A stretch of DNA of 63,854 nucleotides, filler included. It is 16 parts of 16 records of this genome, joined end to end, with 100 filler letters (N's around TTAATTAATTAA, not from the genome) between each part and the next. Parts side by side here need not be neighbours in the genome. Positions count along the whole stretch, not along the records: positions 53,051 to 56,207 come from SRR7504441_19567; 15 more parts are not named here. One strand, written 5' to 3'. How positions within the stretch are numbered: position 1 is the stretch's first letter; the number at the start of each line of letters is the position of its first letter. The notes under the pieces were generated by a model. That model was not told where the DNA came from. It saw nothing but the letters and a program-made list of their open reading frames with translations, and did no database searches. This document shows, piece after piece, positions 1 through 63,854 of this stretch. Position numbers and translations under genes: made by a program.

Positions 1-100
1 GCCAGCAAGAGCGACGCACGGGGCCCCATGGCTCGTCAAGATCGTGAACGAGTCAGTCAGCTGCCGTTGACTTGTAACGGAACGGCAAATCTCTCTCAGC

Positions 101-3100
101 ATGTTGTGCCTGTGGCTGCTTGCTATCGGAGCCGCGGCCGGGTCGATGGTGGATCCACCGATCAGCTCCGGGCAGCCGCCGCTCTACCTGGACGGCAACT
201 GGATTGCCCGAGCCGATTCGGGGCTCCAGATGGCCGCGCGAGTGCCGGGGGACGTCATCACTGACCTGGAACGGGCGGGCCTGGTGAAAGACCCCTACTG
301 GAACACCAGCTGGAGGGATCCCGGGCTCATCTCGATCTGGAACCAGCCCTGGAGCTACAGCAAGAGCTTCGACTGGAACCCCGGCGGCCCCAACAGCCGG
401 GCCGTGCTGGTGCTCGACGGAGTGCAGATGGGGGCGGCCGTCTACCTCAACGGCAGGCCGCTCGGGAACCTAACGGATCAGTTCCTCCGTTACCGGCTGC
501 CGGTGGAGCCGGTGAGCGGAAGGAACACGCTGACGGTTAGGTTTGACCAGTCGATTGACTGCAGCGGCCGGTTCTCTTACTCGTCTCAGATAGGTGGTTT
601 GAGCGGCGGATTCGGGGTCTTAGCCTGTGACAGATTGGGCTCCCAACATGCTCACCTTCGACCCGAACGCGCACAGCGTGGACGCGCAGCGGATCACCGG
701 CCGGGAGACCTTTAGCTTCGGGATCTGGAAGAGTGTCTACCTGCTGGCGGTGCCACAGGCCGCGATTGTCCACTTTGTGCCCCACACCTTCTACGCAGGT
801 GCGACCTACAGCCCTGCGTGCTGACACGCTGCAGGCGGGCACCCGACCTCCATCTAACGGACAGCGCTCACGCCGGGTTCGAGGTCCGGATCCGGCTGAC
901 GGTGTGGGCGCCATCTCAGACCGAGGGCACAGCAGTAGCAATACAGCTGCCCGGCCTCCCCATTGGGCAGTCCTCTGACCGCTCGCTGCCTGGAGTGACC
1001 GTTAATCGGACCGTTACCCTCGAGCCAGGCGACAACATCGTCTCTCTCAACATAACGGCAAACCTGACCAGATGGGTCCAGCTGTGGCATCCAGTCAGGA
1101 ATGGTGCACAGCCGCTGTACAATCTGACAGCTCGGGTGGGGGCGGCCTGCGCGTGGAGGTGGATAGGGTTCAGGCAGCTGGCGTTGGTGACCATTAACGA
1201 CACGGACGCCACGGAAGCATCGGCTGCGGCCGGTCAGGACGGGACGGGAGGCCATTCTATGTTCCTGAGACTGAACGGGGCGGCGGTCTATGCTCGAGGT
1301 GGGAATAAGGTTCCGATGGAGCTGCTCAACGGAAGAATGTCCGGCTTGGCCCTCGAGCGGTTGGTATCGTCCGCCGTCGAGGGCTCGATGAACATGCTGC
1401 GCGTGTGGGGTGGCGGCATTTGGGAGCCACGAGCTTTCTTCGATGCGTGCGACCAGGCTGGGCTCATGATTTATCTGGTGATTGTTAGGGCAGGGCCGGC
1501 TTGACAGCGTGGGTCAGGATATGCAGTTTACTTGGGGCTCTGTTACGGTCCCTGGGGCAGCTTCGGAGACGGTCCATCGAGAGCTTTGGCACCAGCTCCA
1601 ACGGGTTTCGCACCACCCGAGCATTGTTATCCTTGACGGCTGCAACGAGTGTGGCGGGCAAGGGTTGTACGAGAGCTTTGTGATGCCTACAGTTGCAGCC
1701 ATCGATCAGAGCAGACCGATATGGCCGAGTTGCCCGAGCGCCGGTTGGCTTGGAGGCGTCGACAGGCTGTCGAGTCGGCCGAACGGCAAGCGGTTGGTGG
1801 TCGCAACTAGCCCCCCAGGACGCCCTGCAGGCTTCCCCTACCCGCTGGAAGGACACGGTCCGTACATTGGACTAGGCGGAGGGAGCATCCAGGCTGGTCA
1901 CCTCGGCGAAGGCGCCCGCTCAGCAGACGATATCAAGAAGGCCCTGTGCAGCGCCAGCACAATGCCAGCCGCCACCCTGGCGAAGACTGGCCCACAGAAT
2001 CCAGGCTGGTTCCGTAGTGAATTTGGGTGCGTCGCCTGGAGCAGCTTTGAATCGATTTCTGCCCAGCTCCCGATCGAGCAGTGGTCGCTACGATCTGCGT
2101 CGGCGTACTTCCGCAACTGGCCTGTCGACAATGTCATCGAATCGTTCTTTGGCGCTCAAGACTTATCTGCGTGCGGCGAGCGAGCCTTCAGGAGACAGCT
2201 GTACCAGTCAATGCTTGGGCAGATGCTGTTCATGAAGACGGAAATTGAAGGCTGGAGGAGCTCGAATGTGTTTGGAACTCTCATTTGGATGTTGAACGAA
2301 ATCTGGCCCACCGGCGGTTGGGGTTCGCTTGAATACGGCGGAGACACTCCCGGCCAAGTCCGCGGTGGCAGGTGGAAGCCGCTCCACTATGCATTTGCGC
2401 AAGGCCTGTACGCCGATGTGTTTGCCAGCTGCAATCCTTCTGCGGCCTGCTTTGTCAAGAATGACTCGCCATGGCCGTTGGATGGGCTAGTGGTGATCAC
2501 CCTGCTCAATACTCTGACGGGTCGAGCAGCGCGATTGACGCAGACAGGTGTCAGCCTGCGAGCAGGAGCAGGGGTCACTTCTTGGTTTTGTGCTGTGAAC
2601 GCGACCGGAACTCAAAATGCCTCTTTGGGCTACCAAAGGCACAGCAATCAGATCCCTCCTGGTGCGTTCTCCTCGAGCATAAGCGGTCCGTTGCGTGCAT
2701 GTGAGGCGGCATGCAATGCTAGCACGACATGCTTAGGGTTTAGTGTAGTCGCAGCAAGCCAATCAACGTGCTGGCTGTATACGGACGCACCGAGGCTGGT
2801 GACAGCGCCTGGTGACGATTGGTATCAAAAGCCGCACACCGCTCCAATTCCCGGACCTCCATCACCGTGTGTGCAATGGTCAGCAGCCGCAGCATGGCAG
2901 CAAGTGGATTGCGACGGGTCCGGGACCAACTGCTTGCTCACAGTTGAAGTGGTTGAGGCCAGAAGTATGGCGGTTCTAAACGTGAATGTATTACCATTCC
3001 AGCCTCCCAAAAGCATCCAACTGCCACCTGCGTCAGTGGCGGTCAGCATTTTGGGCCGAACTGCGCAGGGAGGCGCCATGCTCTCTGTGGTAGCCAATAT

Positions 3101-3275
3101 TACTGCCCTTTATGTCACTCTCACTACAGCTGCAGCTGGACGCTTCTCACAGAACTGCTTCTTGATGCATCCAGCACGGCCAACACCGGTCGTGGAATTT
3201 CTGCCTTGGGAAGGTTTCGACGAGCAAGTATTGAAGAGTACTCTGCGTGTAGAACATTTAGCTGAGTATTTGTAG
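101..3275 (+). CDS. Secreted glycoside hydrolase family 2, beta-mannosidase-like, with a PAN/apple-like insert
   Basis: N-terminal signal peptide. GH2 mannosidase motifs ARVPGD, DWAP, GIWKSVYL, NMLRVWGGG, HHPSI..GCNE, SEFG and WMLNEIWPTGGWGSLEY. GT-AG introns 594-633, 799-834 and 1478-1517. Apparent 1-nt frameshift near 853. Confidence 0.88.
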
Positions 3276-3300
3276 ATCAGAATTGCCTGCAGCTGTAGTA

Positions 3301-3400
3301 NNNNNNNNNNNNNNNNNNNNNNNNNNNNNNNNNNNNNNNNNNNNTTAATTAATTAANNNNNNNNNNNNNNNNNNNNNNNNNNNNNNNNNNNNNNNNNNNN
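3301..3400. other. Artificial contig spacer (first of 15)
   Basis: N44-TTAATTAATTAA-N44, giving stops in all frames. The same spacer occurs at 7529-7628, 11726-11825, 16641-16740, 21579-21678, 26435-26534, 29618-29717, 34125-34224, 38780-38879, 42081-42180, 46000-46099, 49683-49782, 52951-53050, 56208-56307 and 60427-60526. Confidence 0.99.
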
Positions 3401-3456
3401 CTAATGGTACCAATGAGCCTAAAAGTACTCTAGCAGAGAAGCCAAAGTTCTATCTC

Positions 3457-4611
3457 ATGGCTTGCGAGGGTGATGTGGTGTGCGACCTCGGGAAGCCGAC
3501 TGAGCCGCCGCCCGAGATGGAGTTGCCCGACCTCGCTGCCGGTGCCCCTACTGGGACGGGTAGAAGGCTCAGCCAGTCGGCAGTCGGGCTGCCCCCTGTT
3601 CAAGAGCCCCCGGAGCCCCCGGAGCCTTGCGAGGACGGCCATGCGCCCCCGGTGGGCCCAGAGCCCGAGTTGAGGGCGGGCTGCCGGTGCGTGGGGTGGG
3701 ACCGGCTGGTTGAGCTGGGGCCAGGCTGGCTGGTTGGTATGGGCTGCTGCTGGCTGGATTCCTGGCCAATCGGATCTGGTTGGCCGGTGGGCCGGATACT
3801 GGGCTGACTATCGGCGGGCAGGTGCGTGGCTGGGCTGCCTTCAGATGGGCAAAGCAACTGGAATGCGTCTGATATGGCGGACGACATCACTAACCTGGTG
3901 CTATATGGGCTGATGCTGGCAATAGCCACAGGCATCCATCGGGCCGATCGGGTCGAATACCTCCTAAAAGATTACAAGTGGATCTGGGCGCCAGCGCTGG
4001 TGCTGGCAGTTGGACCAGCCTGGTCGGGGCTCTCTGAGCTCGACGGGGCTGGCAGCCTGTCGGATGGCAACTCCAGTGGAGACACCTCGACAGCTATTTA
4101 TGTGCTGTATGGCTTGGGAGGGCTGGCGGTGCTGGCAGGAGCGGGGTGGCACGGCTGGTTCGCGGTATCCCGATTCGGATGGTGGGAACTCGCTGGGTAC
4201 CTCGGGATGCGCCTAGCTGTTGGGCTGGTGTGGGGTGTGGCATTCATAGTGGCAAGCTCGAATGACAGTGTGATCCACGCGCACCACTGGTGGATTTGTT
4301 GGTACGTGGCGCTGTTTGCCAAATGGGACCACTGGCTGTCGGTGGTCTGCCTTTCACTGCTAATCGGCGTGTTCCTACAGGGCGTCGGTGTCTACAATTT
4401 TGACCCGCTGTGGCGAGAGTCGACCTGCTGGCGCTTTGGCACCGGTGGAGACATGTACGAGACCTCCGTCTCGCCCAACGACCCCAGCAAGGATTGGTTG
4501 GGTGTGACCAGCTTCCACTGCTCGTTTGATGCTAACCCGGCGCACGTGTGTCTTGATGGAAGTAAGACGATCTCCGATATCAGCTGCACTTGGTCTTACC
4601 CCGCAAGATGA
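3457..4611 (+). CDS. Multi-pass membrane protein of unknown function
   Basis: Two short GT-AG introns between about 3687 and 3821 join ORF 3457 to ORF 3826 in frame (AGCR-LAGWYGLLLAGFLANRIW-CVAGLPS). About 7 hydrophobic segments and a HAHHW motif. Confidence 0.65.
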
Positions 4612-4665
4612 TCACACTGCACTTGGTCTTACCCCAATATCAGCTGCACTTGGCTTACTCGCACA
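4577..4665 (+). repeat. Three imperfect direct copies of CTGCACTTGG(T)CTTAC spanning the stop codon
   Basis: atatcagctgcacttggtcttacccc / cactgcacttggtcttacccc / atatcagctgcacttggcttactc. Confidence 0.8.
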
Positions 4666-4867
4666 AGCTCACTGCGTCGAATGCGAGCTCGTTCCTACTA
4701 ACTAGTGAGTGCACGGGGGAACATGTATGTACACAAACATCTCAAGCAATGCGCTTAAGGCGGTGTAGACATTCATAATCGTCTAGACTGATTTACTAGC
4801 TATGCTAGCCTATAGGTGCACGTCAAAACACGTTAATTAACTGATTCACCCTGTAGGAATCAGTTAT

Positions 4868-7416
4868 CTAACCCATGACGTAGTGTTTCTTGAATGTCTG
4901 TTCAATAATCAGCTTGGAGTCCGTGGTCATCATGCAGCCTGAGCAGAGCTCCTGCAAGGCGGTCTGTCCTGCTTTATTCTTGACTGACCTATCTGCGCCC
5001 GCCTATCCCCCAAGCGTCAATCGCCATTTACGCACAACACAGCGCACCGTCAACAGCACTTTCACCACCTGGTCGCGGCCCCAGTGGCACGCAATATGCA
5101 GTGCGGTGCAACCATCGTCACGCACCGCGTTCAAGTCGACCCCACGGTCGCATAGGGCCTGAACCAGTAACGCATTGCCGCCCCGTGCAGCCGCATGAAG
5201 TGGGGTCTGTCGACCATAGTAATCTGTTGTCTCCAGAGAGCCTTCCATCACCTCAATGAGTGCCATTGCCACCGCAGGTGAGTCGGCCGCACAGGCCACA
5301 TGCAACGCTGTCTGCCCGTAACGATCACGCAGCATCACGTCGAGGCTTTCCTTGCCGTCGAGTGGCTGGAGGAGTGCGAATGCCACAGCCGTCGAGTTAG
5401 CATGCGCCGCCCAGTGTAGCCAACTGCACAGATGTTTCTCGTCCCTCTCCAGATCCCCCACCTGAGCTTCAGCAAACTCGGCCGCAGATGGCGGAGTGTC
5501 GCGCTTGAAGATCGAGTACACTGGATCCCTCGCACTCCGCTCAGTGGTGCTGTCTTCGTACAGCTTCCAGCATAGCTCCTCGCACTCGAATCCCATCCTG
5601 AGCCCCCACCACTCCTCGGGTCCTGAATAATTCTGGAACTCTTCCCGGGTGATCTTGCCGTCGTTGTTCGAATCCAGTGTGTCCATCCCAGCCCGGATCC
5701 GGTGTCCTCCGAACGTCACCAGCGTGGCTGGCTGCGGCACCCCATCCTTTGCCACTGGCTGGTGCAGTCGACTCGCGTGCCGGGCTCTTGCAGCAGGCCA
5801 CTCCCACAGAGGCTGGTACAGCTCCACCCAGTCCATTTGCTCCAAGCTGTCGCCGCTCCCAAGCGAGCAATAGAAGATCCGGGCCCTCTCAGTCCCGGGA
5901 CCGCTTTCACTGAACCCTCCAGATAGCAGCAACGCATCGCTCTGTGCCCAGGGGAAAGTGCCGTTTTCTGCGTCGCACACGGAAGAGGTCAGTTCAGCCC
6001 CAAATATCGGGCCGACGTCTCCAGCCAGCTTGTGCTGGCTCCAAGTGAAAACCTCTTTAGGCTCGGCCTCCGGTTCGTCCTCAGGAGGCGGCTGTGTGCC
6101 CCGTTCTAACGTCCACAGCTCACTCCCATCAAACACTTGAGCCCCAACCAGCGCACCAGCCGACCCGTCCTCCCCGGTCGCTCTAGTGTAGAACAGCCCG
6201 CCGAGCAGCATTAGCGTGCCAGTGCCCGGTCGGCAGGTGGCAGCGCACCTCGAGCGTGGGTACGGGCCCGAGCCTGGGAAAGACTCGAGCTGATCGAACC
6301 CCTCGAGCTCAGCAAGCGGGGTCTCCCCGAGCTTGTCCTCCGGTCCAAACTTGACTGAACTCTCACTGAATTCAGTCACCTTCTGCCAGACCCGACGGCT
6401 CACGTCCAGGATCCATGCATCGTTGTAAAATCCAAACAGTGAACCTGCTCCCGAGCCAACCTGTGTATGCTCGGAGCTGTCCACTCCTCCAAACAGCCAA
6501 ATCCGCTCACTGTTGTCTTGGAAGCCGACCTGCTCACGCCACTCGCCCAGTGCCGCCACAGCTGACCCACCAGCGCCTGCCCAGTCCTTGCTGAAGGCGC
6601 CTCGCCCTCGACTACCCACGGTTCGCTCCACTGTGGCTTCTCTGCACCGGCCGATGAGCCGGGCCTGCCAGCTGAATACCGGCCAGCAAGTCGAGCTCTC
6701 GCACTGTGGTGAATCCTGTGCAGCTTTCGTCCTCACCTGCGGCCCAGTCAGCTCAGCCAGCTCGCTGTCCCACCCTCAGCCGGCACAAACGCCAGCAGCC
6801 GACGAGTCATCCGCTTCGCAACCACCTGCCAGCCAGGTCAGGTGCCGCCGGCTCGATCAGTACCTTGACGCCCGAGTAGCCTGCGGCCACTTCTGCAATC
6901 ATCGCTGGGTCGGGCTGCGGTCCGCAACTCAGACTACCCGCTGTCGACAGGCCACAGACCTCCTCGGCCGCCTCGGCCTCGGCCTCGCCCTCGGGAGCCT
7001 CCGGCTCGGGCTGCTGCGCAGCAGGGTCAGCCACGCCCAGTCTGGTCAGGCTGCCTGATCGTCGATTGGGACTAGCCGCTCCAGCACCACCGCCGCGTGC
7101 CAACTGAAGTCAGCGTGGCAGCACAGCGACCAGTCGGCCGCGGACCAGTCGGCCGTGTGCACCAGCGTCTCGACCACCTGCGTCCGCTGGCCCCGGTCGC
7201 TAGCCGGCTGCGGACCTCCGTCGGTTCGTCCTCCGGGCCGGCTTGCCGGGTCACGCGCTGCTTGGAGATGCGGATGAACCCAGTCAAGTCGTCGGCTCCG
7301 TGGGTGCTGTCGAGGTCGAGCTGCAGCTGGTTGACTGGGAATACCTCGACCGAGCCAGCATGGGGCGTCCCCTGCGGTAGCCCGCGCACTGCTGGCCCCT
7401 GCTCGGCGAAGCGCAT
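4868..7416 (-). CDS. Kelch-like repeat + EF-hand + ankyrin repeat protein (spliced)
   Basis: Kelch-type LFGG, LLGG, LSGG and TFGG strands. EF-hand loop DSNNDGKITREEF. Ankyrin repeats GQTALHVAC, TPLHAAA and GCTALHIAC. Last exon AGADRSVKNKAGQTAL ends at TAG 4868-4870. The 5' exons are approximate. Confidence 0.75.
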
Positions 7417-7820
7417 TCTTGATCTATCTTGGGTCACGGATCGATATTATTATAAAACCATTCCTGGTCAGCGCGCGTGTCAACCTGTCGGTCCCAGTCC
7501 AAGGTAAAACGCCACCCCCGAATGTAATNNNNNNNNNNNNNNNNNNNNNNNNNNNNNNNNNNNNNNNNNNNNTTAATTAATTAANNNNNNNNNNNNNNNN
7601 NNNNNNNNNNNNNNNNNNNNNNNNNNNNATACGACAAGATGGCAGCTTCAGTTGCAATGCCGGCTAACAACCCAGTCCCTTAAAGTCACAACAATACGTA
7701 CCAACGTTAACAATATTTCAGCTTTTGTAAGGTGGAACTCCCAAATCGGGGCTTGCTTGATCGGAATCTGATCCGAATTCGATCTGATATACTATATACC
7801 ACTATATTTTTCAAAATTAA

Positions 7821-9975
7821 TTACCGCAACGTCACCCGGCGCTGACCAGTGTGATTGGCCATCCGATTAGATTTAGGGCTCGCCACAAGCGCGCGCTCGA
7901 GCAGCTCGATCTTGTATGCGTGCTTCCTCCGAGCGTTCTTGTGCCGGGCCACGTGCTGCTGCTCAGCTGCGACAGCCCCGCTGCCCTGCTGCTCCAGCTC
8001 TTCTATCACTTGATCGAGGTCCATCACGCTGACAGCACGTGATGGTTGCTCACAGTAATCTGGCGGGGAGCACGCAAGGGCCAGCGCGTCGTCCCTCGCC
8101 TGCCGCACGAGCCGCTCGAGCTGCCGCAGCTCTGGCGACGGCTCCCGGTTGCAGGCGAGTGCGGCCGCTATGCACCGGCGGAGGCACGTCTCAAACCTGC
8201 GAGCCGGTGAGGCACGCACCGCGGCGGGCGCACTTGCTGAGCCGGAGTCGGTCGGTCGGCCCTGCCTGGAGCCCAAAGAGCTGCTCTAGCATCCGCTGGC
8301 TGAAGTGAATACCATTATCCTGCCGGCACGCTCTCAAGGGTCCATCAAGGGTCGGGCCGGGCGCACCTCACACAGCTGCGCAAATTGTCCGGCCGCGAGC
8401 CCTGCTGGGTGTGCGCGGCTGTAGTGGTTGAACAACTGCTCCAGCGAGCTCCAGCTGCGCCCCGGCTCAGCCAAACCACTGCACGAGCCACCGGACACGC
8501 GGCGACAGCTCTGGAGAGGAGAAGCCGTCTGAAGCGAGTGAGCTGCTCCGAATCGGGCTGCAGCTCAGGCCTGGGGAGCGCGAGTAGGCCCGTCTCGCGC
8601 GCGAGGCCCGCGTCTCTCGGACGGGCGCCACCCGGCCTGTCGGCATTTAGCGGAGCACTAGGGCACACACCTGCAGGGCGGCCTGGTGGGACGGGACGGT
8701 GCGGGATGAAGTTGTACCGGGCCTGCCACCAGTTCCCGTACCGCTCGGCCTGCTCGGGCGTGCAGCCAACGCTCCGCAGCTGGGCGGTGTCCGCACTGAT
8801 CGAACCTGCGGCTAGGTTAGCATGGAGTCCATCACGGCTGGATGACCTGCAGGTGCTATCACCGACGGCGACGGCCGAAGGTCTGACTGATCCTCTAGGA
8901 CGGCCGCTATCTTGAGAAGCTCGTTCTCGCTTACAGGCTTGTTGCACTGAAGCGCTGCCAGAAACCGGCCGGGGTCTGTGAACCTAGTGTGGTCCGGGCT
9001 CGCGATCTGCCCGGGTGTAGCCGGGGGCTCAGCAGGGCTCGCCGCCACAGAGACCCGACCGGCGCTCGCGGGACGGTTGCCCGTGCTGGCCGATCGCGGC
9101 CGACCGATCGGCGTCAGCCGTTGGTCGACCATGATGGCCAACTGCCGGTCATCCGTGCGAGCCCCAATCGAGTCGGGCGGGGCACCGGCTTTCCAGGGGA
9201 ATCCAGCCCCGGGCGACTCTGACGGGGCCTCGTCGGGCAGCAGCGCGGCCTTGATGCTGTCCTGGGTCTGCTGGCTCACTGAGCCGTCCAGCCGGCTCCG
9301 GAGCAACGCAGCCTTGATGCGGTCCTGGGTCTCCTCACTCATACTGCCCATCGGGCTCTGGGCTGTCTCGTCCAGCGCAGCCTCCTGCGGTTCTTCTGGC
9401 GGACCCAGGCCGAGGTAGTCCCGGCAGGCCCGTCGGAGCTCACTGGTCGAGATCCCGCCGTCTTTATTCGCGTCGTACTCGAGCATCCGGCCGCGCTGCC
9501 CGCTCAGCCAGGCAGTGAACGGGTGGTCGGGCAGGAAGGTGCGCAGCTCGTTCACGCTGAGCACCCCGTTCTGGCAGTGCCGATCGGCCTTGCTCATGAT
9601 CCAGTCAGCCAGCCCCTCCGGTGAAGTCGGCTCGGCCTGCCGCACCACGCCCCCCGCCAGCCCATCCCGGTCCTGCGCTGCCTCCCCTGTCGGCGCTGCG
9701 ATCGGCTCCGGGGAGACCGCCGCCGGTGGCTCCAGCTCGGGGCTGGCGCCCGCCGGTGGCTCCAGTCCGAGCGAGTCTGCGGCGGCCCCGGGCGAGCTGG
9801 CCGGCCTGTGCTGCGCCGCGAGCCGCGACATGACAGAGCGGCGGGCGGTGAGATCGGCCACACTGAGTCCGCACGGGCCAGCCCCCGGCTGCCGGTCCGG
9901 CTCCGGGGCGGTCAGGACCGGGCCGCTGCGCACCTGGAGCATTCGCTTGCCCGCGCGCCGGGCCGCGAATGCCAT
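7821..9975 (-). CDS. EF-hand-containing low-complexity protein (spliced)
   Basis: EF-hand pair (NGVLSVNELR; YDANKDGGISTSEL) in ORF 8812-10134, with ATG at 9975. Downstream ORFs can be linked by short introns. The 3' end is uncertain. Confidence 0.55.
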
Positions 9976-10220
9976 TCGAGAGCTCCGGTAATGCCAGCTC
10001 TGAAAGAAAAAAAACGCTGCGTGGGTCCAGGGAGAAAGCGAGCTATCATACACTCCAGGGCTCTTCAAAGATCGACTTTGATCACAAGGGCGTCCGATCC
10101 ATAGCACTAGTGCCGCGCGGGCATGCGCGTCCATACCCTAGGCGTCACGCACACGTACGGGCTACGCACAGGCCTTCTAGACACAAAACAAGCTGTGAAA
10201 AACGCAAAACACAAGGTCGT

Positions 10221-10293
<73 letters not shown>

Positions 10294-10358
10294 CAGATAG
10301 AATCCGAGCCTCAGTCAGGCTTATATGAACCGATTGCCTGATCAGCTGGTACTCCGCG

Positions 10359-11630
10359 ATGCTGCTCCGGACCTACTCCGCGACGCCGGACGTGGCCTAC
10401 TTGCTCGGCGCCGAAGGCGAGGACCCGTCGCAGCCCGCCGCGGAGCCAGTGGCCATCGTGCCCTTCCCGGAGCGGCCCGCCGACTGGCTGGCCCAACACC
10501 GGGCGGGCGCGTGGCGATGGTGGGAGCGCACCCAGCCCGGGCGACACTGGGCCGCCCCGCTGGTCGGGCAGAGCGAGCTGGCGTTCCGAATGCTGGTGCG
10601 CCGGTACGGGGCCAGCTGCTGCTCCACTCCGATGCTAGACCCGGCCGGGTTCGCCCTGTCTGAAAGGTACCGCGCGCTCTTCCCGATGCAGGAGACTGAG
10701 CCGCACGATCGGCCGCTGATCGCCCAGTTCGGTGGCAGCAAGTCGGGCCACCTGGTAGACGCCGCGCGCCTGGCCAGGCCGCGCTGCGACGGCGTGGAGC
10801 TCAACGTGGGCTGTCCGCAGCGATGCGCGAGGAAGGGCAACTACGGGGCGTTCCTGATGCACCAGCCGGAGCTGCTCTGCCGGCTGGTTAGGGCGATGGC
10901 CGAGGGCTCCGGGTGCACTGTGTTGGTCAAGATGAGAATATTCGACGAGGTGGACCGGACAGTCGCGCTGGCCAGGCAGCTGGAGGCGGCTGGCGCGTCG
11001 GTTCTCACTGTGCACGGCCGGACTAAAGAGAAAGGCGGCGGGAAGGGGCAGAAGGGGCCGGCAGACTGGCCGACCATAAAGGCGGTTAAGGGAGCGTTGG
11101 GGATTCCTGTGGTTTCGAATGGTAATATTGATAACCTAGAGCAGGCGGAGGCTTGCCTACAGTTCACGGGATGCGACGCGGTAATGAGCGGCTGTGGGCT
11201 GCTAGCTAATCCAGCCTTATTCAGCGGCCAGCAGTGCTCCCCGGTCGAATTGTGCTTGAAATACTTGGAGCGCAGCAAGCAGTATCAACAAGAGAGGCCA
11301 GACTACCAGTGTGTTATCAAGCACTTGTTTAGTATATTAGGCAAGGGAACTCTAGCCCAGCACCAAGACGTGCGCACTGTGCTGAACAATTACCGCGGAG
11401 GGGACAGTGCCGAGCTGCGGTCGGCTTTGATGAGTATGGAATGCAAGGGGCCAGGGGTTCGGCCGGACCAGCGCCAGCACGAAGACTTGCAGCATGAATA
11501 TGACCCGTTTGGGGAGGCTGTGCATGCCGCAAGCAAACGTCCTGCTAGCTCAGACGTTGCCGTGGAAGCGGATGCAAAGAGGCCCAAACCTGATGCACCC
11601 GGAGCATCCGATGAGCATGCGAGTGCATGA
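10359..11630 (+). CDS. DUS1: tRNA-dihydrouridine synthase, DUS1-like, intronless
   Basis: APLVGQSELAFRMLVRRYG, DRPLIAQF, ELNVGCPQ (catalytic Cys), YGAFL, VKMR, TVHGR, SNGNI. Confidence 0.9.
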   Translation: MLLRTYSATPDVAYLLGAEGEDPSQPAAEPVAIVPFPERPADWLAQHRAGAWRWWERTQPGRHWAAPLVGQSELAFRMLVRRYGASCCSTPMLDPAGFALSERYRALFPMQETEPHDRPLIAQFGGSKSGHLVDAARLARPRCDGVELNVGCPQRCARKGNYGAFLMHQPELLCRLVRAMAEGSGCTVLVKMRIFDEVDRTVALARQLEAAGASVLTVHGRTKEKGGGKGQKGPADWPTIKAVKGALGIPVVSNGNIDNLEQAEACLQFTGCDAVMSGCGLLANPALFSGQQCSPVELCLKYLERSKQYQQERPDYQCVIKHLFSILGKGTLAQHQDVRTVLNNYRGGDSAELRSALMSMECKGPGVRPDQRQHEDLQHEYDPFGEAVHAASKRPASSDVAVEADAKRPKPDAPGASDEHASA

Positions 11631-11871
11631 ATCGTGTCAATCTTAATTCAGGGCTATACGAGTTCGATTTGCGGAGAATCAGTAATGTATAATGTTAGGT
11701 ACATTTATTAGAAAGTCGGGGCCCTNNNNNNNNNNNNNNNNNNNNNNNNNNNNNNNNNNNNNNNNNNNNTTAATTAATTAANNNNNNNNNNNNNNNNNNN
11801 NNNNNNNNNNNNNNNNNNNNNNNNNGAATCCACCCTGGAGTCTAGACCGTGGAGGCAACTCTGATGCTCCG

Positions 11872-14800
11872 ATGAACGACAGGCTGCTGGGAGCTGGTTC
11901 GGCGGCCCCGGACGAGCCGCTGCGTATAGTCCGGGTGGGCCGGGCGCGCTGTGGGCGGTCCGATCAGGCTGGTGGCAGGTGGGCGACGGTGGTGAAGGCT
12001 TCCCGGTGCAGCCGCGAGGCTGGGAGGGGCCTTAGGGCAGTGGGCAGGATAACACGATCGTCAACACCAAGTACACCCCGCTGAGCTTTATACCCCAAAA
12101 CCTGTGCGAGCAATTCGCCCGGTGCCCGGCCCGGCTGCCCGGCTTACGGCGGCCGCAGGCCCATCAACCGATACTTTCTGCTGATTGCCTGCCTCCAGCT
12201 CTGGCCCGCCATCACGCCGGTCAATCCGATCACGACCTGGCTGCCGCTGCTGCTCATTTTCGGGATCACCGGCGTTAAGGAGGCGTACGACGACCTCCTC
12301 CGTTGGCGGCGCGACCTCGAGCAAAACGGCCTGCCGGTCGTGGCCTGGCGCGACGGCAGCTGGCGGCCGGTGCCGGCGGCGAGCATCCGCGTGGGCGACA
12401 CGGTCCGGCTGGAACCTGGCGACGGGGTGCCGTGCGACCTGGTGCTGCTCGGGCCGGAGCGCGAGTGCCTGGTGAGCACAGCTAACCTGGACGGCGAAAG
12501 CGACCTCAAGCCAAAGGCGGCCGTGCCAGGGTTGGGCGACCAGCCAGGCCAGGGGGGCTTCACGGGGCTGATCGAGTGCGAGGCGCCCAACCCGCGGCTG
12601 GACCGGTTCGATGCGACGCTCTGGCCAGGGCTGGAGCCTGGGGCGGGGGCTATTCCACTGGGGAGTGAGAATATGCTGCTGGCAGGGAGCAAGCTGGCAG
12701 GGAGCGAGGCGATCGTCGGCGCGGCGGTGTACACTGGCCAGCAGACCAAGCTGGCCATGAACGCCCAGCTGCCGCCGCTCAAATTGACTAGGACAGACCT
12801 GTTCATCAATAGGGCGGCGGTAGCCATCTTCGTGGTCCAGCTGGCTCTCGTAGCCATCTTCGGGGCAGTTGGTTCGGGCTGGGCACTGGGCACTGGGCAG
12901 CACCTGTGGTATTTAGGGTACGCGCTCGGGCCTAACGAGATGCACCGCTGGTGGGGCTGGGTGGTCATCCCGCTCAGATTCCTGCTGCTCTGTTCGTTCA
13001 TGATCCCGATTTCTCTCAAGGTCTGCCGCACAGTAGTAGCCTTATCATATAGTAATAGTAACAGTATATTACTTGCAGTGTGCTCATAGTATAGTCTCGC
13101 TACTGGGCGAGCGGTGGCGCGCAGGTAACGCTCGACGTCTGCAAGATGACGTACGCGTACTTTGTTGCGCAGGACATCGCACTGTACCATCCAGCATCTG
13201 ACCAGCCTGCCACAGCCAACAACAGCTCGATCGGCGAGGAGCTCGGCCTAGTGTCGCACATCCTAACGGACAAGACTGGCACCCTCACCAACAATCTGAT
13301 GCAGTTCGAAAGGTTCTATGTGCCGGATCTGGACGAATCAACAGACATAGCTGCGGTGGCCGCCGACCCGAGCTGCCCGGCCGGCCTGATGGTCCGCTGT
13401 CTGGCATGCTGCCACGGGCTCCGGCTCGGGCCCGATCAGACGTACGAGGGCAGCTCACCCGACGAGCTCGCTCTTGTCAAGTGGGCGGCCGAGGCGGCGG
13501 GGATCTCTTACGCTGGGACCGACCCGGGCGGGCGGATCCTGCTCCAACTGCGCGGCGGGGGCGAGGAGCGGTACGAGCTGCTTGCCACGCTTGGGTTCGA
13601 CTCGTGCCGCAAGCGGATGAGTGTTCTGGTTCGGTGCTCGGGCGGGCTAAAGTTGTTCACTAAAGGCGCCGACGAGATCTTGAACGAGCTGCTCGAGGAC
13701 GGCTGCGACGGCAGACCAATCGCTGCCGCGTCGGACCAGTTTGGTAGACAGGGTCTCCGGGCGCTGGCCATGGCATATCGCGACGTGAGTGCAGAGGAGG
13801 CCTCGGCGTGGCTGGCTCTGCACAGCGCAGCAGCCGTCAAGACCGGTGAAGCCAGGGCGCAGGCCTTGCAAGAGTGCTACGCTCAGTTGGAGGTCAGGCT
13901 GCGCTTGGTAGGGCTGACTGGCATAGCCGATAGCTTGCAACCTGGGGTGCCTCGGACGCTGGAGCTGCTCCAATCGGCTGGGATCGCGATCTGGATGCTG
14001 ACCGGCGACAAAGTCGCAACGGCCGAGCACATCGCCGCACAGTGCAGCATGCTCCCGTCTCCGGCCGCGGCCCACCAGTGCGTGCTCCGAGTGTGCGCTG
14101 GGGCACTCGACGGGCGGCCAGTGTCTGGTCCGGCCCAGCTGGTTTCCCAGTGCGGGCGTGCGATCGAGGAGCATCTAGCTGCGTACCCGGTAGGGCAAGT
14201 GTACATCGTGGCCGATGGCACATCTCTCGCGCTCCTAATGGGCTGTGACGGGTGGCCTGCCGTGGTGCTATCCGGGTGCGTGCAATGCGTGATTTGCTGC
14301 CGAGTCTCTCCAAAGCAGAAGGCCGAGCTTGTCGGGTTGGCAAAGCAGGCTGGCCGGGTCACGCTGGCGATTGGCGACGGTGGCAACGACGTTTCGATGA
14401 TTCGCGAGGCGCATGTAGGGGTGGGGCTGCTCGGGAGGGAAGGAAGGCAAGCGTCGCTCGCCTCCGACTATTCGATAGGCCAGTTCAACGGACTGGCCCG
14501 ATTGGTGCTGGTGCACGGTCACTGGGCGTGCCACCGCACCTCGGTGATTGCTCAGTACTCGTTCTACAGGTGCTACATAGTGTGTAATTGCTAGTTGATT
14601 ATTCATATACGGGGCAGGTCGATCTTCCTGGCGCTGTTCCAGCTCGGTTTTGCGGTGTGCTCCGGGTTCTCCGGGTCGAGCTGGTTCAACACGTTTGCGC
14701 TCACCGGTTACAACGCGTGCTTTACCTTCCTTCCACCGCTCGCTTATATCCTGGACCGCGATGTGCCTGCAAACTTGCTGCTCGAGGGACGACCCGAGCA

Positions 14801-15543
14801 TCGCACCCAGCGGCCGATGGACTGGCAGACGCTAGCCAGCTGGCTGCTCCTGGCGCTTGCACAGGCTGCGGGGCTCTGCCTGCTGTTTATGCCGCGACAA
14901 GTCGAACTAGCCAATCAGTCAGGCCAGCAGGTGTCTCGTTGCTGCCAGCGGATGGTTTACTCTTGCATGGCAGGTCGGGCAGGAGGCTGGGTCGATGTGC
15001 GGATACTCGGCGGCCGTGCTGCTCCAGACGGGGATTTTGCTCCGCCAGAGCCACACGCTGACCTGTCTCAACCTGCTGGCCATCCTCGGCTCGCTCGCGC
15101 TGTGAGTGCTAACTCATCTTAATTAATTGACACGTCCCGGGCTGATGCTAGCCATGCACAGATACGTGGCCTCCGCGTTCGCGCTGTCGGCGGTGGCGCG
15201 CACTTCGATGTACGGCATCATGCCCTGGTTGGCCACCAGCGCAGCCGGGTGGCTGTATGTAATACTTGGGACTGCGGGCGCCATGCTGCTCTCGGCTGCT
15301 AGTCCAGTTGGCGTGTTTGAGTGGGCGCGGGCCAAGATAGAAGACGGCCCGGAGCTCAGCTGTTGCGGCGGATGCGACGGCGAGGCCGACACGTTGCTAG
15401 CGAGCCCGGCTGATCGGTCTGGTTTAATGGCAGGCTGGTTGATTGAGGGGCAGGTGGGAGCACGAGGGGCGGCGAGACTCGGAGCGACTGCACCCGCTGA
15501 CCCGGATGGACTCAGACCTCTAGATTGGATGTCAGAAGTGTAG
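11872..15543 (+). CDS. P4-type ATPase (phospholipid flippase), ALA2-like, multi-exon
   Basis: NTKYTPLSFIPQNL, NLDGESDLK, MIPISLKV, DKTGTLT phosphorylation site, SPDE, KGAD, TGDK, CCRVSPKQK, GDGGNDV. The 3' end is approximate. Confidence 0.93.
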
Positions 15544-15847
15544 TTATAGAATTATGATGGAATAAAAGCGTAAACCGTGCACGTTACAACAGTACAAGTC
15601 TATGCGAGATTGTGAGTAGTATGTACGATTCGTATGAGAACCGTACTCAATTTTAAAAAGCAATCAATGAAAACACACTTCCTAGATCCGCTGATTATAC
15701 ATGTACAATCAGCTGCCTTCTTAAGTTATGCTGACAGCCAGTGTTGAACCAGCCAGGCCACTAGATGACGGAGGAGGCCACCACTCAGGCACCCACCAGA
15801 CACGTGGGTTAACCCAAGAATCAACCCGCTGTAGCGCCAGCCCCGCC

Positions 15848-16327
15848 TCACTGCGACGCCCCCTGCAGCGTCCTCCTGGCCGCCGGGGAGAGCGGGAACA
15901 CCAGCTCAGTTGGCGCCCGGGCTGGTGCCCCGGCAGGCGGCAGCCCCTCGGCCGGGGTTGTGCTCGACAGGTTCACCGCCCGGGGCATATACGCGTGGCC
16001 CGCACCGTACGAGTGCGGATGCCGCATCCCCAGGCCCATCTGTGGCCCCCACATGTACGGATTTACACCGTGCGCGCTTCGAGGCGGCAGCCGGGGCAGC
16101 GCGGCCCCGATGGTTGCGGCCCCGCCCTTTGGCAGCCGGCCGATCTGAGCAAGCATGACAGCCTGGACGGCGGTCAGACGCTCCTCAGACAGCTCCTCGG
16201 GCAGCTCCTCGGGCAGCTCCTCGGCCGGCGGGTCAACCGGCTCCGGGTCGGCGGCCGGCTCTGGGCTGGCGGCTGGCTTTGACGGGCTTGCGCCCAAAGT
16301 GTTGAGCCGAGCCTGCGTCGACTCCAT
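15848..16327 (-). CDS. Hypothetical Pro/Glu-rich protein
   Basis: ATG-initiated ORF with EELP tandem repeats and no recognised domain. Confidence 0.4.
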   Translation of the reverse strand: MESTQARLNTLGASPSKPAASPEPAADPEPVDPPAEELPEELPEELSEERLTAVQAVMLAQIGRLPKGGAATIGAALPRLPPRSAHGVNPYMWGPQMGLGMRHPHSYGAGHAYMPRAVNLSSTTPAEGLPPAGAPARAPTELVFPLSPAARRTLQGASQ

Positions 16328-16740
16328 TTGAAATCAGCGTTACACACGCATTGATGAGCGGATGGGCCTCAGGCTTCCTCAGTACTAGTGCAGCACCTGA
16401 AATCATGATGCGTCATGATGTCTCAAGTGTTCAGCCATCTGTTCATCGCTCGGCTTCGTGGTTGACCCAGCTCGCGCCACCAGCGCTCGATAGCGCTCAA
16501 CGTGACCCCTTGCGGCTACCCAATGCTTAAAACCCTCTCCCGAGTAATTTTCGTCATTTTATAATTATTAAGTCTACTACAGTACTGTTGCACTGTACGG
16601 TACAACAATTCTCTAAGTCTAAATTCGAATAAATATCTTTNNNNNNNNNNNNNNNNNNNNNNNNNNNNNNNNNNNNNNNNNNNNTTAATTAATTAANNNN
16701 NNNNNNNNNNNNNNNNNNNNNNNNNNNNNNNNNNNNNNNN

Positions 16741-17215
16741 AGATGGAGAACAAGCGGCGGGTAAACTATAGTATTAGAACCACAGTAGTAGATATACGGC
16801 GAGCTGGAGAAGATGCGCCGGGTGGTTGAGTGCTCGATCCAGGACCTGGAGCAGCGGGAGGCCAACGCCAAGAAGCGGAGTGGCGACCAGGAGATGGAGC
16901 GGCGGAAGGAGGTGCCCGGGTTGGGCCCACGGGCAACTGAGCGGCAGTGTGCAGCGGGATAAGAAGCTTAAGATGGAGAAGGAGTGGGAGGCCACCCGGG
17001 ACGTCCGGATGAGCAGCTGGAACAAGTTCATCAAGAAGGGCAAGAAGAAGCGGCGTGACATGCAGCCGCGAGAGCACATCATGGAGCACCGCGACGGCAA
17101 GCAGAAGGACGCGCTCAAGGAAGACATTCTAATCCTCTCAATGGACGACCAAGAGGTAGCCGCCAAGCAATTGCAGCGCGAACAAGACCAAGCGTATAAA
17201 AAGTCCTGGCGTTGA
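16741..17215 (+). CDS. DNAJC8: DnaJ subfamily C member 8-like C-terminus (5' partial)
   Basis: EKEWEATRDVRMSSWNKFIKKGKKK resembles the conserved DNAJC8/SPF31 C-terminal block (W..+RD.RV.SW..F). The J-domain is off the contig. Confidence 0.65.
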
Positions 17216-17314
17216 TCCAACGCTTCAAAGGATGTCCCATCCGCCATCCTTGCAATCGCGAGCCATCATTCAATAATTCCAGTTTTACTACTAGTAAATT
17301 CATAATCGATGATA

Positions 17315-18169
17315 CTAGAGGTCATCAAGCTCGTCGATGGGCTTGCCCATCCGGGCGGCAGTCAAGCTGAGCATCTGATCTAGCACCTCCTTCACGTTGT
17401 CGATCTCCGCCTGGATTGCCCCGCCCCCGCTCGCCTGCATCTGCCGCCGGAGCTCCGCAACTTCGCGCCGCAGCCCGGCCGGTCCGTTGGCGGCTTGCTC
17501 GAGCCTCTGGAGCTCGGCCCGGGTCTGGTTGTTTTGGTTCTGGGTCCGGAACAGCTCGCCCTCCAGTCGCTTGATCTGGGTCTCCTGCCGGCTGATTGTG
17601 CCCTTGAGCGGAACTGGAGCCCGGTCAGCTCGGCCGGCCGCCGGGGCACCCATGCTGGCCTCGAGCTTGTCGTTCTGGGCCGCCAGCCGCTTGCAGTGGT
17701 TGTTCTGCTTACTGAGCGCCTGCTCCCCCTGAGCGCCCCCAATCATCGGAGCACACCTCCCCGAGCCGGTGCTTGTCGCTGGTCAGTTTATCCAGCTGCC
17801 CCTCCGCTCGATCGGGCCCCCAGCCCGCCGCACCTGCTGCCGCAGCTCCCACAGCTCCGACTCGGCCGCCTCCGTCCGGTCGGCCCGCTCGGCGGCCGCC
17901 TCGGCCTCGCGCTCTAGCTGGGCGTTCTGGCGGTGCAGCCGGTCCAGCTCGGCCTCCAGCCCGCGGAGCCGGCCGTTCTGGCGCTGGGCGTTGTCGCGAA
18001 TGTCCCGCTCGGCGATCTGCAGCGCCTGGCTCTGCTTGTCGAGCGCGCGCTGCTTCTTGGCCAGAATCGCCTCCTCCTGGTCGAACAGCCGCTTCACCTG
18101 GCAGCCGGTTCAGCTGCTAGTCGTGCTGCCCCTCACCTGCTCCTCCAGCTCCCCCGACCCGCCCAGCAT
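17315..18169 (-). CDS. Coiled-coil protein (spliced)
   Basis: Heptad-rich ORFs 17783-18097 and 17315-17746 joined by short introns, with ATG at 18169. Confidence 0.6.
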
Positions 18170-18241
18170 CGCCCCTCTCAGCTCCCTCTCCGCGCTGTGA
18201 AACTCGGCCAAAAAATCACAAATCCAGACCCACGCACGCCC

Positions 18242-19613
18242 ATGGCGCGAAAACGGGCCAAGCTCACCCGCGGCAAGCCGGTGCGCCGACTGGGTTGCCC
18301 CGCGCACTGTGAGGCAGGCGGCCCGCCCGGGAAAGGAGGAGCCGGGACCGGCCTGGGCCGTCGACACCGCCCCTTCCCGGTGCCGCCCGGCCAGCTCGCG
18401 AGCTCACGCCCGGGGCAGCAAGCGGCCAGCCGAGCCGGCCAGCCAGCCAGAACGGGGCGGGGCGGACGGGCGGAAGCGGGCGCGGAACGGCCTGAAGCCG
18501 GGGCAGAGCCTGGCCGAGCTGGCTAAGATCAAAAAGTGGGTCAGGCCGTCGGCTGGGCCCGAGCGGGGCGCAGGCGGGCCAGGACGGTGGGCCAGCAGCC
18601 GGCCAAGAAGCGGGGGCAGAAGCAGGCGGTGGGTCGTTCTGGATGCAGCGCGGTAGCGGTCGGGCCAGGTGACTGATCTGTGGGCTGAGCAGCCGGAATG
18701 CCCGGGACTGCTCGCCGACGAGTGGCTCGGACAGACTGCCGTCCCCGGTGCCCACCCGGCCAACCAGCCGCGAGCCAGGCGAGCCAGGCAAGTTCAAATC
18801 GCGCGTCCGGCGCAAGCCGGCCCCGGAGCGCTCGCTGGCCCCGGCGGTGGAGGTGGCGCCGGCGGGCGCGTCGGTGAATCCTTTGCCGGAGGACCATGCT
18901 CGATTGGTTCACATCGCGGCGGCGTACGAGCTCGAGAAGGACGAGGCCCGGCAGGCGGTCTCGCGGGCCAGGAAGCACCGGGGGACGGGCGCGATCACCG
19001 GCGGGATGGGCGGGGAGCTCGATCTGGAGCTCGAGTTTATTGAGGTGAGCCGCGGGCAGGCGGTGGCGGACTGGCAGCCAGGTGGGCGGGGCGGCGCCTG
19101 TCAAGGACGGCAAGCTGACCCGGGCCCAGCGGAACAAGCGCGAGCGGCACAAGCAGCGCACGAAGCAGGCCAAGCAGGCCAAGCAGGACCGGGCTTTGGC
19201 GGGGCAGCTGGATCAGACAACAGCGCTGCTGAGGCAAGTCAAGGCCGAGACCAAGCAGCAGGCGGCCAACCAAGCCAGCCGGCGGGAGGCCCAAGAGCAG
19301 AAGAGGAAGTGGCAGCCGGCCCGGCTGTCCCGGCATCAGTTTGAGCAAGCCCGGCCCGAGGTGCCAAGATGAGCAGCCAAGCCCAAGCTGGGCACTGCAG
19401 GTGGCGCTCAGTGAGGAGTTAGCCGGCGGGCTGAGGCAAATCAAGGCCGAGAGCCGGCTGCTGCGCGACCGTTACCAGAGCTTGATGAAACGGAACATCC
19501 TAGAGCCGGGGGCCAAGCAGAAGAAAGGGCACGGCAAGCACAAGCTCAAGGTCAAGACCAGAGTCACAATCAACCGGAACGGCACCAGCCTCAACGGACT
19601 CAAAGATTGGTGA
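18242..19613 (+). CDS. NOP53: Ribosome biogenesis protein Nop53/GLTSCR2 (multi-exon)
   Basis: DLW, PAVEVAPAGASVNP..EDH, KLTRAQRNK, LSEELAGGLRQIK, LLRDRYQSLMKRNILEP. Confidence 0.85.
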
Positions 19614-20040
19614 ACCAACTCCGCAGCCTAAAGCCCATCCGAGCTATGTCCGCTATCCCAAAGTTTCCCGTCGTTTGCCGACGTTGGCCATGTGCACAAC
19701 ACAACTCGCAGAACTACCGAACTGCATATGCATGATTCTCGATGGCCGCACAATCGTTGAAAATGTTCAGTTAACTTTATGTGTTATTTATGCGTATGAT
19801 ATGTTAATCAATATTCAGATTGTACCTCTACAACTCCGCAACCGATTCAAAGGAGTCAGCCACCGTACCACCGGTCGACGTGAGGTAGCACCGATGCCGC
19901 ATTCCGCGCCTGCACCTGCAATTCTCAACGTGCCCAGCTGCAGAGAAAGAGTCGGGTCGACGAAGTCTGGTGTCTGGAAGAGCCTGAAAGCAACCTGCCA
20001 GGGCGGACAGGGAGTTGCCGCCACCTGGCCAGCCTCTGCG

Positions 20041-21578
20041 ATGATCAACGCCTCCGGGTGCGCTGCCATCCGCCGCCGTGCTGCTCTGTCGGGCCAGGGC
20101 CTGCGGCTGAGGCTGGGCGGGCAGCTGGAGTCCGTTCGCGGTGGTGTTCTCGTGGACAGGCTCGGCGCTGGTCAACTGCTGGCCGGAGGTGATCTTCGCC
20201 TGCCTGCTCGGGGTGGCCGCCTGTCTGATCCTCGACTACGACGAGAAAGCGTGCGCCCTCTGCTGGGCCTCCCGAGCCCAGCCCAGGTATAAAATAACGC
20301 TCGAGGGGCACGTGCTGGCCATCCTGCCAGGCGCCCCCAGCCTCCCGCCCCGCTGAACTGTGCCCAGTGGCGTTCGCGCTGGTATTCCGGACCGGCATGT
20401 CGTACAACCGGTGAGAGCTCGGCCTGGGCGGCGGCCGATCTGGCTGGGCAGCTTCTTCGAGGGCCGCGCCCACTGCGGCAAGTTCGTGCACTCGTCGCGC
20501 ACGCTGTGCCGGCGGTGCTGGGTATGGGCTGGGTGGGGCCAGACTGGGCTGTCAGGGCCCGGACCCACCTGGACAGCTCGCAGCCGGCAGTACAACAGAT
20601 GAAAACCAGGCTAGCTCGGTATCTCCGGCTGTTCGCGGTGCGCCGCCTGTCGAACATTTGCGACTGACGCGGCAGGTGATGCAACGGCACTCGATCCGGC
20701 ACACCGACGGCCAGCCGGCGATCGAGGAAGCTCAGGCTGCGGTGGCTGACGGGCGCTGGCCTGTCTGAGTCGGGCCAGGGGCTGCTCGAGCCGGCAGAGG
20801 CGCAAGAGCTGGAAGCGATCCAGAAGAATCTGCCGCAGACGGTGCTGATCTGGATCGGGAAGGAGGTGGTCTCGGTGGCGCCGCACATGTGCCACCCGGA
20901 CGTGCTCATCTGGATGGAGGAGTCTGTGCAGAACCTGACTGAGGTGGGCAGCCACAGAGCTCGCTCGTGCGCTCAGCCGGCGGCAGGCCTGGATGGGGAT
21001 GCACAAGCTGGCCACCACCCCGATGCCGTTCCCGTTTGTGCAGATGCTGCTCACACTCATGTATGCTTGGGTCTTCACGGTGCCGGCCAGCTCATGAACC
21101 AATCATCACCCGTGGCAGGCGCCTTTCCCTTTGGCATCTCAGTTTGGCTGGGCATCGCCCCCTGTACGCAGCCGTCCTGTTCGGCTGAGCTGGGGCTGCA
21201 GGTGTCTGTGCTGCTCGCGCTCTCGCTGTTCGGACTCAATGCGATCGGCGCCGAGCTGGAGGACCCGATGGGTGGCCGCTCTGATAGCCGCAGCCGACTG
21301 TGTGCAGGCGAGGAGACCAACGATCTGCCGTACGAGGTGTTTGAGGGCGCCGTGGCAGGAGCATGCAAGGTGCACGCCAGATTTGGGCTTGCTGAGCCGG
21401 GCAGGTTTGCCTCGGGGAGAGCGCCAACGAGAAGCTGGACCTGCACGGCGAGCTGCCCTCGGGAATCTCCTCGGAGGTGCTATCCAAGAGCTCGTCCCCT
21501 GCCAATGTTGTCGCCTTCTCTCCGATTGCGGCCGAAGTCTCTCTGGCGACCAACCCGATACACCAGCAGCAGGTCCCG
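20041..21578 (+). CDS. Bestrophin-family (UPF0187/VCCN-type) anion channel, 3' partial
   Basis: FSWTGSAL, KLATTPMPFPFVQML, FGLNAIGAELEDPMG, NDLP, with many short introns. Confidence 0.8.
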
Positions 21579-21817
21579 NNNNNNNNNNNNNNNNNNNNNN
21601 NNNNNNNNNNNNNNNNNNNNNNTTAATTAATTAANNNNNNNNNNNNNNNNNNNNNNNNNNNNNNNNNNNNNNNNNNNNGAGATTGCCTCAAACAGCTCAG
21701 AGTGACCCTCACCCGGCAGCAGCTGGCAGTGTCGACGAACCCGGTGCAGCCAGCCCCGACCTCGACGGCGGCTTGAGGCCAGACCGGCCGGCACACACCG
21801 AGCCCCCGTCCGGCGAG

Positions 21818-24800
21818 ATGCAAGGCGCCAAGGTGCGTGCCCTGGCCGTCCGCCGGCCCCGGGCTCAGGCGGTGTCAGTTCTCGATCCGGCCGTATCAGC
21901 ACAGTTCGAATATGAACCAGACCGGGGCTATCGAGACCTGGAGCAGCCTGGATTCGGCGATCACCCAGATCCACGAGCAGAACGCCAGCCACCTCAGCTT
22001 CGAGGAGTTGTACAGGCTCGAGGCGCCGCTGCACCGGGCGGCTTACCAGTGTGCTCAGGAAGGCGTACAATATGGTGCTGTACAAGCACGGGGGCATCCT
22101 ATACAGCAAGCTGGTGGAGAAGGTTCGCCGCCCAGCCTGGCCCGGCGGGGCGAGCCGGGGAGCGCAGGTGTCTGGCCAGTGCTGCGAGACAGCCTCGCGG
22201 CTGGCGGGGGAGGAGCGCTCGCAGCTGCTGCACGCCATTATCGACAGATGGTCCCCGGGCTGCCGCAGGCCGAGCCGACCGCTGAATCAGGTCGGACCAC
22301 AAGCTGTCGATGGGGATGATTAGGGACATACTGATGTATATGGTGTCTGCTGCGGCGCCGCTGCGCGCCAGCAGGGGGGTAGGACCGGACGTACGTGCCC
22401 AAGGAGAAGCTGCAGCCAGTGTACGACAAGGGGCTGGCGCTCTGGCTCGAGCACGTTCTGCACGCCCAGGGGATCAAGGCTGCAGCTCTGGACGAAGTGC
22501 TCAGCTGCATCAGTCGGTACGGTCACGGGTCGCGACTCGGGACTCAGGCTGTCGTGGCTGCAGGGAGCGGCAGAGCGAGGACGTGGATCGGGCGGTTCTC
22601 CGGAAGTTTACGCAGATGTACTGCGAGATCAGCAAGCAGGTAGCTGCGCGGGCGGCGCGCTAGGCCGAGCGAGGGGCAGGCTTACATTGCTGACTTTGAG
22701 CAGCCCATGCTCTCAGCGACCAGAATCCATTATAAAGCCGCGTCCGCCGAGTTCATTAGCACCAACAGTATCACAGACTACCTCACAAAGGCCCAGGCGT
22801 GGATCGAGAACGAAGGCAAGCGCGCTGATAGCTATCTCGATCCGTCGACTAAGCCCAAGCTGCTCACTGCGCTGAACGAGGAGGTCGGCGCAGGGGTGTG
22901 CCCCCCGGGCCGACGGTGTGGACGCAGGTGCTGCTGCATCACCTGCCCGAGATGCTCACCAACGACCAATCGGTCCGCTCTCGCCTGGCCAGCCTGCGAC
23001 TAGGGATGCAGGGTTGCATCCCAATGCTACGTGATGAAAAGTGGCAAGATCTAGGCCGCCTGTATTCGATGTTGCAGTCGATCAAGGTGCTGTGCATTTG
23101 GGCGTTAGCTTGACTTGGGACCAGGAGCTTGGCGTGGTGGAGAAACTTGCAGACACGGTTTACAAATACATTGATGAGTGCGCTGCTTGGGCCCCCAGAG
23201 GCTAACTGGTGCGCTGCAGTGCCGGGATGCAATTCGTGGCAGACACAAGCAAGACTGCCGACGCTGTGGTCTATATAGACGGGCTGGTCCACATGAAGAC
23301 CAAGTACACTCTGCTGGTGAGTGAGCAATTCAAGGAGGATCCGCTGATGGTTAAAATCCTCAACTCGGCTTTCGAGCACTTTGTGAACAGCAATCCTCGG
23401 TCGCCCGAGTTCCTGTCTCTGTATATGGACGAGAAGATGCGCAAGGGGCTGGGCGGTGCGCAGCTCGGGTCGGGCGGGACTGAGTGTGGCCAGGCATGAA
23501 CGACGACGAGGTCGAGAATGTGCTGAACCAGGCGCTAGTCTTCTTTCGCTACCTGCAGGAGAAGGACTTGTTTGAACGGTACTACAAGCAGCACCTGGCC
23601 AGGCGGCTGCTGGGCGGCAAGACCGAGGACGACGAGCACGAGTCTTGCTTCCTGCGCAAGCTGAAGCAAGAGTGTGGGGTGCAATTCACCTCGAAATTGG
23701 AGGGTATGTTCCAGGACACCCGGGCGACCCACGACTTAGTGGCCGAGTTCAAAGAGCATGTGGCGCACACTCCGGACTCGCAGCGCCAGATGTGGGGAAT
23801 AGAGCTCAACGTGAACGTGATCACCACGAGCTTCTGGCCCACGCAGAATGTGGAATCACTTCCGCTGCCACCAGCAGTGCAGTCAGCGTGTGAGGTGTTT
23901 AAGGCATTTTACTTGGGGAAGCACAACACACGGAAGCTCGAGTTCCAGACGCACATGGGGCACGTAGACCTACGAGTGCACATGCCAAAGAAGCGGTGGC
24001 CCACAGGCAGCGCGCGGCTTGTGAGTCAGTCGGGCAGGTACAACTTAAACGTGCCTGTGAATATGATGGTGATTCTAATGCTGTTCAACACAGTCGATGA
24101 GCTAGGCTACAAGGAAATAGCGGCAGCCACCCGGATCCCCAAGTGACGGATTGCTCCTACTGTTAGACTGATTGAGCACGACAGGACTGATTTGGACCGG
24201 GCGTTGCTTTCGCTCTCGCTAGGCAAGGTACCAACCCACTGCCTAGGCTGGAGCCTGACCTTTGTGCAGCTGAAGATCTTACTCAAGACTCCTAAAGAGA
24301 AGACAATCGGGGAGAATGATACGTTTGGCTTCAACAAGAACTTTTCGGCACCGCACACAAAACTCAAAATACAGGTATTGGCTCGCTAGGGCTGTTGAGA
24401 TAGGCCACCATTGCAGGCATCCAAGTCCTCAGTTGGGGAACGGGACCCAGTGGTGACACGTAATGCAATCATCGAGGACCGCAAGCACGAGGTCGCTAGC
24501 CTGCATGGCCCTCAGCCGACCGTGGTTGCGTGTAGATTGATGCTGCAATCGTGCGTATTATGAAGGCCCGCAAGGAAATGCAGGTGCTCCGTTGTTATGA
24601 TAGTGTCATGGCCAGCTCGTAACCGTGCTCGCTCTTGTGCAGCACAATCAACTCACCAGCGAAGCAATCATAGTGTTAACATCACGGTTCAAGGCTGATC
24701 CGAGGGATATCAAAAAGCGCATCGAGGTGCGGCCTGTGAAGTCGTGTGTTGTTTTCACTGCTTTGTGCGTGTCAGAATCTAATTGAACGAGAGTTCTTAG

Positions 24801-24844
24801 AAAGGATTCCGGGGGATATGAAGGTGTACAAATACTGTCCATGA
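21818..24844 (+). CDS. CUL3: Cullin-3, about 19 introns
   Basis: Spliced model gives LSFEELYRKAYNMVLYKHG, MIRDILMYMDRTYV, SPEFLSLYMDEKMRKG, EKDLFERYYKQHLARRLL, FTSKLEGMF, the neddylation motif IDAAIVRIMKARK, and IKKRIENLIEREFLER. Stop TGA at 24842-24844. Confidence 0.96.
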
Positions 24845-25090
24845 TCATGACGGTACATCGTGGTCAACTTCCACATGAATGAGATTGTGCGTCCTTTGTG
24901 TTACCTTAATGTTACCTTTATGCGTCCTTATACTATACAGTAGAAGTGTGTACATTATTTCGTACTAGAGATCCATACACTTGTTCAGCACCGACAATAA
25001 TTATATTCTTGTTAATCTTGTAATAGAGTGCTCATGGACACCCTAACACCCGCAGCGCTAGGCTCCGCTCAACCTACGCTCAACACCTAA

Positions 25091-25684
25091 TCACATCCCG
25101 CTCCCATAAGCCGAGTTCGAGGTCGTCCACGTTGATCCCACTGAGCTAGTGGTGTTAGGTGGCGGTGGCCCGTGATACAGCCTCTCCGGAGCCTCCTTGC
25201 GGCTCTCGATCTTGTTCTCCATGTCCACATTCTCATCCGATTGGTTGACGCTATGGACAAACCGCGAGGTCCCCGGACGGGGAACTTTATTGATCCGCGT
25301 AGGCACAATCCCGTTGATCATGTAAAGATCCTGCCCCGTACGTCCTGATCCGAATTCAAATATGCGGCCGCACCTCTGAGATGTCACTCCGGGCTGTATC
25401 GGGCCTGGAGATGAACGACATGTCTGTCCGGGAGGTCTCTGGGGCTCGTAACGTCGATCGGTCAGTATCAGGGACTTGCTGCAGCTCCTGTAGCGTCGCC
25501 AGCCTGTCCCGGTTCAGTCGAGCGGCGATCAGAGTGCACCGCACCGCTGGGCCTGGTCGGGCATCCGGGTATGGGGGACCCCTGCGACCATATAGATGTC
25601 CTCCGAACGCTCAGTCAGCGAACCAGCGTCCGAACGCTCGGTGAGCCCACCCCGCTCTCCGAACGAGACTCGCTTGCTCCTCAT
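25091..25684 (-). CDS. Hypothetical protein (spliced)
   Basis: Three overlapping ORF pieces can be joined by short GT-AG introns. No recognised domain. Confidence 0.5.
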
Positions 25685-26185
25685 GGCCACCGCTCGCTTA
25701 CACAGTGCAGCGCTGCATCCAGCGGCAGGTTGGTCAAGAGCCGTTGACGCTAAAAAAGGCAGGCCGGCCGGGGCCAAGTTTACGCAGAGGAGCTAGGGGC
25801 ACCGGGGATGATGCCAATAGGCATCCCCAAGACATGGGACAGACGACCCGGCCTTGTTGCGGTGTCGCAGGTCAGCCCGCCATGTCGGTGCGAGTGTGGT
25901 GCGGGGCGTGGGCGAGTGTGGCGATATAGTGTGGCGACGGGGACCTCAGGCCAACTCGACTTACTCGAGCTCCGGAAGCCGCGAGCGGGCTACGAGCGGG
26001 CTGCCATTGGTATATGCCAAGGCGTGCCGAACGTGAATGGTACGTGAATGGCGACATGTTGACTCCTTAACACGATCCCACCGCTTCATATTCGCCATAC
26101 ATGTACCAATAATTGCATGATTTATTGGCATCTGTTTTGTATTCATGATTTGAATTAACCTAATTGATCATGAATTAATATCAAT

Positions 26186-26434
26186 TCAATCACCATCACA
26201 CCGCTCGCTATATTTCTGGTTGTTGTTTACAGCCCATTTCTTAGGCTCGCACAGGTTGCCGGATAATTCAAATCTCACCGGGCTCCCGCCGAGTCCATTT
26301 CGAGGCACCACACACGGACTCCCACCTAGCGGTAGATGATACCGCGAGTCAATCCCTTTGCAGCACTCACTTTTAGTTTGCAATGTATTGCACCCAGTGC
26401 CCCGGGGCTCGATATCTTTGCGGCTGCCAGCTGG
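26186..26434 (-). CDS. C-terminal fragment of a Cys-rich, probably extracellular protein
   Basis: Open from the contig end to TGA 26186; GCNTL...ECC...CV...GNLCEP..W. Confidence 0.45.
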   Translation of the reverse strand, partial: PAGSRKDIEPRGTGCNTLQTKSECCKGIDSRYHLPLGGSPCVVPRNGLGGSPVRFELSGNLCEPKKWAVNNNQKYSERCDGD

Positions 26435-26572
26435 NNNNNNNNNNNNNNNNNNNNNNNNNNNNNNNNNNNNNNNNNNNNTTAATTAATTAANNNNNNNNNN
26501 NNNNNNNNNNNNNNNNNNNNNNNNNNNNNNNNNNAGCGCCGAGCGGATTCCGCGGCAAGGGACTCGGCAGAC

Positions 26573-27013
26573 ATGGGCGTTTGCGGGGGCGAGGAGGAGT
26601 CCGAGGTGAATGTGCACAAGGCGGCGGAGACGAACGACATAGCGAGCCTGCAGCTGGTCCACGACAAGAACCCGGCCCGGCTGGACAAGATCGACGCCGA
26701 TGGCAACTCGCCCTTGTACTGGGCGGCCAGGAACGGGCACGCCGAGGTCGTGCAGCTGCTGCTCGACTCCAAGGCGGTGGTGGACCGGGCAAACAACTTC
26801 GGCCAGACCCCGCTGTGGCGGGCGGTCGAGATCGGGGACGTGCGGTGCGTCAAGGCTCTGCTGGAGGCCCGGGCGGACGTTGATCGGTCCAACAACAGCG
26901 GCAAGACGCCGCTCGGGATCGCCAAGGAGGGCGAGGTCAAGGACCTGCTGCTAAATGCCGGGGCCCGCCGCAGGACTTCGGCTGTGCAGCACACGGCGAT
27001 ATACAACGAGTGA
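26573..27013 (+). CDS. Small ankyrin repeat protein with an MGVCG acylation motif
   Basis: GNSPLYWAA, GQTPLWRAV, GKTPL; intronless. Confidence 0.88.
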   Translation: MGVCGGEEESEVNVHKAAETNDIASLQLVHDKNPARLDKIDADGNSPLYWAARNGHAEVVQLLLDSKAVVDRANNFGQTPLWRAVEIGDVRCVKALLEARADVDRSNNSGKTPLGIAKEGEVKDLLLNAGARRRTSAVQHTAIYNE

Positions 27014-27212
27014 GCGCGGTGAGCCGCAGCCGAATGTTGGGCTAAGGATGGCGAGTCAAGCGCCTATCTCTATAGAAATAGCTTGCAGCGATAAATGACC
27101 GTGCGGTCGTATAACTTCGGGCGGAACACTGCATGAGCGATTCACCTATGTATTGTGTTGCTTGAGATCGGAGTAGTGTAATTACATGTATTCCGCTCCA
27201 CCGATCCGATCT

Positions 27213-27841
27213 TTCATTGCGAGTTAAGGGTCGCCGCTCAGCACGGCGTCGGCTTGCTCGGCCAGGGCCTGGAACAGCCGAGCTTGCACCCGATGCCGGT
27301 CTAGACTGGCCTCCACGCGCTCTCTCCACAGCCACACCAGCCAACGCACTGACCCCCTCGAACGCTCTGCCAGCCGCAGCCCCCGGACCAGTCCCCGTGC
27401 CCCCGCGGCCGTCCGGTGCTGCCCCGGCGTGAGTTACTGCCCGCCCCTTTCGCCGCCCGCACCTCCGCTGACTGGGCCGCGCGGAGCAGCACGGCACCCA
27501 CCGCTTGTCTCTGCCCACCGCTCAGCCTCGGCTTGCAGCCTAATCCGGACCGTCTCTTGCAGCGCAGCCCCGCCCCAATTGCGGCCGGTGGCCGCCTCGG
27601 CGATCTGCTCAAGCTGCCGGACTAAGGACTCCTCAAGCTGCCCGGCGGCTCAGCAGCTCGCCCCGGTCGGGTCTCACCCCTGCCAGCCCAGGCGGTAGCT
27701 CAGGCCGTGCGGCCCGGAGCCGGCGCTCCACGCAATCCGCCTGCCGGTAGGAGTGACTGCGTCCCGCCCGGGCCGCACCGCCTCCTGGAAGGCCTGGTGG
27801 GCCGCCCCCAGCTCCTCCACCTCGGGGCGCTGCACCACCAT
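27213..27841 (-). CDS. Hypothetical protein (spliced)
   Basis: ATG at 27841, GC-rich coding-like sequence with plausible introns of about 38-40 nt, no recognised domain. Confidence 0.35.
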
Positions 27842-28092
27842 TTGTATTTTGACTTGTGATGCATCCGGCTGGCCTGGCGACGACTTGAGACGACGGTTCG
27901 ACGGCAAGGTTTTAGTTAGGCGGAGGGCGTACAAGCTAGTAGCGTTTAGACCCGCATTGTCCACCTTCCGTATATCCAGACGTCCACTTTCCCTATACTC
28001 GTATATACCAGATGTCCAATTTTTAACGTCTAATGTCTACACTAAAAATGCAAACATTTCAATTATTGATGTACACACTTTAGTTGGCCTCA

Positions 28093-28857
28093 TTATGGGG
28101 CTTCAGCTGCGGCCGGCTCGGATGCCGCGACCTGCAGCCGACCGGCCACCCCGTGCTTGGAGATCAGCCGCTCGACCAGCCCCGATGCCTTAGCCTCCTC
28201 CACAAACGCCCGCAGGAACTCGATAGCTTCCTGCCCGCCATCCGGCCGCTTCAGACAGCCCACCGCCTGCTGCACCGCCATGAACGGCTGATCTATCACT
28301 CGGTACCGCCCGGGCGCCTTGGCCATGTCCTCCGCCAGCTTGGACTTGAGCCCCGCCAGCCCCTCCAGCCGCTCGGCGTCAAACAGCTCGTAGCTCGCGT
28401 CCAGCGTATCAGCCTCGCACATCTCGGCGTGCTCCAAGTGCCGGCGCAGCCACAGGTGGTACGCTGCCCCGGCTTTGACCGCGATCCGGGTCCCCGGGGC
28501 GTCCAGATCGGCGGGGCACTGTGCGGTTGAGTCCCGCGGCACCATGTAGCAGCAGTGAATCTCGCTATAAGCCGGGGTGAAGTCGATGAAGTCCATCCGC
28601 AATGGGTCGGCCCCCACCAGCCCGATGTCCCACGCGGCCTGCTCGGCCGCCGCGCACACCTCGGCCGGGCCTTTGAACGGGATGAGCTCCAGACCCACCC
28701 CCAGCCGGTCGGCGATGGCAGCTGCCATGTCCGGCGAGACCCCCACCGGCTGGGGCGTGTGCGGCCCACTCACCAGCAGGAAGTTCGACAGGTTGATCCC
28801 CGCCCGCAGGACCCCGCCCGGGGCCAGCTGCGCCCGAGCAGCCGACAGCAGCGCCAT
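28093..28857 (-). CDS. Bacterial-type polar amino-acid ABC solute-binding protein (SBP_bac_3/PBP2 fold), intronless
   Basis: LAPGGVLRAGINLSNFLLV, GVSPDMAAAIADRLG, WDIGL, FTPAYSEI, D.PG.RIAV..G.AY, F+EEAKASGLV. Confidence 0.85.
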   Translation of the reverse strand: MALLSAARAQLAPGGVLRAGINLSNFLLVSGPHTPQPVGVSPDMAAAIADRLGVGLELIPFKGPAEVCAAAEQAAWDIGLVGADPLRMDFIDFTPAYSEIHCCYMVPRDSTAQCPADLDAPGTRIAVKAGAAYHLWLRRHLEHAEMCEADTLDASYELFDAERLEGLAGLKSKLAEDMAKAPGRYRVIDQPFMAVQQAVGCLKRPDGGQEAIEFLRAFVEEAKASGLVERLISKHGVAGRLQVAASEPAAAEAP

Positions 28858-28935
28858 GCCGGATAGAGTCTACTGTAAATAACGGAAGAAGATGCGGGAT
28901 CCCACGGAAGAGCGACGACGCAGTCGGTCGGCAGC

Positions 28936-29617
28936 ATGTCGCTGCTGGCGCGGTTTAGGCGGGGCGAGAACTTTAGCTCGGCTGACTTCGTTCGGGAGCT
29001 CGGGGAAAGGCCGTTGGACGCCGAGGAGCGCTGCGAACAGTCGGGCAACACGCTGTTGCACTACCTGTGCTGCGCCGGCGACGCCCCAGAGGCGGTGGTG
29101 GCGGCGCTGCTGAAAGCATACCCGGGCAACGCAGCCGCGGAGGACGCCGATGGCAATGTGCCGCTGGTCGGGGCGGTTTCCAACGGCTGTCTGCCTGCGA
29201 CGGTGCGCGTGCTGCTTGAGGCGCACCCGGCGGGAGGGCGCTGGACCAACCAGGGGCACACGCTGCTGCACTTCGCGGCCTGCAACCAGGCCGCCCCCGA
29301 GGTGGTACAGCTCCTGCTACAGGCCTGGCCGGAAGCCGCCCGCCAGAGAGATCCGGAGGGGAACACCCCGCTGCATTTCGCCGCGGCATGCCAGGCCCGG
29401 CCCGCTGTGGTCAAGCTGCTGATCGAGGCTTACCCGGAGGCGGCCCAGCTGCAGGGCCGGATGCAGCGCCGGCCGCTGAATCTGGCCATGCTCTGCAAGA
29501 CCCACCCTGAGGCGCTGATGATGATCAAGGAAGCGTTCCCGGGGGCGCTTTATGACGAGTCCTTGGTGGCCGATCACTTCAACAGTGACACGCTCCTCGT
29601 CCACATGGACCCCGGCG
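28936..29617 (+). CDS. Ankyrin repeat protein (3' partial)
   Basis: GNTLLHYLC, GNVPL, GHTLLHFAA and GNTPLHFAA, with LL.A(Y/W)PEAA linkers. Confidence 0.85.
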
Positions 29618-29930
29618 NNNNNNNNNNNNNNNNNNNNNNNNNNNNNNNNNNNNNNNNNNNNTTAATTAATTAANNNNNNNNNNNNNNNNNNNNNNNNNNN
29701 NNNNNNNNNNNNNNNNNGAGGGGGGGCTGCAGCCCGTGGCAGGATACCATAGCCCTCAAGGCACGCCTAGCGAATTCGAATCGCCAGTTGACGACCTAAT
29801 ACCATAAGCATCTTAGTTACATGTAGCTGATTAATCATAGTTGTCTAAACACATTCTAGCTTACTACTGTATAGCCGACATGCCGGTGCTACACGCCAGC
29901 GGCACACAAGCCTACATTGATCACAAGCGC

Positions 29931-31686
29931 TTACCATGAAGTCTTCGCTTTACCAATCATGAAACCAGGCGCCACCTCAATCCACTCTTCTTGCATCTTT
30001 GCCTTCTTATTGCTCGCTACAGCACACACAGCTGGAACCTGCCCCACGATTACACGCTACAATCTAGCAGGCGGCACGTCGACGGTGACTTCAACACACT
30101 CTTGGATCCTTTCAGAACACGTTTCATTGAATTCGGCCCAGACGTCCACCTGAGCTGGTATTAATAGAGGCTGCTCAGAAATCAGATACCCAGTAGTGCG
30201 ACTCAAAGTATGGAGTCTTTGTGGTCTGAAATTCCTCTATGTCGTATTCCCCACTCTCCTTCTTCTTTGGTGCAGTCGGACACTAGACCGATTTGTCAGC
30301 CCCACGTAGCATTACATGCAGGCGCCCACCTGAATGATGAAGCTCTTTTTCTCCCCGGCTGGTATAGCTGCCTCACGCATTCAGCATCCGAGGCCAAGGC
30401 ATGACTCACAAGTCTTCAAACCCTTGCCCTCCGCAACCCGCCAGTGCATTTCCTCAGGCCACTTCTTCTTCTTGGTCGTCCACGAGCAGCCGAGGCTTAG
30501 GCGAGCGTGCCACCCCACCAGCTCTGCCTGTCCTTCACTATTGTCGACCTCTACAGTGATATTCATCATGTCTCCTGCAAAGTAACTACCGGCACATCAT
30601 GTCAGCAGCTGGCCAGGCCTGGTAGTGCTTACACAGCTTTGTCGAGGGTTGCCTTTATCTTGACCTTACCGCGACTCGAGCAGCAGCAGCCGCAGATTTT
30701 GTCCTTGCAAGAAATCGCAGTTTCGTCTTCCTGTGAAGCGGGCGTCGGTTTCAAAGGCGTATGCCGCAGGGCACCGCCGAGGGCGGCTGGCTCTGCATGA
30801 GCTGCTGGACCTCTTGGGACCACACGATGATCTGAACCCCCAGCCTGCTGGCTGCGGCCTGCCACAATACAGCACCTCCTCCTCGTCTTCGAAAGGAGTT
30901 GGCACACCATTCCAATTAGTCTTAAGCACAGCCTCAAACTCGTACCTACCACCCCACTCAGGGCCTACGGCTGGCCCACTCCGCACTTAATCTCAGCGTC
31001 GGCGTCCACCATATCGCCACTGCTAAAATCTTCAATATTACACGAACTTGGAAGCGCAGGCGGCAGCTGCAGCAAGCTAACGCCTCAACAACATCAGGTG
31101 CGGCAGCGTGCCTGGTACTGAAACGGGAAGACGTGCTCGCCGACCGGCAGAATGTTGTCCTCCGAGCTCCACAGCGGCACCTTGTCGTCAAAGAACTTTT
31201 CTTTCTCCTTTTTCTCGTCGTTCCCCTCGAGCCCGGCGAACATTCCTTTATTCTGTCGCTCCACCTCGGTCTCGAGCTTGCCCTCGCACTTGACGTAGAT
31301 CCCGCTCTCAGTCTGGATCGGCTGCGCCCCCGCCCAGGATCACAGGGGGACATGCCGGCGGCCCGCGTCACCTTCTTCACTTTCATTACCACCTTGCCAG
31401 TGACCTGTCACCGCGCAGCTCAGTGGGCCCAGCCCAGCAGCCCCGCACCAGCGACCCAGCAAAGCACGCCTTCTGGTCCAGCTTGAGCTGTCCCCACCGC
31501 TCAGGTCGCCCCCCGGCAGGCCCACACGTCCATGTCGCCCATCGTGGAGCGGATGGCCGATTGGACCTTCTTAGCCTCCTTCCGCATTTCCTTCCACGCC
31601 TTTTTGGCCGACTTGTGTGATGCGCGGGCCGACGACCCGGCCGCGTTCAGCGAGTCGAGCGCGGAGCTGATCGAGCCGAAGTTCAT
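29931..31686 (-). CDS. Alpha-arrestin / arrestin-domain protein (multi-exon)
   Basis: Spliced model gives VTGKVVMKV, GIYVKCEG, LPVGEHVFPFQYQLPPALPSS, IKYEFEAVL, CCC..GKVKIKATLDK..YFAGDMMNITVEVDN. Stop TAA at 29931-29933. Confidence 0.85.
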
Positions 31687-31775
31687 TGGATGTTGTTGGT
31701 TGCCGGGGCCCCAATGGGCGTTGGGGCAGTTGACGTTTTTGCGAACAACGGCTGCAGCCAGGATTGATCAGGGGA

Positions 31776-33133
31776 ATGGGAGGCTGTGGGGGCAAGGAGG
31801 CCGCACACGCGCGCAAGGCTCCCGCCCGCGGTGCTGACTTCCGCTCCGTGTCGGCTCGAAAAGCAGAGCCGCGCTCCCCGCGGTGTACACCTCAGAAGAC
31901 GATCATAGGAGCCGCCAAGGCCGGGGACGGCGCCGCGCTGACCCGGATGCTCTCAGAGTCCGCGGAGGCGCGGGAGGCGGTGCTATCGGCTAAAGGCTCG
32001 GTACCGGGCGGAGCGGGCGCGACGGCCAGCCGCTGGGGCAGTTTAACGAGTCTGTGCTTCATATAGCGGCCGGGAGCGGAGCAGTCGGGACGATCAGGCA
32101 ACTGGTTGAAGCCAAGGCAGATGTGCATGTCAAGGCAGGGGTGCGTCTGTGACCCCTGGCCGGCCGGGGAGCCCGCCGCAGGATGGGATGACAGCCCTGC
32201 ATGCGGCGTCGGGTAGCGGGCACACCGCGGCTGTTGCGCTGCTCCTCGACGCGCATGCTGACCCCAACGAGCTGAGCAAGGTGGTGGCGGCGGAAGGCTC
32301 AGAGGCTGAGCCAGGGCAGTTTGGTGAAAGCTCGCTTTACCTGGCGTCGCGGTATGGGCACACTGCGACGGGCCGGCAGCTTTTGTCGGGGAAGGCCGAT
32401 GTGAATTGTGTGAAGCCAAAGGTGAACGTGGTCGAGATCTGGCTGAGCGGGTGGGCGTGCAGGATGGGTGGACTGCGCTTCATGTGGCGGCAGTGAACAA
32501 CGATCAGATAGATACAGTGGACCTGCTGCTCTCCGCCAAGGCCGACGTGCACGCAAGGAGCAAGGTCTGAAGGACCCGGGGGAGAGTGAGTGTAAGGCAG
32601 GTCGGGGTTACTGACCTTCATCAAGGGATTGGGCAAGGTGGAAGCACTCCGCTCCACTATGCCGCGCTCAATAGGCAAGCCTGGTGGCGCCCCGGGCTCA
32701 AACCCGAAGCTCCACGGACCGGCGAAGAAGCGGGGCTACATATCACCAACCGGTTGCTAGAGGCAAAGGCCGACGTGAACCTGAAGAGTGATGTGCGCCG
32801 GCCGAGGGTGGCAGGTCTCACTAGGCCGGGCAGGCCGGGAACACGGTGCTGCATGCGGCTGCGTACTATGGCCAAGCAGACCTCGTGAGTCTGTTGCTCG
32901 AAGCCAAGGCCGATGTACGCGCGATGAACAACGCCGGGAAGACTGCGTTGCAGTGGGCCGAGAAAGAGTGCCATGTGAGCGCGGCGCTCTTGATGAAAGA
33001 ATCCCTGGGCCCGATGAATCAACGACAAAGTGACTTGTACAGGAAACTGACCCGGTCGGCGTCTACCTGCGATGAGGAAGAGAACCGATTCGAAGAACAG
33101 AATCAGTTCTATTTGAGTGAGGAACAAAAGTAG
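31776..33133 (+). CDS. Ankyrin repeat protein with an MGGCG acylation motif (multi-exon)
   Basis: GMTALHAAS, GESSLYLAS, GSTPLHYAA, LHAAAYYG, GKTAL. Confidence 0.85.
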
Positions 33134-33345
33134 TCGCTAGCACCCAGGGCTATGGCACCCCTCAGTCAATAATTCTGGTACTGTAACGGTACTCGTAGTC
33201 GTGCGCATACCGCTATACGATTCAATATACAATTCAAGAATATTCTTATGTGCGCGTCCGTCACCGACCCGATCCTCGGCCGACATAAAACTCGAGAACC
33301 GATTTTAAACCGATTTAGTAATCAATATCAATTATATAAGTTAAA

Positions 33346-34124
33346 TTAATCCTCATCAAACTCATCGTCGAGCTTCACCACCAACGCAATACACTTGTCT
33401 AGTGGAATCTGAGGAGCGAGGAATTCCTCGTAGTCGGCCGGATCAAAGTCACTCGACAACACCACGTTGAAGTTCTCCTTGGCATCAAATTTGACATCAA
33501 GAGGGTCAACACCAATCGATACGATATTCTCTTCCTTCATCATCTCCAAAGGGTTGAACAGAACATCAGGAAACTTCCCCGGGGCAATAAAGTCGTTTAT
33601 CGCCGGTGCAGAGTTTGACAGATCAATGTGTAGGCAAAGGCCCCATGTTACACTCTGCTTGAGGTGGTTGTGCAACTCATCGAGCAGCTCCTCTGCAGTT
33701 GCCTGCCCCGTCGCTTTCCTCATTACCAGACCCTTCCCTGCCACATAGTTGTGCCCAGTCTTGCAGTACTTCAAGAAGGTTCTTACAGCGTCGGACCCAG
33801 TCTGCATGACATTGATCAGCAAACTGAAGGTTAGGCTGAGGGTTACCCGGTCCAGCATCAGCGTTGTGCTGCGGACGGCGACACACGGCGCAAGTTTGCC
33901 AGAAGCAAGACGAGGACATGCAGGATCTGGATACGCAGAGCCACTTGACCGCGAGCCACGAGTATGGCCTCTTCGTAATTCAAGACCATGTGATGCGTGG
34001 CAAGATCACAACTGCGGAATCAGGTTTGGGCTACGAGTAGCCAGGCTGAACTGACAACAACAACAACCACGTGCACAGCAACAACTGAACAACAACAGCT
34101 GACAGGGTTGTTGCTCCGATGGCA
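33346..34124 (-). CDS. Hypothetical protein, 5' end uncertain
   Basis: 170-aa open final exon with globular composition. Upstream exons are likely. Confidence 0.5.
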
Positions 34125-34413
34125 NNNNNNNNNNNNNNNNNNNNNNNNNNNNNNNNNNNNNNNNNNNNTTAATTAATTAANNNNNNNNNNNNNNNNNNNN
34201 NNNNNNNNNNNNNNNNNNNNNNNNTCTTGGGCTGGCCTTTGAGAATTTGGCTGGCCAGCCGTTGGGGAATTTTAACCCCCGGTTTTGAGCATCTGCCACC
34301 TAGCATTGCCAGCATTGAATTAAAGTGTCCTGAGAGTGTCCTATGTGGGCCTAATGTGGGCCGATAGTTGATATCCTCGGCTTTAAATAAATGTATCTCT
34401 CTTAGTATTTGCG

Positions 34414-36867
34414 CTATTTACCGGCTTCCAATGACACTAGCAAGGATCCCTCAGCGAAGTCAGCAAGCCTTCTGCCACCAAGGCCAACCTTGACACCGGC
34501 ACGCATCGAAATCCATTTGTGCCAGCTCTGCACAATCAGCTTGACATAGCGTGCTTGCACAGCACGCGAGAAGCTATGGGTCACCTTGGTACTCGAATCA
34601 TAATTGCCAGTGAACGACCTGCCAGCATCCACTGGACTCCAGGTGCGGCCATCGTGGCTAATAGCAACTGTAAACAACGTGACCCACTGATTATATCCTC
34701 CGTCTGGTTCTTTTATAGCTTCCGTATAATATTTTTCATTGCGGCCCTGAGTTACCACACCAGAGACATTCATAGTCGTGCCAAGGTCCATCTGCAACCA
34801 CTGGCCAGCCCTTACACTGTCAAACCGCGTGAACCACGCCCCACCGGAGTCCAATGTGGATTTACACAGTTCATCAGAAGAGCAGTCCTGCCTAGTACAC
34901 TCGCAGAATTCCTCCCGAGAGCTATAGTCGCACATATAGCTATAGTCGCACATACTAGAAGAGTATGTGCGGTTGGCCTCGGGTGGATTCACAATCGCTT
35001 CTTCTCTGTCCAGCACAGGGCCGTCCTCCCAGCTGCAATAGCTGATAGTAGTATCAGCATAATCGCTGTGCGCAAGCCTACACCCCGTACGGGTCCAATT
35101 GCCTAACAACACTAACTCGGCCCGAACGGTCCCAAGACCACTGAGCCCCTGCGGCAACGGCCAGTCTCGGAGCATGATCTCCTGTTGGCCGAGGATTTGA
35201 GCCTTGCTTAGCGGCCGAGGCCCGCCCAAAAGCAGCTCGCTCCGCAACCCCGCGTCCGTCAGCTGCATCAGGCTCAGTTGGACAGCCAACTCAAAAGGAT
35301 CGGTCGGTCGAAATATCGAGTTGGCCAGTTTGGATTTTGAAGCGCTGGGCCAGCTGCACAGGCACACTTGGTCGTTCCATTGCTCGTCGCACCCGGCCGC
35401 GTGGAGCTGCGCATGGCTATAATCTAGAGCACAGGGGCTGTGCGGGACTCCTGCTGTGTTGTCCATCCCTGCAGCACAGCTGGTTCCCCTCTGGCCGCAC
35501 CACTCGTTGCACGAACCGCCTCCGGTTTGGGCTAGGAAGGCACAGGTCTCATCACCAGCAGGCGCGCGACTGAAAGATCGAAGGTCAAGCTCCATAGAGC
35601 ACATTATCTGGCTGTAGCTGCCATCAACACCAGGCCACAGCCCGGGCTCCCACACCGTGTTGTCGTATCGTGTACATACCGTCTTGCCAGGCCAGTGCTG
35701 ATCGCCGTCTCTAGGTGCCCAGCTGAAAGCCCGGCACCGTCGCTCGCTCTCACACCACTCAGCACACTGAGAAATTGTGCCAAATTGGTACCGCTCACTG
35801 CAAGGGTCTATTCCGCAGCCGGCCTGGTCCGCGCCCTTGCCAGCCACTTGCACCCATCTCCCCTGGCCACCCAGCTCCAATCGTGACCCTGAAGGGCACT
35901 GGCCTAGCCGCATTCCGACGCTCGGAAGCACAGGGCAGAGCCGTTCAAGGCCACGATTGAACCTGAGCGACAAGGGAATCAGCGACTTATCTTCGTCCCT
36001 CTCCGCCGAACACAATTGTTCAGACGGCGCCGTGATCTTGTGCGCGGCACTCGCGCACTGCACCATGAATGCGCCGCCCAGTTCGCCTCTGCCTACACAC
36101 GCCTTACGCCCTAAGCCCATTAACTCGCTGCGACCCAACAGCCGTTCCAGGGGCCCCGGTTCGCCCACCGCATCAAGGAGCACTGAGTCTCCGTGGACCA
36201 GAGCCAGCCGACGCACCGCCACCCCAAACATCGACAGATCGGTCCTGCTATCCACCGAGTCATCGGCTGCGAACACCACTGCGACCTGCACCATTTCCCC
36301 GGAATATTCCGACAGCTCAAACCTCCCGTCCCGCCACCCGTCGCTCCGGCCAGTCCAGCCCGCCCAGCCGCACCGGCCGGCGGCCACGCTGAACGCGTGG
36401 CTCGAGTTGCAGTTATACGGCAGCTCTTGGCTGGTAAGCAGCCCCCACGGGCCCTCTCCAGCCGGTCCCACCCGGCGCGCCCAGACCGCCGCCGCGTCGT
36501 AGCCGTCGGTGAAGCAGCGGGAGGTACTCAGGACGTCGGACTGAGCCACAGTGAGCCGACGGCCGGCCGGTACCGCCTCGACTGCCCAAGCCACCGACAA
36601 CTCGAGCCGGGAGCCCGGAGGGAGCAACACCGGCGGCGTCACCAGCGCGTCCACCGTCCGCGGGCCTGAGTACCCTCGGATGAACGGGCTGTTGTACAGC
36701 CATCCGGGGCCGGCTGGGTGCGGCAGGTGGGCGAGCGACCGGTGCCACCGCCAGCTTGAGCCACACTGGTGGCTGGCGGTCCGGTCTAGCCCCGGAAGCG
36801 GCACCAGCCGGCAGCTGAATGGCTGGTCGGCCAACGCCCAGCTCCATAACACCCAGAACCACCGCAT
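34414..36867 (-). CDS. Secreted mosaic protein: beta-sandwich (InhA/MAM-like) + PAN/apple + Cys-rich + F5/8 type C (discoidin)
   Basis: Signal peptide MRWFWVLW. GWTG.SDGW...FELSEYSG.....F..D. CAEWC....CRAFSW. QWLQMDLG...VSGVVTQGR..QWV...FTGN.D...ARYVK...W..WISMR. Intronless. Confidence 0.8.
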   Translation of the reverse strand: MRWFWVLWSWALADQPFSCRLVPLPGLDRTASHQCGSSWRWHRSLAHLPHPAGPGWLYNSPFIRGYSGPRTVDALVTPPVLLPPGSRLELSVAWAVEAVPAGRRLTVAQSDVLSTSRCFTDGYDAAAVWARRVGPAGEGPWGLLTSQELPYNCNSSHAFSVAAGRCGWAGWTGRSDGWRDGRFELSEYSGEMVQVAVVFAADDSVDSRTDLSMFGVAVRRLALVHGDSVLLDAVGEPGPLERLLGRSELMGLGRKACVGRGELGGAFMVQCASAAHKITAPSEQLCSAERDEDKSLIPLSLRFNRGLERLCPVLPSVGMRLGQCPSGSRLELGGQGRWVQVAGKGADQAGCGIDPCSERYQFGTISQCAEWCESERRCRAFSWAPRDGDQHWPGKTVCTRYDNTVWEPGLWPGVDGSYSQIMCSMELDLRSFSRAPAGDETCAFLAQTGGGSCNEWCGQRGTSCAAGMDNTAGVPHSPCALDYSHAQLHAAGCDEQWNDQVCLCSWPSASKSKLANSIFRPTDPFELAVQLSLMQLTDAGLRSELLLGGPRPLSKAQILGQQEIMLRDWPLPQGLSGLGTVRAELVLLGNWTRTGCRLAHSDYADTTISYCSWEDGPVLDREEAIVNPPEANRTYSSSMCDYSYMCDYSSREEFCECTRQDCSSDELCKSTLDSGGAWFTRFDSVRAGQWLQMDLGTTMNVSGVVTQGRNEKYYTEAIKEPDGGYNQWVTLFTVAISHDGRTWSPVDAGRSFTGNYDSSTKVTHSFSRAVQARYVKLIVQSWHKWISMRAGVKVGLGGRRLADFAEGSLLVSLEAGK

Positions 36868-37204
36868 TGGCACGGTGAGATTGTCCACCCCCGGCTACAG
36901 TACGGTTGATTATGGCAGCGTGTCGGCTGAGCAGGTACAGGCGCGGGTGGCGCACGCAGGCGGCACAGGGTCACGGGGTAGTGCGGCGTGGCTATTAGTC
37001 CCCAGCCGGCTATTCCAGACACCCCGGTCCGCTGGTTGGTGCTCAAGCGGCGATCTAGCGGCGATCTGCAGACTGTACCGACTGTACGTAACGGCGATCT
37101 GGATGGGTTCGTAGTCGCATGTACGCCCGAAAGATATGCTCATTTTATCATCTAAATAATCAAACGATCTCAATCAATGATCACAAATGGAGCGTGCACC
37201 CTGC

Positions 37205-38312
37205 TCACAAGTCCAAGCACCACGGCGGCCGGTTCTTCATCACCTTCCCAGTGGCACACCAGCTCTTGGCAGCTGCGCGCACCCGCTCATTCTCGTCAGG
37301 CGTCGGGCTGTGCTGCGGCAGCCGAGGTGGCCCCACATTCAGCCGGTGCTTGGCCCCAATCAGGTTCATCAGGGCCTTGCCGCCATTCACGCCGGGCACC
37401 GCTCCGTACACCGCGCTCAGGAACGAAGCCACGTCCGCCTGGGCGTCGGCGGCGGCCTGGTAATCGTGTCGTGCATATGCAGCCATCACTCGGCCTTCAA
37501 GCCATCCATTGAAGTTGTACGTTGAGCCAACCGCGCCGTGCACCCCGAGCACCAGCGCCGAGAGCAGCTGACCATCCAGTCCGTAGAGCATGTTGGGCCT
37601 TCTGCCGTTAACAGCAACCCTGGGCACCGGTGGTGAGACTCAGCCGGATTGAGGTGCTACCGCGAGGCAAGAAGCAAGTCGACAAGGTCAGTGTCGGTGA
37701 ATTTAACGCCGTTGAAATTGGGGATACTTGCGTTGATCCCCTGGAGGAAGGCTTGCATCTTGATTTGCACACCGGTCATGCCAGGAATGTGGTAATAATA
37801 GAACGGCAAGCTCGGAGCCCCAGCTGCCACATAGCCCATGGTCTCCACCAGACTAGCCACGCTGCCCGGCTTGATGTAGGTTGGGGGCATTGCCGCGATT
37901 CCCCAGGCCCCGATCTCGCCCGCGTGCCGCGCCAGTGCCCTGGCGTCGACCACCGAGTCGGCGCCCACGTGGACCATCAGCCTCAGCCTGCACTCACGAC
38001 AGTGGGAGGGCCCGGCAGGCCAAGCAGCCACCCGTGCTCCCGAGCGGGGCCAACCCAGGCCTGCGCCAGCGCCATCCGCTCGGCCGTGGTCAGATCCACC
38101 GACTCGCCGGTGGTGCCGCAGACGAAGGCCACGCCCACCCCGGTCTCGTTGAGGTAGCGCGCCTGGGCAGCGATCGAGGTCGGGTCCAGGTTGAGGCTCT
38201 GGTTGGCAGCGAACGGTGAGTACACGGCGGCAACGAGCCCGTCGATCCGGCCGAACTCGCCGTTTGTCGCCACAGCGCACAGGATCGGGAGCACGAAGAT
38301 GATCAGCTTCAT
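37205..38312 (-). CDS. NPL: N-acetylneuraminate lyase (DHDPS/NAL family) with signal peptide, 2 introns
   Basis: GTTGE, ER, MVHVG, PFYYYHIPGMTG, GVKFT (Schiff-base Lys), GAVGSTYNF. Confidence 0.88.
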
Positions 38313-38945
38313 GGCTGAAATTTATTGGCGAGACTTCGAAAAAAAAAAAATCGACGGGCTGGACAGCTGACAACCGAGCTCGGCGTTCTGTCGGCGCTGC
38401 CATTGTACAACCCGGCCACGTGCGCACCTAGTGCACACCCGCGCTGTCCTCGAAGGTGCGGCCCAGCTAGTGTAGCCAACTTTAAATTTCCAGATGCATG
38501 ACTTGTAGCTAGAGGAGCTAGAAAGTAAACACACGCGTAGATCTAATTATACTAGTAAGAACACACGCGTAGCCTGAGATCAGTAAGTATGGAGATCACG
38601 ATACGACACAACAGCCCCCACTCTTGTCCTTCTGCGGCTTTGGCCTTCTCGGCTCGGCCGGCGCTGCCGAGTTGGAATCCACTTGCGAGTTCGTATTTGA
38701 CTTGGAACTGCCTGCAGAATTGTTGGTCGACATGCCAGGATTGGCTGTGGCTCCGGAGTTCGTCGATCTAGAGACAGGCNNNNNNNNNNNNNNNNNNNNN
38801 NNNNNNNNNNNNNNNNNNNNNNNTTAATTAATTAANNNNNNNNNNNNNNNNNNNNNNNNNNNNNNNNNNNNNNNNNNNNCGGATCTTAAATAGGTGAACC
38901 TACGGTACGATTTTACGCTTGCTGTTAGATTCAAAGGCGACGACG

Positions 38946-39909
38946 ATGTTGCGACCAGCGGCTGTGGTCCCACCGCCGCCGCCGCCGGGTATCCGGCCCG
39001 CGCCGACTCCGCCGTTGAGCAGATCCCTCGCGGAGCAGCGAGAGGTGGCCGCGGCGGTGGCTGCGATACAGGCGGCCGCGGACGAGGCCATCCGGCAGGC
39101 CAAGGCGCGCGGCTGCCGGCCGGTCTGCTTAGTTGGGGGCGCAGGAGCTCGGGGGGGGGCGGACCGCCGAGGTGTGGGGCGAGTTTGTGCGGGGCGGCGA
39201 GTTCCTGCCCGAGGACCCGTGGCGTGCTCGGTGCGCCGAGGCCGAGCAGCGGAACCAGCAGCTGGCGGGAGAGCTCGAGCACTGGCGGGAGCGGGCGGCC
39301 GAGATGGAGCGCCGGAGCGTGGAGGCCCCCGATGTGTGGCGGGAGCGGTGCCTCGCAGAGCAACAGGCCAAGACGCACGCACTCGCGCAGGCCGAGGTAC
39401 CCCAGGGGGTGGGCGGGCGGCCAGCCGGATGCAGGAGGCTTGGGCGCTAGCAGCCGAGGAGCGCCGCAGGCGGATCGAGGCTTTGAATGCGGCGGAGGGC
39501 GCAATCAGCGATGCGGTTGGACTGGCCAGGCAGCCGGTCTGATTGGGGGCAGATGGAAGGAGCGATGCGTGTTGTGAGCGAGAGCCTCGAGGGAGCCCAG
39601 CCGCCACTGCCGTTTGGGCCACTTGGCGAGACGCTCCAGGACATCTCGCTGCTCAAAGGCCAGCTCGTTCCTCTCAGCCCGCCGGCCGCCATCCATCAAG
39701 CGACTGACCAAGCCAAATGGTGCCCTCCCCTCTGGTGGGCTGAGCTCTCACTCAGGGTGTCACGATGCGCTACATTGGATGCGATGCTGGCCCCCAAGCC
39801 GGTGACACCTATGCTGCAGCCTGGCTCGCCGGTGCCTAGGCTGCCGCCCGGTTCGCCTCCCGTTATCCCGATCGCGCCTGTGATGCCCGGCTCACCAGTG
39901 TTGCCCTGA
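38946..39909 (+). CDS. Hypothetical coiled-coil / Pro-rich protein (spliced)
   Basis: ORF pieces can be joined by short introns. No recognised domain. Confidence 0.5.
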
Positions 39910-40134
39910 GAGTACTTGTACTTACTCATACAATGGGCTACACACGGCGCGGGTACGGTACCGCCAGTGGCCCAAAGCTCCAGCTAGGCTTCTTCCAGGC
40001 CGGTCAGTAACCAAAAACTGTAGCTTTTAGCATTCAATTACACAATCATGTACGCGGTGATTCTTTAATATTTCATCATGACTTCATCCCGTGTTTCCGT
40101 GACAGCCAGTATAATAATTTCGCTCGATACTAAG

Positions 40135-41221
40135 CTATTGTAAGGCCTCGAGCTTTTCGACCAGCCTAGCCCAGTCTGCGTCCGGCGTGTTTGCACCTGC
40201 ACTGGCGGTCAGCGGCTAGACTGCTCGCGGGTTACTAAGCTCTGGGCAGTGGTTGGGAATGTCCTTGAGCGCATCCACCACCGGCGTGCAGGCCCTAATC
40301 GAGTGCAGCACCACGTGCATGTTCGGGCCGGTCGCTAGGGTGTTGAGCAGACTGGCCATGCTGTTCAGGTCCAGACACTTTTGCACCTGTGGCCGGCTGG
40401 CTGATGGGCTTCTCCGAGGGTTGCCTTCTCGCGTCGCTCAGCCTTGACCTCACTCGGCTCCTCCCAGGTGCCCTCTCCAGTCGAAGCCGAGTACCAGTAC
40501 GGCGTGTCGTTCTCCCCGCGCTGCTCGACGAAGTCTGTCTTCCGCTTGACCCTTTTCTTCTTGATCCTCGAGGACATTGTGCTTAGCAGTGAGCCGACTG
40601 CGCCTGCCCTGATCATCCCTGTCACGTTGCTGCTGTTCCCCGGGCCGTGCGGGTCCTGTCTCAGCAGCGCGCTCAGCGCGGCCACCGACTCGGTGCTGGC
40701 GGCCACCCCGCCGTCCCGGAGCAGCGCGATCAGCGACGGGACCGCCCCGGACTCGATGATGTGCCGCACGTTCTCCTCCCCCTGCGCGCACCGCCCGATC
40801 CCGCTGGCCGCGCAGGTCTTGATCCGAGCCCCGCCTGCCCCGGGCTCCCCTCCCGCCGGTGCGGCTGGGCACCCTCGCCGAGCAGCCGGGCGAACACCGG
40901 CACGGCCCCGGCCTGCACCACCGCGGTCGGGTTGTGCTCGGCCACGTCGCGGAGCCTTTCGGCGGTCTTGAGGTCCCAGCGCAGCTGTAGCTCCTCGAGT
41001 AGGCTGCGCAGCTCCCGGTTGAACAGGCCCAGGTTGCGCTCGAAGTTGGGCCCGCTCTTGTTCAAGTCCTGCCGGCACAAGCTGTCCGCCTGCCGGGCCG
41101 GCTTGGCCCCAGTGGCCTCCGCCTCAGAGTCCGACGACAGCGGGTCGGTCGACTCGCCGCGCGAGATCACTGTTGCTGGCGCCCCCTTGAACGACGGGTA
41201 CTCCTCCGCCTTGCGCTTCAT
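40135..41221 (-). CDS. Armadillo-repeat protein with a WW-like domain (spliced)
   Basis: ARM motifs VVQAGAVPVFARLL, IIESGAVPSLIALL and MIRAGAVGSLL. WW-like PYWYSASTGEGTWEEP. Stop TAG at 40135-40137. Confidence 0.75.
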
Positions 41222-41516
41222 CACACCGACCACGGACCGATTATAACGGCACCGAACACACCCACACTGAAGTCACACAGGCTCATTGATTCGATGGCGG
41301 GTTTCAACTACCAGTGCTTCGTGAGCACTAGCCGCTAGCTTCGTGTGCACGCACACATTCGTGAATGCTCAAGGTGTAAGGAGAATCATCTGCCTCATGC
41401 ATTATATATGAACGAAACCTGTGTATCTACGCTGTGTACAACCTAGGCTCAGTAAACCTAGGAGCCCTAACTAGGGGCCCTACAGGTACTGTACACTACA
41501 GGTCAGTGCCATCCGG

Positions 41517-42080
41517 TCAACCGATCAGGCTCCGGCTTTCACCGGAGTTATATTGTTGTTCCAGTGACGGTTCACTTGGGCTACTGACGCTCGGGGCTGG
41601 CGCATCAGAGAAGGCATCTAAACTGGAGTCTGGGGGCGGGCCCGAGGCGGGCGGGCCACTGCGGCCGGAGAAGAAGGCCTCAAAGCTGTCAGTCCGGTCC
41701 AGCTCGGCCGCACCATGGGTAGCCGTAGGGGCGGGTGCCCTGTGACACATGAGCACACCGCAGGCTGGGGGTGGCACCTAGCTCGGGGCTTGGCGGCGGG
41801 AGGCGGCGGGAGCAGCCCAGCTCGGGCCGGCTTGGCGGGCGGCTGGGCCGAGCTAGTGGTTGGCATCCCAAGCAAATCCAGATTGACAGCAGGTGCAGCC
41901 GGCGGGGGCGGCATGGCTGGCGGTGGCATGGCCGGCGGCGGCGTGGCTGGTGGGGGCGGCATGGCCGTTGGCGGCATGCCCCCCTGCTGCTGCTGCATCC
42001 CCATCCCCCCCTGCTGCTGCTGCATCCCTATCATCCCCTGCTGCTGCATCCCCATCATAGGTTGCTGCTGCATTCCCATC
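41517..42080 (-). CDS. Low-complexity Gln/Met/Pro-rich C-terminus (5' partial)
   Basis: MGMQQQ repeats, poly-Pro, and DLLG and DAF-type motifs typical of endocytic adaptor tails. Confidence 0.5.
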
Positions 42081-42414
42081 NNNNNNNNNNNNNNNNNNNN
42101 NNNNNNNNNNNNNNNNNNNNNNNNTTAATTAATTAANNNNNNNNNNNNNNNNNNNNNNNNNNNNNNNNNNNNNNNNNNNNCGTTACCCTATGTGGCAAAG
42201 TGTGTATTAAATTGGAGCGGTTCGCTCCGCATGACGTACGTACGAGGTTGCGAGTACGAGTAGTCGAGTACTGGGTCACGCGTGTACCGTAAGTGGAAAT
42301 TCAAGCGATGGGTCATGAATATTTTGAGTCAGACATTTATTATGAAAGACGTACACGCAAACTACTAACATTATACAAATACTTATATCAAGCCGGCGAC
42401 GCCTATTGAGTCAC

Positions 42415-43383
42415 TCAACGGCCGTGGCCATACCCCAGCGAGTCCATGGCTAGCATGCCCTTGAGCCCGCGGCCGTGCTCCAGGTCGCGCTGCTCCTGAA
42501 ACACCGAGAACTTGCTCGCCAGGTTGGAGGCACTGTCACAACACTTGGTCATGGCTGCCAAGTGAGCGGCAAGCAGAACGTCGTTGTACTCTGTCAGCAA
42601 GTCCCCTTGCAGCTTGTCGGCCCGCTCGGCCGGAAGCCGCTTGCACAGGGCCTGGATGCTGCGCATCAGCGCCGGCTTGGGGGTGACTTCGCCGGCTTGG
42701 ACCCTCTGGAGCCAGGCCACGATTGTGCCAATGTTCTGCGTAAGCATTTCTATCGCCGACTTGAGATCGCCCAGGTGCGAGTCGAGAAGCACCGCGGCCG
42801 GTTTGGACCGGGGCTTGATCGCGGCCATCGAGCTGATGCAGGTCGACTCGGCCGGGTTGGATTCCACTCGGAAAGCTAGCGGGGCGAACTGGCCGGCCAC
42901 AAGCTCGAAGGCGCTCAGGGGGAACCGCTCCGGATCCTCGGCCGCAGTCGGGTCGAGCATCATCAGGAAGCCGGCCGAGACATTCCCGGCCTCGCAGGCT
43001 TTGCCCACCGTCTGGTGGCTCTGCAGGTCGGCCGCGCCCGGCTGCTCGCCGGACCTGTACCAGCCAATCACCTCGAACTCTGGAAAGACGCCCGCGTCGG
43101 AGACATAGTGATCCCGGGTAGACATCGGCATCTTAGTCACGTCGACCTCGTTCAGGAACTTGCCGTCGATCGTGCAGCTGGTCGGATCGGCCGGGCTGGC
43201 GGGGTCGGTGGGCACCCCGAAGGCAGACTGGGCCTCCCAGATGCCATCGGCGTAGGTGCCGATTAGGCAGCCCATCACCGGGCTGATCCCACGCGCCTTG
43301 GACCGGGAGAAGTGGTCGGAGATGTTCATGATCGCCATCGGGTGGATCAGGCAGCGTGTGACTGCCCCCGAGTCGCCCTCCAT
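42415..43383 (-). CDS. CSN6: COP9 signalosome subunit 6 (MPN- domain), intronless
   Basis: IHPMAIMNISDHFSR, VMGCLIG, VFPEFEVIGWY, AI.ML, LMRSIQALCKRLP, EYNDVLL..LAAMTK. True ATG at 43383. Confidence 0.9.
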   Translation of the reverse strand: MEGDSGAVTRCLIHPMAIMNISDHFSRSKARGISPVMGCLIGTYADGIWEAQSAFGVPTDPASPADPTSCTIDGKFLNEVDVTKMPMSTRDHYVSDAGVFPEFEVIGWYRSGEQPGAADLQSHQTVGKACEAGNVSAGFLMMLDPTAAEDPERFPLSAFELVAGQFAPLAFRVESNPAESTCISSMAAIKPRSKPAAVLLDSHLGDLKSAIEMLTQNIGTIVAWLQRVQAGEVTPKPALMRSIQALCKRLPAERADKLQGDLLTEYNDVLLAAHLAAMTKCCDSASNLASKFSVFQEQRDLEHGRGLKGMLAMDSLGYGHGR

Positions 43384-43434
43384 TGGATGATTCCGTTGGG
43401 CGATCTGATCGGGGACGCGGCAAGGCTTTGAGAC

Positions 43435-44498
43435 ATGGCTACAGTGGATGCGGCGGCGTTTTATGCGACCTACCACGGGCACGAGGTGGCCCACCTGGAG
43501 CAGATCTACGAGCCGCTCCGGGCGAGCTCCTCGCTGGGGATGGTTTTCCTGGCCGGCGACTCGTCGCTCGACAACAAGCACTGGCTATTCCCCCAGGGCC
43601 AGAGCAAGGTCGACTCGGACTTGCCTGACGGGCTGGCCGCCCCGGCCACCCCAGCGTACAGCGCAGTACTCAGCCCGCCCCGGATGGTGCGCGACGTGGC
43701 CTATTGGGTGAACCAGCTTCTGCTGGAGAGGCTGGACAATCCTGAGAACCCGGATAGTCTCGGGATGTGCTGCGTCAACGCAGCTGTCGAGGAGAGCACA
43801 GTCGCGGACAGGTTAGTGGACTGTATATCTATAGATCTGTTCAACTGACTATGGACAGGTTCAACGGACTGATGCCGCAGGACGAGTTCATTCGGGACCA
43901 TCTGGGCCCCAATGACGTAGTTGTGGTGTCTGTGGGAGGGAACGACGTGGCCTTGAAACCGGCGCCGGCCACCCAGCAGCACCTGGCCAATTTGATGATG
44001 GCAGATCCGGCCGAGCTGAAGGCGCACCCGTCGATGGGATACCTGAAGAAGCTATTTGGCGAGAAGGTGCAGCAGTACATAGAGAAGATCTGCAGCAAAT
44101 GCGCGCCAAAGATGGTGGTTGTCTGCTTGTGCTACTACCCGTGCGAGCAGGCCGGCGGGAGTTGGGCAGATGACACACTCGATAAACTGGGGTACAATGT
44201 GTGCCCGGCCCGGCTGCAGGGGCTGATGCAGCTCGTGTTCACCGAGGCTACCAAGTCGATCGGGCATGATCCAGAGGACGAATACAGGCCCAAGCTGCTG
44301 GGAGCGTCTGTGGTGCATATCGCGCTGAGCGAAGTGCTCGACTCCAAGGACCCCGACGACTACGTCCAGCGGGTCGAGCCGAGCATCCAAGGCGGCCGCA
44401 AGATGGCCAGTGCCTTCACGCAGTGCATCACCGACCTGCTCGCTGCCGAAATCATGGCCGCAACTATGGCTGATCCCTCTTCCGGCGGACTACTGTAA
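43435..44498 (+). CDS. SGNH/GDSL-like hydrolase family protein, 1 intron
   Basis: FLAGDSSLDNK (block I), VSVGGND (block III), YYP, D.V..+EPS..GG.K+A. Confidence 0.7.
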
Positions 44499-44591
44499 TT
44501 ATTAAACGATTAAAGTATATTAATTATTTCTTGCTACAAGTCCGTTACTTGCGAGGCAGGACCGCGAGGCAGGACCGCCGCGAGCGCCGCT

Positions 44592-45911
44592 ATGGCCGAC
44601 ACCAATAAGGACGAGGCCAAGCTCGAGGCTTGGCGGGCGTCCAAGCTGGCCGAGTGGGAGCAGCCGGAGAGCAAACTCCGGCAGAAGCTTCCCTCCCGGC
44701 AACAGTTCGACGCCTGGGCCGATAAGCAGTGCCTCCGGGCCAAACACAATGCCGCCACCGCCCGGGCGGGTGGCGCCAGCCGGACCAGCCAGCCGGGCCA
44801 GCCGGTGGTGCGGCTGGAGGATGTGCGGTTCACCCACACGCGGTATGGCCGGACCCCAGTGCTGCACGGCCTGTCTATGGAGCTCCGCCGGGCCGAGGTG
44901 GTGGGCGTCTTCGGCCTGAACGAGGCGGGCAAGACCACCGTGGCCCGGATCATAGAGGGCTCGCTCAAGCCTGACTCCGGCACTCTCGAGATCGGGCCGC
45001 CCGGACCGGCGGAGCGGCGCAACACCTGGTGGCTAGCCGCAATCGTGCTCGCGCTCGGCCTGGCCGGTGAGCTGGCCCGTCGCGGGTGGCTGGCGGGGGC
45101 CGGGCTGCTGGTCGGGGTGTCTGTGGCGGTCGGATTGGCGTGGTGGTGGCGGCGGGGCCAGCGACCGCCCGGTGCGCCCAAAGTGGTTCTGATTACTTCT
45201 GAGGATGCCCCTGGCGCGATCTACAAGCCGCAGCAGGCATAATAACTCTTCGTGGCCCGCAGGGGCTGACCGCCAGGCCAGGTGACCCTTCTCGAGTACG
45301 TGAGTGGGCTGATGCCTGGGAAGCCTAGCCCTGAGGCCCGGCGCGGGACTGTAGCTGGGCTACTAAAGCTGATGGGTTTCCAAATGTACGATCAGCAGAC
45401 AGGAGAGAAAGTCGGGAGTGTGGACGAGTACCTGAAGAACGGGGTGACCTTGGAGCAGTGCTCGGGCGGCCAGAAGCAGATCGTGTACACGCTCCGGATG
45501 CTGGCGAGCAAGCCGGATCTGTTGCTGTTGGATGAGCCGCTCACCAGCTTGGACCAGTACGCCAAGGCGAGGCTGCTGGTGTACCTCCAGCACCTGGTCA
45601 GGCGCAGCCAGCTACAGAGCGTCATGTTCATCAGCTGCGACCTGACCGCCTTCCCGTTTGTGTGCGACCGGTTGGTGCATCTGCACAAGGGCGTGGTGGC
45701 TGAGCAAGGCCAGACAAAGCAGATGATGACCAAACCGGCCGAGAAGCTCACCCGCGAGTACCTTCACTCGCACGCGCTGGTGACGCCGTCCGGCAAGGAC
45801 ATGGAGGCCATGATGCAGAACACGGAGCAGCTCAAGCCAGAGGTGCTCGAGCATGCCGCCGAGGTCGAGCGCTGGCAAGCCATTGTAGCCAGTGGCCACA
45901 AGTTGATCTAG
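44592..45911 (+). CDS. Stand-alone ABC ATPase domain with an inserted transmembrane hairpin
   Basis: Walker A GLNEAGKTT, signature CSGGQKQ, Walker B/D-loop LLLLDEPLTSLD. GC-AG intron 45237-45281 removes in-frame TAATAA. Confidence 0.85.
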
Positions 45912-46099
45912 CTCAGTTGGCAGTGCGGGAGCAAAGCGGGGGCAAGATTCTGCGGACCAGATTCTCGCATGAGACCTTATTGGTGCATCGATATACACAN
46001 NNNNNNNNNNNNNNNNNNNNNNNNNNNNNNNNNNNNNNNNNNNTTAATTAATTAANNNNNNNNNNNNNNNNNNNNNNNNNNNNNNNNNNNNNNNNNNNN

Positions 46100-47103
46100 C
46101 TACAGGAGGCTTGTTCGGTGCTCAGCCAGAACTTGCAGGCGGCTTCCCCCCAGACTTTGCTTCAAAAACGAGCTTCAAAGAGCCTGAAGGGCTTGCAATA
46201 GAGAGGGCTAAGAGTGCAGCACTGCAAGTTCAGCTAGACGATGCCCTGGCGAAGATTGCAGCACTAGAGGAAGAGCTTGGCTCGCAGGGCGAGGAAGACC
46301 CAGGGCAATTGAGCAATCCGACATTAGTGCCCTCTCGGGTCGGAGCATTTGCAATCATTTCTGGAGCAGGTCCAGAGGCAGGCTTGCTTCTGCTTCAACG
46401 ACTCGTCGAGCTGACTCGGAAAAGGCTTGGATCGGCTTACTTGAGCGATCGTGACGCACCTGAAGTCGTGCTGCTGCAGTGCCCTGATATTGGTGGGTGC
46501 CCACATGAGGACCTTCTCAACCAATGCTCACCCGCTGCTCAGCGTGTTTGGGTCGCGTTGCAGAAAGCGATTTTACAGGTAGAGATGTTGAGGCTGCCTC
46601 AGTTCATTCTCGCTTGCAACACGCTGCACATCTGGTCAGACCGGATTGAGCATTTCATTTATGAGAGAGGTCTCTCGACGAGATTTTTGTCCATTGTTAC
46701 ATGTGTCTGGCGTGGTGTTGCGTGCTCAAGTGCAACAACTCGTGCACTTTTCGTGCTGGGGACACGAGTTGTGACCGGATCACGGTCACCCTATGCAAAC
46801 TTCCCGGGCCTTGAAAGCCTGAGTGTCAGACTTCGTGACGAGCTCAGTTGCTTGATCGAAGCGGTGAAAATACAGGGAGCTAACCAAACGCTCGGTGCAC
46901 GATTTTCGACCTTACTACAAGGTCTAGCTGCAACTACTGGAGCTACCCTCTCGTCAAGACCCCTGCCATGCGTCGTCATACTAGCTTGCACGGAGTTGCC
47001 GTTGCTAATGCAGTTTGTCCGCACTGAAGAGATCGTTAATGTTGAAGTGATCGACCCCGTGGTGCTAGTCGAGGACGCCGTGCATGTTTCCCCACCTATG
47101 TAA
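46100..47103 (+). CDS. Asp/Glu racemase family (PLP-independent), 5' partial, intronless
   Basis: IISGAGPEAG, ILACNTLH and VILACTELPL, with both catalytic Cys. Open frame back to the contig edge. Confidence 0.85.
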
Positions 47104-47329
47104 GCCACTCTAGATCTACATGTACCTGTAATGTTACAGGTTGGACTGGCGTAAAATTGCTTTTTCTTGTGGCCGCCCGCGACGGGGTAGCGACGGGGAA
47201 GGACATGTAACGACGGCGACCAGGTGCGGGAAATCGGGTCGGATCTAGATCTTATAATTGCATGTAGTACTTGCCAAGGTATCGAGCGCCGTGGGTTGTA
47301 AAGTAAAGACTAAAGAGCGTTATACATGT

Positions 47330-47381
47330 AACAGAAATATAACAGAAATACAACAGAAATACAACAGAAATACAACAGAAA
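47330..47381 (+). repeat. 11-bp tandem repeat AACAGAAATA(C/T), about 4.5 copies
   Basis: Directly visible between convergent genes. Confidence 0.9.
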
Positions 47382-47436
47382 ATGTATAAATTATGTACAT
47401 GAAGTCCTACATGTAAATTCGTGTGTGTGCGCTGGA

Positions 47437-49665
47437 TCATGAGACCCCCAGAAGCCTTTTGATCATAGCCCCGATCGGCCCGGTCTGCCCACCTTTTTGG
47501 GTGGCATAGTTGTTGCCTAGCTGACCGTAGACGTCGACCATGCCCCTAAGATTCTCGTGGTTGTCAGGCCACTTGAACACATCAATCGGAGCGCCTGCAC
47601 ACGGCTTCAGGATCACAATCTTGTTCGCGATGGCGTAACGTGCAAAGGCGTCGTCGCTTCCCCCTGTTTGGTTGAACGGGCTCCCGCCGAAGGGTGCAAA
47701 GCACCCGCTCGGGAGGACGAGCAGGGAGCAGGTCCCGTTCTTGCAGGCCGGCGGGGTGAACAGCCACCCAGCAGGCGACATGCCGTACTTGATGCTGCTC
47801 AAGAACTCGAGCTGGTTGAACGGCTCCCAATAGTCCTGATTCAGCGGCGAGCCGGGCTCGATTGCCGGAGCAATGGGCACTGTGCCGAGCACATGCTTGA
47901 GGCACTCGCCCGGCCCATCGTACCCAGCCGGATCCGAGCGGTTGAAGTAGGGCGTCGAGTTCGTCGGCAGCGTGTGCGGGAAAGGCTGGTCCACGACGAG
48001 CTTTATCTGCGAGCTGTCATTGGCGTAGCGCTTGTGGAAGTTGGCAATGTTCTCCATGGCGCCCTTTTGGTAGCATCGGTCGTGAGTCGGGCCGAATGAG
48101 AAGACACGGGCCCCGGCGAGATGCACTTTGGGGTCGTCCACGTCTGCAGCGGTCTCGGCGACGCGGGCGAGGGTGTCGAGCTCCACCCAATGCGGGTGGT
48201 TCTTACAGTGGTCGTAGATGAGCGTGCCGTTCTCCGGGCACCCGATGCACTGCATGCCCGCGCCTGTCGCCCTCGCTTTGGGCACCAGATAGTCGTTTGT
48301 AAAGCGGGTGACGGCACAGCGATACGGCTGCCCCGAGAAGATGCAAGAGCCTGTCACAAGCGACGAGAAGGCGACGTGCAGCTGGTGGCTAAAGTCGGCT
48401 GTGTTAGAACAGCCGGCCGCGACGACCGTCGACCTGTCGATGTGCAGCGTTGGCAGCTTCACCGGGATTATGTGTCGTTCCTCGTTGCTGGTGGGCGTGG
48501 TGGCTGTGGCGGTGGAGGGACCGGCATCGAGCGTCCTCGGGGACGATGGAGGCACAATGCTCTTGCCCAGGAGGCGTTTGATCATGTTGCCTACCCCTCG
48601 CATGTGCGGCGCCGACTGCTGCGTGTAACCGCTTCCCAGCTGGCCATAGACGTCGAGCTTGCCGTCCTCGATCTCTTTAGCATATTTATATTTGGACTTG
48701 TCGACGTCTCCTCCCACGCACGGGTGCAGGAGGACGAGGCTGCTCCCCTCCGCATAGCGTGCAAACTGTTCCACGCTGTCGTCCGTCACCGCCGGGCTCG
48801 AGCCTGGGTCGCACTTTCCGGGCATGACCACCAGCCGGCACTGTGGCTCTCCGGCGGCAGCATCACTACTGCTAGCTCGGGAAGCACAAGCCTCAGGGAG
48901 GTATATCCACCCGGACTCTTGGAACCCCACGCCGGTCTCCGTGAGAGCCTTCTGGTCGAACTGCAGCCAGCTTGAGCTCCTCGTGTCTGCAGCAATCAGC
49001 CCGTGGCTGCTGCTGTTGTACACGTGCCTCAGACACTCGCCTGGCCCGTCATACCCGGCCGCTTCGGTCTGGCCTGAAAACGCCGTCGCGTTGATCGGCA
49101 GGACATGAGGGAATGGGAGGTCCGTGACAAGCCTGATGGTCGCCGCCGGCTCTGCGATCATTTGGGCAAGCAGTGCGACTGTGTTCTCGACCGCCCCATC
49201 CTTGTACACGCCGTCCTTAGAGCCCCTAAAAGCGAAGACTCGGGCCGGCTTCAAAAAGTCCACGTCGTCGAAGCACTCGGAGATCGAGATCGGGTTCTGC
49301 CCGCAATGCCGGCGAGGGTAGTCCACCAGCGATCCGACGTCCACGACGTGCGGTGAGGACTTGCAGTGGTCGAATGGCATGCGCGTGCCTGGAGTGCAGC
49401 CGTCGCAGTTCGGAACGTGGGTCCAGGGAGTCCACGGCTCGATGGTGTCCTGCGCAAACTTGGAGGTAGCGCAATGGAAGGGCTGCGCTGCAAACAAGCA
49501 CGAGCCGGCCACAGTCTGACTGTATGCCACGTGGAGCTGGTGCGCAAAGTCTGCGGCGTGATCAAAGCCAACCGATATAACACTGCTGGCGTCGATGGTG
49601 GCAGTAAGGGTGGGCAGCGGCGGAGCCGCAGCGCTGACCGAGACAAGTAAGAAGGCGATCCTCAT
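47437..49665 (-). CDS. Secreted tandem two-domain poly(3-hydroxybutyrate) depolymerase-like esterase, intronless
   Basis: Signal peptide. Two homologous halves, each with A(D)F.HQLHVA(Y/F)S, G.C.F..QP(F/Y).CA, PFPH.LP, GYDGPGECL.H, GW.Y/F.P.AC and DVYGQLG..Y.. Confidence 0.75.
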   Translation of the reverse strand: MRIAFLLVSVSAAAPPLPTLTATIDASSVISVGFDHAADFAHQLHVAYSQTVAGSCLFAAQPFHCATSKFAQDTIEPWTPWTHVPNCDGCTPGTRMPFDHCKSSPHVVDVGSLVDYPRRHCGQNPISISECFDDVDFLKPARVFAFRGSKDGVYKDGAVENTVALLAQMIAEPAATIRLVTDLPFPHVLPINATAFSGQTEAAGYDGPGECLRHVYNSSSHGLIAADTRSSSWLQFDQKALTETGVGFQESGWIYLPEACASRASSSDAAAGEPQCRLVVMPGKCDPGSSPAVTDDSVEQFARYAEGSSLVLLHPCVGGDVDKSKYKYAKEIEDGKLDVYGQLGSGYTQQSAPHMRGVGNMIKRLLGKSIVPPSSPRTLDAGPSTATATTPTSNEERHIIPVKLPTLHIDRSTVVAAGCSNTADFSHQLHVAFSSLVTGSCIFSGQPYRCAVTRFTNDYLVPKARATGAGMQCIGCPENGTLIYDHCKNHPHWVELDTLARVAETAADVDDPKVHLAGARVFSFGPTHDRCYQKGAMENIANFHKRYANDSSQIKLVVDQPFPHTLPTNSTPYFNRSDPAGYDGPGECLKHVLGTVPIAPAIEPGSPLNQDYWEPFNQLEFLSSIKYGMSPAGWLFTPPACKNGTCSLLVLPSGCFAPFGGSPFNQTGGSDDAFARYAIANKIVILKPCAGAPIDVFKWPDNHENLRGMVDVYGQLGNNYATQKGGQTGPIGAMIKRLLGVS

Positions 49666-50003
49666 AGTGGCCTCAAGTAGCCNNNNNNNNNNNNNNNNNN
49701 NNNNNNNNNNNNNNNNNNNNNNNNNNTTAATTAATTAANNNNNNNNNNNNNNNNNNNNNNNNNNNNNNNNNNNNNNNNNNNNAAGTGAACAAAATTTTAT
49801 CTAGCATTACATGTATCGGTAATTGTTAGGTGCTGGCTTTGATCGGGCACTAGCGGATAGGTGCAGGAGTGCGTACTCACATACTCTACTTGTATAACTT
49901 GTATACTACCCATGCACATAACCTCGCGGTGCCAAGCATTAGCTGCAGCGGTATGAAGTACTCTAACTTTCCGTTATAACTGCCAGGGTGCCCAGAAGTA
50001 GGG

Positions 50004-50660
50004 ATGGGCAACGCGGTGCTAGCTCCTGGAGCGGTGGTTGAGCCCGGGGCCCGCGTACGGGCTGGGGCGAAGATCGGCGTGGGCGCCCGGGTGTGCACAG
50101 GCGCTATAGTGCGCGAGGGCTCAATCCTCGGCGAGAACGTGCGGGTTGCCCCGGGGGCCGATGTGGGCGGCTCAACGCTGGGACCGGGGTGCGTTGTGAT
50201 GCCAAATGCAAAAGTGCGCGGGTCGCGCATCGGGCGGGGCTGCACGGTCGGGGAGGCGGCCAAAGTGCGCGATTCGGTGCTAGGAGACCGTTGTAATCTC
50301 GGCCTGGGCTCTGTGATACGGTAGCTCTCCGGCAGGACCTGGCTGAACCGGGCGGGCAGGCGATCGCGTCTGTGCGCTGATGCGGTGATCCCACCGCACC
50401 ACAGAGTATGCGACCGGGCGGTAGAGTCGCCGCTCGGGGCGCATCCGCGGTGGGTTGACGCGGAGGAATGGCAGGCCGCCGGGGTTGAACAGCCCTCGCC
50501 ACCAAGTTTTGAGGACGCGCTGGAGAGCGACCTGCAGAGGGTAAGTGAGGGCATAGTGCCAGAGATGCAGCCCACCTATGCTGGCGCTCGGGTGAGTCGG
50601 CGTGCTGCACCTGATTATAATGTCACGCAAACACGAGTACACGTTAACTCGTACTCGTAA
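50004..50660 (+). CDS. Left-handed beta-helix (hexapeptide repeat) protein, 1 intron
   Basis: Repeats of [LIV]-G-x-x-[AC]-x. GT-AG intron at about 50321-50359. Start uncertain. Confidence 0.7.
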
Positions 50661-51678
50661 GACTAATAGTACTCGTAGACATGAATAGTGAATAGGACAC
50701 AAAGCACTCGTACAATTCATTGAACCAGGCGCGCTAAGGCCCATCACTAGATCCCACCTAGCCGGGCTCGTCTAGCTTTCAGCCCATTAGATTCCGCTAG
50801 CATTGTACTAGCGTTGTACAAAAGCGTTGGGCCTTGCCGATATCGATGAGATATGGATAGTGCCGGCTGCATCTTGCTGTTGTCTCGCTGTCTCGATCGA
50901 CAGCCGCTATCAGCGAGTCTCAACCAACCGGCCCTGCTTCCGACCGAGAAGACTCACACCCACCCACGGGCCAGCCCGACTGCATCAGCCGAGGGTGCTC
51001 CTCGCGCTCCACCTTCTCCAGCTGCACCCACCACCTGCACTTGCCGACCGTAGGTCCAGCTAATCAAGCTTGATCCCAGGCCCTCGAAGCCGCCCTCGGT
51101 CATCACCTCTGTCGCGCCCCCGCCGTCCCCAGCTCACGGCGACTGCTCCCCGGACGCTGCCCCTCGCATTTGGTGGCCCGCTTGGCTCCAGCCCGCACAC
51201 CGGCACCTTCCCACTCAGCCGCGACGCTGTCCGACGGTGCGTTGTCCGCGGTGCAGAGAGGCCGGCAGCGCACGCAGTCGCTGCAAATGACCCGTGGTCT
51301 TCCGGTAACTCGCCTTGAAAAGCGTGACAGCTAGCTTGAACAGTAGGTCAAAAAGTAATAATACAGAGTGATAATTGTGTATACTTTTTAACAGACTAGT
51401 GGTCTCAATACAGCGTCACAGAACTCAAAATCTGTCATTTCCGGCATTCCAGTCTGTGGAATTCACGGACCCGCAGTCATTAGTCTCGATCAGTCACACA
51501 CTTCCGTGATTCCAGCTGAAATCAGCGGACGCCTTGGAATGCGCTGAGCTCAGCGCGGCTATGCCTGCCCAGAACCCCGATAGACCGGCAGGCCAGGCTG
51601 GACCGGACGGCCTGAGCCTCCCATGCTTTTCTCATATGAACCCGGTGCAAGCCCGTCCGGTGCGCGAACTGCAGCTGA

Positions 51679-52645
51679 ATGGCCCGGCAGATAGTAAACG
51701 AAACAGCGCTCTCCCCGCCGCCGCGCAAGTTTCAGCCTGACGACTTCTTGCTGGATATCACGCTGGACATCCCGATGGAGGGGCCTCGGCCAGAGGTCGT
51801 CCAGACATCACCACCCCAAAGCGAATGGGCCGAGGTCGCTGGCCCGAGCCCGCCCCCGCTCTATCCGGGGTGGTGCTCGCTCATGGCGGTCGCCCAACAA
51901 ACGCCAATCCCGGCGGTACAGATGCCGGTGGTGGCGTCCCAACCTTCTTCGGATGCTAACAAACCGGCGGTGAGCCGGCTCAAAGCTGCACGCCGGGTTG
52001 ACTGCCAGGGGGCAGCCCGCACTACACAAGCCTGCGTTCGAATCAGTTGAAGTCAAGCCGCAGCGAATGCTCGCGGAATTGGGAATGCCGGAACACAGGA
52101 TCGCAAGTGCTCGAGACAGGTAATCACTTAGGGCCTCGTTAGTGCGTTGCTTCTAATCTGCGTACAGGCGAGCAAGGGTTGCCGTAGCGTGGGGGAACAG
52201 ATACAACAAACCTGTCAAGATCACACGCAAGAAGAATGCAAATCGGCAGCGCGCCGCAACCCGGCGGGCGCGTTCCCAGAACGGATCATTCAATAAGCAA
52301 AGCATGCTGAAAGGTGAGCCATCCATGCTAAACTTTCAAAAGTTAGATCGATGAGTGTAACACAGATTTGGAAGAGGTTCGAGACAATCCAGGGGGGCTG
52401 ATGGACACATCCTTCGTTGAGAGGACAGGTCTCGATTGTTCATATGCTTACCTTGAGATCTGCCTCGATGTGCAGATGATCATTCGGAGGCTGATATGAC
52501 GACAGCGAGTTCAAGCAATACTCAAGGAAGTGCTCCTGATGGAGGACCATCGTTACGCCACTCCACTATAGAAGAGGCAAATGATCCCGAACCTGCATCA
52601 GCCTTCGCCGAATTCTTTGGAGGCATGACAGCCTCTTTTGAGTAA
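51679..52645 (+). CDS. Putative NF-YA/CCT-like DNA-binding protein; 3' exons solid, 5' part unresolved
   Basis: Exons from 52009 splice (introns 52120-52167, from 52314, from about 52428) into an open frame containing HRIASARDRRARV...KKNANRQRAATRRARSQNGSF, ending at TAA 52643-52645. Confidence 0.5.
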
Positions 52646-53050
52646 CTCAAGTATTTCTACTCAACCACTTGAGCTTCATGACAAACCATTGTCACCTTCG
52701 TCAACAAGCTTTTGGGTTTTGCAATGTATCTAGAAGTCCTATAATCGAAGTTGGATAGTTGAATAGTTAGTAGGATAGTTCGTTGGATAGTTAGTTAGGT
52801 TAGGACTAGGAGGACCGAGACTGAAATTGTTAATGAAAAGTGATGTGCATTCATCATTTATACCAAGCGTTGCGGTCAAAATGTTATTGAACATTATTTG
52901 GCATCCGATTAGCAGATTAGCAGTTACGCTCGGTCACGTCTCAACCGTGCNNNNNNNNNNNNNNNNNNNNNNNNNNNNNNNNNNNNNNNNNNNNTTAATT
53001 AATTAANNNNNNNNNNNNNNNNNNNNNNNNNNNNNNNNNNNNNNNNNNNN

Positions 53051-56000
53051 GCCCCCCCCCCCCCCCCCTCAATAACTAGCTCGCCCGCACCCCAGCGGTC
53101 AGGACACGTTTGGCGCCTCGCCCGCCGAGCCGCCGGACCGGTCACCTGGACCGGCCGTACTCAGCAGCAACCACTCAGTGCTGTCCGTTGAGCAGGTACT
53201 CGACTCGCCGCCGCCGGAGCTGGGGGGACGTGATGGTCATGATCCTTGCCCTGCTCGGTCCCGCCCCCCGCACCCTGACCGCCGCCAGCCTACCGGCAGA
53301 TCTACTGGCCTCGCTGGCGTTCGCGATCGGGCGGGCGGCCACCGGCTCGGGCCCCAGCTGCGCGGCCCAGGGGTTTGTGATCCAGACCTTCGCGCTGAGC
53401 ACGGCGCGCGCCTCGATTGGGTGCAGCGTTACCCCCCGCGGCAGGTGCTCTGGACCACCTGCATCTCGGCTAACCTTTTCGGATGGGTCTGCCTGGTGCC
53501 GTGTCCGTTAAATCCGTTGAAATCCGTTGGGTGGACAGCGCCAGCCCGAGCAGCGGCTCCGGCGGATGCTGCCTTGGTACCTCATAGTCTCTATAGGCCT
53601 TCCGTTAGGGTTCGCGATTCTAGCCGCCGGGTGCGTGTGTCCGTTGGGAGGTTCCGTTGGAACTGTGCCGTTGGGGCAGGTATGACTTGTATGAGGATTC
53701 GATTCTCTGGTGCTGGCTCGGCGGGACCGGCTGGCAGTTCGGGCTGTTCTACGTCTGGGTGGCCACCAGCCCAACAGACTTAATATTATTAATATTAATC
53801 ATTAACGGACTTACAATAGACAGGTGCTGCTCTCCTGGCTGACAGTTGTGGTGCTGGTGCTCTTCGTCCGAGGCCAAATCCGTAAACGCCGCCGACTGGC
53901 CGCCGGATCCGACGCTGACGCTGATCGGTACACGCCGCTGTATATATACAATGTTAGTCCAGCCCGACTGTATTTTAACGGAAATTACAGCCCGGTGCTG
54001 GCTCGGCTGCAGCAGTATGTGGCCAGTTTCTTGATCATATGGGCAGTTGGCCTGACCAACCGCGCGGTGCCATTGTCTGCGCGGGGCGCCGGTCACGAGG
54101 CCGTTGTCAGGTGACGGCCGCTGCAGGGCCGCAGTTCTGGTTAATGCTGCTGCACGTGCTGTTCGTCCCTTCCCAGGGACTGGTCAATGCGCTTATTTAC
54201 GGTGTCCGTTGGTGAGATTTCCGTTGAGCAACGGTGCAGGCTCCTTGCTGCAGAGGCTGCTGGCTAGTGCGGGCTGCTTGGAGTCTGTACCAGCGCAGCA
54301 GAGCGAGCCAGGTGTGTGTGGGGGGGGGGGGGGGGCTGAAGGGCGGCAGAGTGGCAGCCGCTTCGGCCGGCGGAGGCGGCGGGGGGGGGACGCGTCTCAG
54401 TGAAGGTGCGAGCTTACGTTCTTAAATGGCTGTTAGTATTGCATCTGGCTGCAGGCAGCCCCGCGCTGCTAGCACTACCAGAGTCTAGCATCACACTGTT
54501 TGGTCAGGTCTGGTCTGGCACCTTCAACATGGGCTCGGAGCCCGCAGTTAGCGCCGAGTTTCTGCCTCTTGGGGCTCAACTCTACTTCCTTGCAGTCCAG
54601 GCGCTGCCCAATAACCGACACTGTCCTATCTGAGTGAGGCACCCCGCAGGAGTGCATGGACGTGGAGCAGATATGTCAGCTGGTCAGAGCACGGCTGCAA
54701 GGTGGCAGCCACATACAGCGACTGCAAGGTGATTGTGCTGGCGTAGGTCAGTTTAAAGAGTTCCGAGCTGTCGAAGGCTCCATTAGACTCTACAACGGGT
54801 GCCTGCCTGATAGAGGGCCTGTCACACGCTCCGATTAGGTTCATAGCTCTGCTCTGCTGGGCGAGTCAAGAGCTCATCGACTCCGGACAAATCTCTCTCA
54901 AAGATGTAACCCCAATAATACTAACAACAGCCACAAGCCCGGGGGCGCAGGATGTAGCCAGGAGCGCCGTCGAGTGCGGAGTCAACCTCGGGGTCAAGAG
55001 AGCTTTCAATAAAGGGGCAGTGGCGATGCGCTTCGCGGTGGGAGCGAGTTCGCTGGCAGTGGTTGGATGCCACCTCACATCTGACTCCGACGGCAAGAGC
55101 AAGGCTGGGGATACGGGTGCACAGGGCTGATCGGTTCGCAGGTGGAGGCTCGTCGAAGTGATTTGAGCAAAATTGTGTCAGAGCTGCAGTTAGATTACGA
55201 CGGCAATGGGGTTGTGGGCGACTTCACGCTCACGCAGCACCACTGTATCCTGCTGGGCGATTTAAACTTTCGAGTGGTGTCACGCACCTTCTTAATTAGG
55301 AAATATCTCCGGATGTGTGACACTGTAGTGCTGGTGCAGGGGCTGCCTCCGGAGGCGGCACTCGATCTGATTTCGAGGCAGCGCTGGGCGACGCTGCTCG
55401 AACACGACGAGCTCTCGCAAGACTTGTCGAGCGGCGCGGTGTCACACCTTCCTAATTGGGAAACATGTTAACGTCTTCCTGATTAGGGCATTCCAGGTGC
55501 TGCACGGATGGGAAGAAGATCCGATCAGGTGAGTCGGAGGGCGGATGTTTGCTGATGCCGGTGGCAGCTTCGCTCCCAGCTATCGGCTGGTTAAAGGCAG
55601 GACCGTAGACCCTATGGGCGCAGGTGTGACACCTTCCTAATTAGGAGATTGTATAGCTTAACACCTTCCTAATTAGGGCATAGCTTAACGCCTACGGGCG
55701 CAGACACACCGTCGGCTGAACAGCTCGAGCGCCGGTGCTACACGACAGAGGTGCGTGTGACAAGCCCGATGCTGTTGAGTCTCCAAAGGTCGGAAGCGCC
55801 ACGGGGAAGCGATCGAGCCGGACGCCTTCGTATACTGACAGAGTAACTGACAATTTCTATTTTCGGCACAGTGCGTGGGATAGGTTTTGTATCGGTCGCT
55901 GCCGGATCTGACGGGCGGTCTGGCCTGCCTGGAATATGGCGCAAGCCCGATGATCACGTCGAGTGACCACTTCCCGGTGAGGCTTGTACTTTAAGTGCTA

Positions 56001-56207
56001 GTACAGGTTCTGCTGTATAGTAGTACTGCTGCTGTGCTGACTGGCCGCAGGTGGGCGCGTTGTTTGAATGCAGCAGCGCGTTGGTGAGGCCTGCTCTGAT
56101 GGCTCAAGTGTCCATCAGACTGTCGAGCCTCACTCAACATGAGACTGCAGACCAGCCAGAGACCGTGCAGGCGAGCCGCATAGCTTAACACCTTCCCGAT
56201 TAGGAGA
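53051..56207 (+). CDS. cAMP-receptor-like (Dicty_CAR/Git3-type) GPCR fused to an inositol polyphosphate 5-phosphatase; partial at both ends
   Basis: GPCR part: DLLAS, CAAQGFVIQTF, LWTTCIS, WCWL, LFYVW, RLQQYV..FLIIW, SQGLVNALIYG. Phosphatase part: GTFNM, AVQE, NKGAV, VGCHL, GDLNFR, FAPSYR, PSYTDRVL, SDHFPV. No stop codon between them after splicing. Confidence 0.85.
55277..56207 (+). mobile_element. Introner-like repeat family, core (GTGT[C/G])ACACCTTCCTAATTAGG, in introns 55277-55339, 55439-55496, 55624-55703 and at the contig end 56178-56207
   Basis: Shared sequence among different introns of one gene, palindromic core CCTAATTAGG, and a 13-nt flanking direct repeat at one copy. Confidence 0.7.
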
Positions 56208-56307
56208 NNNNNNNNNNNNNNNNNNNNNNNNNNNNNNNNNNNNNNNNNNNNTTAATTAATTAANNNNNNNNNNNNNNNNNNNNNNNNNNNNNNNNNNNNN
56301 NNNNNNN

Positions 56308-56605
56308 GCTCCTCGCACACCCGCTCGCCCAGCTCCCCCCGCACCGCATCGACCGCTCGCTGGAGCCGCTTGCTGGCCCGGGCAGCAGTAGCGAACGGCC
56401 TCGGGTGCACCGGCAGCCAGCCGGCGCACAGGGTGACGATGTGGTCGTCCAGCCGCGCCAGCTGGTCGGACATGCGCCGGTGCGAATTCAAGACGGCGTG
56501 GTCCGTCTGTGCACCTTCAGCTGCTGCAGCTGCTGCTGCTGGCGTTGGAAGCTGCCCGCACGCCTCCAGTTGGCGCCTCGTGACATCCTCTTCGTAGCGC
56601 CACAT
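56308..56605 (-). CDS. Hypothetical protein (3' partial)
   Basis: ATG at 56605, open to the contig edge, divergent from the next gene. Confidence 0.4.
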
Positions 56606-56664
56606 CCAGTCACTGCCGAGTGCCGTGCACCGCCACTTTCAGTTCAACGGAAGCTTTTTGTTTG

Positions 56665-58436
56665 ATGGCTCAGCCTGTACCGGTACGAGTGCTGGCTGTG
56701 CTGGCCAGCGTACTCGGCCTGGTCGAGCCCAAGACGGTGTCTGTGCGGGACGATTCAGTGTACCCGGGCCAGTTCTCGTACCTCACCAAGTTCTGCTTCG
56801 CCAAGGCTTCCCGGGCCGGCTGGGCCCCCGGCTGAGCAGCCGGGCGCAGGGCAAGGGCCAGGTCAAATTTAGCTTCTCGGAGTCTGTGCTGGACGGCAAG
56901 CACCACCTGGTGCTGTACATGGACCAGGCTCCACCTCCGCCCCGCGCTGCCGCCATCCCGGGCATCCAGGTGTGGCCCGAGGCACTGCGGGCCAGCCAGT
57001 GTGAAGAGAAGCTCAACATCGGGGGCAAGAAGGCGGTCAGAGTGAGCCTGCCCCCCCCGAGTGGCACCTGGACGGCGGGCAGATCAAGCTTGACGGGAAC
57101 GCGGAAGAGACGGATGGGTACTCCACGATGCGATTCATGAAGCCTCAGACGCACTCGATCGTGCAACACGCCCGGCCACATTACTGGTACGCAGTACTGG
57201 TGACCCGCCGCCAGTGGCCACTCGGCCGCCTGAGCGGGACCAGGTCAACTGCGAAGCCACTGGGGAGGCGCATGACCCCGTGCACTACGATCTTGAGTTC
57301 TTAAACGATGATTCACACTTTTCAGCAGGTGGGCGTGTCGGCGCGGCTATCTGATCACAGCCTGCAGATGACGTGGGCGTGACGTTCACCTTTATGGTGT
57401 TCGTCGGGCTCAATGCGGTCGGCGTGTTCATTGTGAAGCGGCTCCAGTATCACTACAAGTAAGCGGGCGCGCCTCTTCGGAACTGATCAGTCTCTCCAGG
57501 CGTCGCAAGCCGTTCTTTCACCCGGTGATATGTGTGCTAGCGGTCGCGCTGGCGATGCAGTACCCATCGCTGCTATTTCAACTGCTGCACAGACTATCGT
57601 ACAGCTGGAATGGCGTTGGGCTCCCGATGGTGCATTTGCTGGGCAGGTTCCTTCACGAGATAGCCAAAACGGTCAGCAGTCCCGGACAAGCCTGGGCAGT
57701 ACCGGCGGCAGGTGCTGCTGTGCCTTTTCATCGTGATCTCGCAAGGCTGGACTATCAGCACCGACGAGATTCCGAGCGCCCCTGTGCTGGCGAGTGGCTG
57801 TGCTGCCGCACACTCAGTAGTTTGCAGGTGCCGGTGGCTGCCTCGTGCCTGTTATTCGAGCTGACAAGCCTCGCTGTGGAGTCCTGGTACCATGATAGCC
57901 ACGACTCATACTCCACCGCCAAGGAGGGCGGGCTCGGGTGCGCGCTGCCCGTGTGCGGCCCGAGCTTGCCCCAGGCTGGCTTTCATCCTGCTGCAGCTGA
58001 CGTACTTCTGGTTCTTCCTCAGGGGCGCCAAGCGGTGCCTGACTCGCGGGGTTGGCTGATCCCGGCCGGCAGATGCATCCGTGTAGTCGAGGAGCAGCAA
58101 CTGACTAAGCGGCGTGCCTTCTTCTTGGCGTTCACGTTTTGCTGTTCTATCTGGTGTGCCAGCTTGCTGTGCTCACATTGACTGAGGCTGGCCCAAGGAT
58201 ACTAGCTGAGCCACTAGTTGTGCTACTCATGCCAATGTTCTCGAGCCACCGCCGCTACCAAATCACCATATGCACGTCTATTGCGATCCAGGTCCGAGCA
58301 GCCTAATTTGGCGCCAATCTGCGTGTCTTTCCAGATGACGGCTCTCGGGCTGCTCTCCCGGCTCTTCTTGTGGCGCTCGCTATACTTTGAAGTGTCGAGC
58401 ATGTCGGACTCATTCCTCGGCGGGCGGCACGGATAG
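56665..58436 (+). CDS. GPR180/TMEM145-like (GOST family) seven-transmembrane protein, multi-exon
   Basis: Signal peptide; YLTKFCF, HYWYAVL.NC, YDLEFLN..SHFSADD.G, LH..SYS.NGVG, SQGWTIS, LF....YFEVS. Confidence 0.8.
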
Positions 58437-58872
58437 TTTAAACCCGATTTGGCCAGGCTTTCTGGCGTAATTATTATCATAAATGTATCGATTATCTCAA
58501 TACCAATTGAATTCTAATTGAACTCTTCGATCTAATTCGATCATGCACCATCTATATACTATACTTACTAAGTTCTTGCACCATACTTGTACCCTGCACG
58601 CCGCGGAAAGAGGCGAAATGAAAGCGAAGACATCTTTACCCAAGAAGTTCAGATTCCGTCATCTTTTTCAGAAAGGAGAGACGGGAGAGATCCTTTCATG
58701 CAAAATTCTGACATCTGTTTCCATAAAATTCTGACATCTTCCCCCCAAAATTTTGATGTGCGTTCTGTGAATCAGAAGTCATCATGGATCTATAGCTCCA
58801 TGATCGAGTAACGCTGGTCTGTTGAACTGATCGTGCTTTAGCTGTCGGGCAACTTGCTTTGTTGCGCGGCAG

Positions 58873-60399
58873 CTAAAGCTCGGACAGTTCGTCGGAGTGT
58901 GTGCTTGGTGTGTGCACAGCACAACAGAGGCCAACCCTGTCGTTGTCCATTTGGCCCACCATCGACCAAGTGTTCAGCTCTGGATCGTAACACTCTATAG
59001 TTCGACAGGCAATCCCATTCCAGCCACCCAACACGTAAATTTTGTCCTCGCAGCAGACTGCAGCTGCGCTGGACCGCTCAACAGCCATAGGTGCCACCTC
59101 CTCCCACGCGTCCTCAGCTGAGTTGTACCTCTCTACAGAGCTCATGTACCGGCCATCGAACCCGCCAATCGCATAGACCATCCCCCGACACTCAGTCACA
59201 GCCAAGTATGCCCGCCGATTGTTGAGTGGCGCCACTGGGAGCCACTGATTGCTCTGGGCGCTGTATACTTCCACAGTGGCGCGGCATCGTCCGGAGAATC
59301 CGCCAACAACGTACAAGTTATCACCCACTGAGGCACACCCCATCCCACACCGGCCCACGAGAATCGGACTGACTGGTCGCCACGAGTCAAACTTGGACGA
59401 GTATCGCTCCACTGACGTCAGATAGTTGTTGCCGTCGTCGCGGCCACCCACTGCGTAGATTTGACCATCGAGGACAGCCGCACCAAATTGTGAGCGGCGC
59501 TGGGCCATCGAGGCCATCTTGGCCCAGTGATCGGCGCCCTGCGCGTGGAGGGAGCTGATGCCGGGCTCGTACCTCTCGACTGAGGACAGGCACTCGCCAT
59601 TCCAGCCACCAAGCGCGTAGACCAACCCATCGAGGAGCACTGCTGACGAGCTGGCCCGCGGCACGGAGGTGGATGCAATGGGCACGCAACCAGGGTCCGA
59701 GGGAAAGAACAATTCGGCTGTGCCCTCAGTGCCCTGGCCGCCAACCATGAAGATAGCTGGGATCCGGTTCAGGTGATCCAGACCCCCCTCGCCCGCTGGC
59801 TGCCCGTCCTTGTCGAGCTGGCCCCCAGAGCCAGTCTTCTTGGCTTGCTTGGCCTTCCAGGCATCAATCTCAGCCAGCGCGGCATTGGTGTGATCAGCTG
59901 CAACAGGGCTGTCTTCAGCTGCAGCAGGACTATCTTGATCTGCACCAGGCCCTGCCAAGGTAGCGTCCGAAGCACGAGCCACTGAGGCTGACTGTGCCAA
60001 GGGAGAAGGCTCATTGTCGACAGCGTGCTCCGTCTCCAACCCTACTGGGCGTGCCTGCTCTGGCTGTCGCTCGGGCAGCCCAGCCTTCACAGGGCTCAAG
60101 GCTGGTTGCATGTCCGAACTAGAGACGGTCGAAACTCCTTGAGCCAATCCGACTCCCGACAGGTCAATGTTGACGGGCTCGGGCTTCTTCGGAGCGATCG
60201 ACACGTTGTTCATCCAAGCCAGCAGCGACTCTTTGCGTTCCTCGGGTACGGAGGCGGTTGGGTCGGCCAGTTTGAGCTGCATCTTGTCCAGGCAGAGCTC
60301 AACCAGCGCACTGAACTCCTCTAGGCAGAGCGAGGTGAGGTTCTCATCAGCAACTGCAGAGGTGTTGACTTCGGCAAAGCAGCGCCGGAGTGCAGCCAT
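58873..60399 (-). CDS. Kelch-like protein with about 6 Kelch repeats and no evident BTB domain, intronless
   Basis: Repeated YA(L/V/I)GG....SVERY....W...M..RR. Confidence 0.9.
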   Translation of the reverse strand: MAALRRCFAEVNTSAVADENLTSLCLEEFSALVELCLDKMQLKLADPTASVPEERKESLLAWMNNVSIAPKKPEPVNIDLSGVGLAQGVSTVSSSDMQPALSPVKAGLPERQPEQARPVGLETEHAVDNEPSPLAQSASVARASDATLAGPGADQDSPAAAEDSPVAADHTNAALAEIDAWKAKQAKKTGSGGQLDKDGQPAGEGGLDHLNRIPAIFMVGGQGTEGTAELFFPSDPGCVPIASTSVPRASSSAVLLDGLVYALGGWNGECLSSVERYEPGISSLHAQGADHWAKMASMAQRRSQFGAAVLDGQIYAVGGRDDGNNYLTSVERYSSKFDSWRPVSPILVGRCGMGCASVGDNLYVVGGFSGRCRATVEVYSAQSNQWLPVAPLNNRRAYLAVTECRGMVYAIGGFDGRYMSSVERYNSAEDAWEEVAPMAVERSSAAAVCCEDKIYVLGGWNGIACRTIECYDPELNTWSMVGQMDNDRVGLCCAVHTPSTHSDELSEL

Positions 60400-60526
60400 G
60401 TTGGAGAAAATAAAGGGCACCAAACCNNNNNNNNNNNNNNNNNNNNNNNNNNNNNNNNNNNNNNNNNNNNTTAATTAATTAANNNNNNNNNNNNNNNNNN
60501 NNNNNNNNNNNNNNNNNNNNNNNNNN

Positions 60527-62324
60527 TACGGCGCCGCCGGCCCTTTTGGCCCCGGAGCTCGGCGCGCGGATTCCGCTCCGCAAACCGGCTGCGGACGGAT
60601 TCCGCATTCTCAGCTTGACCAGTCTGACCAAAGCGCAACGGAAATCGTGGTTGTGGTCGGTGAACCACGGAAGAGGCATGAAGGATCCACCCCTGGTGCG
60701 CGGGCTGTATTCGGACCCGCCCTGGGCCACCGCGCTCCCAGCCGCGCTCCCGCCGCCGCCCCCGGCCCTCAGGCGCTATTTGGAGGCCGTGCTGAGCCTG
60801 GGCCCGGCCCCGGCTGCCGCCCAGCTGCTTGGCAAGCGCACGCTGGTGCCCCCGGACTCGATCCAACGGTTTATGAGCGGCGAGTCGCACCGGGCGCTGG
60901 CAGCCGAGGAGCCGGCTGTGGACCAGTTCGTGGCCGGCTTATTCGAGAGGTTGGCGGCCACTTCGCCGGTTTCAGTCGAGTGCGCCGGCCCAGCGGGCGG
61001 GGCGAGCCGGGGGTAGGCTGGCGGGGCACGACCTGTACCACGGGCACCTATTTGCGGTGCCCGGGGCAAAGGATCTCGGGATTTTGTTCCACGCCAAGGA
61101 GTTTCCCACAGACTACCGGACCAGCCGCTATGGCCAGACCTACCCGGTGGGGCACCAGGCCATGGGCGGTGAGCTGGACGTCCGGATCGGATCCAATTCA
61201 GCCACGAGCGACTGCGACTACCGGCTCCGCAACTGTGTGCCGGCTCAGGGAAGGGGCTCACGGGGTGGCCAGATGTGTGGCTCATGAGCTGCAACCGAAT
61301 ATGGCTCATCGACCCGGCCGGTGAGCTTTTCGAGCGAACCTGGGTACCGTGCACCGGTATGCTGCCCGCCTGGCCCGGGTTGAGTCCGGCTGCAGAGTTC
61401 TGGACCTTGTCAGTGGACCAACTGAGCCCACTCAACCTTGGGGATCTCAACTACTTCCCGGCGCTGCCCGCAGGCCCGACCGTCTTCTGGAGCCTAAGGC
61501 AGAGCTTCAACCCATGCCTGCTGGCAGGTCAGGCGCTCCAGGTTGGTGGGCTGGCCGCGCTCGAGGACCGGGTGGACGGGATGAGCTTGCCACAGCTGCA
61601 GCAGCTCCACGAAGCAATCAGCGGCACGGCCGTCGGCGCTGCGCTGCTGCAGGCCCAACTAGGGCAGGATGGATGCGAGCGGGCGGCGCCACTGGTTGAG
61701 CAGGCGCTGGCCCGGCGGCGGAGCGAGCTGGAGGCGGCGAATGTGAAGGAGCTGGGCAAGCTGGAGGGTGCGGTCCCGCGGGAGTTGGCGGAGCAGCTGC
61801 TGGTGGCCACTCAGGCAAGCAACGGGTCGTGGTCCGAGTGGCGAGCCTCAAACCTGCTCCAGGTGGTTAGTGGGGCACACAGGCAGCCGTCGCTGGCTGC
61901 CAAGTTTGGAGTGGAGGACCGGCCGCTCGAGCTGGCCTCCAGCTGTCTCAAGATAGCGTTCTACCCAGAAAGTACCCTGGAGGCCATCGAGCTGCACCAC
62001 AGCCAGCCGGAGCTGTCGGTGGAGGCGGCGGCCCAGGCTGTGGTCCAGAGGAAGGAGCAGCTGACCAGGGCGCTGTTTGCAGCTCAGGGCGGTGCCAGCC
62101 AAGTGCAGCGGGAGGCGGAGGCTGCAGCAAGTGAGCTTGCGGATCGTGGCGGGCAAGAGTGCGGGGTGCTGGTGGCCGAGCTGGCACGCGTAGTGGCGGA
62201 GGTGCGCGGTGCTCAAGCGACCAGCGAGCAGATAGCTCTGGCCGAAGAGGGACATGCAAGGGCAAGGGCCATTGCAGATCGGGTGAAACAGATAGCTGCG
62301 GAGTTCATGAAATGCAAAATATGA
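60527..62324 (+). CDS. Hypothetical protein (spliced, 5' uncertain)
   Basis: ORFs 60546, 61057 and 61275 join via short GT-AG introns (DLGILFHAKEFP; DYRLRN-YVWL), with a helical C-terminus. Confidence 0.6.
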
Positions 62325-62551
62325 TACTGTACTTACTATGTGCGGCTGTAGTGCGGCTGTAATTAATGAGATGAGACTAGTTATAAATTTTCAAGAACAC
62401 TCCGTCACTCCGAATACACTCCGAAAGCATACCGAAAGCACTAATGGTAACACTTTGAAAAACGCTACACTGCATTACTTAATTAGCTTCTCGCGGCCTA
62501 AGAACGCAGATCAGGCTACATACCTACATACGCTCACGGGGCCACGGCTCA

Positions 62552-63684
62552 CTAAGCTTTGCGGCAAATTTCGGAGTGGACCGTTTTCATCGTCATCCAC
62601 GAGTGCGTGTTGTGCAGTGTGAGCACAAGCGAGCCTTGCTCGGGCACCCTGCACTCAGACTCAGCCGCAGCAGCCCGGGCAACGGCACCGGTACTCGTCC
62701 GCAAAGAGCTTACCGCGCTTGAGCTCAAACACTGGCAGCGTCTGACCCGACACCCCGCTACGGAGATGCACGGAGAAGCCTGCCCCCTGTGGGCGCCAGG
62801 ATGGGCTCAGACAAACCTATGTCAAAATGCGCAACACTGATCTTCCACACAATGCAGTGGCCGGCCTCCACAGGGATGGTTATTGTCCTAGTCGCCCCGG
62901 CGTTTACATTGAGAGTTGTCTTGGCTGGCCCTTTACTCAGCAGCACGACTATCGGCACCCGACTCACAAGGCGGCCCTAGCGTGGGCTCATCTGCGCGCG
63001 GCGAGACGGGGCTGGAGGCCGAGCTGGGCGACCGGTCGGCCACGCTGGGCTCGCCGTCCGTCCGGAGCACAAACTGACCTAGAGGGTTGCGGGCTACGTC
63101 TTTGCAGGGCATCACAGCCCCGTTCATAGCTGCACCACCCGGTCATCCCCCGGCCCGGGCTACCCGATAGACCTATGTACACCCCGGGCGCCGCCAAATT
63201 GAGCGCGCCCACCGCGCAGCCCACGTTGAATGCAGCGTCCGACCCGCTGCGCCCCGGCTCCCGCCCGGCCAGCCCGGCAGGCACCGTATCTTTGCTGGCT
63301 TGAACGCGCCTGTGAACACCACCACCAGCCGCAGCTCGGCGCAGTCAATCCGCTCGGCAATGAAGGTGGCGGTCTGGATCATGGTGTCGGTCCCGTGAGT
63401 GACCAGCAATCGGGTGCCCGGCGCGGCCTCCGCCACCATTTTAAGCACTCCGGCCCGGTCCTGCTGGGTGATCTCCGAGCTGTCCTTCCGGCACGCTGGA
63501 GCCGGGTCGCACCGGCGGGCCGGGCGGGCGCACCAGGCACTAGTTGGACGTTGAAGCTCGGGCAGCCGGCCCGGAGGATTTTGAGCGCGGCCGCCTCTCC
63601 GATGGCGAACTGGTCGGCCTCTGAGTCCGGGAGGATGTCCTTGTCGATGGTTCCGCCGGTCTGCACCACCAGCACCGAGTCCAT
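62552..63684 (-). CDS. Short-chain class 1 L-asparaginase domain fused to a C-terminal GOLD domain, 6 introns
   Basis: TGGTIDKD, KDS, THGTDTM, FTGA, SDAAFNVG, VYIAMNG. Intron 62931-62967 joins in frame to GOLD motifs (IVWK, DIGFSV, LVLTLHNTHSW..KTV). Stop TAG at 62552-62554. Confidence 0.82.
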
Positions 63685-63854
63685 GGCACCGCCCACACCC
63701 GCCCAGCACTGCGCGCCTCCTGTAGCTGCCACGACGTGCCGAGGGCTACAGCACCGAAGGTATAGTCTAGGCTTCTGGGACTTCTCGGCAAACAAAAAAT
63801 GTTCGGGCAAAGCAGAATTATTATTTGGCCCTTCCTCCGGGCCGACGCTCCTAA

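Follow-up and report, generated by a model that had tools for sequence, protein, structure and literature searches.

A putative fusion of a GPCR-like membrane region with an inositol-polyphosphate 5-phosphatase on an intron-dense contig

The window (the whole stretch of DNA that was analysed, 63,854 nucleotides) consists of 16 contigs, each 3.1-4.8 kb in length, with N/TTAATTAATTAA spacers between them. The span considered here, 53051-56207, corresponds to the two ends of one 3157-nt contig, which carries a single-strand array of exons for a seven-transmembrane (7TM)-type region and a 5-phosphatase. The gene is truncated by the contig at both sides. Its 5′ side is cut off at 53051-53068, where the contig begins with a G followed by 17 C, probably a low-complexity assembly end, and the 3′ contig end lies inside a copy of an intron repeat (56188-56204).

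A gene model with 21 exons and 20 tiny introns on the + strand gives one stop-free reading of 618 amino acids, with the 7TM part in residues 1-225 and the phosphatase domain from about residue 264. The introns are 35-102 nt long, 17 of them GT-AG and 3 GC-AG; all 20 fall within 3.1 kb of gene, and 13 of the 17 GT donors begin GTG. Tiny GT-AG and GC-AG introns are common to the 7TM half and the phosphatase half, and the two halves score 0.148 and 0.136 per codon, respectively, against codon usage in the other contigs, with a GC3 of 0.785 for the former and 0.671 for the latter. Three introns in the phosphatase half (55277-55339, 55439-55496 and 55624-55703, together spanning 55277-55703 on the + strand) form a repeat family, with similar starts and one or two copies of a ~17-25-nt unit (ACACCTTCCTAATTAGG). 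Repeats of this type have seven matches across the window, every one in the fusion contig, where the chance expectation is 0.04. The intron motif families of the two halves differ. On fragments as rich in introns as this one, prokaryote-style ORF callers recover pieces only, and two protein fragments considered below, P0003 and P0004, are examples.

The peptides quoted in the original prediction, which proposed a GPCR-phosphatase fusion, are all found in + strand translations: SQGLVNALIYG (TM7) at 54171-54203, SLLQRLL... from 54242, EWQPLRPAEAAGGGRVSVK at 54350-54405, VWSGTFNMG at 54508-54534, GDLNFR at 55256-55273, PSYTDR/VLY at 55825-55842 joined to 55884, and SDHFP/V at 55962-55976 joined to 56051 (a slash marks an exon junction).

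The membrane region begins near the contig's 5′ end, on the + strand throughout. At 53184-53195 there is a putative 3′ end of an upstream intron, consisting of a TCCGTTGA motif and then GCAG, and the same motif and ending occur in intron 54202-54239. Translation of the contig revealed no hydrophobic ORF in 53069-53195, and TM1 is therefore probably encoded past the contig end. According to hydropathy, the exon at 53227-53391 (whose start could instead be 53196) encodes the end of a partial helix, a short basic loop, TM2, an outer loop with a Cys, and the first half of TM3. Where this exon ends is uncertain: the model assumes a GC-AG intron (53392-53444), and retaining the residues ALS would require a non-canonical donor. 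The second half of TM3 is encoded at 53445-53495, an arginine-rich inner loop 2 and TM4 at 53539-53630, an acidic outer loop 2 and the start of TM5 at 53680-53758, TM5 and a basic inner loop 3 at 53824-53927, and TM6 and outer loop 3 at 53991-54091. Downstream of TM6, an alternative intron (54067-54134) keeps the frame just as the modelled one does. TM7 (…FVPSQGLVNALIY) occupies 54127-54201, and an amphipathic helix-8-like tail (SLLQRLLASAGC…SEP) occupies 54240-54311, with a coding score of 0.165 per codon, as for other exons. Hydropathy and reading of the model thus give six clear helices (TM2-TM7) and a 10-residue hydrophobic stub, with TM1 absent from the contig. The loops obey the positive-inside rule, which would place the C-terminus, and hence the enzyme, in the cytosol.

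Of the profiles that the original prediction had named for a scan, Dicty_CAR/Git3 and IPPc, only some matched. IPPc exceeded its cut-off, as described below; Dicty_CAR and Git3 gave no Pfam match in the 7TM part when single exons and ORF pieces were scanned, and the only family to match was GPR_Gpa2_C, at 17.7 bits for ORF 53979-54212 (TM7; E=0.0038) and 16.0 bits for the TM7 exon alone (E=0.012), both under its 21-bit cut-off. Assignment of the 7TM part as a putative GPCR rests on hydropathy and this sub-threshold Pfam match.

The phosphatase half consists of 12 + strand exons, numbered here from its first strand. Their boundaries are aided by P0004, a 122-residue relative with 61/121 identities (50%) and one gap, which confirms five phosphatase introns and itself matches OCRL (3.5e-12), SHIP2 (4.6e-11) and synaptojanin (5.5e-10); its ESM Atlas neighbours carry PF22669. 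Exon 1 (54508-54600) contains the first strand, VWSGTFNMG … LAVQ, and is followed by a GC-AG intron (54601-54649), after which exon 2 (54650-54759) starts with the E of …VQ/E. The 3′ boundary of exon 2 is uncertain, with the modelled intron 54760-54838 competing against a GC-AG intron at 54777-54813. Exon 3 lies at 54839-54905. Exon 4 (54951-55103) reads NKGAVAMRF…VVGCHLTSDSD and covers PF22669 profile positions 99-140 (E=5.2e-5); its NKGAV…CHLTS segment can be aligned with SHIP2 residue by residue. A GC-AG intron (55104-55141) confirmed by the P0004 alignment precedes exon 5 (55142-55276, …HHCILLGDLNFRV), which covers profile positions 143-181 and is 59% identical to P0004. Its LGDLNFRVGLP segment aligns with P0004, whose equivalent aligns with OCRL. 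The same alignment supports exon 6 (55340-55438), across which P0003 is 100% identical, exon 7 (55497-55528) and exon 8 (55568-55623, FAPSYRLVKGRTVDPMGA, 61% identical to P0004), and it extends into exon 9 (55704-55750). Exon 10 (55789-55842) ends in …RTPSYTDR, a motif read from the sequence, exon 11 (55884-55976) encodes VLYRS…SSDHFP, and exon 12 (56051-56170) begins VGALFE…, with the gene running on beyond the contig end.

The claim of an intact 5-phosphatase is supported, in that the motifs are present and PF22669 (Exo_endo_phos2 / IPPc) matches ORF piece 55085-55468 (E=9.7e-7) with 29.0 bits, above its cut-off of 27. ORF piece 54747-55127 gives 24.0 bits (E=3.4e-5), and the adjacent, collinear pieces cover positions 85-140 and 141-215 of the 288 in the profile. 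Exons of the first and last thirds of the domain gave no Pfam or PDB matches when searched singly, a result that is uninformative at 18-36 residues. TFNMG, VQ/E, PSYTDR/VL and SDHFP/V, which we take to be catalytic motifs, are all in the model translation. Judging from Pfam and P0004, the inositol-polyphosphate 5-phosphatase domain is genuine and well above chance; it is apparently complete, and is predicted to be catalytically active.

Sequences related to the phosphatase are few. A HMMER search of 1.84 billion representatives with a 100-residue query yielded six matches at E<=0.001, of which two were real, P0003 and P0004. P0003 is the same gene as the contig's phosphatase, from another assembly, and its sequence differs past exon 55340-55438. 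The remaining four (P0001, P0002, P0005 and P0006) were dropped, being internally repetitive with many short matches, partly to intron-encoded query residues. The search thus returned fragments and no fused relative; nor did it return any published GPCR-INPP member at E<=0.001, which shows only that these are not close. Word-index protein searches gave no matches either with 55085-55468 (926 candidates) or with P0004 (208 candidates), and on metagenome contigs a protein-pattern scan with 54747-55127 had none of 269 stretches confirmed, while an exact 24-nt TM7 pattern had no matches.

The interpretation turns on the junction. The 7TM exons (to 54201) and the phosphatase exons (from 54508) are on the same strand with 306 nt between them, and the stop-free continuation from TM7 into the phosphatase claimed originally is present once three GT-AG introns (54202-54239, 54312-54349 and 54406-54507) are removed. 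The GPCR-phosphatase reading stands with respect to a 7TM-type region and a 5-phosphatase that share a strand and follow each other in the expected order, 306 nt apart; membership of the cAR/Git3 families stays sub-threshold. Two splice models cross the linker. Model A, which gives the 618 residues, uses linker introns 54312-54349 and 54406-54507, whereas model B uses one intron, 54314-54507, and skips the linker exon, so that the lengths of two G runs become irrelevant. The first of these runs (G16, 54320-54335) is in the proposed 38-nt intron 54312-54349 (+), together with a (GT)4 that makes donors available in all three phases. The second (G9, 54381-54389) is in the proposed, unproven linker exon (54350-54405, +), which encodes EWQPLRPAEAAGGGRVSVK and whose coding signal is close to nil (0.049 per codon). 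The proposed 102-nt intron 54406-54507 (+) would, if retained, be in frame and stop-free.

Codon usage does not discriminate among the linker alternatives, whose coding scores are all near zero. When the linker is crossed by one intron (GT or GC donors, AG acceptors), there are 216 stop-free paths, 144 of them in the right phase, and a stop-free in-frame path is therefore weak evidence by itself. Ahead of its first strand, the phosphatase stays in an open frame for 56 codons, back to 54340, and this frame contains no ATG. The sole ATG between TM7 and the phosphatase (54426-54431, +) is in frame 1, with GCT and then a GTTAGT donor (54432) after it, and a TGA (54401-54403, +) would serve as a receptor stop in frame 0 if intron 54312-54349 stays in. 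A seawater metagenome run (0.06 of sampled words) gave one 216-nt contig on 55638-55852, and nothing at the junction. Reads most likely spanned the G16 run, because it falls short of the word sizes that assemblers usually use and is flanked by unique sequence on either side.

We suggest, with a probability of roughly 0.6, that the 7TM and 5-phosphatase parts form one real fusion gene and are carried on one mRNA. This is favoured by the two stop-free splice models, by a phosphatase that lacks an in-frame ATG, by the mere 22 nt that would separate two genes, by the fit of both halves to the same codon usage and the same intron types, and by an architectural precedent published in PMC5784254. It is weakened by the near-zero coding signal of the linker exon, the rival ATG at 54426, the GC3 difference and the many chance paths, as well as by the lack of a fused relative in the searches, the 7TM part's score below the Pfam cut-off and the TM1 missing from the contig.

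The same 306 nt can also be read as the boundary between two packed genes, an arrangement that we consider unlikely. The receptor would keep 54312-54349 and end at TGA 54401-54403 with a tail …SEPGVCGGGGGAEGRQSGSRFGRRRRRGGDASQ, and a separate 5-phosphatase would start at ATG 54426 with a two-codon first exon, spliced from 54432 (GTTAGT) to 54507 to give M-A/VWSGTFNMG…. The stop and the ATG are indeed both present, the 76-nt intron is canonical, the linker exon that a fusion would use is without coding signal, and the genome looks compact, with CSN6 and ABC-transporter ORFs head to head and at most ~174 nt apart on another contig. A glycine/arginine-rich tail of 54 residues, such as this receptor would have, is ordinary among 7TM proteins. 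However, the 22 nt from stop to ATG on the same strand are too few to accommodate both a 3′ end and a promoter, a first exon of two codons is unusual, a GTT donor is rare in a gene whose donors mostly begin GTG, and the read-through tail has a coding score of 0.005 per codon.

A further scenario, quite improbable in our view, is that the fusion is real but its membrane part is a multi-pass anchor or transporter-like domain without ligand regulation. Consistent with this, all GPCR families fall short of their Pfam cut-offs, only six clear helices are in the contig, and no ligand-binding ectodomain is visible. On the other hand, the sole Pfam match of the TM7 exon is a GPCR family (GPR_Gpa2_C, E=0.0038 as given above), and the helix/loop pattern, the Cys atop TM3 and the helix-8-like tail are features that we presume to be compatible with a GPCR fold. 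Moreover, PMC5784254 counts the known 7TM-INPP proteins among the GPCR-bigrams.

Finally, an assembly or amplification chimera, in which the G-rich tract 54320-54335 marks the junction of two unrelated loci, whether from one genome or from two, would account for the C17 run at the contig start, the G16 and G9 runs in the join region, the differing GC3 values and intron motif families of the two halves and the divergence of P0003 after exon 55340-55438, but is very doubtful, given that a random join must preserve strand and domain order and hit between TM7 with its tail and the first phosphatase strand, that G16 is below the usual assembly word size with unique flanks, that the assembler broke without bridging at other low-complexity sites (both contig ends, the 3′ end in a repeat), that one codon table and one intron size class fit both halves, and that a degenerate copy of the phosphatase-half intron motif occurs at 54820 and no motif family adjoins the G tract.

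If the fusion is real, the locus would be a single intron-dense nuclear gene of a high-GC marine protist. In the protein, the last helix of a GPCR-like multi-pass domain would lead through the helix-8-like amphipathic tail and a linker of 25-42 residues to a cytosolic 5-phosphatase. The membrane domain may keep the enzyme at the inner leaflet beside its presumed substrates, PI(4,5)P2 and/or PI(3,4,5)P3, and rearrangement of TM6/TM7 and the tail upon binding of a putative ligand could alter where the phosphatase sits or how active it is. In that case sensing would feed directly into 5-phosphate removal, whether or not a G protein takes part. More generally, GPCR-enzyme fusions ("bigrams") would skip the relay from receptor to G protein to effector, which is their putative function.

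The fusion on this contig would be a further GPCR-INPP bigram, of the kind described in 2018, rather than a new kind. The oomycete precedent invoked in the original prediction is published: seven such genes are reported in Phytophthora infestans, and seven also in the eustigmatophyte Nannochloropsis gaditana (van den Hoogen et al. 2018, PMC5784254). Within the literature searched, GPCR-INPP is reported from oomycetes and one eustigmatophyte alga only. As the contig's gene would, these bigrams have an N-terminal 7TM and a C-terminal inositol polyphosphate phosphatase predicted to be cytosolic, in a unicellular aquatic eukaryote (PMC5784254). The contig's gene differs in having 20 tiny introns, in a fusion that is predicted from DNA, and in a host without stramenopile affinity in one marker, a flippase. 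If an unrelated marine protist carries a copy, the known range of GPCR-INPP would broaden, and there would be a second, very different sequence in which to seek conserved features of the receptor-enzyme linker.

Other systems resemble the putative fusion in part. GPCR-PIPK, described in PMC5784254 and PMC3206951 from Dictyostelium (RpkA), oomycetes, haptophytes, Aureococcus, ciliates, amoebozoans and choanoflagellates, likewise links a 7TM domain and a phosphoinositide-metabolising enzyme by a short amphipathic segment resembling helix 8. In GPCR-PIPK this segment has an LRxGI motif, which is absent from the contig's protein, where the tail SLLQRLLASAGC stands in its place. The enzyme there is a kinase, whereas the contig's 5-phosphatase would perform the opposite reaction. 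The catalytic domain family is common to the contig's phosphatase and OCRL/INPP5B, SHIP2 and synaptojanin (PDB 4cmn, 3nr8, 7a17). These, however, are soluble or peripheral enzymes whose recruitment depends on other domains, and none has a 7TM region. Ci-VSP combines a four-helix voltage sensor with a PTEN-like enzyme. In plant 7TM-RGS proteins, a 7TM domain is partnered with an RGS domain (PMC6033456). Both share with the contig's fusion the plan of a membrane sensor, a short linker and a cytosolic enzyme or regulator, with no diffusible intermediate needed, but they are analogues and not relatives, as the sensor or the enzyme fold or partner differs.

With respect to the host, CUL3 and CSN6, and likewise Dus and Nop53, are on contigs other than the fusion contig. 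ESM Atlas neighbours of the cullin exon yielded no taxonomy of use. For a flippase exon, also on another contig, the closest of 5.8 billion non-redundant protein sequences is 47% identical, and the top matches that bear a name are from amoebozoans, Mesostigma and Anaeramoeba, with no oomycete or other stramenopile among the named matches. Together with the density of 20 introns in 3.1 kb, this agrees with the original view that the host is unlike an oomycete. An oomycete, Nannochloropsis and Emiliania were rejected as hosts, because their genomes are public and yet the flippase finds nothing above 47%. An alternative genetic code, suggested by an in-frame stop in the flippase, was also rejected, since the stop sits in a 48-nt GT-AG intron. 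We propose only tentatively, and with the odds leaning against it, a host that is not a stramenopile but some other, deep-branching marine protist, and that carries a genuine GPCR-5-phosphatase fusion. If this were true, GPCR-INPP would be no stramenopile speciality, being either old and scattered like GPCR-PIPK or arisen more than once, and receptor-tethered PIP2 turnover would be a general design of protist signalling.

The other contigs were scanned with Pfam (80 + 150 ORFs), and no second phosphatase or cAR/Git3-type receptor was found among these; of the 181 listed ORFs of 100-169 residues outside the fusion contig, the scan covered 150. One ORF of the other contigs encodes a GPR180/TMEM145-like 7TM protein.

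The interval 53051-56207 coincides exactly with one contig of 3157 nt, whose first bases are G+C17 and whose last bases lie inside a repeat. An exon model built from coordinates divides its plus-strand gene into 21 exons, separated by 20 introns that measure 35-102 nt (17 GT-AG, three GC-AG), and the spliced model gives a single stop-free reading of 618 residues. Every peptide quoted in the original prediction was found at its place by three-frame translation, and because the model is stop-free, the proposal that TM7 of the seven-transmembrane (7TM) half continues into the first 5-phosphatase strand once short introns are removed proves correct. We put the probability that this is a real single-gene fusion of a 7TM protein and a 5-phosphatase at roughly 0.6. 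The fusion interpretation is favoured by the domains, their order and strand, and the stop-free models; it is tempered by a chance expectation of an in-frame path and by a possible two-gene model.

The region in question is the 306 nt separating the final codon of TM7 (54201) from the opening codon of the phosphatase (54508). In model A, the first of two splice models for this junction, the introns are 54202-54239, 54312-54349 (which holds a G16 run) and 54406-54507, and a 56-nt linker exon with a G9 run is retained. Model B uses as donor the next GT (54314) of a (GT)4 tract together with model A's final acceptor, giving one 194-nt intron; it is in frame, and the lengths of the G16 and G9 runs are immaterial to it. 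With GT or GC donors, 216 one-intron paths across the junction are stop-free (144 in phase), as are 14,158 two-intron paths (7753 in phase); because so many are in phase, an in-frame path is expected by chance.

The two halves could instead be two genes, a receptor and a separate 5-phosphatase with its own start, which we consider unlikely. The phosphatase frame has no stop from 54340 onward and no ATG, and the sole ATG of the interval, at 54426, is in a different frame. If 54312-54349 were left unspliced, TGA 54401 would terminate the receptor, and ATG 54426, GCT and a GTTAGT donor would supply a separate M-A/VWSGTFNMG start. Also in favour of two genes, the linker exon of the fusion model scores 0.049 per codon, equivalent to no coding signal, compared with 0.148 in the 7TM half and 0.136 in the phosphatase half. 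However, we rate this arrangement lower because it requires a same-strand intergenic gap of 22 nt and a first exon of two codons. An assembly chimera joined at the poly-G tract is very improbable: the tract itself invites suspicion, GC3 is 0.785 in the 7TM half and 0.671 in the phosphatase half, and intron motif families differ between the halves, but G16 is below usual assembly word lengths and has unique sequence on both sides, other low-complexity sites halted the assembler, one codon table and one intron class suit both halves, and a chance join would have to hit the exact gap between intact domains in the correct order and on the same strand. One public run covers a small part of contig 53051-56207, through a sole contig of its own at 55638-55852; neither metagenome scans nor word-index protein searches gave outside confirmation of the gene.

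Within the fusion, the phosphatase half is a solid assignment. One ORF piece matches positions 85-140 of the Pfam 5-phosphatase family profile PF22669 (E=3.4e-5) and the adjoining piece positions 141-215 (E=9.7e-7, 29.0 bits, cut-off 27), the two being collinear across the GC-AG intron 55104-55141. The motifs TFNMG, VQ/E, GDLNFR, PSYTDR/VL and SDHFP/V, which we take to be catalytic positions, are intact in the spliced translation, as had been claimed for the last three, and the predicted enzyme looks active. Searching 1.84 billion representative proteins by HMMER, with 55142-55441 as query, yielded six matches, four of which were dropped as artefacts, being repetitive proteins. P0003 (68 aa) represents this gene in a different assembly: compared with 55312-55445, its identity is 100% across exon 55340-55438 and the tail of the intron before it, and is lost precisely where the following intron begins, after GTGTCA. 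A second assembly of the gene therefore exists that has other intron content, or a break, at that point. P0004 (122 aa) is a genuine relative, with 61/121 identities to the spliced model and one gap of one residue. Because its alignment runs across the positions of five model introns (55104-55141, 55277-55339, 55439-55496, 55529-55567 and 55624-55703), these are confirmed, one GC-AG intron among them. P0004 matches solved structures of OCRL (3.5e-12), SHIP2 and synaptojanin, and SHIP2 is aligned by exon 54951-55103 through NKGAV…CHLTS.

The assignment of the membrane half is weaker. TM2 to TM7 are present in the exon model, and the loops (arginine-rich inner 2 and inner 3, acidic outer 2) fit the positive-inside rule, which places the C-terminus, and hence the phosphatase, in the cytosol. 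Directly after TM7 comes an amphipathic, helix-8-like stretch (54240-54311) with normal codon usage and a Cys at its end. The domain check that had been proposed gave the PF22669 matches on the phosphatase side, and on the receptor side returned GPR_Gpa2_C alone, the TM6-7 model of Git3/Gpr1-type receptors, at E=0.0038 and 17.7 bits for an ORF piece and 16 bits for the TM7 exon by itself (cut-off 21). For this half, scored against Pfam as ORF pieces and single exons, GPCR is a reasonable, putative label. TM1 is absent from contig 53051-56207; because the TCCGTTGA…GCAG element at 53184-53195 resembles the 3′ terminus of another intron, one or more 5′ exons probably lie beyond the contig's end.

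Among fusions of GPCRs to enzymes, those with inositol polyphosphate phosphatases (GPCR-INPPs) were described in a 2018 account as numbering seven genes in P. infestans and one to nine in other oomycetes, N. gaditana being the only other organism it names (PMC5784254). The PIP kinase type (GPCR-PIPK) is described as scattered across nearly all supergroups (PMC5784254; PMC6033456), and is the only type mentioned in the relevant portion of a 2025 GPCR survey of relatives of animals (PMC12716839). The present gene resembles a GPCR-INPP in how it works, and is best filed as a probable GPCR-INPP from a lineage different from those of the published members, the class being assigned by likeness of working and not by descent.

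The window of 63,854 nt comprises 16 contigs of 3.1-4.8 kb (GC 0.56-0.66) with several loci, separated by N…TTAATTAATTAA…N spacers. The contigs look unrelated, and features apparently crossing a spacer represent no true linkage; that they come from one organism is indicated only by similarity in GC content, in codon usage and in the style of their introns. Cullin and CSN6, the genes that had been proposed for placing the host, lie on contigs other than 53051-56207. For a 491-aa exon of a P4-ATPase (flippase) gene on contig 11826-16640, the best of 120 matches listed is a EukProt transcript (47% identity), and the best named matches, at 36-41%, are amoebozoans, Mesostigma, Anaeramoeba, and animals or plants. 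Because nothing exceeds 47%, the host has no close sequenced relative. Oomycetes, eustigmatophytes and haptophytes are absent from the 120 matches, which bears out the view that the host is unlike an oomycete and makes an oomycete, Nannochloropsis or Emiliania very unlikely, provided the contigs belong together.

Other contigs carry a GPR180/TMEM145 transmembrane-domain ORF (57372-58178, plus strand, E=2.3e-9), another 7TM-type protein on the adjoining contig in the window, and a bacterial-type solute-binding domain, SBP_bac_3 (28096-28869, minus strand, E=2.2e-8), whose contig also bears ankyrin repeats (region 26537-29616); the latter gene may be glutamate-receptor-like or transferred. A tRNA gene (10221-10293, minus strand, 62.7 bits) has a 441-aa ORF on one side and a dihydrouridine synthase ORF on the other, at distances of just 84 and 36 nt, and this tight spacing suggests a compact genome.

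Tiny introns occur in other genes too, those of the flippase, mapped with P0007-P0009, being 34-68 nt; one 48-nt intron of this gene, 14569-14616, keeps the frame and bears the only stop, and so looks like a read-through stop codon. The genome also uses GC-AG introns at a noticeable frequency. One account puts GC donors at 56-65% in Emiliania huxleyi (PMC4028052), and another gives pelagophytes about 14-17% GC-AG use and <1 intron per gene (bioRxiv 10.1101/2024.10.30.620910).

Finally, we note short repeats within the introns. Three phosphatase introns within 55277-55703 start nearly alike (GTGTCAC/GTGTGAC + ACCTTCCTAATTAGG) and each carry 1-2 copies of a unit of ~17-25 nt, with a degenerate copy at 54820-54839 (intron 54760-54838) and another at the contig's 3′ end (56172-56207). 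All seven matches in the window are on contig 53051-56207 (0.04 expected), and P0004 is uninterrupted at the repeat-bearing sites; the pattern suggests a miniature introner-like family or a local duplication of introns. A different motif, TCCGTTG(A/G), occurs in seven plus-strand copies at 53184-54227 in the 7TM half, six of them inside introns 53496-53538, 53631-53679 and 54202-54239, and has 15 matches window-wide versus 3.4 expected. Introns made of short repeats may characterise the genome as a whole; the flippase introns, on another contig, have internal short repeats of their own, GCCCGG and ATAGTA.

Follow-up and report, generated by a model that had tools for sequence, protein, structure and literature searches.

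In an uncultured marine protist, three introns of one inositol polyphosphate 5-phosphatase gene contain a short repeat, which begins at base +1 of each of the three and gives the donor site. The explanation preferred here, to which as a whole we would give an even chance, is that the repeat was copied within this gene and there constitutes the introns. The three introns (A, B and C below) have sequence in common and the repeat is in register with their ends; intron C is accompanied by a duplication of exon sequence, and the exons flanking all three join without gaps when aligned to a related protein. The whole looks like an instance, on a small and local scale, of intron making in the known introner mode.

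The 5-phosphatase gene and its introns

The window, meaning the whole 63,854-nt stretch of DNA that was analysed, consists of 16 short contigs of one eukaryotic bin, with artificial linkers between them. The contig at 53051-56207 encodes an inositol 5-phosphatase domain interrupted by 11 short introns, identified by Pfam Exo_endo_phos2 on the exon-bearing open reading frames and by a PDB match to SHIP2/SHIP1.

54490-56185, + strand: coding region for the catalytic domain of the inositol polyphosphate 5-phosphatase, modelled with 12 exons and 11 introns
54601-54649, 54799-54838, 54906-54950, 55104-55141, 55277-55339, 55439-55496, 55529-55567, 55624-55703, 55751-55788, 55843-55883 and 55977-56050, + strand: the 11 model introns
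55277-55339, + strand: intron A, 63 nt, phase 0, in frame and stop-free
55439-55496, + strand: intron B, 58 nt, phase 0, a two-unit element (B1, B2) followed by TCCAG
55624-55703, + strand: intron C, 80 nt, phase 1, a two-unit element (C1, C2, 32 nt apart) followed by AGCTTAACG and then by the second copy of a 13-nt duplication

The spliced model comprises 377 codons and is stop-free; two of its introns are of the GC-AG type. Compared with P0124, the protein of a relative, it is identical at 61 of 120 residues (51%), with a single one-residue gap that lies within an exon; junctions 4-8, including the joins at introns A, B and C, are gapless, and a 21-residue gap falls in the P0124 alignment exactly at intron A. 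These joins give indirect support to the probable excision of the three introns by splicing; P0124 is contiguous over five intron positions, and may itself come from a transcript. Protein P0123, from a public collection, agrees exactly with exon 6 and with the 3' portion of intron A and stays identical until the sixth base of intron B, from where it is unrelated. An exhaustive protein search yielded five matches, among which P0121, P0122 and P0125 are long repetitive proteins that were judged spurious on reading; the open reading frame spanning intron A had no matches in word-index protein searches at near or longer lengths, and Rfam gave nothing on the 5-phosphatase contig beyond two sub-threshold matches to miRNA models. 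The first 34 nt of the contig are an inverted match to 54303-54336.

Introns A, B and C had been described as longer than usual, and at 58-80 nt they are: of the 19 other introns measured, 18 fall within 38-51 nt. Seven of the remaining introns of the 5-phosphatase gene are 49, 40, 45, 38, 39, 38 and 41 nt long, and an eighth, which lacks the motif, has 74 nt; the 11 introns of a cullin gene on another contig, for which 16 intervals were tried and 5 excluded on account of a poorly scoring or ambiguous best solution, range from 39 to 51 nt. (The best relatives of the cullin protein show 78-79% identity, the next no more than 51%.) Introns A, B and C also fold more stably than shuffled sequences (z -2.1 to -2.4), as compared with z values of -0.3 to +1.3 for five other introns.

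The repeat and the duplication beside intron C

The elements recognised on this contig, in addition to the introns themselves, are the following.

54820-54839, + strand: decayed unit TGTCACACGCTCCGATTAGG (repeat family D8), profile E 0.006
55277-55286 and 55314-55323, + strand: left arm GTGTCACGCA and right arm TGTGTGACAC of the inverted repeat of intron A, 9/10 complementary
55284-55300, + strand: unit A1, two mismatches to ACACCTTCCTAATTAGG
55444-55460, + strand: unit B1, one mismatch to ACACCTTCCTAATTAGG
55471-55487, + strand: unit B2, three mismatches to ACACCTTCCTAATTAGG
55629-55645, + strand: unit C1, exact ACACCTTCCTAATTAGG
55661-55677, + strand: unit C2, exact ACACCTTCCTAATTAGG
56178-56207, + strand: contig-end copy, with spacer GCATAGCTTA as in intron C and then a unit (56188-56204) with two mismatches

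All seven copies of ACACCTTCCTAATTAGG lie in the 5-phosphatase gene, on its + (coding) strand, and none is present in the other 15 contigs (~57 kb), the 11 cullin introns among them. Allowing up to three mismatches, CCTTCCTAATTAGG has nine matches where 2.57 are expected, all of them within 55287-56204, and none of 100 shuffles reached nine. Run against the entire window, a profile made from the seven units recovers those seven alone, at E 1.7e-6 to 6e-3; outside the 5-phosphatase contig no match is better than E 3.1. Apart from low-complexity sequence, this is the sole dispersed repeat of the window.

The original prediction had described these introns as starting with GTGT(C/G)AC and holding one or two repeat copies, around a perfectly palindromic core and with an internally tandem structure, and the sequence agrees on each point: A, B and C open with GTGTCAC or GTGTGAC and contain one, two and two copies, respectively, of the 17-mer or close variants of it; the core is a perfect palindrome; and the units are arranged in tandem, with periods of 27 and 32 nt, the core being constant and the spacers variable. 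Introns B and C are identical at 48 of 55 aligned bases (87%) from the first base on, in an alignment that takes in the first 60 nt of C, a two-unit element of ~55 nt, and their likeness ends 5 nt before the end of B and 22 nt before the end of C, the last 13 nt of which are the duplication. Their alignment score is 62, as against a best score of 19 for any intron lacking a clear unit aligned with any other intron. Intron A resembles B and C only across its first ~27 nt, and is laid out as unit A1, a stretch that repeats the intron's 5' end in inverted orientation, and a 16-nt tail; the non-repeat remainder is 16 nt in intron A and 5 nt in intron B. The inverted repeat that had been noted in intron A is real: its arms bound 47 nt and form a 12-bp stem in the predicted fold (-20.3 kcal/mol, z -2.43). 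Introns B and C are without inverted repeats at their ends, a feature looked for in TIR-type introner families only, and B1 and B2 are predicted to pair with each other as a hairpin (z -2.15). The CCTGAT of unit B2 matches the CTGAY that further introns of this gene carry 11-17 nt ahead of their AG, and may represent a branch site.

Two outlying copies were likewise found where they had been placed. The unit at 56188-56204 stops three bases short of the run of N's beginning at 56208, which marks an assembly end in the linker-joined chain; this copy either belongs to an intron whose donor would be the GC at 56171 or lies past a TAG stop. The decayed unit ends in a TAG that serves in the gene model as the acceptor of intron 54799-54838, an intron whose boundaries were drawn from frame continuity only.

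The 13 nt that end the exon before intron C, CCTATGGGCGCAG (55611-55623, + strand), and the 13 nt that end the intron itself, CCTACGGGCGCAG (55691-55703, + strand), are identical at 12 positions, and the intron-side copy supplies the acceptor AG. This match, also claimed at the outset, exceeds all 462 controls made from mismatched exon-end/intron-end pairs, which reach at most 10/13, and the 21 other real pairs, which reach at most 7; the ending GCGCAG is common among intron ends here, so part of the 13-nt match is weakened. Introns A and B show no flanking duplication in the same comparison (3/13 each). Of the three, intron C alone has the pattern of a target-site duplication from which a splice site was recruited, and it also presents the direct target repeat around inserted filler DNA that is looked for in the repair of staggered breaks. 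Intron B, which lies 185 nt upstream, matches this filler at 87% identity. A separate seawater-metagenome contig of 216 nt, from one DNA run (0.06 share of words; no joints, no variants), covers 55638-55852 with one difference, including positions 55638-55703 of intron C.

Origin of the introns

In the mechanism proposed, the repeat would have been copied to at least three, and perhaps five, sites inside 1.4 kb of the 5-phosphatase gene, there forming the introns. Its units are put at ~27-32 nt, and its usual form may be one of two units, ~55-67 nt in total. It would bring its own splice signals, with the donor GTGTSAC at its start and, in the core ACCTTCCTAATTAGG, a branch-site-like CTAAT or CTGAT plus TAG/G, and the palindromic units could pair with each other to form a hairpin. 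At intron C, a 67-nt copy would have been inserted in coding sequence with duplication of a 13-nt target; the second copy of the duplication would then have become the acceptor AG, so that splicing restores the original reading frame in an introner-like manner. Intron C does resemble an insertion, and carries what looks like the footprint of a recent one. Insertion of the copies, as opposed to their inheritance, is something we infer, as is the enzyme responsible. There is a slight lean towards local copying (a staggered break filled in and mended from a copy close by) or the hopping of a low-copy element over short distances, and away from a large transposase-driven family, with local copying rated as likely as transposition. 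A strictly local process is given well under an even chance and a genome-wide family only slightly less, and what remains falls to the rival explanations.

The original prediction of a recent intron-generating element gains from the start of the repeat at base +1, the B-C copies and the duplication at C, and loses from the lack of copies beyond this gene in 64 kb. By the standard it had set itself, the limitation of the motif to one gene within the 64 kb speaks against an element family. An introner family, by the criteria of PMC9860276, takes at least four introns that lie in different genes and are not accounted for by paralogy; in the 64 kb examined there are three certain introns, one decayed copy and one copy at the contig end, all in one gene. 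Of the similarity near both boundaries by which introners are recognised, that at the 5' boundary is seen in 3/3 introns.

The rival that survives best, although we think it unlikely, holds that the introns are old and that a minisatellite, palindromic and able to form hairpins, came into them later, spreading by means of slippage, of unequal exchange or of gene conversion between adjacent introns, with no intron created. The restriction of the repeat to one gene in the 64 kb would suit this well, as would its tandem units with periods of 27 and 32 nt, their divergence (0-3 mismatches in 17) and the absence of duplications at introns A and B; the whole gene is intron-dense, so that the positions of A, B and C are not conspicuous, and microsatellites and secondary insertions are named as the usual false positives in the available part of Gozashti et al. 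(PMC9860276). Random landing in introns of ~40 nt, however, would not be expected to give a start at base +1 in three of three, plus an end at the acceptor in a fourth. Here the repeat is itself the donor in 3/3, and subtracting it from intron A or B leaves 16 or 5 nt, which is no workable intron, while the duplicated 13 nt beside intron C are exon sequence, for which slippage within an intron gives no account. The register, the copying between B and C and the duplication at C are better matched by an element that itself constitutes the intron than by a satellite lodged in introns of older date.

Introners of aquatic protists were reportedly treated by Huff et al. in 2016. According to the portions available of the publications cited in what follows, introner families have median lengths down to 30 nt and as few as 5 copies and are commonest in aquatic protists, and introner DNA transposons make target duplications of 3-9 bp (PMC9860276), those of dinoflagellate introners being 4 or 8 nt (bioRxiv 10.1101/2020.10.14.339549). 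The copied repeat preferred here has much in common with the introners described from Micromonas, Aureococcus and TARA bins (Gozashti et al. 2022, PMC9860276, same portion): whole introns at unrelated positions consist of nearly the same sequence, one splice site comes from the element and the other from a target duplication (here in intron C), and the element is short and non-coding in a marine protist host. It differs from them in having 3-5 copies in one gene, in a duplication of 13 nt rather than 3-9 and in 1/3 introns, and in being an internal tandem of palindromic units. At 13 nt the duplication exceeds the 3-9 bp of introner transposons and also the 4 or 8 nt of dinoflagellates, and it fits break repair at least as well.

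As portrayed in the part consulted of Collemare et al. 2013 (PMC3609843), the introner-like elements of fungi also exceed regular introns in length, have a stable predicted structure and decay towards ordinary introns, with which the decayed copy in intron 2 may be compared; they number hundreds of copies genome-wide, whereas here copies are known from one gene in 64 kb. The introner elements of Amoebophrya, so far as an excerpt of Farhat et al. 2021 (PMC7789003) describes them, are similar in their marine protist host, in hairpin-forming inverted repeats within the intron, in direct repeats that overlap the boundaries and in the occurrence of some non-GT donors in the same genome. Their inverted repeats join both intron ends, their direct repeats are of 3-5 nt and their splice sites non-canonical, unlike the three introns here, which are GT-AG, with end-like inverted repeats in intron A only. 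In Daphnia, from partial accounts, short direct repeats likewise flank new introns, ascribed to the filling in of staggered breaks with filler that may be copied from elsewhere; the new introns there are mutually unrelated, whereas the inserted sequence here is a copy of a neighbouring intron.

Clean footprints of the birth of spliceosomal introns are rare, and intron C keeps the inserted sequence, its probable source nearby and a duplicated target turned acceptor. Membership of a genome-wide family would place the repeat with the shortest of known introners, in a lineage whose introns measure ~42 nt; if it is local, it would document intron gain by the copying of a neighbouring intron at a staggered break, a proposed route seldom seen with donor and product both recognisable. 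Either outcome would provide a testable case, without a new principle.

Matches in metagenomes and giant viruses

The exact 17-mer occurs in metagenomes at no fewer than 123 loci; among the matches listed, none has the flanks of the window and none is from this organism. At least 26 loci represent a palindromic MITE of ~245 bp, centred on the 17-mer, and at least 32 a Tc1/mariner-like inverted-repeat end, TACGGAGGTCGCTAAC...ACACCTTCCTAATTAGG, both of them other repeat families, and the rest of the matches listed are small groups and single matches. Because the search itself required the 17-mer, these matches are uninformative on relatedness, and they were discarded as evidence for an introner family.

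In two giant-virus contigs the 15-nt core of the repeat recurs at gene ends as tandem arrays whose spacers are unrelated, and metagenome locus L116 likewise has an array of it. Two control 15-mers gave single matches only, at 82 and 73 loci, and the real 15-mer has single matches in 24. An improbable alternative is that selection maintains the motif as a conserved site for protein binding or for the control of splicing, iteron-like but non-mobile, repeated because the gene needs it. The arrays, contrasted with the single matches of the controls, speak for this, as does the conservation of the core while spacers differ, in the window and in the giant-virus and metagenome arrays alike. The single matches of the real 15-mer are nevertheless fewer than those of the controls, so there is no general enrichment; the two virus contigs are related, and hence count as one event; a literature search on CCTAATTAGG, judged by titles and the starts of abstracts, yielded no relevant work and no known binding protein; and the 13-nt duplication is left unexplained. 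More doubtful still is the suggestion that the 15-17-nt core is the iteron of a mobile system common to giant viruses and this protist, the repeat having been delivered by a giant virus or moved with its machinery. Giant viruses have been proposed to carry introners between lineages (PMC12130899, in the part available), and the iteron reading, if true, would be a sequence-level link for such virus-borne transfer.

The least credible explanation, that the copies were made during assembly of a metagenome bin of low coverage, by repeat-driven mis-joins or by chimeric reads, could appeal to the termination of the contig within a copy, to the inverted match of its first 34 nt and to the divergence of P0123 in intron B, but the contig from an independent run repeats 55638-55852 with one difference, P0123 is an exact match to exon 6 and to the 3' portion of intron A, and the cutting out of three segments restores a frame that aligns gapless to the relative, which random mis-joins would not do.

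Gene model and usual intron size

The inositol polyphosphate 5-phosphatase gene lies on the plus strand of contig 53051-56207. Exons were found by reading the three frames and then joined by coordinates, giving a spliced model of 377 codons with no stop, a 5-phosphatase catalytic domain and 11 introns of, in order, 49, 40, 45, 38, 63, 58, 39, 80, 38, 41 and 74 nt. The exon-bearing ORFs match Pfam Exo_endo_phos2, and for one exon the best matches among solved structures are SHIP2 and SHIP1. GC donors are needed for frame at 54601-54649 (CAG/GCGCTG) and 55104-55141 (AAG/GCTGGG). The introns carrying the repeat, all on this contig, are:

55277-55339, plus strand: intron A (intron 5, 63 nt)
55439-55496, plus strand: intron B (intron 6, 58 nt)
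55624-55703, plus strand: intron C (intron 8, 80 nt)

An exhaustive protein search found P0124, a 122-residue fragment from a relative. Against the spliced model it is identical at 61/120 residues and has only one gap, of 1 residue, within exon 5. The alignment is gapless at the junctions of introns 4, A, B, 7 and C, and tblastn with P0124 leaves a gap of exactly 21 residues where the 63 nt of intron A lie and one of 13 residues at intron 7; on these alignments, the exon joins are right. A 68-residue public protein, P0123, covers at 100% identity the 3' part of intron A, exon 6 in full and bases 1-6 of intron B (window 55313-55444), followed by 24 residues without any match in the window; it may be an allele or structural variant with a different insert at the intron B site, or come from a chimeric contig. 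Upstream of the phosphatase domain, ORFs at 53806-54215 resemble the final membrane helices of a receptor (a weak, sub-threshold GPR_Gpa2_C match, E 0.0038), suggestive of a fusion of receptor and phosphatase in one gene.

On another contig, the cullin gene (21930-24841) is interrupted by 11 or more introns. The 11 that could be placed, using full-length proteins of 78% identity, measure 39-51 nt, 5 of them exactly 42 nt; 16 intervals were tried and 5 set aside because their placement was ambiguous. For cullin intron 22636-22679, too, a GC donor gives the best fit. As originally noted, the introns with the motif exceed the usual length, at 58, 63 and 80 nt: 18 of the 19 introns lacking the motif (11 cullin, 8 phosphatase) measure 38-51 nt, the exception being phosphatase intron 11 (74 nt).

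The repeat and the probable insertion in intron C

The repeat, ACACCTTCCTAATTAGG, is present as two exact copies, four with 1-3 mismatches and one decayed, all seven in coding-strand orientation and within 54820-56204; 9 matches were seen against 2.6 in shuffles. A profile of the seven units found no further copy anywhere in the window, and a whole-window repeat search gave this 17-mer as the only dispersed family besides low-complexity sequence. Introns A, B and C do each open with GTGT(C/G)AC, with the core directly after. Introns B and C align from base 1 across a two-unit element (48/55 aligned bases identical), and intron A shares only the first unit with them. The unit period is 27-32 nt, the core being kept and the spacer varied; intron C and the contig-end copy have the spacer GCATAGCTTA in common. 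The TAG that closes the decayed copy is the acceptor of intron 2 in the model, a boundary taken from frame continuity only.

The duplication proposed for intron C was borne out: exon 8 and the intron agree at 12 of their final 13 nt. The same comparison gave at most 7 matches in the other 21 introns measured, including A and B, which have no flanking repeat of this kind, and at most 10 in each of 462 mismatched exon/intron pairings. Part of the match is expected, since GCGCAG-like ends are common at acceptors here; the upstream CCTA(T/C)GG part is not. With the 67-nt insert and one copy of the repeat taken out, the protein reads ...VDPMGA/DTPS... again, alignable with the relative. Intron C, as read from its sequence, carries direct evidence of insertion. 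A 13-nt duplication is longer than is known for any cut-and-paste superfamily; it fits staggered-break fill-in or target-primed insertion. In Daphnia, intron gain tied to repair, with short repeats on either side, is reported in PMC3443670.

Relation to introners

Two points argue that the repeat is itself the intron rather than a passenger: it starts at +1 three times and ends at an acceptor a fourth time, which random landing in introns of about 40 nt would not give, and without it introns A and B would be only 16 and 5 nt long. In introners, according to PMC9860276 and bioRxiv 10.1101/2020.10.14.339549, the element carries one splice site and the duplicated target supplies the other; intron C likewise has an element-borne donor and an acceptor from the duplicated target. 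The working definition in PMC9860276 is at least four similar introns in unrelated genes with similarity to both ends; the present case has three certain introns, all in one gene. Of the original claim of an introner-like family, the repeat-as-intron reading and the insertion of intron C are supported, while copies outside one gene are lacking in the window. Their absence from the other 57 kb is weak evidence, because a few hundred copies spread through tens of Mb of genome would leave such a stretch empty as well; five copies inside 1.4 kb call for local copying or local hopping. The repeat reads best as a small introner-like element, probably of local reach, which would have built at least one intron of this gene and probably three.

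The three motif introns are predicted to fold more stably than shuffles (z -2.4, -2.2 and -2.3), and five other introns show no extra stability (z -0.3 to +1.3). The predicted folds of introns B and C have one palindromic unit paired with the other, and the 5' end of A pairs with the inverted copy of itself noted originally. Read as RNA, the unit GU...CUAAU...UAG/G offers a donor, then a branch-like motif, then an acceptor-like end; CUGAU, present in unit B2, is the form found 11-17 nt ahead of the AG in introns 4, 7 and 11. We infer that these motifs would serve as splice signals.

Core and 17-mer elsewhere, and the host

The 15-nt core was found at 24 loci in the viral collection. Twenty are single matches, attributable to chance, being fewer than those of either of two control 15-mers (82 and 73), neither of which gave an array there. 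Tandem arrays of ACCTTCCTAATTAGG, with a period of 20-28 nt and unrelated variable spacers, occur on two giant-virus contigs (98 and 290 kb) that are related to each other:

L136:2497-2640 and 3900-4064: core arrays
L140:1339-1380 and 2501-2575: core arrays

These flank a protein-kinase-like gene on both sides, in opposite orientation and directly after stop codons; a third array, with a different spacer, lies at metagenome locus L116. As in the window's units, the core is kept and the spacer varies, a likeness that chance could produce when the database is very large. With the arrays amounting to two independent cases, it is doubtful that the core is a recognition site shared by window and virus.

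The metagenome scan, which required the exact 17-mer, gave at least 123 loci (L001-L123); as family members these were rejected, there being among the matches listed only foreign repeat families that contain the 17-mer by chance. Among these matches, in AT-rich contigs of other organisms, the 17-mer is the center of a palindromic MITE of about 245 bp with ends CACTGGTGGCATGAGG... and also lies 27-43 nt inside a Tc1/mariner-like inverted-repeat end, TACGGAGGTCGCTAACAAAAGTTCTT...; inverted pairs about 310 bp apart, MITE-like in look, are also among those listed. A longer string, GGAACACCTTCCTAATTAGGATCT, is common to L061, L069 and L100, and a diverged flanking repeat to three of these loci. In L051, an unrelated contig of 49% G+C, the 17-mer (1501-1517) lies about 340 nt downstream of an Exo_endo_phos2 (5-phosphatase family) ORF at 1858-3015, minus strand, probably by coincidence.

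Made up of 16 contigs of 3-5 kb each joined by N44-TTAATTAATTAA-N44 linkers, the window is a metagenome bin and not a single chromosome. Its G+C is 51-69%, and long ORFs across it carry eukaryotic domains (cullin, P4-ATPase, kelch/ankyrin, JAB/MPN, Dus). The closest cullin relatives are 78-79% identical and the next best at most 51%, which points to a poorly sampled lineage. A 216-nt piece from one seawater DNA run matches a window contig except for 1 base. An 11-nt unit, AACAGAAATAC, is repeated in tandem about 6 times at 47319-47384. The phosphatase contig opens with C17. Its initial 34 nt (53051-53084) are a 79% inverted match to the G16-containing 54303-54336, 1.2 kb downstream; fold-back during assembly may have produced this match, or the inverted repeat may be real.
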